A program made the position numbers and the translations under genes. Under the pieces are notes generated by a model. That model saw only the letters and a program-made list of their open reading frames with translations. It had not been told where the DNA came from and made no database searches. Source: an uncultured Verrucomicrobiae bacterium (GTDB lineage Bacteria > Verrucomicrobiota > Verrucomicrobiia > Chthoniobacterales > UBA10450). Taken from it: a stretch of 64,000 bases of DNA. The DNA lies in NCBI GenBank assembly GCA_963848215.1, contig CAWKCU010000012.1, positions 16,684 through 80,683 on the forward strand, written 5' to 3'. This document shows positions 1 through 64,000 of the stretch, one piece after another (the first letter of the stretch is position 1; every line of letters starts with the position of its first letter).

Positions 1-286
1 GGTGTTGCCGACATCGCCTAGCGCTGTCGAGGACTGCGTCTCGAAGCCGACGAGGGGCTAACGAGTGCTCGCACGAAAAAAGTGGCCTGCCGCTGGACGC
101 AGGCCAGCTGCGGGGCGACGCCGTTCATCGGCCAACAGGGCATGGCAAACAGTGCATTCGTGCTAACGGAATGTAAAACGGAAGCAAGCCATATTTGGGA
201 TGGCTCGCGCCTCAGTCATGGCCACATTCGTTTTTACGTAATTCCCGCAACCCGGAATTGCCCACACCCTGCTTTTGCTCTGTCCC

Positions 287-925
287 ATGAAAACGGGCTT
301 CTCCTCCCTCTCCTGCTGCCTTCTCCTTTTCTCTCTCACGGCTGTTATCGGGTCTCTCCGGGCTTCGGATTTCGTTGTCGCCACTCGCCAGGGGACGTTG
401 CTCCAGGCGGCAGCGACAAACGCGCCCCTGCTGCCGGGCGGCTCTCTCACTCTCGCCCCGCACACGCTCGATCTGGCAAGCGCACCAGTCATTGGCTCAA
501 TCAAAACGACGAGCGTTGCCGTACCCGCTTCATCCTTTAGCAGACCAGAGTGTTATGGTGGAGCGTCGGATGCCAGCTACCAACCGGCGATCGATCGCTC
601 ATGGGCGGTGTCCGACGCTCCGGATTTCGAGACAATCCTGGGCTTTGCGGATTCAGCCGATCCCTTAATGCTCGCGCCGTTAACGCCGGTGGCCGAGCCA
701 TCGACCTGGGTTGCGGCTTCGTTCGCTACTCTGTTTCTGGCCTGGCAGAGCCGCCGGTTTGTGACCCGTCGTCGCGCGACTTTCATTGGGAACTGGATCG
801 CCGCGGCCCAGTGTTGGGCGCTCAACATCTCGCGCTGGGCCTCGTTCTTTTCGGCGCTGGCGCGGCGAACCCAACGCGTCGGACACCGAGCGCCACGGTT
901 AATCGCCGCTCGCCAGGCCCTCTGA
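287..925 (+). CDS. secreted protein with PEP-CTERM-like sorting signal
   Basis: ATG at 287 is followed by the signal-peptide-like MKTGFSSLSCCLLLFSLTAVIGSLRA. PVAEPSTWVAASFATLFLAWQSRRFVTRRR (nt 686-775) has the PEP / hydrophobic helix / Arg-cluster layout. The ORF runs about 50 codons past that signal, so the 3' end is uncertain. Confidence 0.5.
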   Translation: MKTGFSSLSCCLLLFSLTAVIGSLRASDFVVATRQGTLLQAAATNAPLLPGGSLTLAPHTLDLASAPVIGSIKTTSVAVPASSFSRPECYGGASDASYQPAIDRSWAVSDAPDFETILGFADSADPLMLAPLTPVAEPSTWVAASFATLFLAWQSRRFVTRRRATFIGNWIAAAQCWALNISRWASFFSALARRTQRVGHRAPRLIAARQAL

Positions 926-942
926 TTCGAGGGCGTTTCCTT

Positions 943-2151
943 TTACGGCGTCGAAGTAGGACTGGGGCTCGGCATTGGTGCCGTAACGGGCGGATTATAT
1001 TCCCAATCCCACGGCATCTTCGTTTCGCCAAAGAGCGAGCTGACCAAAGCCGGGTAAATGATCTCGGCGCGCACACTGTTAGACATGAGCAGAATGCATT
1101 GCTTCTTTGCTTCCACGCAGATCGCCATATTGCCGGTCCAATCATTGTGTCCGCCCTTGAAGAAAGCCGGGCCCTGCGGACTTTTGAAAAGCACGACGCC
1201 CAGCCCCGCGGAGAGACCAATTTTTTCGTTCTCCGGATTCGTCGCCGGTCGAGGGTGGGAAATTGGTGGGCCGAAGTGATGGCAATCTGAGGCCGCAACA
1301 TCTCTCGCCGTGCTTCCGCCGATAATCCTTCTCCGCGCATGAAGCCGGCCAGGAAATTTGCGTAATCCGTAATGGTGCTGTCCATCGAGCCAGCGGCGCG
1401 CACATTGCGACGGGCATCGTGCTTCTCGAGTTTGCCATCGAGAGCGTAGCCATGCGCGACGTTTTCCTGGAAGTCGTCCCGCCAGGTCATGCTGGTGCGA
1501 GTCATGCCGAAGCGCTCGAAAACCCGGCGCTGCATCTCTTTCCCGACGTCCATTCCCAATCCTTCTTCGAGCACGAATTGCATCAGGTTGAAGCCCTCGC
1601 CCGAGTAGGCATAGCGGCTGCCGGGATCGAACTTGAAGTCGAGCTTTTGATCCGGATTCAGGAACCGGAAATTCGGAAAGCCGGGCGTGTGATTCAACAG
1701 CATCCGCGGCGTGAGCGATTTCCAGCGCGCGTCGGCGGAGAGCTCGGCGTATTTGGGATATTCCGGGAGCGGTTTCGGCAGATAGGTCGCGATCGGGTTA
1801 TCGAGGTCGAGCTTCTTTTCGTCCACCAATTGCATGACCATGTAGGCGAACGCCAGCTTGGTGAGCGACGCAGCATACAGAACGGTGTCGGTTTCCAACG
1901 GTTTCTTCTCCTCGACGAACCGCAGGCCATAGCTCTTCACGTAGACGGGACGTCCCTCTTGAATCAGGGCCAGGGCCAATCCCGAGACGCGTTCCTGCGC
2001 CATCTGCTTTTCCACTTCCGCGTCGATCTCGCGCGCGCTCAGACTCTTTCCGTCCAGCCGCCGAATGTTCGGCTCGGGCTCTGCCGCTGTTGCCAGCGAC
2101 CGCGCAAAGCAGTCCAAGACCGAAGATCACGCTGCGGGATGGCATCCTCAT
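943..2151 (-). pseudogene. serine hydrolase, class C beta-lactamase/PBP family (frameshifted; pseudogene or assembly indels)
   Basis: SxxK motif in LYAASLTKLAFAYMV, plus YAYSGEG. The signal peptide MRMPSRSVIFGLGLL (ORF 1798..2151), the body (ORF 822..2117) and the conserved C-terminus LFKSPQGPAFFKGGHNDWTG (ORF 943..1194) lie in three different frames. The indels sit near 2080-2110 and near 1247. Confidence 0.75.
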
Positions 2152-2157
2152 AACTCC

Positions 2158-3497
2158 CTACTTCACCCGCTTGCCGTGCTTCACGACAAGATCGACGCGC
2201 TGAAGCAGATCGATGTAACGCAGCACATCGCCTTTCACCGCGATGATGTCGGCGTATTTGCCTTCGCTCACGGAGCCGTATTCCTTGTCCACTTTCATCT
2301 GCACCGCCGGCCAGTAAGTCGCGGCGCGGATCGCGGTCATCGGATCGACGCCGAGTTTGTTCACCCAGGCGTCGAGCTCTTTCCAGGTGGAGCCGCTGTG
2401 GAATTTCATCGGGATGCCGCTGTCGGTGCCGATGAGCAGGACGACGCCGCTTTCCTGGAGCTGCTTGAATTTGTTCGCCACCGTTTTCGCTCGCAACGGC
2501 GTGATCTGGTAATAGCTGAGCTGCCCCGGCTGCGCGATCGAGGCTTTGATGTCGGCCACGATGTCCGCCGGCACGCCGGCCTGCCACGCGGGATCGTCGA
2601 GCTGCTCCGGATTTTCGAGGAGCGGCTGGTAATTCAGGAAGCCTTCGATGGTCGGACACCAGAAGAGCGGGCCGAGGCTCATCTTCGCCGTGCGTTCCGC
2701 GAGCAACTTCAGCACGTCATCCGGATAACCGGGCGCGGTGGCCAGGCCGGTGTGCTCGAAGCAATCCGCGCCCGCCGCCAGCCCGCGCCGGATTTCCTCG
2801 GGACGATGGCCGTGCGCGACGACCGGCAGCTTGTGCTTGTGCGCTTCGTCCACGATCGCCTTCACTTCCTCCGGCGTCATCTGGTCCTGGTCGATCAGCT
2901 TGATGATGTTCACGCCGGCCTCGGCCAGCTTCTTCACCTTGGCGCGGCCATCCTCGGCGCCTTTCACGCCCCAGCGAAAAGCTTCCGTTCCCGGATACGG
3001 CTCGTGCTGGATGAATGGGCCGGAGACATAAAGCGTCGGTCCCGGGAATCTCGCCGCGCTTGATCCGGTCGCGGACTTCGATGCTTTCCTTCAACGGCGC
3101 GCCGAGGTCGCGCGCGCTCGTTACGCCGGCCAGCAAAAGCTGTTTCGCGGCCGCCGGCATGATCTCGGAGCCGAAACGCGCCGGATAAGTTTTGTCCCAA
3201 TGCTCGTAGTTGCTGTGCCCGAGCAACATCGTGTGGACATGCGCGTCCCAAAGTCCCGGCAACACATCCATCCCCTCGGTCGAAATCACTTCCGCACCGG
3301 CCGGGACCGCCAGTTTTCCCACCTGGCCGATCGCCTTGATCCGGTCGCCCTCGATCAGGATGACGCTGTTCGCCAGCGGCGGCCCGCCGAACCCATCGAT
3401 CAACCGCCCGCCGACGAGTGCGACCGTCGCGGCCTGGGCGGGTTGAAGACTGACGAATAACGCGAGTGCCGCGAATTCTGAAAGAACGTCCGAACAT
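2158..3497 (-). CDS. amidohydrolase family metallo-hydrolase (at least one frameshift)
   Basis: N-half LIDGFGGPPL...PGLWDAHVHT is in ORF 2717..3403. C-half VVAHGH...LIGTDSG...ADIIAVKGD is in ORF 2158..2967. One extra base near 3040 splits GEIPG/PTLYVSGPFIQHEPYPG. The signal-peptide-like LSEFAALALFVSLQPAQA is out of frame with the ATG at 3497. Confidence 0.8.
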
Positions 3498-3540
3498 TCC
3501 GAGTGATAATCAGAAAAGCGATCAGCGAGGAAAAGCCCTA

Positions 3541-3665
3541 AGTGCTATAGCCGCCCCGCTATGCCTGCCGCGCCGTAGCTGAGCGAAGGTGGGTCGGGGC
3601 GCTGTCTTTAGCGAAGCGGCGATCCCACACGGCGATCCCGCAGTGGCGGGACCGTGACCACAGCG
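3541..3665. repeat. REP-like palindromic intergenic repeat, family B copy 1
   Basis: Contains ACACGGCGATCCCGCAGTGGCGGGACCGTG and CTATAGCCGCCCCGC...GGTCGGGGCGC. Near-identical blocks occur at 20219-20265 and 25811-25889. Confidence 0.7.
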
Positions 3666-3760
3666 CTTCTTCTGATCTCCGACTCGACCTCCGGCCTCCG
3701 ACCTCTCCCCTCGACAGCGCACTGCCCCGCGGCGCTACATTGACGTCCCCGCCACACCTT

Positions 3761-5522
3761 ATGCGTTTAAGATTTTTCCTTCCGGCGATCAGCCTGCTGC
3801 TGAGCGGCCTCTCTCTGGCCCAGACCGCCTCCGACATGCCGGCCGCGGATTCGTCGTCGCTCGACTTCAAGCAATGGGGCCTGCTCGCCATCCAGGACGG
3901 CGGGCGGCGTAAACCGGTCGATACCTTCGCGCGCGAGGCGCTGATCAAGATCAGCGGGCGCTCGACCTACTCCTCCAGCGGCAAAAAATGGCAGGGGACC
4001 GATTTCGTTCTCTCGATGCTGCTCGACACGCACGATTGGAAAAGCCAGCCGATGATCCTGGTCTCGCTCGGCGAATTGAAACAGAAGCTCGGGTTGCCCG
4101 AGCAGCAGCGCCGCTTTTCCTTCTCGCAATTGACCGCGCTGCCCGAGCTGAACCGGCTGGCCGGCGAAGCGCACGCGCTCCGCAAGGCGGAGAAGCCGCT
4201 CTCGCGTCTCCAAAGTGAAGTGATGAGCGTGAGCGAGCGGCTCACCCTTTTCGCGAACATCATGAATGGGCACTCGTTCCTTCTCGTGCCCGCCCCCGAA
4301 AAGACGACCGATCCCTGGCTCGTCCCGCCCGCGTTCGCCCAGCACTATAAAGAGGAACAGTTCGCGCCGATCCAGACCCAGTTGCAGACCATGGCGAATG
4401 CCTACGCGAAGGCCGACGGCTTCGCCTTCAGCCGCGCCGGCGAACCAGCTCCGCGACGGCCTCCGCCAGCTCAGCCCAAAGATTTATCCGTCCGAAAAAG
4501 AGCTGCGCCTCGAGTATTTCTACAATCATTTCGACGGCTTCTATCGCGCCGCCTGGGCTTACGGGATCGCGCTATTGCTGCTCGGGATCGCGCATTGGCG
4601 CGCCACGGTGGCCGCCTTCGTGTCGCGCGACGCGTCGGCTGCACCGCGCAGCTACCTGAAAATCGCCGGCGTCCTCATCGCCATCGCCGGCCTGATCTTT
4701 CACGCCGCCGCCATCACCATGCGCTGTATGATCGCCGGCCGCCCGCCCGTCACGAACATGTATGAGTCCATCATCTGGGTCTCGTTCGCCGTCTCGCTCT
4801 TCGGCATGATCTTTTTCGCGCGTTACCGGACGCCCGTTTATCTCCTGGCCGCGCTGCCGGTCTCGCTCCTCTCGCTGCTTCTCGTCCATCAACTGCCGAT
4901 CGCCATGCCGGCGAGCATCGATCCGCTCGTCCCGGTCCTGCGCGATAATTTCTGGCTCACCATCCACGTTCTCACCATCACGCTGAGCTACGCCGCCTTC
5001 GCGCTCGCCATGGGGTTCGGCCACATCCTCCTCTGGCGTTACGCGCGCAATCCCGTCCTGGCCCGCGCCGATCAACCGATGCATTTCTGGCTTTATCGCG
5101 TGCTCCAGCTCGGCGTCATCCTGCTCGCCGCCGGCACCATTCTCGGCGGCGTCTGGGCGAATTATTCCTGGGGCCGCTTCTGGGGCTGGGACCCGAAGGA
5201 AACCTGGGCGCTCATCGCCCTGCTTTGCTACATCCTCACCTTGCACGGCCGCCTCGCCGGCTGGTGGACCCAGTTCGGTCTGGTCGTGGCGAGCGTCGTC
5301 TGTTTCCTCGCCGTCCTCATGGCCTGGTATGGAGTAAACTTCGTCCTCGGCAAAGGCCTGCACAGCTACGGCTTCGGCCTCGGCGGCGAAACTTACGTCG
5401 TCAGTTTCGTCGTCGCCGATCTCCTCTTCGTCGCCTTCGCCACCTGGCGTTACCGCAGCACCAAACCCCCGCGCCCGCCCGCCTCGCCCACCCCCGTCAC
5501 CGCCGAACAGGTCGCAGTTTAG
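3761..5522 (+). CDS. ccsA: cytochrome c biogenesis protein, CcsA/ResC type with N-terminal periplasmic extension (one frameshift)
   Basis: Trp-rich haem-handling motif WGRFWGWDPKETWALI, with many TM helices. ORF 3740..4765 joins ORF 4266..5522 across an indel near 4438 (ADGFAFSRAA/NQLRDGLRQLSPKIYPSEKELRLEYFYN). Confidence 0.8.
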
Positions 5523-5547
5523 CGCCGTACGTAATTGTAGATTTGCC

Positions 5548-5580
5548 CCCTCGTTCCCAAACTCCAGTTTGGGAATCGAG
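5548..5580. repeat. palindromic repeat family A (TTCCCAAACTCCAGTTTGGGAA core)
   Basis: Perfect 10+10 palindrome at 5554-5575. The companion block CTTGTTTTCGAAGCTCTGCTTCGC is at 5647-5670, with a further fragment near 5808-5825. Confidence 0.7.
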
Positions 5581-5881
5581 CCCGCGGGAGCGGTGCAAGA
5601 TGGCCGAAGCCGGCACGGTGAGATCCGGGAGGATCGAAGCAACGCACTTGTTTTCGAAGCTCTGCTTCGCCGCGCGTCCCTTGGGGTTTGCCTCCAAGTT
5701 TAACCGCGGATCACACGGATGACACGGATGAAGAAAGAAATGGCGATTCAGTGATCTCATCTCCCCATCCGCGATATCCGCGTAATCCGCGGTTAAATTT
5801 CTGGGTCTTCGAAGCTCTGCTTCCGCGCACCACTTCGCACAGAGCGATTTGAGCGGAGCACAAGAGCGGAGAGAGTAAGGC

Positions 5882-6812
5882 ATGACTGCGGAACAAACGG
5901 CCGGGGCGGTGCTGATGATCCGGCCCTATCGGTTTTACCCGAATCCCGAGACCGCGGCGGACAATGCGTTTCAGCAATCAGTCGCGACCAGCGAGTTGCC
6001 CGAGATATCAATTCGGGCCCAGCGCGAGTTCGACGCCGCGGTGGGAACGTTGCGTGATGCGGGCGTGACGGTTCACGTCGTCGATGACACGGCCACGCCT
6101 GAGAAACCGGACGCCGTTTTCCCGAACAACTGGTTATCCACGCATCATGATGGCCGCGTGGTGCTCTATCCGATGTACCTCGGCCGCGCGTCGCCGGGAA
6201 CGCCGGCAGGATGTGATCGATGAGCTGCGTAAACACTATCGCATCACCGGCGTGGTCGATTACTCGGCCGGCGAGGAGCAGGGACAATGCCTGGAGGGCA
6301 CGGGCAGCCTGGTGCTCGATCATGCCCATAAGATCGCCTACGCGTCGTTGTCGCAACGCACCCATCCGGAAGTGCTCCAGCGGTTCTGCTCGGACTTTGG
6401 CTACAAACCGGTCACGTTCCGCAGCGCGAGCCAGGATGGCCGGCCGGTTTATCACACGAACGTCATCATGTGTGTCGGCTCGGACTTCGCTCTGATCAGC
6501 CTGGAGATGATCCCGGACGAAGCGGAACGAGAGACCGTCCGGAATCGACTGAAGTCGACCGGGAAGGAAGTGATCGAGCTTGGGGAAGCGCAGATCAACG
6601 AGTTCGCCGGGAACGCCATCGAGCTGCGGGCCGGCGGCGAGAACCGGCTGGTATTATCGGAGCGCGGCGCCGCCGCGCTCACTCCTACTCAGCGCCAGAC
6701 AATTGAAAAGTATGCGCGTCTCCTCCCGCTCTCCCTGCCGACCATCGAGCTGGCCGGCGGCAGCGCCCGTTGCATGATCGCCACGATTCATCTTCCGCGG
6801 CTGACGTCATAA
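5882..6812 (+). CDS. ctlX: amidinotransferase-fold hydrolase, CtlX-like (one frameshift)
   Basis: N-terminus VLMIRPYRFYPNPETAADNAFQQ. C-terminus LPTIELAGGSARCMIA carries the catalytic-Cys context of the arginine deiminase/DDAH superfamily. ORFs 5882..6223 and 6084..6812 join across an indel near 6180-6187 (YPMY..ARRRERRQDVIDEL). Confidence 0.7.
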
Positions 6813-7013
6813 CAAAACCGGCGCCACGCCTTTTGCCTACGACTGGTGCGCGGTGATGTCAGTATCGCGCCAGCCGTCGCCGTCGCCTTGATCTTTCAGT
6901 CTGCGCGTTGGCCTCCGTGCGAGACTTGACCGCTTTAAGCGGTCAAGTTTAGTCGGCGCCGGTTGATCCCCTCGGTGGCCTCATGGCCGGGCTCGTCGGG
7001 CAGCAACCACCCT

Positions 7014-7254
7014 TTACCTTCTTCTGCCGACTGAGCTCCATTTGAGCTGAAACTCGAGCTCCTCTTCGCCGCCCCCACGTTCATGCTCGATGTTAAAGTG
7101 CGCGTCCGCGCCGATGCGCAGCCGTTCCGCGGCGATCTGGATCGTGAAGGGCCGCTTGCTCTCGAGCGCATCCGCTAGCCGGCGCAGCTTGGCCACAAAC
7201 TGCGACCGCGAGTAGGTCCGTTCGAGATCGTGCTTTCTGTTTCCGTTTAGCCAT
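7014..7254 (-). CDS. amphi-Trp domain protein (start region possibly frameshifted)
   Basis: ERTYSRSQFVAKLRRLADALESKRPFTIQIAAERLRI...EEELEFQLKW resembles the amphi-Trp family. The ATG at 7254 (MAKRKQK) is one base out of frame with the body. Confidence 0.5.
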
Positions 7255-7300
7255 GGGTTAGACTCTTGCCCGACTCCGCGAATCTTCAGGTAACTTTCCG

Positions 7301-7437
7301 CCTCCTAGTGCCCAAACTCCAGTTTGGGCACGCCCTTGTCTTCGAAACTCTGTTCCGGCTCCTCGTTCCCAAAGCCTGCCCGCCGTGGTGGGTTGCACTT
7401 GGGAATGCATTTGTCCCCGAAGCTCTGCTTCGCTCCG
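7301..7437. repeat. two tandem copies of repeat family A (second copy degenerate)
   Basis: Copy one is CCTCCTAGTGCCCAAACTCCAGTTTGGGCACGCCCTTGTCTTCGAAACTCTGTTCCG. Copy two is CCTCGTTCCCAAAGCC...CACTTGGGAATGCATTTGTCCCCGAAGCTCTGCTTCGC. Confidence 0.7.
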
Positions 7438-7553
7438 GTTCTCGCATTCTGGCAAGCTTATCGTAAGCGGCTTACGATGCGGCACCTTCCTCAAAAGTGA
7501 AGAAGGCGCCGTGATCCTTGGAAGCCTCAACTCCACGCGACGCAGCGCGCGAG

Positions 7554-7952
7554 TCACGGTTGCAACAGGACCGTGCGCGGCGGCAGCACGCCCATGCGCC
7601 GCGCGAAGGTGTCGGCGATGCTCAGCGCGCGGTTTTTCGCCTCCTCGGCTTTCGGTCCGGAGAAATTCTCGTCGACAGTCGCGAGGAACAACTCCAGCCA
7701 GCGATCGAAGTGCGCCTTCTCTACGGGCAGCACGGCATGCTTTGGAAACGGCGCCCCCTGGTAGGTGCCGGTGCCGAGCAGCATCGTTTCCCAGAAGCTG
7801 TAAAGCGTGGCCATGTGCGAAGGCCAGTCGACCTTCGCCACGTCGTTAAAGATTGGTCCGAGCAGCGCGTCGACCCGCACCTTGCCGTAGAAACGATCTA
7901 CCAGCATCGCTACATCGGCGCTTGTTGCGATGTCCATGTGGCACATTAACAC
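7554..7952 (-). CDS. group III truncated haemoglobin-like globin
   Basis: 132 aa ORF. LVDRFYGKVRVDALLGPIF...DWPSHMATLYSFWETMLLGTGTYQGAPFPKH...FDRWLELF matches the trHb family pattern. Alternative starts are at 7946 and 7937. Confidence 0.7.
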   Translation of the reverse strand: MLMCHMDIATSADVAMLVDRFYGKVRVDALLGPIFNDVAKVDWPSHMATLYSFWETMLLGTGTYQGAPFPKHAVLPVEKAHFDRWLELFLATVDENFSGPKAEEAKNRALSIADTFARRMGVLPPRTVLLQP

Positions 7953-8028
7953 GAAGCGGCGACCTGCGGTATTCGGCCAAACGCGCGGCCGATGTCGTTA
8001 CGCCCACGGTGCGATTCCCTCCCCGTTT

Positions 8029-8087
8029 CCTCGTTCCCAAACTCCAGTTTGAGCACGCACTTGTCTTCGAAACTCTGTTTCGTCGAG
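8029..8087. repeat. repeat family A copy
   Basis: CCTCGTTCCCAAACTCCAGTTTGAGCACGCACTTGTCTTCGAAACTCTGTTTCGTCGAG. Confidence 0.7.
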
Positions 8088-8117
8088 ATTCAACCGGCTA
8101 CCGGATCACGATCCCGT

Positions 8118-9017
8118 TCATTCCGCAGACGGACCCGCTCCAGCAGCCTCTTGCTCTTTCTTCAGCGCCGCTTCAAATGCCGCATGGCCTTTCGCGACGA
8201 ACTCTTTGTAGCCGGCGGCGTCGACGAACACGCGCGGCCCTTCCTTCTCGAGGCGTGGGAGCTTGCTTTTGAGGTCGAAATAACTGCCGTGTGCGCCGAG
8301 GAACAGATCGCACGGGAGCGACTGCAGGACGCGGAAGGTGCGTGCGAAATCCTCCGCGATGCCGGGATACGACGCCTTCTGCTCGCCGGCATCGATCAGG
8401 CGGAAGTCCGACCAGAACATAATGCCGCCGACGATGACCGCGTTGCGCAATCGATCAGCCGGCTCGCCCGGCAGATGAACGGGCAAGGTCCACGTCGTGC
8501 AGCCGCGGGTGTGACCCGCGGTTTTGTGCGCGGTCAGTTTGACTCCGCCGAGCTCGACGGTATCGCCGTCGCGCAAGACCCGGTCGACCTTCGCCGGCGG
8601 GAATGGGGGCACGGCCTTGATCGCGAAGAGGAAGTCGGTGCGGCCGCCGCTTTCCACGACATCGGCGTCGCCTTCCATGACCATGTTCTTCGCGCCGGTC
8701 TCGCGCAGGATCTGGGCTGCGCCGGCCATGTGATCGAAGTGCGCCTGGCTGTTGAGCAGGATTTTCGTGTCCGCCCACTTGAACCCCAGCTTCTCCACGC
8801 TCGCCCGAATCTGCGGCGGCGACGTCTCCAGGTTGGCGTTGATGAGGATATTCCCGGCCGGCGTGGTGACGAGGTATGCCGCCAGGTCCTGGCTGCCGAC
8901 ATAGTAAAGGTTGTCGGCGATCTGGAACGGTGGCAGCGGTGTCGTCCACTCGGGATTCAATTCCGCGAGTGCGGTGAGCGCGAGAAACAGGGTGAAGAAC
9001 GGGAAGAGTCGGCGCAC
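8118..9017 (-). CDS. subclass B3 metallo-beta-lactamase fold protein (Gln variant of first zinc motif)
   Basis: FQIADNLYYVGSQDLAAYLV; SQAHFDH at 8730-8747 in place of HxHxDH; TAGHTRG; LGAHGSYF. I chose the GTG start at 9017 (VRRLFPFFTLFLALTALA signal). The longer ORF to 9203 would overlap the upstream gene. Confidence 0.8.
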   Translation of the reverse strand: MRRLFPFFTLFLALTALAELNPEWTTPLPPFQIADNLYYVGSQDLAAYLVTTPAGNILINANLETSPPQIRASVEKLGFKWADTKILLNSQAHFDHMAGAAQILRETGAKNMVMEGDADVVESGGRTDFLFAIKAVPPFPPAKVDRVLRDGDTVELGGVKLTAHKTAGHTRGCTTWTLPVHLPGEPADRLRNAVIVGGIMFWSDFRLIDAGEQKASYPGIAEDFARTFRVLQSLPCDLFLGAHGSYFDLKSKLPRLEKEGPRVFVDAAGYKEFVAKGHAAFEAALKKEQEAAGAGPSAE

Positions 9018-9069
9018 TGGTTGCAACCGAACGTGAGCGAGCCACAGGTTCCGCACTTTCTTGCCTAGT

Positions 9070-9786
9070 CTAAGCCGCGAGCCGTGGCATCTCATCATAC
9101 GTGCGGCCTCCAAGAAGACGCCCAGTCGTGTGTTTGCGTACTCCACCCCATTGTTTGAAGAAAAACGGCACCTTTTGCTTTCGGCAGGCGGCGTATATCT
9201 CACGCACCCATTGTGTATTCATCGGCCGCGCGCCTGGCCCCGATTCGCCGCCAACGATTACCCAATGGATATTCCTCAAATCGATTCCCGCGAGTGAACC
9301 GATTAGAGGTTCACAAGAGAGGAAGCGTACCGCCGCCGGCACGCAACGTAAGTCGTCGATTCGTCCTAGAGCCGAAGCGTCCTCGACACTGACGCCCATC
9401 CACACATTGCTTGGCCAATCGATCTTTGAAGCTAGTTCGCGTACCCGGCTGCCGCGCTTCGTAAGAATTTGAAAATTGTGCTGCGGACATGCCCGCATCG
9501 TCTCGAACACCTGATGGATGAACAAAAGCGGAACATCTTGATGGAACAGATCGCTCATGGAATTCACGAATATTCGCCGCCCGGTCTTCCACGTCCGCGG
9601 CAAATCAAGCGCATCCGGATGCAGCGTTAGAGCAAAACCATTCGCGTAGCGATGATTGCCCATCGCCTGTAGTCGCTTCGCTAGGCGCTCGGCGTAGCAG
9701 TTTTTGCAGCCAGCACTCACCTTCGTGCACCCGGTCACTGGGTTCCACGTGGCTTCAGTCCATTCGATGTGAGAGTGGTCGGCCAT
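9070..9786 (-). CDS. DUF5131 / phage Gp37-Gp68 family three-Cys-motif protein
   Basis: [27 protein letters not shown] (Cys-x6-Cys-x2-Cys), [48 protein letters not shown] and FFFKQWGG all fit my recollection of the PF07505 consensus. Confidence 0.85.
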
Positions 9787-9811
9787 TTAGGAGTCGAGTT
9801 TCTTCAATAGA

Positions 9812-10675
9812 CTATCTTGCAATTTTCAATGCGATTGGTGCTCCAGCTTTATTTGCTGCTGCGAAGCAAAATAGATAAAGCGGGGAGTTTTGCGAGTTCC
9901 ACAAGACGCCTGGTTTTGAGACTGCCTCGAAAACCGATTCCAATCGTTCGACCAGAAAAGAGGTAACTTCTTCCCAGCCCGCGGTGCGCACAGTCGATAT
10001 CCGCTGAGTATCAAAGAAATCTGGCTCAGTCTCGGCGACATAAAACCTGTTGATCCATTCATGGGTACCAAAAATTCGATCGAGCGCCGCTTGCCATTCT
10101 GGCGGCGGTTCTTTGGTCCGCTGCAAGAGTCGCATGACCGCTTGCCCCAGCGGAAATAGCAGCCAGAGGTCAACAGCCTTTGTCTGCCCAAGCGCTGCTA
10201 TCGTTTCCCACTCTACTTGCATCCCGTATGGATCGAGAAAAACGACGGCGCGATTCTTATTCCAGTCCGTGTCCCGACTAAACTTTAGTAAGCGCGCGTT
10301 CGCATCACCTTGTTGAATCGTGATGCATTCTTTGTTTGGCGACCTCGCCTTCAGTGCCTCCAGGTCAGCAACCCGTGTTGGTGACTTCTCAATAAAAAGG
10401 TAGCGATCGAAGGAATGTTCTATTGCGCGACTGACGCTGCCTTGCAACAGATTGACCGCCTCCGGTTCTCCGAGCTCTGCAAAGAGGTCACTGGTTTCCG
10501 TGGCGGGGACATTCGTTCGGATCAGTCCGCTTCCTGCGAACGCATCGACGTAAGTAATCTGGAAATAGCGAGCTCGTTCGTTCCTTGTAAAAATCGAGCA
10601 GTAGGCGCTTAGGTAATCATCAAGAATTCGCAGCTTTCGCTCAGTCCAGTCACCGCCAAATTCGTGAGTCGACAT
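9812..10675 (-). CDS. tcmP: three-Cys-motif partner protein TcmP
   Basis: HEFGGDWTERKLRILDDYLSAYCSIF...ITYVDAFAGSG fits the TIGR04474 N-terminus. DAFAGSG resembles SAM-methyltransferase motif I. It lies 25 nt upstream of the DUF5131 gene on the same strand. A sampled 60-nt stretch (9821-9880) has 25/60 G+C, against 40/60 at 11701-11760. Confidence 0.8.
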   Translation of the reverse strand: MSTHEFGGDWTERKLRILDDYLSAYCSIFTRNERARYFQITYVDAFAGSGLIRTNVPATETSDLFAELGEPEAVNLLQGSVSRAIEHSFDRYLFIEKSPTRVADLEALKARSPNKECITIQQGDANARLLKFSRDTDWNKNRAVVFLDPYGMQVEWETIAALGQTKAVDLWLLFPLGQAVMRLLQRTKEPPPEWQAALDRIFGTHEWINRFYVAETEPDFFDTQRISTVRTAGWEEVTSFLVERLESVFEAVSKPGVLWNSQNSPLYLFCFAAANKAGAPIALKIAR

Positions 10676-10782
10676 ACTTCAAAAGAGATCGAGGTAACTT
10701 GTATCGTTAATGCCCATCGATGAGCAATAGCTGCGTTGAATCAGCTCGGCAGTAGCATATCTCGTCTTACCCTTCAGTTGTC

Positions 10783-10937
10783 GCTAGGCGACAAATTTAA
10801 ACACGACAAAGCAAAGCCTTGAGCCCGCGGCGAACATGGAGGGGTAGTAAAGGCCGATGATGGTGGCGTTAATTGCTTTCGGCGCATACTTCGCGAACAA
10901 GGCGAAGTTGACGGGAAGCATGCAGGCGAAGCCGATG
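10783..10937 (-). pseudogene. 3' remnant of a POT-family peptide transporter paralog
   Basis: Translates to IGFACMLPVNFALFAKYAPKAINATIIGLYYPSMFAAGSRLCFVVFKFVA*. This aligns with IAFAHLLPVSLALFARFAPKAINATIIGLYYLAFFAGN...GSGLCFVLFKFIAG of the gene at 14640..16026, minus about 28 internal residues and everything upstream. The remnant abuts the ppa stop codon directly. Confidence 0.7.
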
Positions 10938-11630
10938 CTACGACGTGCCGACTAACGACCGGCGCAGCTCTTCGATGCGCGTCTCAGGTGCGCCGTAGGT
11001 GGCGCGATAGTCTTCGATGCTGCGGAGAATGACCGCGGATGCGCCCGCGCGGTCGTAGACTTCGGGGATTTCGACGCGGCGATTCTGCTCCTCCGGCAGC
11101 TGTTTGTAGGTCAGGAAGTAATGTTTGAGCCGATCGATCAACCCGGGCGGAGCGTCTGCGATGTTTTCCATATGACCGTAACTGACGTCGGACTCGAGCA
11201 CGGCGATGATTTTGTCGTCGGCTTCGTCCCCGTCGATCATGCGGAAGCCGCCGATCGGCACCGCACGGACAATGAAGTCGCCATGTGCGGCCGGCCGTTC
11301 GGTGAGAACGCAGATGTCGAGCGGATCGCCATCGCCGCGAATGCCGCTGCGGCCGGTGTTCGCTTCGCATAGCCGCGCCACCGCGCTTCCGCAGAAGGTT
11401 TGCGGAATGAAGCCGTAGGGCGTCGGGCACATGCTGGAGAAACGTTGCGGGCGATCGACGCGCAGGTGGCCGGTGGGTTTGTCGAGTTCGTACTTCACCG
11501 CGTCGGTGGGCACGATCTCGATATAGGCGTGGACAATAGCGGGTACCTCCGGCCCTGGGCCAACACCATGCCATGGATGCGCTTTGAAGAGCTTCGCAAG
11601 GAGATCGTTTAGCGCGTCATTCATAGACAT
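10938..11630 (-). CDS. ppa: inorganic pyrophosphatase, family I
   Basis: Intact 230 aa ORF with YIEIVPTDAVKYELDK, YGFIPQT, DGDPLDICVL, DDKIIAV and LKHYFLTYK. Confidence 0.9.
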   Translation of the reverse strand: MSMNDALNDLLAKLFKAHPWHGVGPGPEVPAIVHAYIEIVPTDAVKYELDKPTGHLRVDRPQRFSSMCPTPYGFIPQTFCGSAVARLCEANTGRSGIRGDGDPLDICVLTERPAAHGDFIVRAVPIGGFRMIDGDEADDKIIAVLESDVSYGHMENIADAPPGLIDRLKHYFLTYKQLPEEQNRRVEIPEVYDRAGASAVILRSIEDYRATYGAPETRIEELRRSLVGTS

Positions 11631-11685
11631 CGTTCCAAAACCGTCGACCTCAGGAAGTTAGTCAGTTCTTCGGCCGATCCTCGCC

Positions 11686-13848
11686 TCAATTGTTCGCGTC
11701 GGCCGGCTTGGGTGGGGCGGGCTTTGCTTCGTCGGGTTTCGCTTCGTCCTTGGGCTCGAATTTTGGCTTCTCCAGGGTCGGTTTGCCCCCGATGTAGCGG
11801 GCCAGCCAGCTTTGCATCTCCCAATGCCAGTGAATGGCGTTCTGCGGCTTCAAGACCCAGTGATTTTCATCGGGGAAAATGACGAGGCGCGACGGGACAT
11901 TCTGCGCCTGGAGGGCGGCGTAGAGTTCCAGGGCATTGCCGTAGGGGACGCGGTAATCGAGTTCGCCATGGATGACGAGCGTCGGCGTTTTGAAATTCTT
12001 CGCGTAGAACATCGGATTATTCCGCTGGAGCCCCTCTACGTCGCCCCATGGGCTCCCGCCCATCACCAGCGGCCAACCGTGCGGCCCGTCGGTCCCGAAT
12101 TGCGAGTAGCTGTTGTTGACGCCGGCGTGGTCCACCAGCGCCTTGAATCGATCGGTGTGCCCGAGGATCCACGCTGCCATATAGCCCCCGTAGCTCGCGC
12201 CCGCGGCCGCGAGCTTGTCGCCATCGATGTTCGGGAACCGCTGCATCAGCATGTCGGTTGATTTCATGATGTCCTCGAGCGGTTTGTCGCCCCACTGATT
12301 CAGGATGCTCTGCGCGAATTTCTCGCCGAACCCGGTGGAGCCGTGCCGATTCACCCAGGTCACGATCCAGCCGGCGGCCGCGAAGAGCTGGGTATTCCAG
12401 CGGTAGCTCCAGCTGTCGCGGTTCATCGTGTGCGGACCGCCATGGAGCAATTGCACGAGCGGGTATTTTTTGGCGGGATCGTAATTCGGCGGCAGCACCA
12501 GCCAGCCGTGGATGTCCGCGTCGTTCGCGCCCTTGAACCAATACGGCTCCGCCTTTCCCAGGGTGAAGCTCTTCATGAATTCATCGTTGAAATGCGTCAG
12601 CTGGCGAGCTTTCCCGGTCTTGGCATCGAGCGCGAAGATTTCGTTAGGCCGGCTCGAGTTGTCGTTCTGGAAGACGACCGCGTCCGCGCGGACGTCGAGG
12701 CCGGTGGAGGTGCCTTCCCCGTGCACTGGCTTGAGGCCGGTGCCATCAGCGTTCAGGCGGAAGATCGGCACCACGCCTTTTTCTTCCGCGGTGATCCACA
12801 ACGTGCGGTTATCCGGGGCCACCCGCACGTCGCCGATCGAGTAATCGAGCGCCTCGGTCACCTGCACGTTGCGGCCCGCGGCCAGATCATGCCGCCAGAG
12901 CTTCTCGGATTCGCCGGAGTAATACGGTGTCTCCTGCCGCTTGAAGAAGACGGAGCGGCCGTCGGGCGCGAAAATCGGAGAGCCGTCGTCGCCCTTGTTC
13001 TCCGGCGTCACATTTTTCACGGAACCGGACCCGTCCGTCGGGATGAGGTAGATGTCGGCGTTTGGGAAATCGCGGAACGGTGCCGGCGTGGAGTTGAACT
13101 CGAGCGCAATGGTTTTCCCGTCCGGTGAAACGTCAAAGTGGATGTCCCCGCTGTTGAGGAAGAGGCGGTCCGCCGCCGGGGTGAGATCAGTGAGGGCCTT
13201 TGTCGCCAGGTCGACGCGCAACAGGCGGTGCACGAGATTGTCGGTGAGGTAGTGGTCGAAGTAACGATATTGCCGGTTCTCCGTCACTTTCGCCGTCATC
13301 TTGGAGTCCTTGCGCCGCTTGAACTCCTTCTTCATCGCAGCGAGGTCTGCCTTCTCCCACTTGCCGATGAGCTCCGGAATCGCCGCGGTCGCGAAGATGA
13401 TGCTCTTGCCGTCCGGCATCCACTTCGGCGCGATAACCGAGCTCGGCAGCTCGAGGATTTTTTCCGCCTCACCGCCGCCGAATGGGATCACGTAAAGCGA
13501 GCCGTTCTCATCCTCGCCGCGCTTCGAAGTAAAGGCGATGCGGGTCCCATCCGGGCTCCATCGAGGTGCATCTTCGCTCGTTTCCGCGGTGGTGAGCCGG
13601 CGCACTTCTCCACTGGCCACGGCAACCGTCCAGAGATTGCTGGTGCTTTTGTTTTTCTCGATCGACCACTCCTGCACCGGGAAAACGGCGTGGCGGCCAT
13701 CGGGGGACAACGCGGGCGTGCCGACGCGCTTGATCCCCCACAGGTCTTGCGGGGTGAGAAGCCGCGGTTCCGCGGCGAACGTGGCGAGACCCAAACTTAC
13801 CGTAAGGACAAACCCGAGGAGCAAACGCGTTATCATGCCTGCAGCCAT
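11686..13848 (-). CDS. S9 family serine peptidase (prolyl oligopeptidase / acylaminoacyl-peptidase type)
   Basis: Intact 720 aa ORF with a signal peptide and beta-propeller repeats (SPDGR, SPDGK). It has the nucleophile elbow GASYGGYMAAW, DHAGV and HGELDYRVP...DENHW, plus a Lys/Pro-rich C-terminal tail. Confidence 0.9.
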   Translation of the reverse strand: MAAGMITRLLLGFVLTVSLGLATFAAEPRLLTPQDLWGIKRVGTPALSPDGRHAVFPVQEWSIEKNKSTSNLWTVAVASGEVRRLTTAETSEDAPRWSPDGTRIAFTSKRGEDENGSLYVIPFGGGEAEKILELPSSVIAPKWMPDGKSIIFATAAIPELIGKWEKADLAAMKKEFKRRKDSKMTAKVTENRQYRYFDHYLTDNLVHRLLRVDLATKALTDLTPAADRLFLNSGDIHFDVSPDGKTIALEFNSTPAPFRDFPNADIYLIPTDGSGSVKNVTPENKGDDGSPIFAPDGRSVFFKRQETPYYSGESEKLWRHDLAAGRNVQVTEALDYSIGDVRVAPDNRTLWITAEEKGVVPIFRLNADGTGLKPVHGEGTSTGLDVRADAVVFQNDNSSRPNEIFALDAKTGKARQLTHFNDEFMKSFTLGKAEPYWFKGANDADIHGWLVLPPNYDPAKKYPLVQLLHGGPHTMNRDSWSYRWNTQLFAAAGWIVTWVNRHGSTGFGEKFAQSILNQWGDKPLEDIMKSTDMLMQRFPNIDGDKLAAAGASYGGYMAAWILGHTDRFKALVDHAGVNNSYSQFGTDGPHGWPLVMGGSPWGDVEGLQRNNPMFYAKNFKTPTLVIHGELDYRVPYGNALELYAALQAQNVPSRLVIFPDENHWVLKPQNAIHWHWEMQSWLARYIGGKPTLEKPKFEPKDEAKPDEAKPAPPKPADANN

Positions 13849-13953
13849 ACCAGCCGCGCGGGCAGAGTAAAAGCAGGGACTATTTTGAAAGTGACCCGCG
13901 CGACGTGTGACGAGTGACGTGTGACATGCGAAGGCGCGCTGACACGCTCGGAT

Positions 13954-14358
13954 CTATCGGCCGGGCGGCGCGACGAGAGGGATCACTTCGCGCTTGTTCC
14001 GGCGATAAACAAGAAAGTCTTGGTCGACGGTGAGGACGCTGTGCTTCGGATGCAGCTCGCTCATCCGAATGAGGCAGAGATCGGCCAGGTCTGGTTTGCG
14101 ATCACCATAGCGTTTGGCCAGGGCGGCAAGTTGGGGCAGGTGATCGTCGCAATCGAAGGCGAGCCGGATCAGATCTTCTTCGATCATTTCGAAGACGATC
14201 CCGGCATCGCCGAGATGAAATGCAGTTTCGGCCAGCACCGGCTCGCAGGTGAGAAGAGGCTCGGTGATTTGAGCGGCGACTTCTAAGGCCCAGGCATGAT
14301 ACCGATCGCGCGCATTAACAAAGGCGACGAGGAAACCGGTGTCGGCGATCCCTCTCAA
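13954..14358 (-). CDS. vapC: PIN-domain toxin (VapC-like)
   Basis: 134 aa. The N-terminal ADTGFLVAF acidic motif and the C-terminal LTVDQDF are typical of PIN. It overlaps the upstream antitoxin ORF by 4 nt. Confidence 0.75.
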   Translation of the reverse strand: MRGIADTGFLVAFVNARDRYHAWALEVAAQITEPLLTCEPVLAETAFHLGDAGIVFEMIEEDLIRLAFDCDDHLPQLAALAKRYGDRKPDLADLCLIRMSELHPKHSVLTVDQDFLVYRRNKREVIPLVAPPGR

Positions 14359-14573
14359 TGCTTTGCGAATCCTTTCCGGCTCGAGAGATCGCGCGGAGCC
14401 TTCTTGATGAGGCCGGCGAGGCGCATGAAATTTTTGGCTTTCTTGTCGCCGCGTCGAAGTTGCTCGAGTTGCTCGCGCACAATCTGTCCCTGCGACATGC
14501 CGGTTCGTTCCGCCTTTTTCTGCAACCAGGCCGAAAGCGGCTTTGCGACACGAATGGTAATTGTGTTACTCAT
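14355..14573 (-). CDS. vapB: ribbon-helix-helix antitoxin (VapB/CopG-like)
   Basis: 72 aa. ITIRVAKPLSAWLQKKAERTGMSQGQIVREQLE is an RHH-type beta-strand plus two helices. It is translationally coupled to the PIN gene. Confidence 0.7.
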   Translation of the reverse strand: MSNTITIRVAKPLSAWLQKKAERTGMSQGQIVREQLEQLRRGDKKAKNFMRLAGLIKKAPRDLSSRKGFAKH

Positions 14574-14639
14574 CGGTCATATTTGTAACACATCCTATCG
14601 CTTGACCAAGGAAATTTCTTCGCGGGGGATTGGACGGGT

Positions 14640-16026
14640 TCAAGTGGATTCCGCTCGGAGATGATGGCCGGCGATGAATTTGAAGAGGACGAAGCAGAGG
14701 CCGGAGCCGAGGGCGAAGGCGGCGTGGAGGAGCCAGAAGTTGGTGGTGGGCATCGTCTCGAGGAAGCCGCCGACCCAGCCGACCATGCGTGTTGCCGGCG
14801 AAGAAGGCCAGGTAATAGAGGCCGATGATGGTGGCGTTGATCGCTTTGGGCGCGAACCTGGCGAAGAGGGCGAGGCTGACCGGCAGCAGATGGGCGAAGG
14901 CGATGCTGTTGACGAAGTGGAAGGCGACCGGCCAGAAGAGGCCGATCTTTTCGCCGGCGCCTTGGGTGGCGGCGGCGGCGACGAGGCACATGGCGCCGCC
15001 GATGGAGAAGGCTGAGCCGATGATGAGCTTGGTGATTTCGTCCGGCTCGCGCCAGCGTTTGCCATACCAGCGATAGAAGAGAGCGACGATCGCGAGGAAG
15101 CTGACGCTGACGATGGCGTCGAGCGTGACGAGCCAGGTGGTGGGCAGTTTTTTGCCCATGAAGACGAGGTCGAACTGCTGGTCGCCCCAGACGAGGTAGG
15201 CGTTGAAGATCTGGTTGTTGGGCACGATCGCGACGGCCATGACCGGGATGAGGAGGATAAGCGCGATGACGGCGCGCCAGTCGCGCCCGGTGAGTTTCGC
15301 TTTTGGCGCCACGGTTCCGGCGGCCCTGGCGGCAGCGACGGCGCGGGGGTCGTTGTCGGACGCGCGGAGATATTTCTGGCCGGAGAGATAGATGGCGATG
15401 GCGAGCGAGCATTCCGACTCCGGCCGCGGCGAAGCCGTAATGCCAGCCGAGATTTCGCCGAGCGTTCCGACGATGAGCGGCGAGGCGATGACGCCGGCAT
15501 TGATGCCGAGGTAGAAGATCTGGAAGGCGTCGGCGCGGCGGAGGTCCTCGGGTTTGTAAAGCGAGCCGACCTGGCTGGCGATGTTGCCCTTGAACATCCC
15601 GCAACCGAGGACCAGGCAAAGGAGCGCGAAGAGAAACGCGGCCTCGAACGCCATCAGGAAATGGCCGGCCGCCATGGTGAGCGCGCCGAGCAGAACGGTG
15701 CGACGCCGGCCGAGGAAGCGGTCGGCGAGGAAACCGCCGAAGATCGGGGTCAGATAAACGCTGGCGGTGTAGGTGCCGAAGATGGCGGAGGCGAGCGCCT
15801 GGCCATCGAGGCCGCCGTAGAGCTGCCGGAAGCTGTCGAACGCGGCGACGTGCTCGATCCGCCCGGGCAGGAGGAGATACTTGACCATGTAAAGGACAAG
15901 CAGCGCCTGCATCCCGTAGTAGGAGAAGCGTTCCCACGCCTCGGTGAAGGCGAGATACCAAAGCCCGCGCGGATGGCCGAAGAAATCGGGTTCGTGGTCT
16001 TCGCCGGCCGAGCGGCGCGGCATCAT
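14640..16026 (-). pseudogene. POT/PTR2 family di-/tripeptide:proton symporter (three indels; pseudogene or assembly errors)
   Basis: ERFSYYGMQALLVLY, TPIFGGFLADRFLGRR and GNIASQVGSLY. The conserved LGWHYGFAAAGVGML is readable only in another frame between about 15405 and 15455. The C-terminus MVGWVGGFLETMPTTNFWLL...EST is in the frame of ORF 14640..15500, after an indel near 14788. Confidence 0.8.
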
Positions 16027-16152
16027 CGGGTTCGGCGGTGGCGGTCATGCGGGCGATGGTGAAGTGACGAGTGACAGTGACAAGGGGGAAGAGAAGTGAC
16101 CCGCCACGGCGGGTGACGAGTTGGGGAGAGCGGACGCGGCAGCGCGGCGTCT

Positions 16153-16461
16153 CTACCTTCGCCAGGGACGCAAGACGCGGTGCTCGGGGGTCGCGGTCGG
16201 GTGGTCGCTGGTGGTTTCGATCAGTTTACGCCGCCGCAAGAGCTCGAGCGCGGTTTGCACGGCGCTTTTCGACAGGCCGGTCGCTTCGGCGAGGCCGCGC
16301 AAACTCATCGGCACCGGTTTCCATTTCGCGCGTGCGGCCTGGCTGTAGAGAAAGGTGTAAGCGAGATAGGCGGCGGGTTGTTTGTCGTGCCCAACGATGT
16401 CGCGCATCAGGACGTCGACGATGTAGTCGTCGAAGGCGATGGTCTGACGGGATCTCGGCAT
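16153..16461 (-). CDS. small winged-helix/HTH DNA-binding protein
   Basis: 102 aa. MSLRGLAEATGLSKSAVQTALELLRRRKLIE is a typical HTH plus wing segment. Confidence 0.55.
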   Translation of the reverse strand: MPRSRQTIAFDDYIVDVLMRDIVGHDKQPAAYLAYTFLYSQAARAKWKPVPMSLRGLAEATGLSKSAVQTALELLRRRKLIETTSDHPTATPEHRVLRPWRR

Positions 16462-16552
16462 GTGTGAATCTGGAAGCCAGGAGACCAGGAGATTCAGGAA
16501 TTTGAAACCAAAACCTCATGGTTTCCGGTTTCCAGATTTCGCAATCTATCTC

Positions 16553-16570
16553 CTATACCGATAAACGGAC
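16553..16570 (-). promoter_or_regulatory. 18-nt motif CTATACCGATAAACGGAC (copy 1), 92-109 nt upstream of the HTH gene
   Basis: Identical 18-mer at 19084-19101. Both copies are intergenic and upstream of minus-strand genes. Confidence 0.4.
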
Positions 16571-16614
16571 GAATTTTGTATCTGGAAAGCGGTCGAGAGA
16601 AGGCTCCGGCTTTA

Positions 16615-17415
16615 TCAGAGTCGTTTCGTCGTCGAGCGCCTTTTTTTGGTTTGCGCATCACCGAACAAATTTCGTATCGCGCGGTCGACCGACTGGAAGG
16701 TGAGAACAAATGGGTTCGTCTCCTTGCGCGCTTTAACGTGCCGTTTGCGACGGGCAGAGCGGGCCTTGGACTTGACCGCCACTTCCACGCGCTCCTCGTC
16801 AAGAGCCCCAAACTCCCAAGCGTTGTCAGGGCGTGACTGCACGAGCAAGCCGTTCCCGACTGCGTTCCCCGTTGTATGGCCGGTCAGCGCAAAAGCGAGC
16901 TCGCCCGGCGCCCCCGCTTCACCCAAATCGTTGGTCAGTCCAGATGGCTCGCCGGTAAGGCGGGGTCGCTGCCGGTCACGCCCAACCGGGTTCGCCATGC
17001 TGAGCTCGATCCGATCCTGGCCGCTTCCGACAGGGTCGAATTGGCTGAGGCGTTCGCCGCCGGGCCAGAGAAACGGCGGATAGCTCGGGAGCTTTTCGCC
17101 ATTCGCCCCGCGAATTTCGCCACCGTGTCTGAGAACGATCGGTGTCCGCGCAGCCAGCGGTTGGACCCGGGCAAGACCGAGGGAGGCGAGCGTTTCTGAG
17201 TCAAGAATGCCGGTCGCGGCAAATCCCTTTTTCTCCTGGTATCGCTTGATCGCAGCGGTCAGGGCCCGGCTCTGTTCGCCGTTGGGATTGGCATAAAAGA
17301 GATGCCGTTTGCGGAGTTCTTCCTGGACTCTGCGGATCTGTTCATCGGCAAAAATGTCCCCGGGCAACAAGATGGACGTTGTTAGAATCAGCAGGGAAGC
17401 AACGTACTTGCCCAT
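16615..17415 (-). CDS. secreted protein with peptidoglycan-binding (PG_binding_1) domain
   Basis: MGKYVASLLILTTSILLP signal from the ATG at 17415. RRVQEELRKRHLFYANPNGEQSRALTAAIKRYQEKKGFAATGILDSETLASLGL matches the PGB1 repeat. The C-terminal half is low-complexity and basic. Confidence 0.65.
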   Translation of the reverse strand: MGKYVASLLILTTSILLPGDIFADEQIRRVQEELRKRHLFYANPNGEQSRALTAAIKRYQEKKGFAATGILDSETLASLGLARVQPLAARTPIVLRHGGEIRGANGEKLPSYPPFLWPGGERLSQFDPVGSGQDRIELSMANPVGRDRQRPRLTGEPSGLTNDLGEAGAPGELAFALTGHTTGNAVGNGLLVQSRPDNAWEFGALDEERVEVAVKSKARSARRKRHVKARKETNPFVLTFQSVDRAIRNLFGDAQTKKRRSTTKRL

Positions 17416-17717
17416 ACCTTTGAATCGGTCCTTGCCCGCGGGGTGGACTTTGCGCCGGACCTCTGGAGACCGCCCGCAAACTTCGCTTTGTGGCACTAAC
17501 GGCTGAGGCTCAAGCCCTTAGCTGATTGACAACTATCTCGGTAATTTCGCGAGATTCTTTTCAAACCTTCTTAAACCACCTCACTTAGAGCCTGGTCAGG
17601 TTACATGAGTGTTACCAAGCCCTCGACGCCATTGGCATTCACGATGCTCGCCACCGCCCGTTGCCAGACTCGGCAAACGAACGCGGTCTCCTGCCGGATG
17701 ATGGCGACCGCAACGGA

Positions 17718-19018
17718 TTAGTTGACGATTACGTAGCGAAAACTCTCCTTCTGCTTGCCGCGGGCGGTAAAGGCTCCGTTCACAACACTCTCGACGCGCA
17801 GGTCGCCCTTGCCTTTGTCGCCGCCAACATATTGGAGCAAGATCATGCTCGTGGATGTTACGCGCGGATCCATGACGACGAGCGTGTCACTCTTTGTGAA
17901 GGTGTAAATCGTCGAGCTGCTCAGGACGTTGTTGTTTCCCGCGGGACCTTGCGGTCCCTGGGTCCTTGCGGACCGATCGGTCCCTGCGGCCCGAGGGGCC
18001 CCTGTCCCCCGGCGGGACCTTGTGGGCCTGTCGCGCCGGTCTCGCCTTTCGGTCCTTGCGGGCCGGGAGATCCGGCCGGGCCCGGCGGTCCCTGCTGACC
18101 AGCCGCGCAACCTTCGCGCGGCACGTTGATGGTGTAGCTGCGCGTCTCGGCTCCGGGCGTCACCACCTGCACCGTGATGACGTTCGTGCATCCGGAAAGC
18201 GGGAGCGGGGCGCTCAGCTGGTCCGCCGTCAAAGTGATGGGCGTGCCGCCGTTCATGCTGGCGGTCATGGTGCTGCTGTTCCCAGCCGGATCCGCGGTCA
18301 GGCGAATCTCGCTTACATCTTCGGACAGGACCGGGGCGAGGGTGTAGCCAGTGACATCGGGCTGGAACTTCGGCCAGAGGGCCGCGACATCCGTGGAGAG
18401 ATCGAGCAATCCGGGCGCCTGGGTGGCGGTAAGAGTGATGTTGTCCAGCTCGGCCGAACCGGGATTGAGTTGGAAGACAACAGAGTACACCGTTCCGAAA
18501 AATGGGATATTGACCGGGGGGGTTGGGGTGATGTTGTAAATCGGGGAACCTGGCTGGGCCGGGAGAACCATCGATGCGAGCAGATTTCCGTTACCATCCA
18601 GCTGGTCGTATATCTTAACGATGCGGTTTGAGGGGGGCGTGGCCGTCGCATACTGAAACGTGAGCTGACCGGAGAAGCCGGTCGCTACGTTCATGGTGAT
18701 CGGTGCCGGACTGCTTGCGTTCGGGTTGCTAAAGAACAGCACTGTGGTGCCCGGGGCGATGGTGGTGGAAATCGCGGAGTTCGCATCGGGGGAGAAAGTG
18801 ATGCCGTAATTGGGCCCCGGGCCGCTGCCGAGGCTGCCGTGACCGCCCGCATAATAATTGCGGACATCTTCGAAATTCTGCAGGCCCTCGAAGGTGACCG
18901 TGACCTGCTGGGCGTGGGCGAGCGGAAGGGTAAAAACGAGAGCCGAGGCGCAGAAGACCGCGCGGATTCGGGCAGTGAAACCGGGTAAAAAACGGGTCAT
19001 AAGGAAAAAGGAGTGCAT
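17718..19018 (-). CDS. secreted collagen-like triple-helix repeat protein with cadherin-like beta-sandwich domain (one frameshift)
   Basis: Signal peptide, then an N-terminal domain, then [23 protein letters not shown]...[14 protein letters not shown], then a Gly-X-Y run. The C-terminal 70 aa ([13 protein letters not shown]...RYVIVN) is in the frame of ORF 17718..18191. One C is missing in a C-run near 17958. Confidence 0.75.
17937..18100 (-). repeat. coding Gly-X-Y collagen-like tract, about 18 triplets
   Basis: [55 protein letters not shown], after correcting the single indel. Confidence 0.85.
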
Positions 19019-19083
19019 CAGATCGCCAGGGCGACGGCAAGAGGAATCGCGAATTATCGTAATTTCTCATAATCGACCGAAGA

Positions 19084-19101
19084 CTATACCGATAAACGGA
19101 C
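19084..19101 (-). promoter_or_regulatory. 18-nt motif CTATACCGATAAACGGAC (copy 2), 66-83 nt upstream of the collagen-like gene
   Basis: Identical to 16553-16570. It lies in the divergent spacer between 19018 (minus-strand gene) and 19173 (plus-strand gene). Confidence 0.4.
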
Positions 19102-19172
19102 AGTGGTTTCTGCGACTGGAAGGCGAACGTCGCTCGACGCTGGAGACTCCGCGCGCGTAACGTCGGCTCGCC

Positions 19173-19538
19173 ATGATCAAACAAGTCAAATTCGTCAGCA
19201 TTCCTGTGGCCGACCAGAACCGGGCGCTGGATTTTTACACGGAGAAGCTCGGGTTCACCATCATCACCGATCAGCCGTTCGATGATAAGCAACGCTGGAT
19301 CGAGCTGCGGGTGCCGAAGGCGGAGACGCGCGTCGTCCTGTTCACGGCGGAAGGTGAAGAGAAGCGGATCGGCTCGATGATGCCGATGGCTTACGCGTGC
19401 GACGACATCGATAAGACTTACGATGAATTGAAGAAGCGCGGGGTGGAGTTCGACGGCCCGCCGGAGAAACAGCCGTGGGGCTCTTACGCGATGTTCAAGG
19501 ACAGCGAAGGCAATAAGTTTGTCGTCTCCACGTCCTAG
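19173..19538 (+). CDS. VOC family protein (glyoxalase/bleomycin-resistance fold)
   Basis: 121 aa. KFVSIPVADQNRALDFYTEKLGF...GVEFDGPPEKQPWGSYAMFKDSEGNKFVV. Confidence 0.8.
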   Translation: MIKQVKFVSIPVADQNRALDFYTEKLGFTIITDQPFDDKQRWIELRVPKAETRVVLFTAEGEEKRIGSMMPMAYACDDIDKTYDELKKRGVEFDGPPEKQPWGSYAMFKDSEGNKFVVSTS

Positions 19539-19564
19539 CCGATTCGTGATCGAAGGGAGAACTT

Positions 19565-19975
19565 ATGAAACGTCTGTTGCTCGGCGCTCTGCTCGTTCTG
19601 ATAACCAAGGCCGCCGTTGGCGGGATCTTCTTCGGCCTGCTCTACGCCGGGGCCGAATCGTCTCCGACGTTCCGGCCGGAAGGGCGGGAAGCCCACGGCG
19701 TGGCCATGATTGGCTACGTCGCATGGTCTCTGGCGTTCATGTTCCTCTTCTCGCGCGGAGCGGAGAGAGGCGGATGGCGGGAAGGGCTCCGCTTCGGGAT
19801 CCTGGTCTGGCTCTTCTACTTTGTGCCGATGATCCTCGGGATCTTCGGCTATTTCGCGGTCGACAAAGCGTGGGCCGGCGCAGCGCTCGTGGGTGGACTC
19901 GCTGAAGCGCTGGCGTGCGGAGTGGTTGCATCTCTGGTTTATCGCAAACCGGAGACGCCCGTGCTGGCCGTTTGA
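19565..19975 (+). CDS. hypothetical membrane protein (4 predicted helices)
   Basis: 136 aa hydrophobic ORF, 26 nt downstream of the VOC gene. I recognise no family. Confidence 0.5.
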   Translation: MKRLLLGALLVLITKAAVGGIFFGLLYAGAESSPTFRPEGREAHGVAMIGYVAWSLAFMFLFSRGAERGGWREGLRFGILVWLFYFVPMILGIFGYFAVDKAWAGAALVGGLAEALACGVVASLVYRKPETPVLAV

Positions 19976-20008
19976 AAGCAATTGGAGGGACGGGCGCTGT
20001 CCCGTCTT

Positions 20009-20179
20009 GTCATCCCGAGGCTGGCGCAGCACGCCGAGGGACCTCCCAGTCGTAGGGGCAATCACGCAAGTCCGCTGTCGCGATCCCGCGGATTCTCGTG
20101 GCGAAATCAGGCTGCCGTTAGTTTGTGTGGAACCAGTGCGCTTGAGAGGTCTCTCGCCGTCTCCGCGGCTCGGGATGAC
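20009..20179. mobile_element. MITE-like element, family C copy 1 (terminal inverted repeats GTCATCCCGAG...)
   Basis: The left end GTCATCCCGAGGCTGGCGCAGCACGCCGAGGGACCTC is mirrored by CTCGGGATGAC at the right end. Homologous elements are at 38678-38854 and 63501-63691. It has no coding capacity. Confidence 0.55.
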
Positions 20180-20218
20180 ACGATCTTACGCCGCCACGGC
20201 GGTCGTTCCCTCCCGTTC

Positions 20219-20265
20219 GGGAACGGCGATCCCGCGTTGGCGGGACCGTTGCTACAGCGCTGCAG
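20219..20265. repeat. REP-like repeat family B copy 2
   Basis: GGAACGGCGATCCCGCGTTGGCGGGACCGTTGCTACAGCGCTGCAG. Confidence 0.65.
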
Positions 20266-20289
20266 AGTCAGGCTCTGGTCGTCCTTCTA

Positions 20290-21846
20290 TTAGTTCCGGG
20301 TCCGATCGTCGATCACGCCGGGGTCGCGTGGTTGATGCGGCGAGGCGAGGAAGGGGAAGACATTTTGGAAGGGGACTTCGTTGGAATTCACGTTGTCGGA
20401 AAGGAATGTCCGGTTGTTAAGCAAAGTCAGGAGGACATCGATGACGTCGTCACCGAAGCGTCGCCCATTCGGGAAACCCGCGTTGGTGCTGGTCCCACCG
20501 CCGGGCCCGGTATTCGGCGTGTTGAGACTCAATCGGAGGAAATCGCCGTTGGTTACCGCAATGCCGGCCAAGATATTGATGGAGGTGTTGTCGGTCCCGA
20601 GCTTTTGAAGATTCGCGACGATATCACCGGCAAAGCGGCCGGTCGCGTCTTCTCGAGGATTGGAAGTGTTGTATTCATCCTTCCGGGAGAATGGAACGAG
20701 AGCCACGTTAACGGCGGGGACGCCCATGCGATCGATCTGCGGCGCATTTTCGATATCAAAAACCTCGACCACGGCAATGCCCTGCGCGCCATCTGCTCCC
20801 TCCACAATGGCGGTATAGGCAGCCGCCTGGAGCGCCGCGATGATGACGGATTCCCTGGGGTCCGAGGGCGCGAATCCCAGGCTGGAGATTTCCGCGGCCA
20901 GAGCACTGTCCTGCCAGTTATCGTTGCTGGCCAATATCTGCCCCTGGCCATTAACGATTCTGAGCGTGGGATCGGAGAGCGCCGCGAGGCCGAAGGCGCT
21001 CAAGCTCGGCCCGAGAGCGCGGACGATGACGCGCTTCGGGTTCCGGCCACTAATTATTTTCCCGGCGATCAAAACCCTATCGCCGCCCTCGACCTGAGCG
21101 CGGGCCGCGAGGTTCGCCAAAACGGTGGGGTTCCGAAAGGTAGCCGCGGAAATGCCCACCACATTGTTGGACTTCGGCAGCAGTCCTACCGGAATGCTCA
21201 GGGTAATCGCCATGGTGTTGTAGCCGGCAAAGGAATCCCGGCCGCGACTCAAGAAGGAATTGTTTCGGCTGCCGGCCAGGACCGAATCGAACCATCGTGA
21301 GAATCCCGTGACGTCGAAAAAGAATGGATCATCGACCGATCCGGCGGAGAATCTGACTCCGGACGCAGAATCGGTCGTTACCACCTGCGGGGGCGCGGTC
21401 GGTTCGAGCGACGGATTGGTGGCCGGGGCGACAAAGTCAAAAACCTTGTTCAATCCCTGGAACATTTGGACGGTCGCATTCTGCGCCGCGCTGGTGCTCG
21501 TCCTCGGGGAAAAGGTGACGTTAATGAGGGCGTCGAAGATGGCGTCGCCGGTTCCTTCGAGTTGGAACTGGTAACGCGCATTCGGGTCGAAAATTGCCTG
21601 GTTGACGGCTTCGCTGGGGATCATGAACCCGCCGACAGTCATGCTGAGAACCGCGCGAGTGTTATCGGATGGATCCAGGAAGAAATAGACATCGCCGATG
21701 TCGACCGCCGCATCGACGGAGATTCTTGGCCCATCCCTGTGGTCGGCCGCGCCAAGGTTGCCGGCGCCCAACGAAACTGCGCACAGAAGTAGAGTTACCC
21801 GCAGGAGGATCGAGACCGAGGAACTTGGGAGCGTCTTCGTTTTCAT
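20290..21846 (-). CDS. DUF4331 family secreted protein with a nested extra domain
   Basis: Signal peptide from the ATG at 21846. ADHRDGPRISVD...DIGDVYFF near the N-terminus and FPNGRRFGDDVIDVLL near the C-terminus fit DUF4331. Residues encoded by 20752-21132 form an inserted module of about 125 aa (RALGPSL...SNDNW...YTAIV...VVEVFDI). Confidence 0.7.
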   Translation of the reverse strand: MKTKTLPSSSVSILLRVTLLLCAVSLGAGNLGAADHRDGPRISVDAAVDIGDVYFFLDPSDNTRAVLSMTVGGFMIPSEAVNQAIFDPNARYQFQLEGTGDAIFDALINVTFSPRTSTSAAQNATVQMFQGLNKVFDFVAPATNPSLEPTAPPQVVTTDSASGVRFSAGSVDDPFFFDVTGFSRWFDSVLAGSRNNSFLSRGRDSFAGYNTMAITLSIPVGLLPKSNNVVGISAATFRNPTVLANLAARAQVEGGDRVLIAGKIISGRNPKRVIVRALGPSLSAFGLAALSDPTLRIVNGQGQILASNDNWQDSALAAEISSLGFAPSDPRESVIIAALQAAAYTAIVEGADGAQGIAVVEVFDIENAPQIDRMGVPAVNVALVPFSRKDEYNTSNPREDATGRFAGDIVANLQKLGTDNTSINILAGIAVTNGDFLRLSLNTPNTGPGGGTSTNAGFPNGRRFGDDVIDVLLTLLNNRTFLSDNVNSNEVPFQNVFPFLASPHQPRDPGVIDDRTRN

Positions 21847-22043
21847 GTTCGGTGGGTTGAGTGATTTAGTGGGCGCAAAAGCCCCATCCCTTACCGCAAC
21901 CGAAGAAGCCCGCGCCCGCGAGAGAGGCCGATGATGAGGCCGGAGGGGCGGGTCCGTCAATCCTTTTGGCCGCACGGAGGGAGGCTGCACGTCCCAATCC
22001 CGCGCCCAGGTGGGACGTGCGGAAGCACCCTCCGAGCGAAGAA

Positions 22044-22742
22044 TCACCAGGGAATCACTTTCCGATCCTTCACGAACTTACCGGTCAGATCGTGGGGCGC
22101 GTCGGTGGCGAGCCAAACGATGGTGGCGGCGCCTTCCGCCACGGAGCGAGTTGCGTTCTCGCCGCCCATGTCGGTGCGGACCCAGCCCGGGCAAACACAG
22201 TTAACAGCGAACTTCGGCAGGGCCGCGGCAAGCTGCACCGTGACGCCATTCAACGCGGTTTTCGAAACGCAGTAGCAGGGCGCCCATCCATCCGCGCCGT
22301 CCTCGAGCTGGCCGCCGCCGCTCGAAACGTTCACGATTCGCGGCGCGGAACTCTTTTTTAGCAACGGCACGAAGGCCTGCGCGACGAGCCACGGACCGAG
22401 CGTGTTGGTTCGTAATGTCTTCTCGAAAATTTCCGGCGTAAGGCTCAGCGCGTCCTTGTCCTCGTCGACGAGGATTCCCGCGTTGTTGATCAGCACGTCG
22501 AGCCGGTCACCTTGTCGCGACACCTCCTCAGCTGCGCGACGGATGCTTGCCGCATCAGAAACGTCGATCTCGAGAAAAACGACGGCGCCATCGGCGCTGA
22601 GTTTCTCGGCCGCAGCCCGCCCGGCTTCCAAGTTGCGCGCACCGAGGAAGACGCGAAGGCCCAACCGCGCCAGCTCCCGCACGACTTCAAACCCGATCCC
22701 TTTGTTCGCGCCGGTGACCAGCGCCGTCTTTTGGTTTCTCAT
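22044..22742 (-). CDS. SDR family oxidoreductase (carbonyl-reductase-like)
   Basis: TALVTGANKGIGFE (TGxxxGIG), NNAG, and a YCVSK active-site YxxxK. Confidence 0.9.
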   Translation of the reverse strand: MRNQKTALVTGANKGIGFEVVRELARLGLRVFLGARNLEAGRAAAEKLSADGAVVFLEIDVSDAASIRRAAEEVSRQGDRLDVLINNAGILVDEDKDALSLTPEIFEKTLRTNTLGPWLVAQAFVPLLKKSSAPRIVNVSSGGGQLEDGADGWAPCYCVSKTALNGVTVQLAAALPKFAVNCVCPGWVRTDMGGENATRSVAEGAATIVWLATDAPHDLTGKFVKDRKVIPW

Positions 22743-22768
22743 GACTTGGTGTCAGATACTTCACCGCG

Positions 22769-24040
22769 CTAGCGATGGACAGAGAATGAATCGTGGCGTG
22801 GATTGATTCGGGCCGCTTCGGCCAGGAGTTCCTTTCCGCGATCAGCGTTGCCCGCCTTCATGAAAATGGTCCCGGCGTGCGCGAGGATATGGGCGTCCCT
22901 CGTGCCGCGGGCGAGCAGCCTGGTCATGATTTCGCCGGCCTGCGCAGAATCGCCGTCGCGATAATGCGCCCAGGCGAGCGTATCTTCGGCCTCCGCGGTG
23001 TGCCGCAATTCCAAATCTCGCCGGGCCCATTTCAGGGCCTCCTTCGGATTTGTTTCGGTGTCGGAAAAAAACTCGGCGAGATGATGAAAGTAATGGGCGT
23101 TGCCCTGCTCGGCATTTTTCAAAAAAGCGTCGCGAGCCCGGCCGCACCAGTCGGCCGCTTCCGCGCTCTTACCCATTAGTCCATACACTTGTCCCAAGGC
23201 GTGCCAGAATTCCGGGCGCTGCCGGCGCGCGATCACTTTTTCATAAAGAACGACCGATTCCTCATATTTTTTTTGAGCAGCCCGAAGCTCCGCCATGTGC
23301 TCCAAGGCACCAAAATCGTCCGCATGCTCGACAAGCGCGGCCCGGTAATTTTTCTCGGCTTCGTCCCAGCGTCCGAGAGCGAAGGCTAGCTGGCCCAGCT
23401 CCACGAGACACCACGCGACGATTTCGGGAGACGCCGGCGACAACTGTCGCGCGGCTGCGAGGGCCTTCTCCAGATGCATCCGGGCCGGATCGAACGCGCC
23501 GCGCGCCTCTTCAAGCCGGGCGAGACGCGTCTCGATCTCGATGGGATCGGCTTTGCGTTTCTGCATTTCGGCGTAGGCGTCTGCCGCCTGGTCGATCTCC
23601 CCAAATTCCAGGAGGGCGTCCCCCAGCAGGATGAATCCGCGACTTTTGCCCGGTTCGATTTTCGTGAGAGCCAAGGCGCGATCGCGTGCCGCGGCAAAAT
23701 GATGCGACTCGTACTCGACCTTGGCATCCATGTATAATCCGCTGGCGTTTCGCTGGGCCGGCACCGAGGCCAGGGAGCGGCGGACGGCTTCGCTCGCCCG
23801 TCGGAGCCATTCGTAACCGCCGGTTTCGCGGAGGCGCTCGAGGTAAATTTCCGCGAGCCGGTTTTGCGATATGATGTCGTCGGGATCGTGTTGGACACGG
23901 TCCTCAAGGAAACGTTGGACGCGCTCCGGACTTTCCGACGGAACTGGCTTTTCCTCGTGGGCAGTGAGATTCCGCAGAAAAAACGCCTGACTTGCTAATA
24001 GAACCAGCGCGACTCTCCGGCCCGGAAAAGAGGTTTTCAC
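22769..24040 (-). CDS. tetratricopeptide repeat protein, secreted
   Basis: 423 aa with a signal peptide and repeated A-x-x-Y/A-L helical pairs throughout. Confidence 0.7.
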   Translation of the reverse strand: MKTSFPGRRVALVLLASQAFFLRNLTAHEEKPVPSESPERVQRFLEDRVQHDPDDIISQNRLAEIYLERLRETGGYEWLRRASEAVRRSLASVPAQRNASGLYMDAKVEYESHHFAAARDRALALTKIEPGKSRGFILLGDALLEFGEIDQAADAYAEMQKRKADPIEIETRLARLEEARGAFDPARMHLEKALAAARQLSPASPEIVAWCLVELGQLAFALGRWDEAEKNYRAALVEHADDFGALEHMAELRAAQKKYEESVVLYEKVIARRQRPEFWHALGQVYGLMGKSAEAADWCGRARDAFLKNAEQGNAHYFHHLAEFFSDTETNPKEALKWARRDLELRHTAEAEDTLAWAHYRDGDSAQAGEIMTRLLARGTRDAHILAHAGTIFMKAGNADRGKELLAEAARINPRHDSFSVHR

Positions 24041-24050
24041 CTCAGTTTAT

Positions 24051-25268
24051 TTATCGCCGCCGACGTCCGAAGGAATAGCCGCGATGGGTGCGGCCGCCGC
24101 CGATGGAACGCTTTCCGCCCTCGGCCGCTTCGGGCTCGAAGAGGGCGGTGTAAAGGTAGGGGAAGCCGTCGAGTTTGAGGCGGGGGATCTTCTGGCCCAT
24201 GAAGCGCTCGATCGAGTGGAGGGAGGCAAGCTCTTCGCCGTTCATAAGCGTGAAAGCGTCGCCGACATTTTGGGCGCGGCCGGTTCGGCCGATGCGGTGG
24301 ACGTAGTCTTCCGGATGCTCGGGCACGTCGTAATTGATGACGTGACTGACGCCGGCGATGTCAATGCCGCGCGCCGCGATGTCGGTGGCGACCATGATTT
24401 CATACTTGCCGCTCTTGAAACCTTCCAGCGCTTCCACCCGCTCCCGCTGCGTCCGGTTCGAATGCATCACCGCCACGGAATGTTTGGCCTGCTTCAATCT
24501 CACCGCGATCTTGTCCGCGCCATGTTTGGTGCGGCTGAAGATGAGGGCGCTGTCGAAATTCGTGCGCTCGAGCAGCGCCATGAGCAGATCGAATTTTTGT
24601 TCGGCTGCCACGGGATAGACAGCGTGCGTAACGGTTTCGGCCGGTGAACGGCGCGCGCCAATCTCGACTACCTCCGGTTCGCGCAAGACCCAGGCAGCGA
24701 GCCGCTCGATTTCCGGCGGCAACGTCGCGGAGAACAGGAGCGTCTGCCGGTCAGTGGAGATTTGCTCCACGATCCGGCGGACGTCGGGAAGAAAGCCCAT
24801 GTCGAGCATTCGGTCGACTTCATCGAGCACCAAAATCTTGACGTGACGAAAATTGAGCGACCCCTGTTCCAGCAAATCGAGCAAGCGGCCGGGCGTGGCC
24901 GCGACGACATCCACTCCGCGGGCGGCTTCTTCGCGTTGTTTCCCGTAACCCACGCCGCCGTGCACCACAGAGACGCGGAGATCGGTGAAGCGCCCGTAAT
25001 CGCGAAAAGCAGTTTCAACCTGCGCCGCCAGCTCGCGCGTCGGCTCGAGGACGAGGCAGCGGAAATCACCGTGTTTGGCCAGCAGCGTGAGGATGGGCAG
25101 CGCGAAAGCGGCAGTCTTGCCGGTGCCGGTTTGCGCCGTGCCGATCAAGTCCTTTCCGGCGAGAACGATCGGGAAGGCGCGAAGTTGAATCGGAGTTGGC
25201 TCCGAGAAGCCCATCGCCTGGGTGCCGCGGACGACTTCCGACGAGAGGCCAAAATCTTTAAATGACAC
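24051..25268 (-). CDS. rhlE: DEAD-box ATP-dependent RNA helicase
   Basis: Q-motif GFSEPTPIQ, AQTGTGKT, DEVD, SAT, HRIGRTGRA, and an Arg/Gly-rich tail. Confidence 0.9.
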   Translation of the reverse strand: MSFKDFGLSSEVVRGTQAMGFSEPTPIQLRAFPIVLAGKDLIGTAQTGTGKTAAFALPILTLLAKHGDFRCLVLEPTRELAAQVETAFRDYGRFTDLRVSVVHGGVGYGKQREEAARGVDVVAATPGRLLDLLEQGSLNFRHVKILVLDEVDRMLDMGFLPDVRRIVEQISTDRQTLLFSATLPPEIERLAAWVLREPEVVEIGARRSPAETVTHAVYPVAAEQKFDLLMALLERTNFDSALIFSRTKHGADKIAVRLKQAKHSVAVMHSNRTQRERVEALEGFKSGKYEIMVATDIAARGIDIAGVSHVINYDVPEHPEDYVHRIGRTGRAQNVGDAFTLMNGEELASLHSIERFMGQKIPRLKLDGFPYLYTALFEPEAAEGGKRSIGGGRTHRGYSFGRRRR

Positions 25269-25351
25269 GGGTGGAAGCTACTCCGTCTTGGGGCATCACA
25301 CAACGGTCCACCGAGCCGTGGCGACAGCATCGGTTTGTGCGAGGATGCGAG

Positions 25352-25804
25352 ATGGCGCAGGCACTATCCATTTTCGTAATGGCCGACACGCACAATCGCC
25401 TGCCGGTTAACATCGAGGCCCTGGCGAAGAACGCGGATGAGATCTGGCATCTCGGCGATGTTTGCGATCCAGCCATTCTCGAAGCGATCGAGCATTTCGG
25501 GCCGCCGGTAACGGTCGTGCGCGGAAACTGCGACAGTGGTTCGGAATGGCCATTGGTGGTCGATCTGGAACGAAATGGCGCGCGGTTACGTCTGATCCAC
25601 ATCCCGCCAGAGCGCCCGCCCGCTAACTTCGACGTGGTGTTGCACGGTCATACCCATGTCCCGCGAAATGAGCGGCGCGAAGGGGTGCTGTTTTTGAATC
25701 CCGGTTGCGTCACGCGGCCAAATCGCGGCTCACCGGCGAGCGTGGCGAATCTGGATATTGGTCCGGACGGCAAGTTGAGCTGGCGAACAATCCCGTTGCG
25801 CTGA
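25352..25804 (+). CDS. metallophosphoesterase, YfcE/MJ0936 family
   Basis: IFVMADTHN, HLGDV, GNCD and LHGHTH motifs. I chose the ATG at 25352. Confidence 0.8.
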   Translation: MAQALSIFVMADTHNRLPVNIEALAKNADEIWHLGDVCDPAILEAIEHFGPPVTVVRGNCDSGSEWPLVVDLERNGARLRLIHIPPERPPANFDVVLHGHTHVPRNERREGVLFLNPGCVTRPNRGSPASVANLDIGPDGKLSWRTIPLR

Positions 25805-25810
25805 GGGAGC

Positions 25811-25889
25811 GGCGCTGTAGTCGCCCCGCTCAGTCGGGGCGCCAACGGGACACGGCGATCCCGCAGTCGCGGGACCGTGGCTACAGAGC
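25811..25889. repeat. REP-like repeat family B copy 3
   Basis: GGCGCTGTAGTCGCCCCGCTCAGTCGGGGCGCC...ACACGGCGATCCCGCAGTCGCGGGACCGTGGCTACAGAGC. Confidence 0.7.
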
Positions 25890-25915
25890 TAATTGCATCG
25901 CGTACGAAAGGCCTG

Positions 25916-28321
25916 TTATTCAGCCCGCAGCACGACCATCGGGTCGACACCGGCGGCGCGACGCGCCGGAAGCCAGCAGGCCAAAACGGCCACCGCGATC
26001 AAGAGCGCGGGCACACCGATGTAAACGCTCGGATCACCGAAGCCGACGCCGACGAGGGAGCTGCCGATCACCTTGTTGAGACCAAGCGCCGCCAGCCAGC
26101 CGACGAGCGCGCTGATCAACACGACGCGCAAGTGTTGCCAGACCATGAACCAGACGACCGAGCGCTGAGTGGCGCCGAGGGTCAGCCGCACGGCAATCTC
26201 TCGCGTGCGTTGGGCCAGGGCGTATGCCAGCACGGCGTAGAGACCGATCGCCGAAAGCGCGAGCGCCAGTGGGCCGAGAACGGAGAGCATTCGGGCGGGG
26301 ACTCGCTGCATGAAGAGGTTGTCGTCCACATGCCGCGCGAGCGTGCGCGGCTCGATCAAGGTGATTTCAGGATCAAGACTCCGCACCGCCTCCCGCATGG
26401 CGGGAAGAAGCGCACGCGGGTCGCCCGAACGCGCGCGCACGTGCAAGGTGGGCGCGAAGATGAATTGCGCCCGCATCGTCAGCCAGGCGACGGGGCGCGG
26501 GCTTTCGTTGAGACTCAGGTATTTCGAATTCCGCACGACGCCCGCGATCTCATAAAAGGTCCCGTTGATCTCGAAGCGCCGTCCCACGGGCGAAACTCCC
26601 GGCCAGTAGCGGCGGGCCATTTCCTGATTGATCACCGCATCGAGCGGCAGCTCGGTGCGGCTGAGCGGCGAGAGGTCGCGCCCCTCGACGAAGGGCATGC
26701 CCATGCTCGCAAAATAGCCAGGCGTGACGTTAAACCCGAGAGCTTTCCTTTCCGGATCGAACGGCGCGCCTTCGACGTTGATGACCGCCGTGTTGAGGCC
26801 GCGAATATCGAGCGGAATGAGGGCGGCAGCGGACGCCCGCTCCACTCCTGGCGAAGCTTCCAGTTTTTGTATGAGTTGATCCAGGAAAACGCGGCCGGTC
26901 TCCTTGTTGTAGCCGCGCCCCGCGAGATCGACGCCGGCCAGCATCACGCGGTCTTGATCGAAACCGGGGTTGGCCACAAGAGAGTTGCGAAAGCTTTTCA
27001 GGAAAAGACCGGCGAGCACAAGCACGATGAGCGCGACGGCAACCTGCAAGCCAACCAGGAGATCGCGCATCCGGCTGCGCCCGCCGAGGCTGCCGCGTCC
27101 GCCGCGAAGCGATTGCAGAATATCGCTGTGGGCCAGTTGCCAGGCGGGCGTGAGACCAAAGGCGACGCCGCAAACTGATCCCAGCAAGATCGCGAACGCG
27201 AGGCTGGAACCATCAAGGTGCGGCGTGATCTTGAGCGGGAGATTCGCCGGGAGCGGAATTTGCGCGAGGGCGTCGACGCCCCAAAGCGCGATAAGCAGGC
27301 CGCCCACCGCGCCGCCAATTGCGAGCACCAGACTTTCGCTCAGGAGCTGGCCGATGATACGGCCGGGTCCGGCGCCCAAGGCGAGGCGCACGCCGATCTC
27401 TCGCTCGCGGACACTGGCCCGCGCCAGGAGGAGGTTGGCGGTGTTCGCGCAAACGACGATGAGGATCAGGACTGCGAATACCTGGAGCGTGGCGAGAGCG
27501 TAAACAATATTTTCGCCGCCGCGCGGGACGCGCCAGAGCGGGAGCAATTCATAGCGAAGGCCCTTGTTCGTCTCGGGATAAGTTTCGATGAGGCGTTGGG
27601 CGGCGCTGTTCAGTTCGGCCTGCGCCTGTTCTGGCGTCACGCCGGGCTTCAATTGCGCGAGCATGAAATAGGCACGGGAGGTCCGTTTCGTCAGCTCCTG
27701 AGTGGCGGGTTGCAACTCGGTCGCCATGGTCAACGGGATCCAGATATCGAACCCTAACGAGTTCATGCCGCCGCGGAATCGTTCCGGCGTTACGCCGATC
27801 ACGGTCAGCGCGCGGTTGTTGAGCTTGATGGTTTGGCCAATGACGTTGGGCGCTCCTTTGAAATGAAGCTGCCAGAGATCGTGCGAAATGACGGCCACCG
27901 GTTCTGATCCCGGCCGCGTCGCTTCCTCCGGCCGGAAGAAGCGGCCGAGCGCGGGACGCGTGCCGAGCACGTCAAAGAAATTGCCGGAAACGAACTGGCC
28001 AAAGATCCGCGCGTCCCGTTCGGAATCGCCCAGATAAAAGGCGCGGGGGCGCTGCGCGGCGATGCCCTGAAAGGACGAGACCATCTCGTGGAGGTCGCGA
28101 TATTCGAGCCAGGAAGTGGAGACGTAATTGCCGGTATCGTCCTTCGTCTCCAGCGACCAGACCGAGGCGGTTATGCCGGGGAGCGGTTCAAAGACTTGAG
28201 CCTTGAGCCAACTAAAGATGACGGTGTTCGTTCCGATCCCGATCGCCAGGGACAGGATCACCACCGCGGAGAGCCAGGGAGTCTTCGTCGCCGTGCGGAA
28301 GGCGTGACGAAGCGTGTGCAC
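25916..28321 (-). CDS. ADOP family duplicated FtsX/MacB-type ABC permease (no adjacent ATPase)
   Basis: Intact 801 aa ORF. The N-terminus LRHAFRTATKTPWLSAVVILSLAIGIGTNTVIFS is followed by two MacB-periplasmic plus FtsX modules (REIGVRLALGA and REIAVRLTLGA). Confidence 0.85.
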   Translation of the reverse strand: MHTLRHAFRTATKTPWLSAVVILSLAIGIGTNTVIFSWLKAQVFEPLPGITASVWSLETKDDTGNYVSTSWLEYRDLHEMVSSFQGIAAQRPRAFYLGDSERDARIFGQFVSGNFFDVLGTRPALGRFFRPEEATRPGSEPVAVISHDLWQLHFKGAPNVIGQTIKLNNRALTVIGVTPERFRGGMNSLGFDIWIPLTMATELQPATQELTKRTSRAYFMLAQLKPGVTPEQAQAELNSAAQRLIETYPETNKGLRYELLPLWRVPRGGENIVYALATLQVFAVLILIVVCANTANLLLARASVREREIGVRLALGAGPGRIIGQLLSESLVLAIGGAVGGLLIALWGVDALAQIPLPANLPLKITPHLDGSSLAFAILLGSVCGVAFGLTPAWQLAHSDILQSLRGGRGSLGGRSRMRDLLVGLQVAVALIVLVLAGLFLKSFRNSLVANPGFDQDRVMLAGVDLAGRGYNKETGRVFLDQLIQKLEASPGVERASAAALIPLDIRGLNTAVINVEGAPFDPERKALGFNVTPGYFASMGMPFVEGRDLSPLSRTELPLDAVINQEMARRYWPGVSPVGRRFEINGTFYEIAGVVRNSKYLSLNESPRPVAWLTMRAQFIFAPTLHVRARSGDPRALLPAMREAVRSLDPEITLIEPRTLARHVDDNLFMQRVPARMLSVLGPLALALSAIGLYAVLAYALAQRTREIAVRLTLGATQRSVVWFMVWQHLRVVLISALVGWLAALGLNKVIGSSLVGVGFGDPSVYIGVPALLIAVAVLACWLPARRAAGVDPMVVLRAE

Positions 28322-28495
28322 GGGTTTGGTTATGCCCGGAAATTATGGGATCCGCAAGAGTGCGGAGGGGGAGGAACAGGCTCCTTCAAAAACGTCCGCA
28401 TTCCGGAGCGGAGATCCGCAAGCAAAGGGCACATGGGGCCAGGAGCTGGTTAGCCCGCGCCCCGCCGACCAAAAGGTCAGCGGTCACGCGCGAGA

Positions 28496-28714
28496 TTAAC
28501 TGTGGGAGACGACTGCAGTCTGGGCGGAGGCCTGCGCCTGATCGGTGAACGGCAGCTTGATGGGCTGATGGGCCACCTGCCAGATCGCGACCACCGCGCT
28601 CAGGACGATGACGCCGTAAACGAGGGTCTCAAACAGATTGCGTTCTTTTTCTTCGGCCTGCACCAGCATGGAGTAGGTCGACTTCACTTTGTGGGTTGGG
28701 TTGTTTGATTTCAT
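28496..28714 (-). CDS. small single-pass membrane protein, hypothetical
   Basis: 72 aa with one hydrophobic helix (LVYGVIVLSAVVAIW). It is preceded by a consensus sigma-54 promoter. Confidence 0.45.
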   Translation of the reverse strand: MKSNNPTHKVKSTYSMLVQAEEKERNLFETLVYGVIVLSAVVAIWQVAHQPIKLPFTDQAQASAQTAVVSHS

Positions 28715-28743
28715 AAGGATTTGTTTGGTTATGCCTCTCCTTA

Positions 28744-28759
28744 TGCAATGCCCGTGCCA
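28744..28759 (-). promoter_or_regulatory. sigma-54 (-24/-12) promoter
   Basis: The minus strand reads TGGCACGGGCATTGCA, an exact match to TGGCAC-N5-TTGCA. The -12 box ends 30 nt upstream of the ATG at 28714. Confidence 0.7.
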
Positions 28760-28828
28760 CGGACTTAAAGAATGTTATAAACTGTCGTATCAGAGCGAGT
28801 TACATCTTTGTATCAATTCTGCGCGGCG

Positions 28829-28842
28829 CGGAATTTATTCCG
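28829..28842. promoter_or_regulatory. perfect 14-bp palindrome CGGAATTTATTCCG, candidate enhancer (UAS) site
   Basis: Centred about 78 nt upstream of the -24 box. An AT-rich stretch (28771-28820) lies between the two. Confidence 0.35.
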
Positions 28843-28896
28843 TCCCCGGGATCAGGCCGTTCCGATTTTGGGACGGCGAAATGGGCTACTTCTTAA

Positions 28897-28962
28897 CAAG
28901 GAGCGGCGGTCTCCAGACCGCCGTCATGGTAAGACGGGCGGTTTGGAAAGCGCCCCTCCTTG
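28897..28962. repeat. double-hairpin repeat family E copy 1
   Basis: CAAGGAGCGGCGGTCTCCAGACCGCCG...GGGCGGTTTGGAAAGCGCCCCTCCTTGG, immediately downstream of the rplQ stop. Confidence 0.7.
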
Positions 28963-28975
28963 GAGGAAAGCGAGG

Positions 28976-29470
28976 CTACTTCTCTTCGGCTTCGGACTTC
29001 GTGGCGTCGCTTTTCTTCGACTTGCGGTCCGGCTTTGCGTCCGCGTCTGCGGCTGGCTTGGCGCCCTTGCGCTTCTTGCCTTTTTCCTCCGCGACGGGCT
29101 CGTCGACGACCAGCGGCGAATCGACCCACTCGATGAAGGCGACGGGAGCTGAATCGCTCTTGCGCGCACCGAGTTTGACGATGCGCGTGTATCCACCATT
29201 CCGCGACGCGGAACGAGGCGCGATGTCCTCGAACAATTTCTTCACCGCATCCTTTTGCCGAAGGACCGCGAGCGCCGTGCGCCGTGCGTGGAGCGAACCC
29301 TTCTTGCCGAGGGTCACCATCTTTTCCGCGAGGGGGCGGACCGCTTTCGCCTTGGCCAGGGTGGTCTTGATCCGCTGGTGCTCGATCAAACTGCAAACCT
29401 GATTGGCGAGCAGCGCTTTCCGGTGCTCGGCGGTGCGGCCGAGTTTGACGGTTTTCTTTTGGTGCCTCAT
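28976..29470 (-). CDS. rplQ: 50S ribosomal protein L17 with Lys-rich C-terminal extension
   Basis: [25 protein letters not shown]...[21 protein letters not shown]...[10 protein letters not shown]. Confidence 0.95.
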
Positions 29471-29510
29471 GGATTCGTCCTCGACGCTGAGAGTTGCCTA
29501 TCGTGCGGTT

Positions 29511-30551
29511 CTATTTTTCTTCGTCGGCCGAGCCATTCACGCCGGCGCCATCGGTGGCGATCGGGGTTTCTACCAGGCCTGGATCGAATTTCATTCCGAG
29601 ACCGAGTTGCAGTTGCTGCAGCTTGTCCTTGATCTCGTTGAGCGACTTCTTGCCGAAGTTGCGATACTTGAGCATCTCGGCCTCGGTCTTCTGCGCGAGC
29701 TGGCCCACGGTGGTGATGTTGGCGTTGTTCAGGCAGTTCGCCGCGCGGACGCTGAGCTCGATCTCGTTCACGCTCATGTTGAGGAGCTTCTTGAGCTTCA
29801 TGTTCTCTTCGCTCACGCCGGCTGGCGTCTCGTCGAACTCGATGATGTCTTCGTTGAAATTCACGAACACATCGAGGTGATGGCGCAGAATCGCAGAAGC
29901 CTGGAGGAGGGCGTCGTCCGGAGTCAGGCGGCCGTCCGTCCAGATCTCGAGGATGAGCTTGTCGTAGTCGGTCCGCTGTCCGACGCGGGTGTTTTCCACC
30001 GCGTATTTCACGCGGGTGACTGGTGAGAAAATGGAATCGATGGGGATAAGCCCGATCGGCTGATCGGCGCGTTTGTTTTCATCGCCGGTGGCAAAGCCGC
30101 GGCCGACGCGCACTTCGAGTTCGGCGTCGAACTTATGCTTCTTGTCCATCGTGCAGATGAGCTGGTCGGGGTTCAGGACCTCGAAGCCCTGGATGACCTG
30201 GATGTCGCCGGCGGTCACTTCGCCTTCCTTGTTCACGGAGAGGGAAAGCTTGCGCGGCTCATGCTCGGCGGCCTTGAACTTGATGCGCTTGAGATTGAGA
30301 ACGATGTCGGTCACGTCCTCGACAACGCCAGGCAAAGTGGCGAACTCGTGTTGCGCGCCGGTGATCTTCACCGCGGTGATGGCAGCGCCTTCCAGCGAGG
30401 AAAGGAGCACGCGGCGAAGGGAATTGCCGACCGTGTGGCCGTAGCCCGCTTCGAACGGCTCGGCGACGAATCTCGCGTAGGTTTCCGTGGCGCCGTGCTC
30501 GTCTTTGACGAGGGTCTTCGGCATTTCAAAACGACCGTAATGAACTGGCAT
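29511..30551 (-). CDS. rpoA: DNA-directed RNA polymerase subunit alpha
   Basis: GYGHTVGNSLRRVLLSSLEGAAITAVKI..., with the C-terminal domain ELSVRAANCLNNANITTVGQL. Confidence 0.95.
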   Translation of the reverse strand: MPVHYGRFEMPKTLVKDEHGATETYARFVAEPFEAGYGHTVGNSLRRVLLSSLEGAAITAVKITGAQHEFATLPGVVEDVTDIVLNLKRIKFKAAEHEPRKLSLSVNKEGEVTAGDIQVIQGFEVLNPDQLICTMDKKHKFDAELEVRVGRGFATGDENKRADQPIGLIPIDSIFSPVTRVKYAVENTRVGQRTDYDKLILEIWTDGRLTPDDALLQASAILRHHLDVFVNFNEDIIEFDETPAGVSEENMKLKKLLNMSVNEIELSVRAANCLNNANITTVGQLAQKTEAEMLKYRNFGKKSLNEIKDKLQQLQLGLGMKFDPGLVETPIATDGAGVNGSADEEK

Positions 30552-30767
30552 AAGCTAATTTCGGATTGCGGATTTCGGAATGCGGAAAGGTTTTTTCTCT
30601 CCGGTTTCCGGTTTCTACTCTCCGGTATCTCCAAAGCGCCGGGTTTCCCCTGACGAGTGCGGCCTCACGTCCAGCGACGGAAACCCAGGGACCAACGGCG
30701 CAACTTCAAAAACTCGTTGCGGGACGGGAATGAACACTAGCAAGCCGGCTTTGCAAGCGGGATTTCG

Positions 30768-30826
30768 GTAGGGCGAGACGCCGTCGAGCCGAAAACGGCG
30801 CGGCTCGACAGAGTCTCGCCCTACCA
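30768..30826. repeat. hairpin repeat family D copy 1 (intergenic)
   Basis: GGTAGGGCGAGACGCCGTCGAGCCG-aaaacggcg-CGGCTCGACAGAGTCTCGCCCTACC. Confidence 0.8.
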
Positions 30827-30843
30827 AGCAGATTACGGCGAAA

Positions 30844-31281
30844 TCATCCTTCCACGATGCTATCCGGCAGCTCGTTTCCGCGATCCGAGCTTTTCGGAAA
30901 ATAGCGGGCCAGCAATTGCCCGGCGGATTCAATCGCCTCTACTAACGCATCGGTGAACTCCTCGCGGACGAAGTGCTCCCGCATTTTCTCCACCAAATCC
31001 TGCCAGAATTCGTTTCCGCATTTCTGGTGCACACCTTCATCGCCAATCACGGCGAACTTGCGCGCCCGGGGCGCGACGTAAATCAGGATGCCGTTTCGTT
31101 CCCGCGTCTGTTCCATGCCGAGTTGCCGAAATTTGCTTTGGGCGTGATCGAACGCGTCGCCGTCCAATTCGCCTCGTTGAACGTAAATGCGAATTTCGCC
31201 CGACGTTCCCGCCTCGGCTTCCTTAATGGCCCGGACGATCCGGTCATGATCAAGCTGGCTCAGAAATGTCTTCGTTCGCAT
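30844..31281 (-). CDS. TPM domain-containing protein
   Basis: 145 aa. SGEIRIYV...NGILIYVAPRARKFAVIGDEGV fits the TPM (TLP18.3/Psb32/MOLO-1) fold family. Confidence 0.75.
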   Translation of the reverse strand: MRTKTFLSQLDHDRIVRAIKEAEAGTSGEIRIYVQRGELDGDAFDHAQSKFRQLGMEQTRERNGILIYVAPRARKFAVIGDEGVHQKCGNEFWQDLVEKMREHFVREEFTDALVEAIESAGQLLARYFPKSSDRGNELPDSIVEG

Positions 31282-31286
31282 GCGAT

Positions 31287-32162
31287 CTACCAGCTGCCGC
31301 TTGAGCCGCCTCCCCCAAATCCGCCGCCGCCTCCACTAAACCCGCTGAATCCGCCGCCGGAAGAGGAACCGCTCGACCAGCCACTTCCAGGGCTGGACCA
31401 GCCGCCGATAAAAGGTCCACCCATGCTGGAGTAACCGTAGCCTTTTCGCCGCCGCCCGACCCGCGTGAAAACCAGAAAAATCAGCAAGAGCAGGACGAGG
31501 AAAAGGAGGCCATTGCCGCTTCCGCTCTTTTTGTCTGCTTCGGCGTTAGTTTTCCCGTCGCCTTTATATTCTCCGCGAATCGCCTTGAGGATGAGATCGA
31601 TCCCCTCAGCCAGACCAGCCGGATAATCGCCGTTCCGAAAATGAGGGTTCATGTGGCGCGAGCGGATGTCGAAAGCCGTGATGTCTGGCAGCGCCCCTTC
31701 CAGGCCGTAACCGACTTGAATCGAGCTCTTCCGATCTTCGATAAAGACCAGCAGCGCTACGCCATTCCCGCCGCTCTGCCCTTTTCGACCGATGCCCCAC
31801 GCCTGGGCGATACGTTGAGCATAGTCCTCAATGGACGAGTCGGACTCCATTTTGGGAAAGACGGCGACGACCACCTGGTTCGAAGTTTCGCGCTCGAACT
31901 GCGCGAGCTTTTCATTGAGCTGCGCCGCTTTTTCTTTCGAGACGACCCCGGCGTAGTCATTGAAATACCCGGCCGGTTTAGGCGGAATGACTTCGGCGGC
32001 CAAAGCCTCGGCGGCGAGAACGCTAAAGAAAAGGAGCGCCGCTCCTAATACGTGCCGCCGAAGAAACCCCAAACCCCAAGCTCGCCACGGCGAGTCCGTC
32101 CGGCGGCGGACTCCAAATCCCAATGAAGCCTCAAGCACCGAGCTCCAAGAGCGATTGCGCAC
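31287..32162 (-). CDS. TPM domain protein, YgcG-like, with TM helix and Gly/Ser-rich tail
   Basis: YFNDYAGVVSKEKAAQLNEKLAQFERETSNQVVVAV...VALLVFIEDRKSSIQVGYGLEG, with the tail GGGFSGFSGGGGGFGGGGSSGSW. Confidence 0.8.
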   Translation of the reverse strand: MRNRSWSSVLEASLGFGVRRRTDSPWRAWGLGFLRRHVLGAALLFFSVLAAEALAAEVIPPKPAGYFNDYAGVVSKEKAAQLNEKLAQFERETSNQVVVAVFPKMESDSSIEDYAQRIAQAWGIGRKGQSGGNGVALLVFIEDRKSSIQVGYGLEGALPDITAFDIRSRHMNPHFRNGDYPAGLAEGIDLILKAIRGEYKGDGKTNAEADKKSGSGNGLLFLVLLLLIFLVFTRVGRRRKGYGYSSMGGPFIGGWSSPGSGWSSGSSSGGGFSGFSGGGGGFGGGGSSGSW

Positions 32163-32223
32163 AACTAGGTTGGAATTCGGAGCTTCTTTGGAGCTTGGGG
32201 CCTGGGATTTGGGATTTCCACCG

Positions 32224-32883
32224 CTACGGAGTAGCGGTCGGCACCGGCGGGGGAGCCACGGCCGGAGGCGCGGGCGGCTTGTTAAAATCGAACTTCACTT
32301 CAGGCGCTTTCTCGGCGCCTGGGGCTGCGTTGAAAAATGGCCGCGGCTGGAAGCCAAACATCTTGTTCAGCATGTTGGTCGGGAATCGCGCGAGCGCGGT
32401 GTTGTAATCCTGGACCGCGGTGTTGAAATTATTTCGTTCCACCGAGATGCGGTTCTCGGTGCCTTCCAGCTGGGCCTGGAGATTCTGGAACGCTTCAGTC
32501 GCGCGAAGCTGTGGATAATTTTCAGTCACGACCAGGAGCCGCGACAGCGCCGTGCTCAATTGTCCCTGGGCCTGCTGGAATCTTTCCAGCTCGGCCGCGT
32601 CAGTCGGCGCCTTGCTTGGGTCGAGTTTAACCTGGCCGACGCTGGCCCGCGCGTTCGTCACTTCGGTCAGGGTGGACTTTTCGAAATTCGCCGCGCCCGA
32701 CACGGTGCTGACCAGATTGGGAATCAGATCGGCTCGGCGCTGATAGACCGATTGCACGTCGGCCCACTTCTTATTGACCGTCTGCTCGAGGGTGACGAGC
32801 TGGTTGTAACTCCCGCAGCCGGTAAAGCTAAACAACAGGACCAGGAGCGATGCTCTGGCGAATCCGCGCATAAAATTTTTCAT
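32224..32883 (-). CDS. lemA: LemA family protein
   Basis: Lipoprotein-like start (FSFTGCGSYN), then WADVQSVYQRRADLIPNLV...NYPQLRATEAFQNLQAQLEGTENRISVERNNFN. Confidence 0.9.
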   Translation of the reverse strand: MKNFMRGFARASLLVLLFSFTGCGSYNQLVTLEQTVNKKWADVQSVYQRRADLIPNLVSTVSGAANFEKSTLTEVTNARASVGQVKLDPSKAPTDAAELERFQQAQGQLSTALSRLLVVTENYPQLRATEAFQNLQAQLEGTENRISVERNNFNTAVQDYNTALARFPTNMLNKMFGFQPRPFFNAAPGAEKAPEVKFDFNKPPAPPAVAPPPVPTATP

Positions 32884-32938
32884 AGATCAGGATCGCGCAC
32901 CGTGGCGCGGGGGAATCGTCGTCAAACTAGAGGTGAAG

Positions 32939-33574
32939 TCAATCCTGCGCGGGCGCTGGCTCCGGCGGCGGCACCTCAGCTTCCGCCGGTATTTCCTTGC
33001 GCGGCGCGCTTGGCAGATAACGGGTCCGGAGTTCCTCCGCGTTCGGGAGCTCATCGAGGTCGCGCAGACCGAAATGCTCGAGGAAGAATTGGGTGGTCTC
33101 GTAGAGGAGGGGGCGGCCGGGGACTTCGGCCCGGCCGGCGATCTTCACCAGACCTCGCTCCATCAGATTCTGGAGCACGCCGTCGACGGCCACGCCTCGC
33201 ACCGCTTCGATGTCCGCACGAGTGATCGGTTGCCGATAGGCGACGATGGCGAGCGTCTCCAGGGAGGGAGGCGTCAGGCGCGCCGGTTTCACCGCCGGAA
33301 ATAATTGACGGACCCACGGCGCGTAAGCGGGGTCGCTCACCAGCTGCCAGCCCTCCGCCTTTTCCACCAACTGGAAGGCATGGCCTTGCTGGACATACTC
33401 GATTTTCAGTTGCTCGAGAGTGGCCGCCATCTGGGCCTCGGACGTCTTGGCGAACTCGTTCGGCGTGAGCTCGTCTTCAGCGCCGGCGCCTTTAACAGCA
33501 GCCACGAGCTCCCGCGGAGTGAGCGGCTTTTGCGCGCTAAACAAGAGCGCTTCGATGACCTGGGTGAGATTCAT
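32939..33574 (-). CDS. scpB: SMC-Scp complex subunit ScpB
   Basis: VIEALLFSAQKPLTPREL...ETLAIVAYRQPITRADIEAVRGV...GRPLLYETT. I chose the ATG at 33574 to avoid overlapping glmM. Confidence 0.85.
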   Translation of the reverse strand: MNLTQVIEALLFSAQKPLTPRELVAAVKGAGAEDELTPNEFAKTSEAQMAATLEQLKIEYVQQGHAFQLVEKAEGWQLVSDPAYAPWVRQLFPAVKPARLTPPSLETLAIVAYRQPITRADIEAVRGVAVDGVLQNLMERGLVKIAGRAEVPGRPLLYETTQFFLEHFGLRDLDELPNAEELRTRYLPSAPRKEIPAEAEVPPPEPAPAQD

Positions 33575-33596
33575 AGGGCTATGCGACTTATACGAC

Positions 33597-35000
33597 CTAT
33601 ATCCCAATCTCGCTTTGGATCGCCTCCGCGATCCGGTTCGCCTGGCGATCTATCTGCTCCAGCTCGCGGCCTTCAATGAGCAACCGGATCTTCGGTTCTG
33701 TCCCCGAGTATCGGAGCAGGACCCGGCCTTTCCCGGAAAGCTCCTTTTCGGCATCGCCGACCAGCTTCATCACCGCGGGCAATTCTTCGAGCGGACGTTT
33801 CTCTTTCACCTTTAAGTTCCGCTGCGCCTGCGGGTATTTCTTCAGGCATTGCTTCAGCTCGCTCAACGGTTTTCCCGTCGTCTTCATGATCCGCAACACT
33901 TGGAGCGCGCTGATGATCCCATCCCCCGTGGTGGTGAAATCGCGGAAAATCATGTGGCCGCTTTGTTCGCCGCCGAGATTCAAATTTCGCCCGACCATTT
34001 CCTCGATGACATAACGATCGCCCACTTTGGCGCGCACGACTTTGCCGCCCAGCGCCGCGAGCGCTTCGTCGAGTCCAAAGTTGCTCATCACCGTGGCGAC
34101 CAGCGTCTGTTCCTGAAGCCGGCCGGACTTCAACAGATCCACCGCGGCAATGGCGAGAATCTCGTCGCCATCGACCAGCTCGCCTTTCTCGTCGCAAAGC
34201 AGAACGCGATCGGCGTCGCCATCATGCGTGATCCCGATTTGCGCCCCGCTTTCCCTGACCGCGCGCTGAATTTCGGAAGGGAACGTGCTGCCGCATTGTA
34301 AATTGATGTTCGTTCCGTTTGGCTCGTCGTGAATGACCGTCAGGTCCGCGCCCAGCTCGCGCAGAATGCACGGCGTCGATTTGTAGGCGGCGCCATTCGC
34401 CACATCGACTGCGATCCGGATTTTCTCCAACGACATGCCGCGTGGGAAACTGGCTTTCGCAAACTCGACATAACGGCCGAGGGCATCGTCGATGCGGCGC
34501 GCCCGGCCGATCTTCCCAGCCGTCGGCCGAATGGAATCAATCTCCCCGCTGAAAACCAGATCTTCAATCTGTTGCTCGACCTGGTCGTCGAGTTTGTAGC
34601 CGTCGTGTCGGAAAAACTTGATGCCGTTATCTTCGTAAGGGTTGTGCGACGCGGAGAGGACGATGCCGGCATCGGCGCGGAGCGACCGTGTGATGTAAGC
34701 CACGCCGGGCGTCGGCAGCGGCCCGATCAAAAGCACATCCACGCCCAGCGAAGTAATGCCGGCCACGAGCGCGTTCTCCAGCATGTAACCGGAGAGCCTT
34801 GTGTCTTTGCCGAGAACAATCTTCGGCCGGGCCCCGCTCGGATGTTCGCGCGGATTAAGCTGGGTGAAAATGTGAGCGGCAGCGCGACCCAGTTTCAGCG
34901 CCGTCTCCGCGGTCACCGGCTCGACGTTCGCCACGCCGCGCACCCCATCCGTTCCGAAAATCTTTTTTGCCTGCGCCACCGTTGTTACATTAAGCATCAA
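33597..35000 (-). CDS. glmM: phosphoglucosamine mutase
   Basis: FGTDGVRG, SASHNPYEDNGIKF (phosphoserine loop), GDGDADR, GGEQSGH. Confidence 0.95.
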   Translation of the reverse strand: MMLNVTTVAQAKKIFGTDGVRGVANVEPVTAETALKLGRAAAHIFTQLNPREHPSGARPKIVLGKDTRLSGYMLENALVAGITSLGVDVLLIGPLPTPGVAYITRSLRADAGIVLSASHNPYEDNGIKFFRHDGYKLDDQVEQQIEDLVFSGEIDSIRPTAGKIGRARRIDDALGRYVEFAKASFPRGMSLEKIRIAVDVANGAAYKSTPCILRELGADLTVIHDEPNGTNINLQCGSTFPSEIQRAVRESGAQIGITHDGDADRVLLCDEKGELVDGDEILAIAAVDLLKSGRLQEQTLVATVMSNFGLDEALAALGGKVVRAKVGDRYVIEEMVGRNLNLGGEQSGHMIFRDFTTTGDGIISALQVLRIMKTTGKPLSELKQCLKKYPQAQRNLKVKEKRPLEELPAVMKLVGDAEKELSGKGRVLLRYSGTEPKIRLLIEGRELEQIDRQANRIAEAIQSEIGI

Positions 35001-35061
35001 GGAGCGGCGGTTTACAAACCGCCGATTTTTAGGGGGGCGGTTCGGAAAGCGCCCCTCCTTG
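34998..35061. repeat. double-hairpin repeat family E copy 2
   Basis: CAAGGAGCGGCGGTTTACAAACCGCCG...GGGGCGGTTCGGAAAGCGCCCCTCCTTG. It spans the glmM start codon, the 28-nt spacer and the last 10-11 codons plus stop of the sigma-54 activator gene. Confidence 0.75.
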
Positions 35062-36435
35062 TTTCATCTCGTTGATCTTGCGATGGAGCGTCCGGCGGCT
35101 GATGCCGAGCTTCTTGGCGGCCTTGGTGATGTTGCCGTTCGTCGTTGCCAGCGCCTGCATAATGAGACGCTTCTCCGTTTCGTGAAGATCGAGCGCGCTC
35201 GCTTTTTCGCCAAACGCCTTCGCTGGCGTGATGCCGCCAGGCAAGGTTGCTCCCGTAGCCGCTCGCACATTCTGGGGCAGATCACGCAGGGTGATCTTCG
35301 GCCCGTGCGCCATGACCACGCCATGTTCGATCGCCGTGCGAAGCTCGCGCACATTTCCCGGCCAACTGTGAGTGAGGAGTGCGTTCAGAGCGTCCGCGGT
35401 TAAATCGAGCAGCGGCTTCTCGTTCACCTTGCAGAAGTGGCGCAGGAAAGTTCGCACGAGAAGCGGGATGTCTTCCTTCCGCTCCCGCAACGGAGGCATC
35501 GTGAGATGGACGACGTTCAGACGAAAATAGAGATCATCGCGAAATTTCCCCTCGGCCACGAGCTTCTCGAGGTTCTTGTTCGTCGCGGCAATCAGGCGAA
35601 CGTCCGCGCGCAAAGTCTGATTTCCGCCGACCCGCTCGAAGGCGCGCTCCTCACTGATCACGCGGAGTAATTTCACCTGCGTGCTGGCGTCGATCTCGCC
35701 GATCTCGTCCAGAAAAATGGTGCCGCCGTTGGCCTGCTCGAAGCGCCCAATGCGGCGCTCATGCGCGCCGGTGAACGCGCCGCGCTCGTGGCCGAACAGT
35801 TCGCTCTCGAGCAACTGCGGCGAGAGAGCCGCGCAATGCACCGTCACGAACTTCGCCTTGTTCCGCCGGCTCAGATTATGAATAGCGTGAGCGGCCAGCT
35901 CCTTGCCGGTGCCGCTCTCGCCTTCGATCAGAACATTCGCGGAGGAGGGGGCGACCTGCCGGATCGTATCGAGCGCTTCGTGCAGCGCGGGCGATTCGCC
36001 GATGATATTCTCGAGTCCGTAACGTTCATCGACCTGCTGGCGCAGCGTCCGGTTCTCCTGCTCCATCCGCCGGCTGGACAGCGCCCGGGCGATCAGCATT
36101 TCGACTTTGTCGAGGTTGAGCGGCTTCGTGACGAAATCGTAGGCGCCGCGCTTCATCGCCTCGACCGCCGTGTCGACCGATCCGTAGGCCGTCATCATGA
36201 TGCTGATCGGAGGATGGGGAAGCTTTAGCGCGCGCTCGATCAGTTGCATCCCATCGTCGCCGCCGAGCCGCAGATCGGTGAGCATGACGTCGATCGGCTC
36301 CCGCTCGAGGACATCCATCGCGCCGCGCAGATCCTCCGCAACGTAGGTGTCGTACTCATCCTCCAGCAAACGCCGCAAGCCGTCGCGCGTATGCTTTTCG
36401 TCATCGACGATGAGGATGGTGGGCTGGAGGGACAT
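35029..36435 (-). CDS. sigma-54-dependent response regulator (NtrC family bEBP)
   Basis: The receiver domain has ILIVDDE...MLTDLRL. The AAA+ domain has GESGTGKE, GAFTGA (ERGAFTGAHERR) and DEIGE. The Fis-type HTH is NITKAAKKLGISRRTLHRKI. No histidine kinase gene is adjacent. Confidence 0.9.
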   Translation of the reverse strand: MSLQPTILIVDDEKHTRDGLRRLLEDEYDTYVAEDLRGAMDVLEREPIDVMLTDLRLGGDDGMQLIERALKLPHPPISIMMTAYGSVDTAVEAMKRGAYDFVTKPLNLDKVEMLIARALSSRRMEQENRTLRQQVDERYGLENIIGESPALHEALDTIRQVAPSSANVLIEGESGTGKELAAHAIHNLSRRNKAKFVTVHCAALSPQLLESELFGHERGAFTGAHERRIGRFEQANGGTIFLDEIGEIDASTQVKLLRVISEERAFERVGGNQTLRADVRLIAATNKNLEKLVAEGKFRDDLYFRLNVVHLTMPPLRERKEDIPLLVRTFLRHFCKVNEKPLLDLTADALNALLTHSWPGNVRELRTAIEHGVVMAHGPKITLRDLPQNVRAATGATLPGGITPAKAFGEKASALDLHETEKRLIMQALATTNGNITKAAKKLGISRRTLHRKINEMKQGGALSEPPP

Positions 36436-38611
36436 TTATTTCGCGGCGCACCACTGATCGACCCAGTCGTTCACCGTCTTCCACCAAAGCTGGGAGTTCT
36501 GCGGTTTCAGCACCCAATGGCCTTCGTCGGGGAAGTACAACATTTTCGACGGCACCTTCAACCGTTGCAGCGTCGTGAAGAGCTGGAACCCTTCCGAAAC
36601 GTCGAGCCGGAAATCGAGCTGGCCATGCACGACCAGCGTCGGCGTTTTGAATTTCTCGGCGAACAAATGGGGCGAGAATTTCCGGTAGAGCTCGCGGTTC
36701 TTCCAGACCGGCCCCTTGAATTCCCATTCGACGAACCAGAGCTCTTCCGTCGTGCCGTAAGCCGACTCGGTGTTGAAGACGCCGTCGTGCGAGACGATGC
36801 ACTTGAAGCGGTCGGTGTGGCCGAGGATCCAGTTCGCCATGTATCCGCCGTAGCTGGCGCCGAGCGCGGCCATCGCGGTCCTTGTCGATGAATGGATACG
36901 TCTTCTCGACGTAATCGAGTCCCTTCATCAAATCTTCATACGGCTTGCCACCCCAATCACCGCTGATCGAGTCGGTGAACTTCTGACCGTAACCGGTGGA
37001 GCCGTGGAAATTGATCATCACCACGACGTAGCCGTTGGCGGCGAAGAGTTGCGGGTTCCAGCGATACGACCAGGAGTTCCCAAAGGCGCCTTGAGGTCCG
37101 CCATGGATCAAATACTTCAGCGGATATTTTTTTGCCGGATCGAAACCGGGCGGCCTGACCATGAATCCCTGCACCCCTTCGTTTTGCGCGCCTTGGAACG
37201 TGAACGACTCCATCGGCTGCATGTCGATCTGGGACAGCACCGCTTCATTCATCCGCGTGACGGGAAGTGCGGCGCGGTTCGCGCCGCCTTTCTTGTCGGC
37301 TAGATCCAGCCGGGCGATTTCGTTCGGGGCCTCAACGGAAGCGCGACTGAAGAAAAGGGAATTGCCATCCGGCGAGAAGGCAAGGTCGTCGGCATGGAGC
37401 CGGGCGACCTGCTTTGGTTGTTTCGCGTCGAGCGGCAACGACCAGATCGGCACTTCGCCCTGATCTTCCGCGGCAAAGTAGATCGCTTTCGAATCGGGCG
37501 TCCATACCAGGCTGCCGACGGAGCGGTCGAAGTTGATGGTCGCATTCCGGGGTTGGCCGGCCTTGCGTTGATAAATAATGAGCGACTCCTTGTCGGCCTC
37601 GAAGCCCGCCCGGGCCATGGAACGCCAGGCGAGATGGTTTCCATCCGGCGAATAAACCGGCGTGTTGTCGTTGCCGGGGCTGGTCGAAATTTTCTTCGGC
37701 GTCCCACCGGCCATCGGGACGAGGAAGATTTCGTTGTTGGTGCTGGTGGCTTCGACTTCGTCAACATTGCTCGTGTAGGCCACTTCCTGGCCGTCAGGTG
37801 AGACAGCATAGAGGTCCTGCCCGCCGAGATTGAAGGGCGGCACGTCATGATCGCCCGGCGTGAGATCGCGCGCGGTATTGGTAGGGCGAGACTCTGTCGA
37901 GCCGCCGGGGGTGGAGGACGCTGCGGCCTTCGGCTCGACAGAGTCTCGCCCTACCGAAGCATTTGCATCCGCGCTGACAACGAACAGATGGCTGCGCTTG
38001 AATTCCGTGTAGGAGGACCAGTGCCGGTAAAGCAGCTTCGTGAAAATCTTGGCTTTCACTTTGCTCTTCGCGAGCTCCTCGTCGCGGCGTTTGTTTTCCG
38101 CGTCGTCCTTCGCATCCGGATAAACCGATGATACGAAGAGGATGTTTTTGCCGTCAGGCGACCAAATCCCGCCGTCGGCTCCGGTGGAAATGTTGGTCAC
38201 CTGATGCGGCTGGCCATCGAGTCCGCCGCTCTCCGGCGTAAAATTGCACATCCAGATCTGGGTAGGATCGGTGGCCTTCGAGGTCCAGATGAGCCGTTTG
38301 CCGTCCGGCGAGAATCGAGGGCGCTCCTCATGGTTAGGCGTTTGGTTCAGGCGGCGCGGTTCCCCGCCCGTCGCCGGCACGATCCACAAATGCGAAATCC
38401 TGGTGTTCGCTTCGAGATCAACGTCCACCGCATCAAAGACAACCCATTTGCCGTCTGGAGAAGGAACCGGCCCGCCGAGGCGTTTCAGTTTCATCATGTC
38501 CTCGAAGGTGAAGGGACGTTTTTTGGCGCTGGCCGTGGCGGGAGCTGGTGTCGTCTGGGCCAAAACCGAACCCGCCAGGGCGAAAGAAAGAGTCAGGATT
38601 TTCCAATTCAT
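36436..38611 (-). CDS. S9 family serine peptidase, paralog 2 (one frameshift; carries an in-frame repeat insertion)
   Basis: Signal MNWKILTLSFALAGSVLA and SPDG propeller repeats. The catalytic part GASYGGYMANW...HGQLDFRLD...DEGHW is in ORF 36436..36873, reached through an indel near 36879. Confidence 0.85.
37880..37955. repeat. hairpin repeat family D copy 2, located inside the S9 peptidase coding sequence
   Basis: GGTAGGGCGAGACTCTGTCGAGCCG-(26 nt)-CGGCTCGACAGAGTCTCGCCCTACC. It is translated in frame as ...VGRDSVEPKAAASSTPGGSTESRPT... Confidence 0.8.
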
Positions 38612-38677
38612 GTTTATCTCAGTCCGAGGGCGCAAACTCCCGCCGAACTTCGCCTCGCGCAACCGTGCTCAATTTCA

Positions 38678-38854
38678 GTCATCCCGAGGCCGCCGTAGCG
38701 GGGCGAGGGACCTCACAGTCGCGCGAATCGGTCACGCAAGCTCGCTTTTCGCGCGCCACGAAGGTCGATCTGGCGAACAAGTTGTTCGACTACTCGTGTT
38801 ACTCTAGAACGACTGCGAGGTCCCTCGCCCCGCGACGGCGGGACTCGGGATGAC
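38678..38854. mobile_element. MITE-like element, family C copy 2
   Basis: Left end GTCATCCCGAGGCCGCCGTAGCGGGGCGAGGGACCTCAC. Right end inverted, GAGGTCCCTCGCCCCGCGACGGCGGGACTCGGGATGAC. Confidence 0.6.
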
Positions 38855-38960
38855 ATCGCTAGCGATGATACAAATCCGGTTGTTGGCCGCGACGGCGTGG
38901 GTTATCGGGAGGGCCAATTCGCCAACAATGATCATCCGTCATCAAGATTCGCTTCGGAAA

Positions 38961-40097
38961 ATGTCCATCCGCTTCCTGCTCTCTGCGGTCTTTCCGGCCA
39001 TCCTGTTTTGTTCGACGGCCGGCGCGCAAACGCCCACTCCGGCGCCGACGCCTGCTCCGGCCGGCAAGAATCTGACCGTCGTCACGCGCAAGGTGACGCC
39101 ATTCGTGATGGAGAAGAACGGCCGGCTCACCGGATACAGCATCGAGCTTTGGGAACGCGTTGTGCGCGAGGCGCGGCTCCCGTTCGATCCGGATAGCGGC
39201 TACAAGACGGTCGAGAACGTAACGCAAATGCTGGATGCGTTGCGCAATGGACAGGCGGACGCGGGCGTCGCCGCGGTCAGCATCACGGCGGAACGCGAGA
39301 AGACCATCGACTTCAGTTATCCCTTCAAGGAATCGGGCCTGCAAATTTTGACGCGGGAAACACCGGGGAGCTCGTTCGGCAAAATCGTGGGCGGGCTGAT
39401 CAAGGGGCAGATTTTCTGGTTGCTCGCGATCCTCTTCGCGGTGCTGCTTTTGAATGCGCATCTCATTTGGTTTTTTGAGCGGCGGCGAAATCAGGAATCC
39501 TTCCCGGAAGGATATGTCGAAGGCGTCTGGGAGGCGGTCTGGTGGTCGACCTCCACTCTGATTACGGGCGGTTGCGAAAACAAAACGCAGCTGGGCGTGG
39601 CCGGCCGGTTGACCGCGATCATCTGGATGCTGGCGGGCGCGGCTCTCTTTACCTACATCACCGCCACCATCACCAGCGCAATGACGGTCGAGACGCTGAA
39701 TAGCGATATCCAAAGCGTGAACGATTTGAAGGAACACAAGTGGCCGGTGGCGACGGTAGCCGGCAGCACGGCGCAGGCGTTTCTCGAGCGACAGGGATTA
39801 AGCGTGCAGGGCTTCCCGGATGTCGACGCGGCGTGCGCGGCGTTGGCGAACGGCAAGGTGAAGGCAGTGATCTACGACGCGCCGATGCTGCTTTATTATG
39901 CGAAGAACAATCCCGACAAGAAGTTGGGAGTGGTCGGAGAATTGTTCGAGAAGCAAAGCTACGGCGTCGGTGTTCCGCACGGCAGCCCGTATCGGAAGGA
40001 GATCACGCGGGCGATTCTCGCCTTGCGCGAACAGGGGTTCTTTGACGAGCTGGAGAACAAGTATTTCGGGACGGGACTGACCACCGCCGCGCGCTAG
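38961..40097 (+). CDS. ionotropic glutamate receptor-like channel (periplasmic binding domain split by a 2-TM pore module)
   Basis: Signal peptide, then SBP type-3 lobe 1 (YSIELWERV...VAAVSITAEREKTIDFSYPF), then TM / pore loop / TM (WWSTSTLITGGCENK...FTYITATITSAMT at 39540-39686), then lobe 2 (VATVAGSTAQAFL...VIYDAPMLLYY...YGVGVPHGSPYRKEI). Confidence 0.8.
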   Translation: MSIRFLLSAVFPAILFCSTAGAQTPTPAPTPAPAGKNLTVVTRKVTPFVMEKNGRLTGYSIELWERVVREARLPFDPDSGYKTVENVTQMLDALRNGQADAGVAAVSITAEREKTIDFSYPFKESGLQILTRETPGSSFGKIVGGLIKGQIFWLLAILFAVLLLNAHLIWFFERRRNQESFPEGYVEGVWEAVWWSTSTLITGGCENKTQLGVAGRLTAIIWMLAGAALFTYITATITSAMTVETLNSDIQSVNDLKEHKWPVATVAGSTAQAFLERQGLSVQGFPDVDAACAALANGKVKAVIYDAPMLLYYAKNNPDKKLGVVGELFEKQSYGVGVPHGSPYRKEITRAILALREQGFFDELENKYFGTGLTTAAR

Positions 40098-40112
40098 AAA
40101 TGCGGTCGGCGG

Positions 40113-40755
40113 CTAAGGGCGCCGGGCTTTGTATTCGTCCGATTCCAGGAAAGCGCGGGTCAGGCTGCGGTAATCGCGGGTGCGGTTGAGATTGCGCAGC
40201 CAGTAATCATCCTCGGGGTCGCGCCGGAGATAGCCGAAGTAATGGAGAGCCACATAAGCCGCGTTGTAATCGCGCGCGATGAATTGCGGATTGTTGCTAA
40301 TATGTAGGAGAACCGAGGCGCGGGTGTGCGTTCCGTTGCCGAGAGCAGCGACGAGCTGAGCGCGTTCGCGTTCGGTCGGGTCAACGCCGGCATTCGAATA
40401 AAGCGCGGGGACGAATTGTTCATCGGTGAGCCGATCGTACCGCTCCTTAAAGTCTGCGCGCTCTGTCCAGGCCTCAACCAACTTCCGTTGATTTGCTTCC
40501 AATACTTCGCGCCAGTTCGGCGTGCCGGGATAAACCCCGCGGCCGATTTCGCGCAGGTCCGGCATGAATTCATCATAAAGCGGCGGACGCCCGTGCATGA
40601 CTTTGTGATAGCGGTAAAGCGCGTAACCGATTTGCGGGAAACTCGAACAGAGGCTGGAACGGATCGCGGTCGACCCGGGCGGCATATTCTCGCGGCGGAT
40701 AGCCTGCAAGCCACTTGGGCGGGTAGCGCTGGCCTCGCCGGCGTCTCACGCGCAT
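40113..40755 (-). CDS. DUF4214-like protein (C-terminal portion of the long DUF4214 module; about one frameshift)
   Basis: IGYALYRYHKVMHGRPPLYDEFMPDLREIGRGV...LEANQRKLVEAW...ALHYFGYLRRDPEDDYWL...FLESDEYKA parallels the DUF4214 module at 58374-59500. The upstream part (from the ATG at 40755) is in another frame, near 40625. Confidence 0.5.
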
Positions 40756-42671
40756 CGTAAATGGCGATCTCGCCGCTACGGTAAACAGCTCGGGAATGTT
40801 CGTTCGAAGAAGTCGGGGTTGGCTTTGAGGTCCCGCGCGTTCGCGAGGACCGAGATAGATGTAATCGACGCCGTAATAGCGCAGTAGTTCCAGCGCATCG
40901 TCGCGTCCCGAGTAAATCGCGCGCACGTCGGCTTCGCGTTCGGCGAAAGGATAACCATGACTCCAGAGCCACGCCGTGGGGCCACGGACGATAGGCCGGC
41001 CCGCCAGACTCAGGATTGGCTGGTGAAGGCTCGGCGCGGTGAGAAAGAGCGAACGCGGCGCGGTTTTTCGCGCACGAAAGCGGCGGCCGCCACTTCGTCG
41101 CGACTGAACATCAGGCTCTTGCTTCGCAATTCGTAGACCAGCGCGAGGAGCGCCCGAGGCGATCGAAACGACGATCGCGAGGAGGACAGGAATTTGCCAG
41201 CGCTTCTGCGAGGCCAGGCCCACCAGCCAGCCGGCCACGAGAACGCAGGTCGCCGCGTACCAATAGTACATGAGCTTGAGGTTGTCGTAGTCGTTAGGCG
41301 AGAAGATGAGGAGCGAGGCTGAAGAGGAGCAGGGCGAGGAAGGCGAGGTAGAAACAGGCGAAGCGGGCGCGGCGCATAGAACCAGGCGGGAATGATCAGG
41401 AGCGTGGGGAGACCAACGTTGCGCAGCCAGAAGAGGAGCCAGTTCGGTTCGTTATGTCCGCGCCAGCCGATCTGGAAATGGGCGAAGCCGCTGAGCTGGC
41501 AACATGGCTGGCAAGTGGCGCCAATTGCGGCAGCGCGAGGAGCACGGCCGGCAGCCAGAATGCGAGCCAGACGCGGCGCGGTCGCATGATGAAACAGGAT
41601 GCCGCTCACGAGACCGACCGCCGCCGTAAGAGTGGATGTGGAAAGAGGGAAGCAATCCCGCGAGCAGACCGGCGCCAAAGAGCAATCGCCAGGTGTTGGA
41701 CTTTGGCCACTGGCGCTGCTGCTTTCCCGCCAGAAGATGGCGAAGAGCGTGAAGATCATCAGCGCGAGCGGGATTCCGAAAAGGCTTGTTCGCTGAGGCA
41801 GGAGCCGTCGGCGATGATGTTCGTCCAGAGAATGCCTTTCTCGGCGAGGTTGGCGTAGTTGGTTTCCAGCGCCGAGCAGAAGCGCCGCGAAGCTCTTTCC
41901 GCTCCCGCGCCAGTCGCGAAAGAAATAAATGAAGCCGAGGCCGCCGTTGAGGAGAAAAAGAATCGTCGCGAGGGACGCCGCCAATCGTGGCGCGCGCTTG
42001 ATGCCAGCGCCGTTGGAGAACGCCAGCAGCCGGAGCGCGAAGAAATAAAAGATGCCGGTCAGCGCGAGCGCGAGGGGCACGGCGGTTGACGACCAGAGCA
42101 GTGTGAAGGTCCATGCCGAGCATGACAAGGCAGGCCGTCTGGAAATCGGGGAGGAACGGATAGAGGAGCGGCGCGGGCGGCATCGGCGTGTAGAGGGGAG
42201 GAAAGTTCCCGCCGTAGAGGAAGGAGTTGGTGATCGCGGCATGAAACGCCATGTCGTAAAGCGCGCTCTTTCCGCCCGAGTAGAGACCGCCATCCGCTCC
42301 GGGTTGGAGCATGTGAGTGCGGAAAAGCGCGAAGTAGAGAGGCGCAAAGACGCAAAGCAGCACCGAGGAGCGGCGGGTAATCGCTGCGCCAAAGCCGCGG
42401 AAGCGATCGAGAGCTCGCGAGGTTCTTTGATGGTGGGGAGCCAAAGGAAGATCGCGCCGAGCCACGTCGCGATGAGGATGGTCAGAACGACGTCGAACGA
42501 CAAATGGCCGAAGAGCCGCGCGAGTCCGTAAGTGGCGGCGGTCGCCAGGGTCCAGCCGACGACGAGACCCCAGAGCGCTTGCTCGGCGTGGTTAAGTCGA
42601 GCGCCGAATGCGCGCCTGACGAGCGCCATGCCGAAAAGCATTGCGCCGACAAGGAAGATGGCTGCGATCAT
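40756..42671 (-). pseudogene. polytopic membrane glycosyltransferase-like protein (GT-C fold), many frameshifts
   Basis: Fragments sit in three frames (ORFs 41010..42671, 41452..42465, 40573..41271, 40776..40985). They include YDMAFHAAITNSFLYGGNFPPLYTPMPPAPLLYPFLPDF, GLGFIYFFRDW and the C-terminal LSLAGRPIVRGPTAWLWSHGYPFAEREADVRAIYSG...YGVDYIYLGPRER. The 3' end is not resolved. Confidence 0.5.
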
Positions 42672-44602
42672 TCGACGCGGACGGGAAGCTGCAAGGTCGG
42701 TGAACCGAGCAGCCCAAACCAGGAAACTCCTTCCTGCAGCATGTCGAGTTCGAGGATGTAATGGCCGGCCATCTTTGGCGCGTTCACGACGATAGCCAGC
42801 TCAGTTTGTTCGCCCTGGTTTGAGATTACGAAGAAGAGCGGCGCGGCCATCATCGTTGATGATCACTTTTCCCGCCGGATCGAGCCAATGATTGCCGAGA
42901 ATGACCTGATGAGGGTCGCCACCTCGGTCGCGGCCGCGCCACAAAGTGTTGCTCATGTTCGTGACCAGCACCCGGAAGGTCGCCTGTTGCTCGGTTTTCA
43001 GAACGTCTGGCGCGGAGAGGACTTTGATGCTCGCGCGAAACGCCTCTGTCGGCAGCGGCTCGCGAGGCGGCGGGGCGCCTTGGGCCTGGTAAAGGGTGTA
43101 ATATTCCCAGGTCGCGAGCACGAGACACCTGAGGCAGTTCTCTTCCGTGCTGATGGCAATGCCGTCTACCGGGACGGGCTCGTCCGGCGGCAAGGAGCAT
43201 GAACGTGGAGATCGGCACCTCGCGCAACGTCGCGTTCCAATAAGCCTGGATGTAACCGGGGATCCAGGGCGCATCAGCCAGATAGATCGGTCGAGCGGGC
43301 TGGGCCAGCGCGCGGGCGAAGATTTGCTCCGGATAGCCATTATCGAACTGCCTGAGGCGTCTTTTCGAGTGCGCCCGGTCGTGGAATTGCCATTGGAAAA
43401 TCACGGCCTGGAGCACGAGGAGGAACGCCAGAGCTGCAAGGACCTGGCGATGGATTCGCCGGCGTTCTGCCAAGAGGAAATCGAGCGCGGGGATGGTCAG
43501 GACCAGGAGGAAAACCATGAAGGGCGCCAGCCGCAGCATGTGGACGCTCTCTTTGGTCAGCGCGGCCGGCAGAATGGAAGCAGCGAGGCAAAAGAGGAGG
43601 AAACGCCACCAGGCCTCGTTGCGATGACGGCGAAAGATCAGCCAAAGGCCGAGCACGATAAGAATGCCGGCGGCAGCGAGGAGCAGCGGTGTGCCGTAAA
43701 GGTGAGTGATCTGTTCGCGATTGGGATCGCCGGTGACGAACAACGTCCAGGGATTGAGATTACCGGCGAAATGTCCAAGGAATTTCCAGGCCAGTTCCCA
43801 CCAGGGAGTCTGCCCGTCGAAGTAGGTAATGAGATGAAAGCGGGCGGAGAGCGCACCCGGATGGTTCTGATTGAAAAGGAAAAGTCGGAACAAGACTCAG
43901 GAGGTAAAGAGCCCACGTTGCCAGCAGACCCGGAAGGCGCGTCCGTGAGGCAAGAAAAAAAAGCGCCAAGGCCAGCAGCGGTCCAAGTAATCGGCCGATC
44001 GAATAGGTGTAGGTGACGAGCGCCAAAGTAACCGCGAGACACGCGATATCCCCAAGCGACCAGCGAGGGCGCGTTGACGCTTTGTGCGCGGCAAGAAGAA
44101 AGAGACCCAGCACCAAAGGATAGAGCGCGACCTCCAGGACCATGCGGCTCATCTCGAACAGCCAGGGCGTTAGCAGCGCCAGGAGCGTGACGATCCACGC
44201 GATTTCGCGCTTTCTGGTTATGCGCCATCCCAGAAGACCAAGAGCGAGCGCTGCCGCGATGCCGGCCGTTGCGCTTAACATCCGCGCGGCCAGAACACTC
44301 GGGCCGGTAAGATAATAGACCCCTGCCAGCAGGTAGACATAGACAGGATTCTTGTAGTCGCCAAAGGCGCGAAAATAGAGCGGCCATGGGGTGCCGGTTT
44401 CGTCGCGGCCGGTCTGGGAAATCAGGTGCGCGTTATAGGAGATCGAGGCCTCATCGATGTAGTATCCGGGCGGATTCTGCGCTACCTTTGCGTAGTAAGA
44501 GCAGATCGCCGCCGCGATCGCAGCGAGCAGAACAAGCTGCCAGGGCCGTGACCACGAGGAGCGGCTAGTCGTAGTTGCGATAAACGTAGATGGAGTTTCC
44601 AA
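42668..44602 (-). pseudogene. GT39/ArnT-PMT-like membrane glycosyltransferase with C-terminal Ig-like domain (at least 3 frameshifts)
   Basis: N-terminus YYIDEASISYNAHLISQTGRDETGTPWPLYFRAFGDYKNPVYVYLLA...LTPWLFEMSR (ORF 43760..44602), TM core (42850..43893), soluble C-terminus (42801..43340, 42668..42853). Confidence 0.65.
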
Positions 44603-46324
44603 TCACTGCTTCTGGCATGCGGCGGCGGAAGGAGCGGAAGGTGTTCACTCTGACTTCGTCCGAGCACGCGCTGCCCCTGCACCTCGTAGAGCGGAACGGT
44701 GGAGCCATTCAGGAAACTGGCACCCAACGGCTGTGTAACGGGGCGGCGGCTCCGTGGTCGGGCGCGAGCGCATCCTGGTAGTTCACGCCATAGAATCGAG
44801 GGTGGCAAAGCCGCCGAGCAGCATGGCGCGCACGCGCGTCTCGCCGCGCGCTCGCAGATAGGCGGCAAGTTCCTTGGCATCGTCTCCCCACTCCACATTC
44901 GAATCGGAGAGGTACCACCAGGGGGCGCGCGCGGAAGCGAGCTGGTTCATATAAGGCATGTAGTTCGGATAGATGCGCAACGCTTCGAAACGCTATCCAG
45001 GCGACGGCCAGTGTCGCCAGGGCCGTGCGCTGCCAGTCTGGCCAGCCGTGATGTTCGGACGAGCAGCGAATTCCAGAAAGCGCGCCGGAGAGAATGAACA
45101 GAAAGACGTAGCCCGGCAGATAATAGCGCACTCCGATATTGAGCGGGCTTGCCATGAGCAGAGCAGTATAAAGCGCGAACGGAATAAGCAGGACGAGGAG
45201 CGCCATTCTCGCCGACGAACGACGCGGCCGACGGCCCAGACGAGCGAGGCCAATGGAGAGGAACAGGAAAGGGATGGTGGCTTTAAGCGCGAACGCGACC
45301 GGGAAGTAATACCACCAGCCGTGGACGCTATACATTCCCGAGCAAACCGGCCGGATGACCGATCCGTGCTGTGATGCAGTTGCCAATAGACGCCCATCAC
45401 GAAATCGGTCGGTAAAATCAATGTCAGCGCGCGAACGCTCGCCGTGACGGCCGACGGCCGAAGCCGGGAAAGAGTTAGCGATCCATTCAGCGTCCCCGTC
45501 TGTCAAGGGCCGATGGTGGAAGAAGTAACCGGCGTTGATCGACGAGCGATGAGCGCAAGCAGTCGCGAGCGAGCGCATGTCCGACGAGTATGGGCCGCCG
45601 ATCTTTGTGCCGCCAGAGAAAGGAACACGAGGAAGAACAACGAGCAGGAGCCGGCCCAAGCACGACCATCGAATACTTGGCGAGCATGGCGATCGCCGCG
45701 GCCCCGCCCACGCCGAGCTGCGCTCCTCCAGGTCGGTACCTGCCAATAGCGATAAAGCGCAAAAATGCTGAGCAGAAGTCCGAACGCGGCTGGAATATCG
45801 GTTTGCACAACTCGCCCGTGCGCGAGCACGTTGGCTCGACCGCGAAAAAGCAAGGGCCAAGAGCGCCGCGCGATCGTCCGAACAAATCCCGGGCGAAAAC
45901 GAAGATGAGCAGACCCAGCGCGAGCGTGAGAGCAATCATCGGCATGCGCGCCCAGAAGGACAAATCGCGTGGAAGTGGGTCCGATTATCCGCCAAAAGCG
46001 CATGACGTAGTCCCATTCGTGTCTTCGGCGGACGGGCCGAAGGATCGATCTTGCGCCGGCGCGAACTCTTGGGGTTGAATGAACAGAAGCGGCAATCCGG
46101 CGAGCAATTTGCAAAGCGGCGGATGTTGCGGGATCAACTGCATCTCGCTCGGTCACGAGATGATAGTAGGCCGAGGGATGAGGACAAATTCGTCCGCGGT
46201 GATGCTTTTGCGCGCGGTGACGGAGATCAGGTTCACGGCCATCAGGAGCAAAATGAGGGCGGCCACGAAACCCACGCGATGACGCGCGCACGGCGCGCCG
46301 GGCGCGAACCAGATTGCCGCTCAT
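44565..46324 (-). pseudogene. GT39/PMT_2 family phospholipid-carrier-dependent glycosyltransferase, about ten frameshifts
   Basis: Pieces recovered by hand in three frames: ADEFVLIP/SAYYHLV, QHPPLCKLLAGLPLLF, ARMPMIALTLALGLLIFVFARDLFG, NVLAHGRVVQTDIPAAFGLLLSIFALYRYW, AIAMLAKYSMVVLGP, WWYYFPVAFALKATIPFLFL, and the C-terminal IGNSIYVYRNYD* (stop 44565-44567). Confidence 0.7.
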
Positions 46325-46447
46325 CCCACTCGAAGTGATTCGCCCATACTGCGGGGGGAATTGGTAGCACCTCGAAAAAGGCGACACCATGTTTTAGATG
46401 ATAAACGTCTTTATCTGGCCGCGCCGCCGTTGTACTAGATAGCCCCT

Positions 46448-46929
46448 ATGCTGATCCATTGCCCCGAGCTGACGGCCGATCAGATCGCAGAATGGATGCG
46501 GACCGCCGCGGCGCGTGCCGGCGACAGCGACGGCAGCCTGCGCGGGGCGATCGTCTATCGGGAGCGACGATGCGCCATCATCATCCCGGGTTCGATTTCA
46601 AAAAAGCGCGGGAAGCGCTGAACCGCGCGCGAACAAAAACGGACGTGCCCACCATAAAGCCGTTGCAGCGGTTGCGGCGAAACCAGGGCGCCGTGAATGA
46701 GGGCTTGATCGATTCCTTTAGCGCCCTCATCGCGGTCAACAAACAGATGGCGGCCGAAATCTCCGCGCTATCCTCGGAAATGGCGACGCTCCGCCAGCTC
46801 CTCGCCGAAACGAAGCGCGGTCGGCGTCCGAGCAAAACTCCGGACAACTCTAGGCCGTGCGGATCATCATCGCGACGGTGCAGATTCCGTTCGTCTCCGG
46901 CGGCGCGGAGTCGCATGCGGAAGGATTGA
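46448..46929 (+). CDS. hypothetical small coiled-coil protein (frame uncertain)
   Basis: The ATG at 46448 (MLIHCPELTADQIAEWMR) and ORF 46459..46929 (HPGFDFKKAREALNRA...EISALSSEMATLRQLL) are in different frames. It is the first plus-strand gene of the island. Confidence 0.3.
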
Positions 46930-47899
46930 AGGCGCGCGCTCATCGCGGAAGGTCACGAGGCGTCAATCGTCACCGTCCCCTACAATCCGGCGGTGCCGGA
47001 GCACATTCCCGATCAGATGCTGGCCTGCCGGCTGATGGATTTGACGGAGGTCCACGGGACGCGGGTGGACCGACTGATTGCGTTGAAATTTCCGGCCTAC
47101 CTGATTCCGCATCCGCACAAGATCGTCTGGGTGCTGCATCAGCATCGGGCCGCCTACGATCTCTGGGATTATCCCTTCGAAGATCTCAGCGCGACGCCGC
47201 GCGGAGTGATGGTGCGGGAAGCGATCCGGCGCGCCGATCAACTCCTGGCCGAGGCCGCGGCGGTTTACGCGAACTCGAAAAATGTCGCGAACCGGCTCGC
47301 GCATTTTTGCGGGATCGCCGCGACGCCGCTCTATCATCCCCCGCCGAATGCCGAGAGCTTTTACTGCGCGCGCGAAACGAAGAATATTTTTTCTTTCCCG
47401 AGCCGTCTCTCGGCCTCGAAACGGCAGAGCCTGGTCCTGGAAGCGCTGGCTTTGACGAAACAAAAAGTGAAGGTCCGTTTCGCGGGCGTGCCGGACAGCG
47501 CGGAATACGGCAAGCGCCTGAAGCTGATGGCGGAGAAGCTGGGAGTCGAAGCGCGCGTGGAGTGGCTGGGGTTCATCCCGGAAGAAGAGAAACGCGAGCA
47601 CTACGCGAAGGCGATCGCCGTGATTTTCCCGCCGGTGGACGAGGATTATGGTTACATAACCCTGGAGGCGATGCTCTCCTCGAAGGCGGTGATCACCTGC
47701 GACGATTCGGGCGGGCCGCTCGAATTTGTGGCGCACAAGGAAACGGGATTGATCGCAAAGCCGACTCGCGGCCGCGCTGGCCGCCGCGCTCGATGAGTTG
47801 TGGCGGGACCGGGATCTCGCCGTGAAATACGGACGCGCCGGGCGCGATCGTTATCGGCAGTTCGAAGTTGTCGTGGCCGGAGGTGGTCCGGCCGATTGT
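46857..47899 (+). pseudogene. GT4 family glycosyltransferase (2-3 frameshifts)
   Basis: VRIIIATVQIPFVSGGAE start, then HPHKIVWVLHQHRAAYDLWD, NSKNVANRL, EDYGYITLEAMLSSKAVITCDDSGGPLEFV (E-x7-E region). The frame changes near 46930 and 47760. Confidence 0.7.
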
Positions 47900-47903
47900 T
47901 GAC

Positions 47904-49274
47904 GTGAAGCTAAATCTCTTTTCTCCTTTGCCGCCGACGCGATCGGAAATCGCGCGGGTGACCACGAATCTACTGCCGTTGCTCGCGGAGAAGGCGGAGA
48001 TCGTTGTTTGGTCGAGCGAGCCGAATGGGACTGGCGGCTGCAACGCATGCGACGGTCCGGCATTACGACGCCGCTCGCCCGCCCTGGCGCGAAATCAGCG
48101 AAGCGGACGTCACGTTTTATCAGATGGGGAACGACCCGCGTTATCACCATGCGATCTGGCGCATGAGCCAGCAGCATCCGGGCATCGTCATTCTGCACGA
48201 TCTCATGTTGCAGCATTTTTTTTCCGGTCTCGTCTTTCACGATCTGGGATTGAGCCGGCGCAAGTATCTCGAGCTGGTCGAGCGCCATCATGGCGCGAAG
48301 GGCCGGGTCCTGGCGGAATCGCATCTGCATGGATTGCTGGGCACCGAAGAGCTCGGGCAGCAATGTCCGCTCACCGGCGCCGCGACGGAAAATGCGCTCG
48401 CGGTCATGGTCCACTCGGAGGCGGCCTATCGAGTGGTTTCCGCAGGAAATGCCGGCAGCATATCTGCCGCTCTGTGTCTGCGCGCCCGCGCCCGCTGGAG
48501 AACCCGTCAGCGGAATCAACCTCTTCTCAGCGACAGCCTATCGGATCAGTCTTTTCGGTTTTCTCGGGCCGAATCGCCGGCTGCCGGTGTTGCTGCGCGC
48601 GCTGGCGAACTTTGCGGAGCGCGATCGTTTCCGGCTGGATATTTACGGAACGATCGAAGGCGCGGAAAAGATTCAGCAACTCATCGGTCGTCTTGGCCTG
48701 GGCGAACTGGTGACAATGCATGGGTTCGTTCGTCAGGATGAATTGGATGAAGCCTTGCGACGGACTGATCTGGTGGTGAACCTGCGCAACCCGAGCATGG
48801 GCGAAGCTTCGGCCAGCCAGCTCCATCTCTGGCAATATGGCGCTTCCGGCGCTCGTCAGCCGGCGGCCTGGTATGAAACGCTGCCGGCGGACACCGTGGC
48901 TTTCGTGCGTCCCGAGCACGAAGCGCGAAGATATCCAGGCGCATCTGGCCGCATTCCTGGCCGACCCCGAGAAATATCGCGAGCTCGGCCGGAATGGTCA
49001 GCGGTCATGTGACCGAGAACCATTCGATGGAAACATACGCGCGCTCCTTGCTGGAGGTGGCAAATCGAGCGCCGGAATTTCGGAGCCGCTGGATTGCGCG
49101 AGATCTCGCGCGGCGCGCCGCTTCGAGCCATGAGCGCCTGGTGCGACGCTCGACGATTGACGCGTTCCTTCCGCGCGTGGCGGAGCAGATCGAAAAACTG
49201 GCCACCGGAAAGCCGCGTATCCGCTTCGAACATCGACGCGGCGACATCGACAGCGTTCGCCGAAAAGCATTTAA
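47904..49274 (+). pseudogene. GT4-like glycosyltransferase (several frameshifts; 3' end approximate)
   Basis: VKLNLFSPLPPTRSEIARVTTNLLPLL start, then FYQMGNDPRYHHAIWRMSQQHPGIVILHDLMLQHFF, ISLFGFLGPNRRLPVLLRAL, NLRNPSMGEASASQL, spread over ORFs 47868.., 48004.., 48290.., 48837.., 48994... Confidence 0.6.
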
Positions 49275-49289
49275 TTATGTCCGGAGAAC

Positions 49290-49927
49290 ATGTCTTCAGA
49301 CAGCGAACGCGAGGCGTCCGGCGATCTCTTTCGAAAGGTGGAAGATACGCTCGAAACAATTGCGCGACCGTCGCGACGCCACCTCCGGCCCGCCGGAATC
49401 GTGGCTGAAGAAGAGATTCAGTCCGGCCGCGTCCTTCGTCGCACCAAAGCGAATTCAACGTCGCGCTGGCCGATGCGCTGAGCTCAGCTCGTTGAGCGTT
49501 TTGCGCGAAACCGCCGCGAGCCGAGAAGGCCCGCCTCGAGCAGGTCGCGGAGGAAGTGGCGGAGTTGCGAACGCTGGCAGGAAGACCTGGATACTGTTCG
49601 AGAAAGTCGGGCGGCGTCGAGAGAGAATTGCGTTCGGTGCCGCAAACGTGCGCGGATTGCAGGAGCGCTCCGCCGCGCTCGAAACAGAACTGGCGCAAGC
49701 GCGAGAGGAACAGAGGGAGCAAGCTGCGGCAGCTCACTGGCGACCAGGGCGATCTTCGCCGTGAGATTGAGGAGCGCATCCAGCATCTGCTCGATGAGCA
49801 GCGCGTTTGCATCCGGCAGCTTTCCTTGCAGGCGAGCGAGGAAGCCGTTCTGGCGGATCGCGCCCGCCGCGCGACGGAATTGAAACTGGAGGAACTCGCC
49901 CGGCGCGTTCCGCCACCGCCGGCATGA
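49290..49927 (+). pseudogene. coiled-coil protein (frameshifted), overlapping the next methyltransferase start by 4 nt (ATGA)
   Basis: Heptad-like segments ...KARLEQVAEEVAELRTLA..., GDLRREIEERIQHLLDEQRVCIRQLSLQASEEAVLADRARRATELKLEEL. The stop overlaps the ATG at 49924. Confidence 0.4.
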
Positions 49928-51273
49928 ACTCGCCCGGCAACGACACGGACCTTTACGCCCGCGCCGGGATTGACGATCTGGCGCGAATTTTACCGGGACA
50001 AATTCGTTTCGAACGCGGTCCTCGATCATCGCTACTTCAAACCGCTCGACCGTTTCGATCTTCGCTTCGCGCGGACGATGTGGGTCTACGACAACGTGCG
50101 CCGGAACTCGACGTTGCTCGATCTCGGTTGCGGCGCGGGAATGCTCGCGCTGTTGAAACGCAAAGGCGTCGCGCTGACCGGCGTCGATCTTTCCGACGAA
50201 TGCGTCGCCGCGGCGCGCCGCAATGGTTACGACGAGACAGTCCTGCGCTGAGCTGCACGCGATTGCCGTTCGCGGACGCGTCGTTCGATTACGTCGCCAG
50301 CCTGGATGTCATCGGCCACATCCCGCAGGAACAAAAGGACGCCGTCTTCGCGGAAATCAAACGGGTCCTGCGGCCGGGCGGCGTGACCCTGCACGGGATC
50401 GAATGCACCGATCGCGCGGGCCGGCGCGGCTACGCGGAAATGTCGCCGGAAGAATTGCGCCGCTTCATCGCGCATCGACGGCCACGTGGGACTGGAGGAG
50501 GAAGAGGAGCACGCCGCGCGTTTTCGCAGATTTTTCGCCCACGTGGCCTCGGAGCCGCGTTACGCGCTTTGCCTGAGCAGCGATGAATTTCAGAAGCAAG
50601 CGGATCGCTATGGCCTGCCGTTCGAAGAGGATTTCGTCGAATACCTGCGCGGACTATTCTTCGAGGAACGGCGCGCCTTCGACATGGCGATGGGATACGT
50701 CTTCGGCAAAATCTCCGATCTCAACGTGCGCCTGCCGCGGGCCGGACTCTATACTGCTGTTGAAGGCTTCGGACGTGCCACTGGGCCCTTTCTATAATGA
50801 GCATCGCGACCGGCGCGATTTGCTGGAGCTGTCGCGGATCGAGCCGGGAAACGCAGAGCGTTGTCTGGATCGTTCGCCGCACGCGATTTTCGACGACGGC
50901 TGGTACGAACCGGACAATCTTCCGCCGATCGCGCGCTGGATGAAGAAACGGGCAAGGGTTCGATTTCGGGCCGCGAAGTTTGAGCCGCGATCTCGCCTCG
51001 ATCTGACCACGCATCTGCCCGATCTGATGCCGGACGGCGATGGAAGTGACGTTTTCGCTGAACGGCGTTCCCGCTCAGCGCGTGCACTCTGTTTTCCGCT
51101 ACGGCTGGGTCGAGCTTGAAGTTGAAATTGCCGGAGCCGTGAGCCTCGGGCGATCGAGATGTTCGAGCTCGAGATCCGCGCGGACCAAACCTGGCAGCCG
51201 CGCCCGGGCGATCGTCGAAAATCGCGACGATCGCAACATCTCGATCGCCGTCTGCAATCTCACGTGCGGTTAA
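49924..51273 (+). pseudogene. class I SAM-dependent methyltransferase with C-terminal extension (at least 4 frameshifts)
   Basis: LLDLGCGAGMLALLL-type motif I (STLLDLGCGAGMLAL), LPFADASFDYVASLDVIGHI, LRPGGVTLHGIE. The C-terminal block is FDDGWYEPDNLPPIARWM...FELEIRADQTWQP...DDRNISIAVCNL. Confidence 0.65.
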
Positions 51274-51279
51274 AGGCGA

Positions 51280-52517
51280 ATGGATCCCGCCAGCAATCCA
51301 GGCCGGTTGCCGAAGCTCGAAGGGATCGATTACAAACGGGCGGCGATCGATTACCCGGGCAAGCTCAGCGCGGAACGTCTCCATCATCTGCGCACAAAAC
51401 CGTTTTATAATCTCGCCAACAAACTGCCGAAGTTTCGCGGCACTCGAGGGCATGGATGCGGAAACGCATCGGGAGTTTTGCGATTTCGCGAATATCGCGG
51501 TCGCGCTCGAGCTGCCGCCGGGCGCCCGGATCCTGGACGTGGCCTGCGGGTCCGGGCTGGCTGAGCGAATATTTCGCGCGGCTCGGCTATGACGTTACCG
51601 GCATCGACATCAGCCCGGATTTGATCCGCATTTCGGAAGATCGCGTTCGAGGATTGCCTTACGGCGTCGATCCTGAGACGCCGCTGCGCTGCCGGTTCCT
51701 CGTGCACGACGTGGAAGGGGCGCCGCTCGGCGAGAAGTTTGACGCGCTGGTTTGCTACGACGCGATGCATCACTTCGCCGACGAGCAGGCGGTGGCGCGG
51801 AATCTGGCCGCGATGCTCAACGTGGGTGGTTTGCTCTTCATTCTCGAAGGGACGAAACCGCCGCAGGATTCGGCCGGAGAAGCGGAATTGATCGACGTGA
51901 TGCAGCGTTTCGAAACGCTCGAATCGCCCTTCGATGCGGCCTACCTCCGGCAGATTCTCGACCAGAACGGGCTCGCGGTGGTGGGCGATTACGTCAGCGT
52001 CAATGCGTTGATCGATCGCGATGCGCTCGATGAGGAAGGCCGGATTCGGCCGCACCTTCCGGCGAACAATTATCTGCTCTGCAAGAAGGTCGTTGAAGGC
52101 AAGCCAGCTTCTTCAGTGCCGGACAGCCGGGCGCCGGCGGACTTAAGGGCGGCGATCGAGTTGGCAGAGCCCTTGAAACAAGAGATCCGTTCCGGCGCGA
52201 CGTTCGTGGGTGCGGTTAAAGGTCGCGAACAGAGGCGACACGCTCTGGCTGGGCGGCAAGTTACATGCGCCGCGGCGCGGTCATGCTGGGAGTCAAGCTT
52301 CTCGACGCCGACGGGAATATCGTCGACGAATTTCACGGCGAGCCGGCGTTGCCCCGGGCGATGGCGCCGGGGGAAGAAACCTTGGCCGTCATCGAGCGCA
52401 CGAGCTCCAGCAAAGCCGGGCCCTTATACGATGAAGATCGATCTCGTGGATCAATTCATCTGCTGGTTCGAGGAGCGCGGGTCGGAGCCGCTCGTCTTGT
52501 CGTTAGAGGTCCGCTAG
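51280..52517 (+). pseudogene. class I SAM-dependent methyltransferase with C-terminal Ig-like domain (at least 6 frameshifts)
   Basis: ARILDVACGSGWLSEYFARLGYDVTGIDIS, FDALVCYDAMHHF, LNVGGLLFILEG. The C-terminal VKVANRGDTLW...LGVKLLDADGNIV...YTMKIDLVDQFICWFEERGSEPLVLSLEVR is recovered from three frames. Confidence 0.65.
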
Positions 52518-53281
52518 CTGCGGACCGCCACAATGGTCGAGCGTTCTTCGAAACGGTCACCGTACATATAATAGAACTTCGCGTGGCTTATCTTCGCGAT
52601 GCTGAATCCGAGCATGGCGAAGACTTCGCGATAGATCGCGGGTGAATAAGTCCACCAAGTGAAGTCGGCGGCGGGATTGTCGGCCCGTCCTTCAAATCGG
52701 GCGAGCGGCTCGTCGCTCTGAAGCAGCGGCGTCACCACAACTATTGTCTCCGTGACGAGCCGCGCGATCGAGGCGAGTGCGCTGATTTGATCGCTCAAAT
52801 GCTCGAGCACGGAGCCGACAATGGCGACCTGAAAATGACCGAGCGTTTCCGGCAGACGATAGATGTCGCCGTAATAAACTTCGGCCTTCGAATTCAGAAG
52901 CCGGTGGCAAAGCCAGTAGGCGTTTTTCCATTGCTCGATTTCCGCGCTGTATTGCGTGGCCCAGCGCTCCGGATCGCGGAAGTAGGGTTTGTCTTTGAAG
53001 GGCAAAAAAGTTTGCTGCGCTCCATCCCTCTGGTCGAACGAGAGGATGCGGGAGGCGCCTTTCTTTTCCGCCTCGAAGCTCAGGAAGCCGGTGGCCGTTC
53101 CAACATCCAGCACCGATTTTCCCGCCATCGGCACTCCGCCTACGTAGTCGTCAAATTTTTCGCGCAGATCCCAATGTCCGCGGACGAGCCCGAAGCCGGG
53201 CAGATCCATCGCGTGATAGAAGAAACAATCTTCCAGCCGGTCGACGAAACGGGGCGGGGCGAGCGGAGCGGATTCAGTCAT
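52514..53281 (-). CDS. class I SAM-dependent methyltransferase (intact)
   Basis: 255 aa with SVLDVGTATGFLSFEAEKKGA (motif I) and FQVAIVGSVLEHL. It overlaps the YfhO-like gene stop by 8 nt. Confidence 0.8.
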   Translation of the reverse strand: MTESAPLAPPRFVDRLEDCFFYHAMDLPGFGLVRGHWDLREKFDDYVGGVPMAGKSVLDVGTATGFLSFEAEKKGASRILSFDQRDGAQQTFLPFKDKPYFRDPERWATQYSAEIEQWKNAYWLCHRLLNSKAEVYYGDIYRLPETLGHFQVAIVGSVLEHLSDQISALASIARLVTETIVVVTPLLQSDEPLARFEGRADNPAADFTWWTYSPAIYREVFAMLGFSIAKISHAKFYYMYGDRFEERSTIVAVRS

Positions 53282-56260
53282 GACGAGAAGTTCGTCCCGC
53301 GGCCGCCCATCCCAGGAGCGCCACCAATGTGACCAGCGAAATCATGCCGCCTATTTGGACCGACCGGGGTTGATAATTAAACATCACGGTATGTCTACCC
53401 CGTGGCAGGGCGACGCCACGCTGATTGTAATTCACCCGCAAGGTTCTCGCGCGCCGCCCATCGACGTGCGCCTGCCAGCCCGGATAATGATTTTCCGCCA
53501 GAACCAGAACCGAGGGCGCGTTGGATTCCGTCTTGATCTCCACGCGGTTTGGTTCGTGCCGGACAAACTCGACGCGGCTCTCCTGCCCTTTCTCGGTCGG
53601 AAAGGCAACGCGGGTGGCGCGTTCGACCAGGACCTGTTCGAGCGGATCCCACGCCGAACCGTCAGGCAATTTTCCTGAACGAATGATCGCCAGCGTTTCC
53701 TCCGCGGTGACGACGTGTTCCCTGCTCACCAGCCAGGCCCGGGGCAGCACGCGGGTATTTTCGAAGATCGCCACCGGCCCGACATTCGTCACGCGCTTCC
53801 AGCGGGCTTCCAGGTTTTGCGGTTTTGGAGAGGAGCTGGTGCTGACCCATTCCTTTCGCACCGGCAAGGCGTTCGCTCCGTGCGAGAGTGAGATGCGTCC
53901 GACATTGAGCAAGAGGCTGGGAGCATCCGCTGCCGGTTGCACGGTTATGTCGCCGCCGGTGACAACCGCGGAGCGCGGCAAGGCAAAGGAGGAAACGTAA
54001 TCGTGACCTTCGAAGGTCGGTTGCGCGTCCGGCACGATATAGCTCGTCGCCACCGGGGCTCGCTTGTGTTTTATCCGCGCCTGCATGTCGGCCCGATCAT
54101 GGGCCCATTCGGAGGTATGCTCTCCGGCCCGTAAGTCGAACTCGAATTTCTCTCCATCCTTTCCGTGCAATTGAATCCGCGCGACGACGGTCCCATCGGG
54201 AATGTTTTCGGAGAACGCCAGAACTGTTGTGAGGACAAGATTGTCGGTTTCAGTCGGCGGTACGGTGAAGGAAAGCCGTTGGCCCGTCACGATTCCCGGC
54301 AAGCCGAAATTGTCCCGCGCGAAGCTGTGGCCGCCGTAATTTTCCAACGCCAACGGGGCAGGGGGCGGCGCAGCGGTCGTTGCGGCGGTTGGAGCTGCCC
54401 CCGATCTCACGAGCAGATAACGAACATTCAGCAAATCGATCTCACGGCTCTCGCTCCTCAGCGTGCGTTCGGGATCGGTCAGGTCGCCCCACACTTTCAT
54501 GTCGCCCGCCAGCTGGCTATAGCGGGCGACGCCGAACCCTTCGTAACCAGCGGCGTTTTCCCATCCCCACATCGTGCAAATATCCGGCTGGAGCGACGGG
54601 ATCCAGGCAGCGACCGGCGCCGGAGTAGGAAACAGGCTGGTCGGGATCGAAGAAATGGTCCTGGGTCAGAATGCGGTACGGCGCTCTCTTGGTGTCCGCG
54701 GCGCTCACTGCGGACGCGGGCTCTTCCTGCGCACGAAGAAACTTGAAGGCGCCAGGTTCGCTCCAGATTTCCGATTTCGCGGTGGGGCTCGCCGTTCGCC
54801 AGCCGCTGAATTGACCCCAAAGATTCAGATCCAACGAGTAAAACCGCGATGAGAATGGCCACGGCTCCAGCGCTCCTGCGCCGCGCGAGAAACCAGAGCG
54901 CCCACCCGCTGAGGGCCGCCATGACCGGCGGCAAGAACAGCTCCGGAGCGCGAAGAATCGAGACAGGGGCTATTCGGCCGAGGCGAAATTCCGCGGGACG
55001 ACCGGTTGTTATTGCCAGGCAGGTAAGGAGAAAGACGATCGCACCGCTGATCGCGACCCACTTCAGAATTCGCGTTCTGTCGCTGGCGGTCATCAACGCC
55101 GTCAGACCCCGGCCCGCCAGGACAGCGAGGGCGAACTCCACTTCCATCAAGTGCCGCGCAGGAACGCGGAAAAGGTTGAGGACCGGCACGGCGTAAATGA
55201 ACCGGTAAATTTCAAGAGGAGCGTAGCGGCCGAGGGCAAGGATAATGCCGGCTCCGGCAACAATCACCCAGAACACCGTCCTGCCGTCGCGTTTGAGGAG
55301 CAACACCAGCAGCGTCAACGCGACCGTAGCGAGTCCGACATATGCGACATACTCCGCATAAAAGGATGGCCCGACGTAGGGCGCGCGAAAGAAATTACCG
55401 TCGCCACCGCCCATCACGTAAGGCGCAAAGAAGGTCCAAAGAAAACGCCGTGGCATGCTGAACGAGCTGAAGAATTCGTAGGACGCATCGGCGCGCAGGC
55501 TCTGCCGCAGCAATTCCAGGGTCGGCAGGATTTGCACCGCGGCCAGGGCGAGGCCTGCGGCGATCATGACCAACGACCAAAGATAAGCCGGCCGGCGCTC
55601 GCCGGCGGTATGACTGGCGCGCCACATGACCACGGCATACGCGCCCGCCACGAGCAGGGCATAAACGAAGGTCTGCTGATGGCCGGCGAAACATTGGAAC
55701 GCCACCAGCACGGCGACGAGCACGCCGCGCCGCCGATCGCCATTCGCGGCGTAGCCATCGATCGCCCACAGCAACCAGGGCAGAAGCGCCGCCGTGTGCA
55801 CGATGTTGGTGTGCCCGACCTGGCCGACCATGAATGCGCTGCCTTGCCAGACCAGACTGGTCACGATCGCTCCGCTAATGCTCGAGCCGATTCGCCGCGC
55901 ATAGAGATAAGCCCCGAGCGCCGCGAGCATGTAGGCGCGAAAGCATCATCAGGTTCGTCGCCACCGGCGCGCTGAAGAGGAGGTAGAACCAGTTGAGCGG
56001 AAAGAGCACCCCGGCCTGCGCCGCGCCCAGGAGCGGCATGCCGCGAAAAGATGTAAGGATTCCAAAGCGGCGCGTGGCCCGCGCGGATGAGATCCGCCAC
56101 GACGACGCGCAGCGGAACGTTTTGAATGATCCCGTCGTCCGGACAGAGGACGATGCTGCCCGCAAACCGCCGGCAGGAAATAGATGAGCGGCAGGAGCGT
56201 GACGAAGAGCGCCGCCAAGCCTTCGCGGGTCAGGAGCCGGTCGCGGAAAGATCGAATCAA
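53274..56260 (-). pseudogene. YfhO family membrane glycosyltransferase (several frameshifts)
   Basis: N-terminus MIRSFRDRLLTREGLAALFVTLLPLIYF (55949..56260), polytopic core (54497..55930), C-terminal soluble part plus last TM (53274..54572) with ENHYPGWQAHVDGRRA...NYNQRGVALPRGRHTVMFNYQP. Frame changes are near 54540, 55900-55950 and 56100. Confidence 0.7.
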
Positions 56261-56281
56261 AGCGGAGACCGCCGGCTTATC

Positions 56282-58094
56282 TTACCGCGTAGATCCGGGG
56301 CGCGTTCGGGCCGGACTCATGGCTGGCCGGCTGGCGAACACGGGCACGTCGGCGAGCTGCGCGGCCATTCGTTGGCCCGCGGCCTTCAGGGAGAGCTTTT
56401 CTTTCGCCTCGGCCTGGCCGATCGCGCCGAGGGCGGAAGCTTCAGCCTGATTTTCGTAACATTGCCGCATGAGAGCGGCGGCCTGCTCGATGGAAGGATC
56501 GGCCCAGTGATTGCCGCCTTTGTAAATCGGATTGTCGTTGGGAATTTCGGTGAGGGTGTAATCGACCAGCAGGCTGTTCCCGGGATGCATGAAGGCGAGG
56601 TTGCCGGAGTAGTTGGTGGCGATCGTCGGTTTGCCCATCAACATCGCTTCGGCCAGGCAAAGGCCGAAACCTTCGGCGCGATGGAGGGAGACGAAGCAGT
56701 CGCACATCTGGATGAATCCGTAAGCCCGGGCGCGGGAGAGCACTTCATCCACGACGATGGCGCCGGCTTCGCGCGCGGCCTGCTCCAGCGCGGCGAAAGC
56801 TTCCGGATGCGAACGGCCGCGGCTGACTTTGATGACGAGGCTGGCGTGGTCGGTCGGACGAAAGGCGTCGCGAAAGGCGCGGATCACGGCGAGCGGGTTC
56901 TTGCGCACCATCTGGCTGCACATGTCGAACATGAACAGGAAAACGTAATTCCTCTCGGGAATGCCGAGCTCGGCTTTCGTCACCGTTTCGATCTCGCTCA
57001 ACTCCACGCCGGGCAGGACCTGATGGACGGGCACCGGCATGCGGTGGCGGAAAGCGTCCGCCACAAAACCGGTCGGGGCCCAGATCGCGTCGAGCAACGG
57101 CGTGAGCTCCGCCCATTCTTCCGGAATCGTATCGAGCTCCCAGGCCCAATAGGCGATGCGGTAAATCCCGGAGCGGCGGAGGAGGCCGCCACGTTCGTAG
57201 GCCACGGAAAAGTAGGGCTGCGGCGCGACGTTGATGATGGTGACCGGGAAAACTTCCAGGCCGAGAAACGGCGCGCGATCTTCGACGTCGAAACAGGGAA
57301 AGGCGGAGACGTCGCGGCAGGAAACGCCGAAGTCCGCGGTTTCCAGCGCGCGCTTGGTGAAGAGCGCGGCCTGCTGGATGCCGGAGGGATAACTGAAATG
57401 GCTCAGGATGTTGACCCCGCGGCGGACGTTACGCCTCTTGTTCGCCCGGAGCATGCAGCAGGGTGGGGCGAGCCGGCGCGTCACTCCGTTTCCCATTGTC
57501 TGCGTTGCCTGAGGCGCCATTCGAACGGTTGTGATGCAGGAGCATTTCTTCCGCGGCGGGCACCACGGAATCGAGCGCGTTTCTGGAAGCGAACGCGGGA
57601 TAGCGCGGAAATTCCTGACGCAGCCAGCGGAGAAGCTCCTCTTTTCCCGCCGAGGTAGGGCCGGCCGGGAACTGTTTTTGCCAGGAGAGATTGATGAGCC
57701 AGGTCTTGAAAACCATCTGCGGGACTTGCTCCGCGGTCTCGTGGAGGAACCAGAGAATCTCGGCGGCGCTCAGGTTGTGTTTGGCGCGGCCTTCGCGGAG
57801 CAGCCATTTCACGAATCGCTTCTGGCCGACCGGCAGCAGGCCAAAAGGAAAGCGTGTCTGGATTTTCGGAGAACGGAGATACAACTCGAGGACCCGCTTG
57901 CCTGGATCGCTCCGGAACGCCGTGGAAATGTTTTCGACCGCGCGGCGCGAAAGGCCCAGCGTCATGGCCGCGCTCGTGCAAAGCCATTCGCAGTAGGAGC
58001 CCTCTTCGCCTTCGGAGATGGCGCAGGGAAAGCGGCGCCGCAGCCGGCGGCTGTTACGCAACATGCCCGAGGCGAGCCGGGCCGCTCCATCCAC
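56282..58094 (-). CDS. GT4 family glycosyltransferase with N-terminal accessory domain (catalytic part intact; frameshift near 57440-57480, may extend to about 58330)
   Basis: ORF 56282..57520 has VNILSHFSYPSGIQQAA..., VSLHRAEGFGLCLAEAMLMGKPTIATNYSGNLAFM. The upstream ORF 57429..58094 (FPFGLLPVGQKRFVKWLLREG...) is in another frame. A further indel near 58200 is suggested by LNLLHALKLLHLLFPHL. Confidence 0.75.
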
Positions 58095-58373
58095 CGAGCC
58101 CTCGGCATCTGCAGGCGACCAGACGTTCAGGTTCGGTCCCGCATGGTCCGCCGAAAAGTGGAGCGCTTTACGGCGATAAACATCGAAGCTATCGGCCGCC
58201 TTGCCGGAGGTGGGGGAAAAGAAGGTGGAGCAGCTTCAAGGCGTGGAGCAGGTTAAGAGTGCGCTTGGCGAACGCGGCCGTTGCATGCTCGCTTTTTTTG
58301 GAACGCCTGCAAGCAGAACGCCCCCAGCCCGCCGGAAGCGAGCTCGGGGCGTGAAATGCCCGGAGTGTTCGAG

Positions 58374-61188
58374 TTAGTTCGGTCCGAATCTCTGGCGATA
58401 CTCGAACGAGCTGATGAAGGCCTTCACCATCTCGGAGGCAACGAAGTCGCCGTTGAAGCTATTGAGCTTGTTAGCCAGAAGTTGAACCCAGCCGTGTCGG
58501 GGTCGCGCCGGAGATAACCGAAGTATTCCATGGCGACGAAGGCGGCGTTGAACTCGCGCATGCTTCAGCTCCGCCTGCTCGGAGACTTTCCGCAGCACGG
58601 TCGCGCGCGTCTCGGTGGCGCCATTCAGGCCTGCCACAAGTGAATTACGGAAAGCGTCATCTGCGGCCGGAAATGTTGCCCCGGATCTCGCCGCCGCCGA
58701 ACTGCGACGTGTGGAAGTTAATATAGGCGCGACCTTCCCGGAGATTCGAGAGTTGCGCGGCCAGGGTGGTGTCTGTTCCCTTCCGGCGCGTCCCACTTGG
58801 CGCTGAACCGACCCGCCGACACCGCTGGGAAGGGCGTGACCACGGCGTCGTTAGGATTGTTGTCGTTGAACGGCGTTCCGATGAAACCAAAGACCACCCC
58901 GCCATTCGTCGTCGGCGTGACGGTCGCGCTGGCATGGATATGGGCGTTGGTGAGGTTGTCGTTCGTGTCCGCGGATTTGCGAACCGGTGAAGTCGATGTT
59001 GTTCACCGTGCACGTCAAGCGTCAGCGCAGTTCTGGGCGCCGTTGAACTGAACGTCGCCGTTCCGGACGAGGCCGGCCTGCGGACTGCCCCCGGTCGTGG
59101 GGTTCGCGGGCGGATTCTCCTGGGCGTTCGTCAGGTTGACGATGAAAGTCGCACCTCGGCGGGAGCAGGTTCGCGCTGGCCAGAAGAGTCGTCGACATAC
59201 TGCTCGTTCGTCAGCGCGGAGGGATATTTTGTAACGAACTCCGGCCGGGTGACGAACTCATTGTAATAGGCGACCTTGTTAGCCTCGAGCTTGCGCGTCC
59301 GAGCCCGGTTGGCCGAAAACCACGTCCTTATTGAGGGCCTCCAAGTCGCGCATGAACTGGCCGTAGAGGACCGGAGTACGGAGCCGCCCAAGCACTCGCG
59401 CCGAACGCAGCCCGATGGGTGAGATAGGCGGCGAGGCCGGAATTCTGGAATTCGATCGAAAGGAAGAACGCCGCCGAGACATGGATGCGCTTCACCTCGA
59501 TGCATTGCGGGTCGGCTGCCGCAGGAGGTGATCTCGTTCGTCCAGAAGGCGAATCCGCTCGGGTCCGGCTCGCGATGCAGGAAGTCGAGGTAATGCTGGC
59601 GAACGAAGAACGAAGCGTCGTCGATCGGGTTGGTCGCGGGAGCGCCCGTATCGTCGTCGATGATCGTCATCTCAGCGACGTTGGGTGTGCCCAGCCCGCT
59701 GCCGGCACCGGTCGGGTTGCTCAGGATGAGATTGATGACTTCGTCGTTTTCGTCAAAAGCGTCGTTGACCAGGAGCAAGGTGAAGGTTTTGCTCGTTTCA
59801 CCCGGCCCGAAGGTGACTTTCCCCAGCGCGATTTCGTAGTCCGATTTTTGCGAGGCGTGGTCGGGCTGGCTCTCGTCGTAGGTGGCGTAGTTGACGGTGG
59901 CGCCGCTGGAGACATCTCCATCCCGCGTGACCGTAATCTCAATGCTCCCAGTTCCCTCGTTCACGGCATAATTATCGGCGCTGAATTGAATCAACGAGGT
60001 GGCCGTAGCCGTGGTCGGATTGAGCGCGCCGAAGAGTCCATGCTCCTCCTCGGCGATACCGGCGGTGAAGTAGAGAGTGTCAACGTCGCCGCCTGAGCCG
60101 TCATTTCCGAATCTCAGGGCCCAGAGCTCATCAATCACGATGCCGAGGCCCGACTCATCCTGAAGGGTCCCCAGGAAAGCGCCGGTGGTGGGATTGTAAG
60201 CATGAATGCTCGGATTGCCTTCGCCGAAATTGCCTACCAGGAGCGCGCCGCCGAAGATGCCGAAGCTGGCTGGCGCCTGGGCGAGGCCCCAGGGCGAATT
60301 TAGCGCGCCATTGTTGATGCCGAAGGTCAGGTCACGGACGCCATTCGCATTAAACCGGCGCACGAAACCGTTGCCCACGCCCTCCTCGTCGAGACCCGTC
60401 ATGGGATTTACCTTGGCGTACATCACGTAAAGAGAGTTGCCGATGGCCTGGATGTTAAAGGGATGGAAGGTGTTCCCAGGCGTTGTCGGGATGGTCGGGT
60501 CGGCGAACGGGAACGACGCCTCAGGTTGCAGGGCGAAGCTTGAGTTAAATACGTCGATCTTGCCGTTCGCGAAGTCAGCAGCATAAATAAAATTTCCCGA
60601 TCCGTTGTTGGCGTAGGCCAGGCCGGTATAGACGTGCCCGGGATGGCTCGCTCCGATGACCGCCGTTGTCGAACCGGCTGCGGGCGCATTCGGGTCCCAT
60701 CCAGTGATGTTTCCCGTAAGCGACGCAAAGAGGAAATTGGCCCCGCAAGGTGCTGCGGCGCACGCTCCTGGCAGGACAAACTCACTCGCGACAGGGTTCA
60801 CGACAGTGCCTGTGGGCCCTCCGCTGGGAATGGTCACGACGGAGAGACCGGGATTTTTGACGACAGGGGCGCCACCGACGTCGCCGCGATAGAGCGTCGA
60901 GGTGTGGGTGCCTTCGTTCGCGATCCAGAAGGGGCTGGTCGCGGAGGACGTCATACCCCATGGATTGACGAGCAGTGGGTCCTGGACAAAGGCGACGCCG
61001 GGCAGGTCCGAGACGAAGTTCGTCTGGCGATACGCCGAGCCCGGCGCGATCACGGGCACGGTGTTGCCTTCTCCCATCACGGTCGGGAGCGACGGCGCGA
61101 TCAGAAATCCAAAGGCTAAAAGGGAAAGCGCTGAGGCAGCGTAGAGGTTTTTCTTGGCGGGCCCATTGGCTGATTTCAGGTGACTCAT
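58374..61188 (-). pseudogene. large secreted protein: TIGR03118-like beta-propeller + Calx-beta + DUF4214 interrupted by a CHRD domain (5' 1.7 kb intact, 3' third with about 7 frameshifts)
   Basis: YRQTNFVSDLPGVAFVQDPLLVNPWGM...LYVMYAK...GNFGEGNPSIHAYNP (propeller). IQFSADNYAVNEGTGSIEITVTRDGD...VINLILSNPTG (Calx-beta). FFVRQHYLDFLHREPDPSGFAFWTNEITSCG (DUF4214 start). ATFIVNLTNAQENPP...AYINFHTSQFGGGEIRGNI (CHRD). ATVLRKVSEQ...NSFNGDFVASEMVKAFISSFEYRQRFG (DUF4214 end). Confidence 0.65.
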
Positions 61189-61364
61189 ATCGATTGTCTC
61201 CTTGTTAGAACTCTGGATTTTCCGCGGTCGATCTGGCGAATGCCAGCCGCTCGCATCGCGCCGAGGGTGACAGGACGGTCAAACAGGCTCAAGCCTAAAA
61301 AAGTTACAATCCTGTTACCGTTGCGGCCACGGATTGGCCCTTCTCCGGATAGACGTTAGTTACA

Positions 61365-61934
61365 TCAGCCGCAGCAAGTTGCTGCCGAGCATGGCGCTGT
61401 TATAGACAAAGTAGAAAACGGCGAAGCCGGAATGATACCGGGCCGATTTCGTAAACGCCGCGATCGCACACAGCACGATGAAGAGCAGCATCGACCCGCG
61501 TAGAGCGGGCCCAGCGAGCGGAAATGCTCCCACCCTTTCAAAAGCGTATCGACAATATCGATAGCGAAATTCATCCCGATGAGCACGAAGATACCGCGGT
61601 GATGCTCGTAGTAATGCTGGCGCCAGTCTTTGATCGGCTCGCCTTCCTGCTCATTGGGAAAGAGGAGCGCGGAAGCCAGGTAAAGCGTGATGGGCGCGAC
61701 CAGGAGCCAGAGAACGAGGAAAAGCGACCACTGCTCGATGTTGCGCCAGCGATACTGCACCCACCAGGTAATGATCACGGTCATGAGCACGTTCACCATC
61801 CAGAGTGAATGCACCCAGTAGGCAGGGGTGCGTTTTCGTGTCTGAAGCAATTGGCCGATCCCGCCGACCAGCCGCGTCATCGCCAGGCCGGCTACGATGG
61901 AAGTGAGAATGCAGACGTAGCTGAACGGGTCCAT
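61365..61934 (-). CDS. hypothetical polytopic membrane protein (frameshift near the 3' end)
   Basis: MDPFSYVCILTSIVAGLAMTRLVGG...WWVQYRW...LVLWLLVAPITLYLASALLF. The last 40 or so codons turn Cys/Ser/Arg-rich, while an alternative frame stays hydrophobic. Confidence 0.5.
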   Translation of the reverse strand: MDPFSYVCILTSIVAGLAMTRLVGGIGQLLQTRKRTPAYWVHSLWMVNVLMTVIITWWVQYRWRNIEQWSLFLVLWLLVAPITLYLASALLFPNEQEGEPIKDWRQHYYEHHRGIFVLIGMNFAIDIVDTLLKGWEHFRSLGPLYAGRCCSSSCCVRSRRLRNRPGIIPASPFSTLSITAPCSAATCCG

Positions 61935-62071
61935 GGCGCGCGTGGCCGAACAGATTGACGAAGCGCCGGCGGATCTGTCGAGGCGCTTTCTTGTTCGGGC
62001 GTCTGCTCCGCGTCGCGTCGGTGATCGATCTTTCCATTCGGCGCGCAGGCCGTTAGAAAGCGAACTCGCCC

Positions 62072-63490
62072 ATGAAACTACTGTCCTTTTCTATCGGCCT
62101 CGCCGCGACGCTGATCGCCTCTTCTTCGCTTGTTATTGCGGAGAGCAAAGTGGCTCTGGTGAACGGAACCGTCATCGATCCGGCCACCGCCAAAGTAATG
62201 CCGAACGCGGTTGTAATTGTCGAAGGCGATAAAATCGCCGCGGTCGGCGATCAGTCCACGGCGATTTCAACGAAGGATGCACGCGTCGTCGATTGCCAGG
62301 GCAAATTCATCCTGCCCGGTTATATCGACACGCATGTCCATTTCTTCCAATCGGGAGACATTTTCACCCGGCCGGATGCGATCGACCTCACCGCCGTGCG
62401 CTCCTACAAGGACGAGCACGCCTGGATCGAGAAAAATTTAGGCGACACCTTCGCGCGGTATCTTCGTTGCGGAATCACCTCCGTCGTCGACGTCGGCGGG
62501 CCGATGTGGAATTTCAAGGTTCGCAAACTGGCCAACGCCGCGGAGAAAGCGCCGCGCGTGGCGGTGGCCGGCCCGCTCATTTCGAGCGTCTCGCGTCCGC
62601 AGCTCGTGCTGAATGACGATCCGCCGATTGTGAAGATCGAGACGCCGGAGCAAGGCCGTGAGCTGGTCCGGAAAGTCGCGCCGGAGAAGCCCGATTACGT
62701 CAAGATTTGGTACATCGTAAACGCCGAGAACCCGGTCGAAAAATTCCGGGCGGTTGTCCAGGCGGTGATTGAGGAAAGCCATCGGCTGAAATTACGCGTC
62801 GCCGTGCATGCGACCGAGCTCGAGGCGGCCCGCGCCGCAGTCGAGGATGGCGCGGACCTCCTGGTCCATAGCGTAACCGACAAACTGGTCGATGAGCGGT
62901 TCGTTGCGCTGCTCAAGGAAAAGGGGACGATCCTGACCCCGACGCTGGTCGTTTTCGAACGCTACGGACGCACCTTCGCGAACAAGCTCGAGCTCACGCC
63001 CGAAGAAAAAGCGTGGGGCAATCCGGAAGTGATCGCCTCTCTCGACGTCACAAAACTGCCGGCCGACAAGTTGCCCGATCGCCTGAAGACCGCGATGGCG
63101 AAACCCGAAGGCGTGCTCGCCGGAATCCAGAAGACGTACGACGTCGCGCTGAAGAATTTGAAAACGCTTCAGGACGGCGGCGTCACCATCGCTACTGGAA
63201 CGGACGCCGGGAACGTTGGCACCATCCACGGCCCCGCCATTTTTCGCGAGTTTCAGCTTATGAAAGAAGCCGGGCTCACGCCGATACAGATCCTTCAGTG
63301 CACCACCGCCAACGCCGCCCGGACTTTCGGCGGTGAGACCGGCGCAAGAATCGGCTCGCTCAAGAGCGGTCACTTCGCGGACCTCGTTATTCTCAAATCG
63401 AATCCGCTCGATGACATCAAGAACACCTCTGACATCGATGGCGTGATGAAGAACGGTGTGCTCCACAGCGCCGAAACCCTGCTCAAATAA
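62072..63490 (+). CDS. amidohydrolase family protein, secreted (intact)
   Basis: 472 aa with a signal peptide, PGYIDTHVHF, VAVHAT, ATGTDAG, HFADLVILKSNPLDD. Confidence 0.85.
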   Translation: MKLLSFSIGLAATLIASSSLVIAESKVALVNGTVIDPATAKVMPNAVVIVEGDKIAAVGDQSTAISTKDARVVDCQGKFILPGYIDTHVHFFQSGDIFTRPDAIDLTAVRSYKDEHAWIEKNLGDTFARYLRCGITSVVDVGGPMWNFKVRKLANAAEKAPRVAVAGPLISSVSRPQLVLNDDPPIVKIETPEQGRELVRKVAPEKPDYVKIWYIVNAENPVEKFRAVVQAVIEESHRLKLRVAVHATELEAARAAVEDGADLLVHSVTDKLVDERFVALLKEKGTILTPTLVVFERYGRTFANKLELTPEEKAWGNPEVIASLDVTKLPADKLPDRLKTAMAKPEGVLAGIQKTYDVALKNLKTLQDGGVTIATGTDAGNVGTIHGPAIFREFQLMKEAGLTPIQILQCTTANAARTFGGETGARIGSLKSGHFADLVILKSNPLDDIKNTSDIDGVMKNGVLHSAETLLK

Positions 63491-63500
63491 CGTTGCGGCG

Positions 63501-63691
63501 GTCATCCCGAGCCGCCGCGCAGACGGCGAGGGACCTCGCGGTCGCTTGAAGATCACCCAAACAGAAAAACGGCTTCATCGACAGCCTGCGCTTGATGATC
63601 GCGAAAGCGTTTCTTGTGTGGCGGCTCCTGCGACTGTGCGGTCGGCGCTCCTCCCTTGGTCGCGGTCCCGGTCTGCGCGGCCCGGGATGAC
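63501..63691. mobile_element. MITE-like element, family C copy 3
   Basis: Left end GTCATCCCGAGCCGCCGCGCAGACGGCGAGGGACCTCGC. Right end inverted, ...CGCGGCCCGGGATGAC. Confidence 0.55.
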
Positions 63692-63763
63692 ACGCCTGAT
63701 TCCCGCCAGAACTCAGCTCGTTTTGCTCGCGTCCGGACGTGAACTGAACTGAAATGGCGGGAT

Positions 63764-64000
63764 ATGGTGAAGAGATCGCTCTTAATGATGGTTGCGCTGT
63801 TCGCCCTGGTGGCGCGCGCCGGCGACAAGCAGAAGGTCAACGTTTCCAAAATCCACGGCCGCATCCAGTTCGTGGACAGCTTCGGGGATTATAAGGTGAA
63901 GGCCGTGACCAGCTTCCCCGACCTCCGGGTTGAAATCGTCACGAGCCATCCAAGCGCCCCCGGCCAATGGCAGATCGTCGACTCCTTCCCCGACTACAAG
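63764..64000 (+). CDS. hypothetical secreted protein, 5' partial at window edge, with repeated (V/I)DSFxDYK motif
   Basis: ATG at 63764, with MVKRSLLMMVALFALVARA signal. FVDSFGDYKVKAVTSFPDLRVEIV...IVDSFPDYK stays open in frame to the end of the window. Confidence 0.5.
   Translation, partial: MVKRSLLMMVALFALVARAGDKQKVNVSKIHGRIQFVDSFGDYKVKAVTSFPDLRVEIVTSHPSAPGQWQIVDSFPDYK

Follow-up and report, generated by a model that had tools for sequence, protein, structure and literature searches.

The pairing of TcmP with a DUF5131 (Gp37/Gp68) protein is not new, as it has been named since the TIGRFAMs model of TcmP and is listed by PADLOC as the candidate defence system PDC-M41. PADLOC candidates derive from recurrent embedding inside known defence systems. 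Our literature search on DUF5131, TcmP, PDC-M41 and the related PDC-M30 returned no functional study and no biochemical role, and PDC-M41 was neither mentioned nor tested in the literature searched, although other PDC candidates were. In a table of upregulated genes of S. meliloti, tcmP (SMa2243) comes right after hna (SMa2245) (PMC12445080). DUF5131 forms a radical SAM subgroup in SFLD/RadicalSAM.org, in a megacluster shared with spore photoproduct lyase, a grouping made from sequence (PMC9477430). Ophion, a radical-SAM defence system, has three genes and is a different system.

We analysed a pair of this kind in a 64,000-nt stretch of DNA from an uncultured Verrucomicrobiae bacterium (hereafter, the window). 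The window pair matches PDC-M41 with both subunit models, in adjacent genes, and the region almost certainly encodes the TcmP-DUF5131 two-gene module in intact form. A previous sequence-only reading of this DNA had called the pair an orphan two-gene module. It does consist of two genes with no conserved third, but its novelty was overstated, as the pair is catalogued. The same reading stated that the pair has no assigned biochemical role, in line with the literature we searched, and its idea of a nucleic-acid-modification or anti-phage module agrees with PADLOC's proposal, in which PDC-M41 has candidate status.

Layout and history of the locus

The features of the locus are as follows.

9812-10675, minus strand: tcmP (subunit A), 287 aa, starting MSTHEFGGDW and containing YVDAFAGSG
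9787-9811, minus strand: spacer between tcmP and the DUF5131 gene, 25 nt, a tight co-directional junction typical for the module
9070-9786, minus strand: DUF5131 / Gp37-Gp68 gene (subunit B), 238 aa, basic, pI 9.5
10676-10937, minus strand: upstream low-GC region (GC 0.50), holding the transporter-like remnant and the palindrome
10787-10936, minus strand: POT-transporter-like remnant, a 50-aa reading frame with weak PDB matches
about 10779-10795: palindrome with 7-nt arms, within the region upstream of tcmP

Both reading frames are intact, and the two co-directional genes are indeed 25 nt apart, as first described. The downstream neighbour of the DUF5131 gene encodes a subclass B3 metallo-beta-lactamase (MBL), whose start codon (9095 or 9098) overlaps the 3' end of the DUF5131 gene. 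On the other side, positions 10676-10937 are presumed to contain the promoter region and to form the upstream boundary of the foreign segment; no sigma-70 consensus promoter was found in this region, and the leader RNA structure upstream of tcmP is not unusual (z -0.17). The frame of the transporter remnant lies right past the stop codon of the pyrophosphatase (PPase) gene. It has four PDB matches in total, all to TM10-11 of POT di/tripeptide transporters and all weak (E 0.24-0.6), and its peptide shows no significant similarity to E. coli DtpB, so it is the PDB matches by themselves that identify the frame as a transporter. The truncated transporter originally placed in this flank exists only as this 50-aa frame of putative transporter origin. 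We found no tRNA target at the cassette and no flanking repeats around it above chance. The ORFs tested, which lie within about 12 kb, include no integrase, transposase or phage structural gene, which bears out the earlier observation on integrases and phage genes.

The segment 9070-10937 has a GC content of 0.527, the lowest among all 1868-nt segments of the 64 kb and about 4.5 sd below their mean (0.609, sd 0.018), which confirms the foreign composition first noticed in short samples. GC3 is 0.61 in the DUF5131 gene and 0.53 in tcmP, compared with 0.75-0.81 in the MBL, PPase and S9 genes. Among 71 loci of the module, 68 have a lower GC in the module than in the flanks (mean -5.4 points). Low GC is a general trait of the module and not proof of recent transfer.

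The junction between the DUF5131 gene and the MBL gene is kept in a related genome (L183) at 82.6% nucleotide identity, which argues that the DUF5131 gene is no very recent arrival at this site. The DUF5131 protein of L183 is 91% identical to that of the window, but at the same junction a PDC-M30A partner replaces TcmP, and the breakpoint of this swap falls exactly on the DUF5131 start codon. Because L183 keeps DUF5131 with a different partner, the variable, recombining side is the TcmP side. This synteny emerged only through the DUF5131 protein; the window flanks share no common synteny with 80 TcmP loci. The suggestion that the pair was acquired horizontally therefore simplifies matters: DUF5131 is shared with L183 at the same junction and the partner differs.

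Families and predicted folds of the two proteins

In profile searches, the upstream protein matches TIGR04474 with 175.3 bits against a cutoff of 53 (E 2.2e-51), with residues 9-286 aligned to model positions 1-259 of 263, that is, over the full length. It also matches the PADLOC model PDC-M41A (E 3.8e-106). The AF2 model of TcmP (pLDDT 82.6) has a predicted class-I SAM methyltransferase fold, closest to the rRNA m6A methyltransferase RlmJ. In Foldseek, the best six PDB matches are DUF519/RlmJ structures (E 1e-6 to 1e-5), followed by Trm1 and then an RsmD-like protein. There are 60 PDB matches at E <= 1e-3; the best 50 of these 60 are almost all SAM-dependent methyltransferases, and the remainder of the 50 are other SAM-utilising enzymes of class-I fold (AzeJ, spermidine synthase). 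The specific structural neighbours of TcmP are all RNA methyltransferases (RlmJ, Trm1, RsmD-like, METTL6, KsgA and TGS1), and a fold search in BFVD gave generic viral methyltransferases only. At the sequence level, TcmP matches no Pfam family at E <= 0.01, RlmJ/DUF519 included, and its sequence similarity to the RlmJ, Trm1 and RsmD group is marginal in hhalign (probability 2-16%). Its profile finds only the RsmD-like protein 2fhp among PDB sequences, also marginally (E 0.066), and beyond this match nothing useful was returned by searches of PDB sequences with the proteins and profiles of TcmP and DUF5131. The conserved motifs of TcmP are listed here by residue.

W10-T-E-R-K14-L: N-terminal motif
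D44-A-F-A-G-S-G50: motif I
G79-S80: GS motif
E96: motif II
D124-A-N: motif III
F146-L-D-P-Y-G151: variant of motif IV

The order of these motifs matches that of E. coli RlmJ. Across 44 homologues, D44, G48 and G50 do not vary, and conservation of E96 is at least 90%; D[AG]FAGxG and FLDP[YF]G each occur in 76/76 homologues. The earlier proposal that VDAFAGSG is motif I of a SAM methyltransferase agrees with the predicted class-I fold, and the earlier assignment of the gene to TcmP agrees with the profile scores. The FLD-PYG of motif IV aligns to LIDPPY of RlmJ and VDPPF of RsmD and is one residue short; Trm1 carries DPFG, to which the motif of TcmP is similar. D-P-[YFW]-G recurs in most clusters of A, with DQNG or DPCx in some classes. 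Since motif IV of TcmP is one proline short of DPPY and some A classes carry DQNG or DPCx, methyl transfer is not assured. The prediction for subunit A is that it binds SAM and belongs with the class-I methyltransferases RlmJ, Trm1 and RsmD, which flip a base out of a nucleic acid and methylate its exocyclic amino group.

The downstream protein matches PF07505 with 340.3 bits against a cutoff of 28.9 (E 8.2e-102), again over the full length (residues 5-234 on model positions 2-243), and the PADLOC model PDC-M41B (E 2.3e-118). The C-x6-C-x2-C hallmark recognised at the outset is C20-x6-C27-x2-C30, followed by Y; it is invariant in 46 DUF5131 homologues and present in 76/76 paired homologues. 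G179-G-E-S-G183 is also invariant, and there is a fourth conserved cysteine, Cys201. The CX6CX2C spacing differs from the canonical radical-SAM CX3CX2C, which is present at the aligned position in a DUF5131 homologue of Enterocloster phage CB473P3. DUF5131 is homologous to TIGR04471, 'radical SAM mobile pair protein A' (E 1.5e-20), and its 73.6 bits, below the cutoff of 355, make it a homologue and not a member. Pfam Radical_SAM (PF04055) is not matched, as only PF07505 and PF17338 appear at E <= 0.01, and in PHROGs just one unannotated family is matched by DUF5131.

In Foldseek, the AF2 model of DUF5131 (pLDDT 88.3) matches NifB (E 1.9e-3), spore photoproduct lyase (3e-3), anSME, LipA and MiaB, each of them weakly; none of these matches has E < 1e-3, TM-scores are 0.35-0.52, and generic TIM barrels are mixed in among the matches. 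Spore photoproduct lyase has the best combined probability and TM-score (0.99-1.00 and 0.46-0.52), with a weak E value. Subunit B is predicted to be a small TIM-barrel-like [4Fe-4S]/SAM radical enzyme with spore photoproduct lyase as its nearest structural neighbour. We note that weak fold matches (best E 2e-3) and non-canonical cysteine spacing speak against a radical-SAM reading of B. Profile searches against Pfam/NCBIfam found no nuclease or other recognisable effector domain in either cassette protein.

A nearly constant subunit with a swappable partner

DUF5131 adjoins this type of TcmP in 79/80 genomes, far beyond chance, in agreement with the conserved pairing described in the earlier reading. 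About 70 of the 80 related loci have the same gene order with gaps of about 20-35 nt (a tblastn estimate). None of the 80 has a third conserved gene, the next commonest neighbour cluster being present in 9. The same two genes are found in more than ten phyla. Distance matrices of A and B correlate with r = 0.50, a value reached by 0/999 Mantel permutations; A and B are inherited together. A 552-aa candidate for a TcmP-DUF5131 fusion (P0361) proved to be TcmP duplicated in tandem.

The TcmP profile recovers 4773 clusters at 50% identity (E <= 1e-3), and close TcmP relatives were found in 498 stretches of a species-representative genome collection. In a set of 57 pairs, the B proteins form one cluster at an identity of at least 50%, whereas the A proteins form 18 clusters even at 35% or more. 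Where B proteins are at least 75% identical, 40% of the A pairs are still undetectable by BLAST. B is nearly constant, and the adjacent partner A is hypervariable and swappable.

The families that most commonly adjoin the module are ResIII, N6_N4_Mtase, DEAD, DUF4062 and Type III/II restriction-modification (R-M) genes, in a survey without a matched control set. Single loci adjoin Mrr; a cluster of SNF2, a DUF1156 methylase and PIN; MmeI; and Eco57I/HSDR_N. Neighbour genes of the module thus lean towards restriction-modification. Many loci, that of the window included, lie amid housekeeping genes without defence neighbours.

In Gordonia phage Pytheas, the pair is located in the prophage immunity region. 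Phages more often carry DUF5131 by itself (180 phage records versus 2 with TcmP), and TcmP accompanies DUF5131 in 1/80 viral loci. These stand-alone genes occupy replication/recombination modules, where they adjoin RusA, RuvC, NinB, SSB and RecT and at times come straight after DNA methyltransferases, which belong to three classes. An obligatory coupling between phage DUF5131 and a DNA methyltransferase was considered and rejected, as a methyltransferase is the immediate neighbour in only about 6/80 viral loci.

Possible mechanism and comparison with known systems

We infer, with a probability of about 0.45, that the cassette is a self-contained nucleic-acid-targeting module in which a variable methyltransferase-like A is combined with a constant radical-SAM B, probably of defence type. 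Taken part by part, the module probably acts on nucleic acid; a defence role is plausible but tentative; and restriction-like logic in particular is possible but unlikely. In the proposed mechanism, A and B would act jointly on a single nucleic-acid target, with DNA a likelier candidate than RNA. A would provide target recognition, probably with N-methylation, and recruit B. B would cleave SAM reductively, and its 5'-deoxyadenosyl radical would attack the same base or atoms of sugars or bases close by. Methylation by A would protect a site, and incoming DNA that lacks it would undergo chemical alteration or damage through B. The leaning towards DNA comes from the phage DUF5131 genes in replication/recombination modules, sometimes after DNA methyltransferases. 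A constant chemistry subunit with an interchangeable recognition subunit resembles Type I/III R-M, and by this analogy we favour a defence-type module that may distinguish self from non-self. The closest structural relatives of A, as predicted, methylate RNA, which speaks against a DNA target. The frequency of stand-alone DUF5131 in phages is awkward for B as a toxic restriction-like effector.

It is possible, though unlikely, that the pair only modifies: A would equip a base of the cell's own DNA with a methyl group, or with another group taken from SAM, and the radical chemistry of B would elaborate it into a hypermodified nucleotide, a mark that is epigenetic or protects against foreign nucleases, and defence, if any, would require separate restriction genes. 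A transferase and a radical-SAM enzyme work in turn on one base in the cases of Trm5 then TYW1 and MiaA then MiaB, which serve as precedents. The absence of an effector domain, the frequent position of the module beside or embedded in R-M-type systems, and the phage early/replication genes beside DNA methyltransferases, which would suit self-protecting phage DNA modification, all fit this explanation. It does not offer an obvious benefit in housekeeping contexts such as the window, however, and no modification-dependent or modification-sensitive nuclease is conserved alongside; a hypervariable, swapped A with a constant B is more typical of recognition subunits in conflict systems. Less probable is an RNA target, with A as an RlmJ/Trm1-like rRNA/tRNA methyltransferase and B modifying or damaging the same RNA site, as a stress or abortive-infection switch or an addictive toxin-antidote pair. 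The structural neighbours and motif order of A point to RNA. Many radical-SAM enzymes target rRNA/tRNA adenines (RlmN/Cfr and MiaB, for example), MiaB and LipA are among the weak matches of B, and addiction could explain persistence amid housekeeping genes. Conserved RNA targets, however, would not predict at least 18 mutually unrecognisable A classes per B, phage DUF5131 genes sit in DNA replication/recombination modules, and the best structural match of B works on DNA.

That last match raises DNA repair, in which B would reverse a lesion or adduct as a relative of spore photoproduct lyase and A would be a lesion-recognition or accessory subunit. The probability and TM-score of the match, the shared SFLD grouping, and the phage neighbours RusA, RuvC, NinB, SSB and RecT agree with such a role, and Cys201 of B recalls the H-donor cysteine of spore photoproduct lyase. 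We nevertheless consider repair quite improbable, since the fold match is weak and repair would not account for a methyltransferase-like partner that is hypervariable and swappable, nor for the low GC, the patchy distribution and the R-M-rich neighbourhoods. It is more improbable still that the cassette is a decaying passenger without current function. Its composition is still foreign, its upstream flank holds a gene remnant, and one relative (L001) has a frameshifted DUF5131 gene; against this, both ORFs are full length against the models and both proteins retain every residue invariant in 44-46 homologues. The 91% protein identity of B to L183, compared with 82.6% DNA identity over the block, suggests purifying selection.

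The defence-type module we favour belongs to a widespread family that couples two predicted SAM-using enzymes, and a constant radical-SAM-type B with a hypervariable, swappable A is what one would expect to see in a recognition module that serves a conflict system. Should the radical-SAM subunit B turn out to be the effector, bacterial immunity would be using chemistry that is new in principle; a modified base made by the pair would likewise be new among nucleic-acid modifications. A broader proposal, which we regard as doubtful, is that TcmP-DUF5131, PDC-M30 and further partner classes all belong to a single large family of restriction-like immune systems built on radical-SAM chemistry. A near-constant radical-SAM effector would there be aimed at nucleic acid by interchangeable, fast-evolving RlmJ-like subunits, which would also mark self, and the 'restriction' step would be radical chemistry and not hydrolysis.

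Among known systems, Trm5-TYW1 and MiaA-MiaB offer a possible analogy in working, with a group transferase and a radical-SAM enzyme on the same purine, but they are housekeeping enzymes, do not lie side by side in mobile cassettes and, at the level of families, share no homology with the pair. DUF5131 resembles spore photoproduct lyase and minimal radical-SAM enzymes in its predicted N-terminal three-Cys loop followed by a beta/alpha barrel, with fold matches that are weak yet agree with one another, and differs from them in its CX6CX2C spacing, its length of only 238 aa and its lack of a Pfam Radical_SAM match. TcmP is like RlmJ (the 23S rRNA m6A2030 methyltransferase, DUF519), Trm1 and RsmD in predicted fold and motif order. 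With RlmJ it shares the N-terminal Lys helix, DxxAGxG, GS, an acidic motif II, D-A/G, and a motif IV followed by hydrophobic-W-x-x-P. Its motif IV is D-P-Y-G and not D-P-P-Y, and the sequence similarity is marginal; RlmJ is a housekeeping rRNA enzyme, whereas TcmP is accompanied by DUF5131, hypervariable and mobile.

Type III/I R-M systems may work in a similar way, with a conserved enzymatic subunit and a variable, exchangeable methyltransferase/specificity subunit. Like them, the window cassette is compact, has a low GC content and a patchy distribution, and lies beside a gene remnant without an integrase. It differs in having no nuclease, helicase or ATPase domain, and its would-be effector is of radical-SAM type. 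Where restriction-modification combines a nuclease with a cognate DNA methyltransferase, the cassette has two genes, neither with a nuclease domain. PDC-M30 pairs DUF5131 with a longer partner of about 350-370 aa. Its B is effectively the same protein (window B scores 392 bits on M41B and 376 bits on M30B), and its A proteins have the N-terminal W/Y-x-x-x-K-L helix and motif I in common with TcmP. However, window A is of the short TIGR04474 type with FLDPYG; the M30A of L183 has FVDQNG instead, and BLAST detects no similarity between the two. To PDC-M41 the window pair is alike in models, order and spacing, and nothing sets it apart from other members.

The gene pair and its flanks

The features discussed here, in window positions, are the following.

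9812-10675, minus strand: tcmP, encoding subunit A (TcmP, TIGR04474), 287 aa, containing YVDAFAGSG
9070-9786, minus strand: DUF5131 gene, encoding subunit B (PF07505), 238 aa, with C-x6-C-x2-C inside a 16-residue motif stretch
8118 to 9095 or 9098, minus strand: subclass B3 metallo-beta-lactamase gene (NF033105, 292.8 bits against a cutoff of 240)
10787-10936, minus strand: 50-aa frame resembling a POT transporter
10938-11630: inorganic pyrophosphatase gene, a neighbour of the pair
S9 peptidase gene, also a neighbour of the pair
822-2117: serine beta-lactamase-family gene (PF00144)

The two co-directional frames of the sequence-only reading are both real, lie 25 nt apart on the minus strand, and carry the motifs quoted for them. 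Both family profiles match far above their cutoffs: PF07505 covers the full length of the downstream protein (E 8.2e-102, 340 bits against 28.9), and TIGR04474 matches the upstream one (E 2.2e-51, 175 bits against 53). PADLOC-DB models of the candidate defence system PDC-M41 also fit both proteins (PDC-M41A, E 3.8e-106; PDC-M41B, E 2.3e-118), and PDC-M30B, from a sister candidate, scores the DUF5131 protein almost equally well. The pair is therefore not an orphan module. One paper applying PADLOC describes PDC candidates as genes that are repeatedly found inside known defence systems; some have been tested, PDC-M41 not among them, and we found no mention of PDC-M41 in the literature searched. 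In the same literature, DUF5131 was found in one paper only, the SFLD/RadicalSAM.org classification, where it is a radical-SAM subgroup in megacluster 5-2 and spore photoproduct lyase neighbours it in 5-3 (PMC9477430). TcmP was found only in gene tables, including one in which the S. meliloti TcmP gene SMa2243 directly follows the Hna defence gene SMa2245 (PMC12445080). The pair is thus one more case of a kind already named and flagged but uncharacterised, rather than an orphan discovery. The earlier observation is confirmed and its interpretation largely right. What gives the pair its value is that it belongs to a family whose function is still open and that has a constant-B/variable-A architecture.

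The composition of the pair is clearly foreign. The GC content of 9070-10937 is 0.527; among all 1868-nt windows of the 64 kb, which average 0.609 (sd 0.018), none is lower. GC3 is 0.61 in the DUF5131 gene and 0.53 in tcmP, against 0.75-0.81 in the three neighbouring genes. However, in 68 of 71 loci the GC of the module lies below that of the flanking DNA (mean difference -5.4 points), and it follows the GC of the host (r = 0.85). Low GC is thus a property of the module and does not prove that the proposed horizontal acquisition was recent. As claimed, no integrase or phage structural gene was found among the ORFs tested within ~12 kb; there was no transposase among them either, and no tRNA or flanking repeat was found.

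The lactamase ATG falls within the DUF5131 gene, 26-29 nt before its end. Contig L183, from a relative of the window's organism, shows the genes in this order and with this overlap, its lactamase being 81% identical, so co-transcription of the lactamase with the pair is possible. On the other side, the "truncated transporter remnant" stands as a POT-like frame beginning right after the pyrophosphatase stop codon, but it has only 50 aa; its sole PDB matches are four POT di/tripeptide transporters at TM10-11 with weak E values (0.24-0.6), and direct comparison with E. coli DtpB gave no significant match. It is probably what is left of a gene lost on insertion or exchange of the TcmP side. A palindrome with perfect 7-nt arms (TTGTCGC-cta-GCGACAA, ~10779-10795) spans the stop codon of this frame and lies ~105-120 nt before tcmP begins, where it could serve as operator or as small terminator; RNA folding of the whole region around it is no better than that of shuffled sequence. 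Further away, a 134-aa ORF (13954-14358, minus strand) resembles a PIN-domain (VapC-type) toxin, judged by eye only.

Predicted folds and motifs of TcmP and DUF5131

The AlphaFold2 model of A, built from an alignment of 44 homologues, has a mean pLDDT of 82.6 and a single disordered insert (residues 55-75). Foldseek returned 60 PDB matches at E up to 1e-3, and the best 50 are almost all SAM-dependent methyltransferases, the few exceptions being other enzymes that share the fold and use SAM. The top six belong to the DUF519/RlmJ family (23S rRNA m6A2030 methyltransferase; E 1e-6 to 1e-5), followed by Trm1, small-molecule methyltransferases, and an RsmD-like protein. TM-scores of these matches are only ~0.4, and both the profile search (2fhp, E 0.066) and hhalign against single E. 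coli sequences (2-16% probability) are marginal. In alignments with RlmJ, all motifs occur in matching order.

Motifs of TcmP and RlmJ in order of occurrence
Site; TcmP; RlmJ
N-terminal Lys helix; GGDWTERKL; GNHADVLKH
Motif I; YVDAFAGSG; YLDTHAGAG
GS site; QGS; PGS
Acidic motif II; FIEKS; LTELH
D-A/G site; GDAN; KADG
Motif IV; VVFLD-PYG; LILIDPPYE
Post-motif-IV segment; DLWLLFP; ALWYPV

The motif residues are invariant or nearly so within the subfamily, and D[AG]FAGxG and FLDP[YF]G are both present in 76 of 76 paired homologues. This order and conservation support the earlier reading of VDAFAGSG as methyltransferase motif I. From model and motifs, A resembles amino-group methyltransferases that act on a base flipped out of nucleic acid. 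Its catalysis is not assured, because motif IV has D-PYG where RlmJ has DPPY, one proline fewer, and DQNG or DPCx takes its place in some distant partner classes.

The closest homologues of B are unusually conserved (77-91% identity in the best 120 clusters); phage and divergent bacterial members were included to widen the alignment. In the model (pLDDT 88.3), strands and helices alternate after a Cys loop at the N-terminus. No Foldseek match reached E < 1e-3. The best ones are radical-SAM enzymes, namely NifB (1.9e-3), spore photoproduct lyase (E 3e-3 to 2e-2, probability 0.99-1.00, TM up to 0.52), anSME, lipoyl synthase, and MiaB, with generic TIM barrels interleaved. The radical-SAM reading also draws support from homology to the NCBI "radical SAM mobile pair protein A" (E 1.5e-20, though far under that model's cutoff), from the basic pI of B (9.5, versus 5.3 for TcmP), and from invariant residues, namely the cysteines C20, C27 and C30, GGESG, and a fourth cysteine, C201. 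Against it, the Pfam Radical_SAM model does not match B, and the CX6CX2C motif noticed earlier is present but non-canonical for radical SAM. In favour again, a homologue in Enterocloster phage CB473P3 (L090, 2912-3664) has the canonical CX3CX2C (GCLHGCEYCYA) at the aligned position. The archaeal virus ANMV-1 (L089) has a shorter first spacing of about x4-5; where the first Cys stands is flexible in the family. B is probably a minimal radical-SAM enzyme, with cluster and activity predicted.

The module in genomes and phages

The TcmP alignment, used to scan a single genome for each species, gave 498 relatives, the best 80 of which are spread over Verrucomicrobiota, Planctomycetota, Acidobacteriota, Chloroflexota, Proteobacteria, Nitrospirota, Gemmatimonadota, and other phyla. 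The pairing is conserved, as had been supposed: DUF5131 directly adjoins TcmP in 79 of these 80 loci, with order and spacing like those of the window in ~70 (8 are convergent and 1 is reversed). The one TcmP without DUF5131 within ~5 kb is in a Terrimicrobiaceae MAG (L051, 5361-6230). A and B are inherited together, their distance matrices being correlated (r = 0.50; 0 of 999 permutations as high). No third gene recurs across the 80 loci, the next commonest cluster occurring in 9.

Most of the genes immediately next to the pair are unrelated housekeeping genes, yet the commonest families are ResIII (6), N6_N4_Mtase (5), Peptidase_S24 (4), DEAD (4), DUF4062 (3), and RE_endonuc (2), and Type III/II restriction-modification models match in about three loci. 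On annotated contigs the pair lies beside Mrr, an SNF2, DUF1156-methylase and PIN cluster, MmeI, or Eco57I/HSDR_N genes, and on others beside purely metabolic genes. As the survey had no control set, the expected defence-island neighbourhood is a leaning and not an enrichment. In a Verrucomicrobial contig with the order Mrr, TcmP, DUF5131 (L001, 10897-11612), a frameshift splits the DUF5131 frame, which tblastn recovers as two pieces that differ in frame; the gene is a pseudogene, or the long-read assembly is in error here. At L181 (3744-9609) the pair is directly downstream of a class II ribonucleotide reductase gene with a LAGLIDADG-domain intein; ribonucleotide reductase is an immediate neighbour in 2 of the 80 genome loci.

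Among phage records, DUF5131 occurs in 180 and the window's TcmP type in only 2, both Synechococcus phages; in the one examined, the two genes are convergent. Only 1 of 80 viral-contig loci with DUF5131 has a TcmP-like ORF. Stand-alone phage copies lie in replication/recombination modules, next to RusA, RuvC, NinB, SSB, a sliding clamp, and replication initiators. Among the annotated genes immediately adjoining viral DUF5131, those for DNA methyltransferases are the most frequent, yet in only ~6 of 80 loci. In phages Che9c (L087, 899-4068) and Bakery (L091, 1421-3975), a long DUF5131 (324-386 aa, with insertions) lies downstream of a C5-cytosine DNA methyltransferase; the genes abut in Bakery, where stop and start share a base, and are separated by two small genes in Che9c. 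Gordonia phage Pytheas carries a 60% identical DUF5131 and a distant TcmP-like "methyltransferase" in its integrase/repressor region. These contexts weakly favour DNA over RNA.

Constant B, variable A, and the proposed function

The most informative result of this analysis is the constant-B/variable-A pattern. When L183 (4940-7651) was compared with window 8146-9787, its positions 6000-7641 matched 9787-8146 at 82.6% nucleotide identity, exactly the DUF5131 and lactamase genes, and the start codon of DUF5131 is precisely where homology ended. Between the two DUF5131 proteins, identity is 91%. The gene upstream in L183 encodes a PDC-M30A protein of 353 aa (E 1.6e-89), for which BLAST detects no similarity to the window's TcmP. 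This is a swap of the partner gene at a fixed junction. In other contigs, where B shares 78-80% identity with that of the window, there are at least two further A classes, 28-32% identical to the window's TcmP or undetectable. Across 57 A-B pairs, taken from a metagenome scan (loci L191-L270) for which the window's B was the seed, plus references L183, L184, L188, and L006, B forms one cluster at >=50% identity (median 62%), and A forms 18 clusters at >=35%. BLAST detects no similarity in 53% of A-A comparisons, and in 40% even where B is >=75% identical. D-P-[YFW]-G is kept in most A clusters, and an N-terminal W/Y-x-x-x-K-L helix is common to the four reference classes; the A proteins are one very divergent superfamily. 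PDC-M41 and PDC-M30 therefore appear to be a single type of system whose A subunits can be exchanged.

A constant chemistry subunit beside a fast-evolving, swappable subunit predicted to bind SAM and flip bases suggests that A would recognise the target, probably also methylating it, and that B would be recruited for radical chemistry on the same nucleic acid. Several observations weigh against the reading favoured here, a defence-type module, namely the lack of a recognisable effector, the many stand-alone copies of B in phages, the RNA substrates of A's structural relatives, and the many housekeeping contexts. A modification-only hypermodification pathway is a rival that would need no effector. 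An RNA-directed module would suit the relatives of A and sits less well with the phage contexts. A repair function like that of spore photoproduct lyase would agree with the weak structural matches of B. An inactive relic would fit the foreign composition, the gene remnant upstream and the frameshifted DUF5131 gene of L001; against it stand the invariant residues kept by both proteins.

We favour a defence-type self/non-self module over these rivals by analogy. Its constant subunit, predicted to do the chemistry, and its swappable subunit, predicted to recognise the target, parallel those of Type I and Type III restriction-modification systems.
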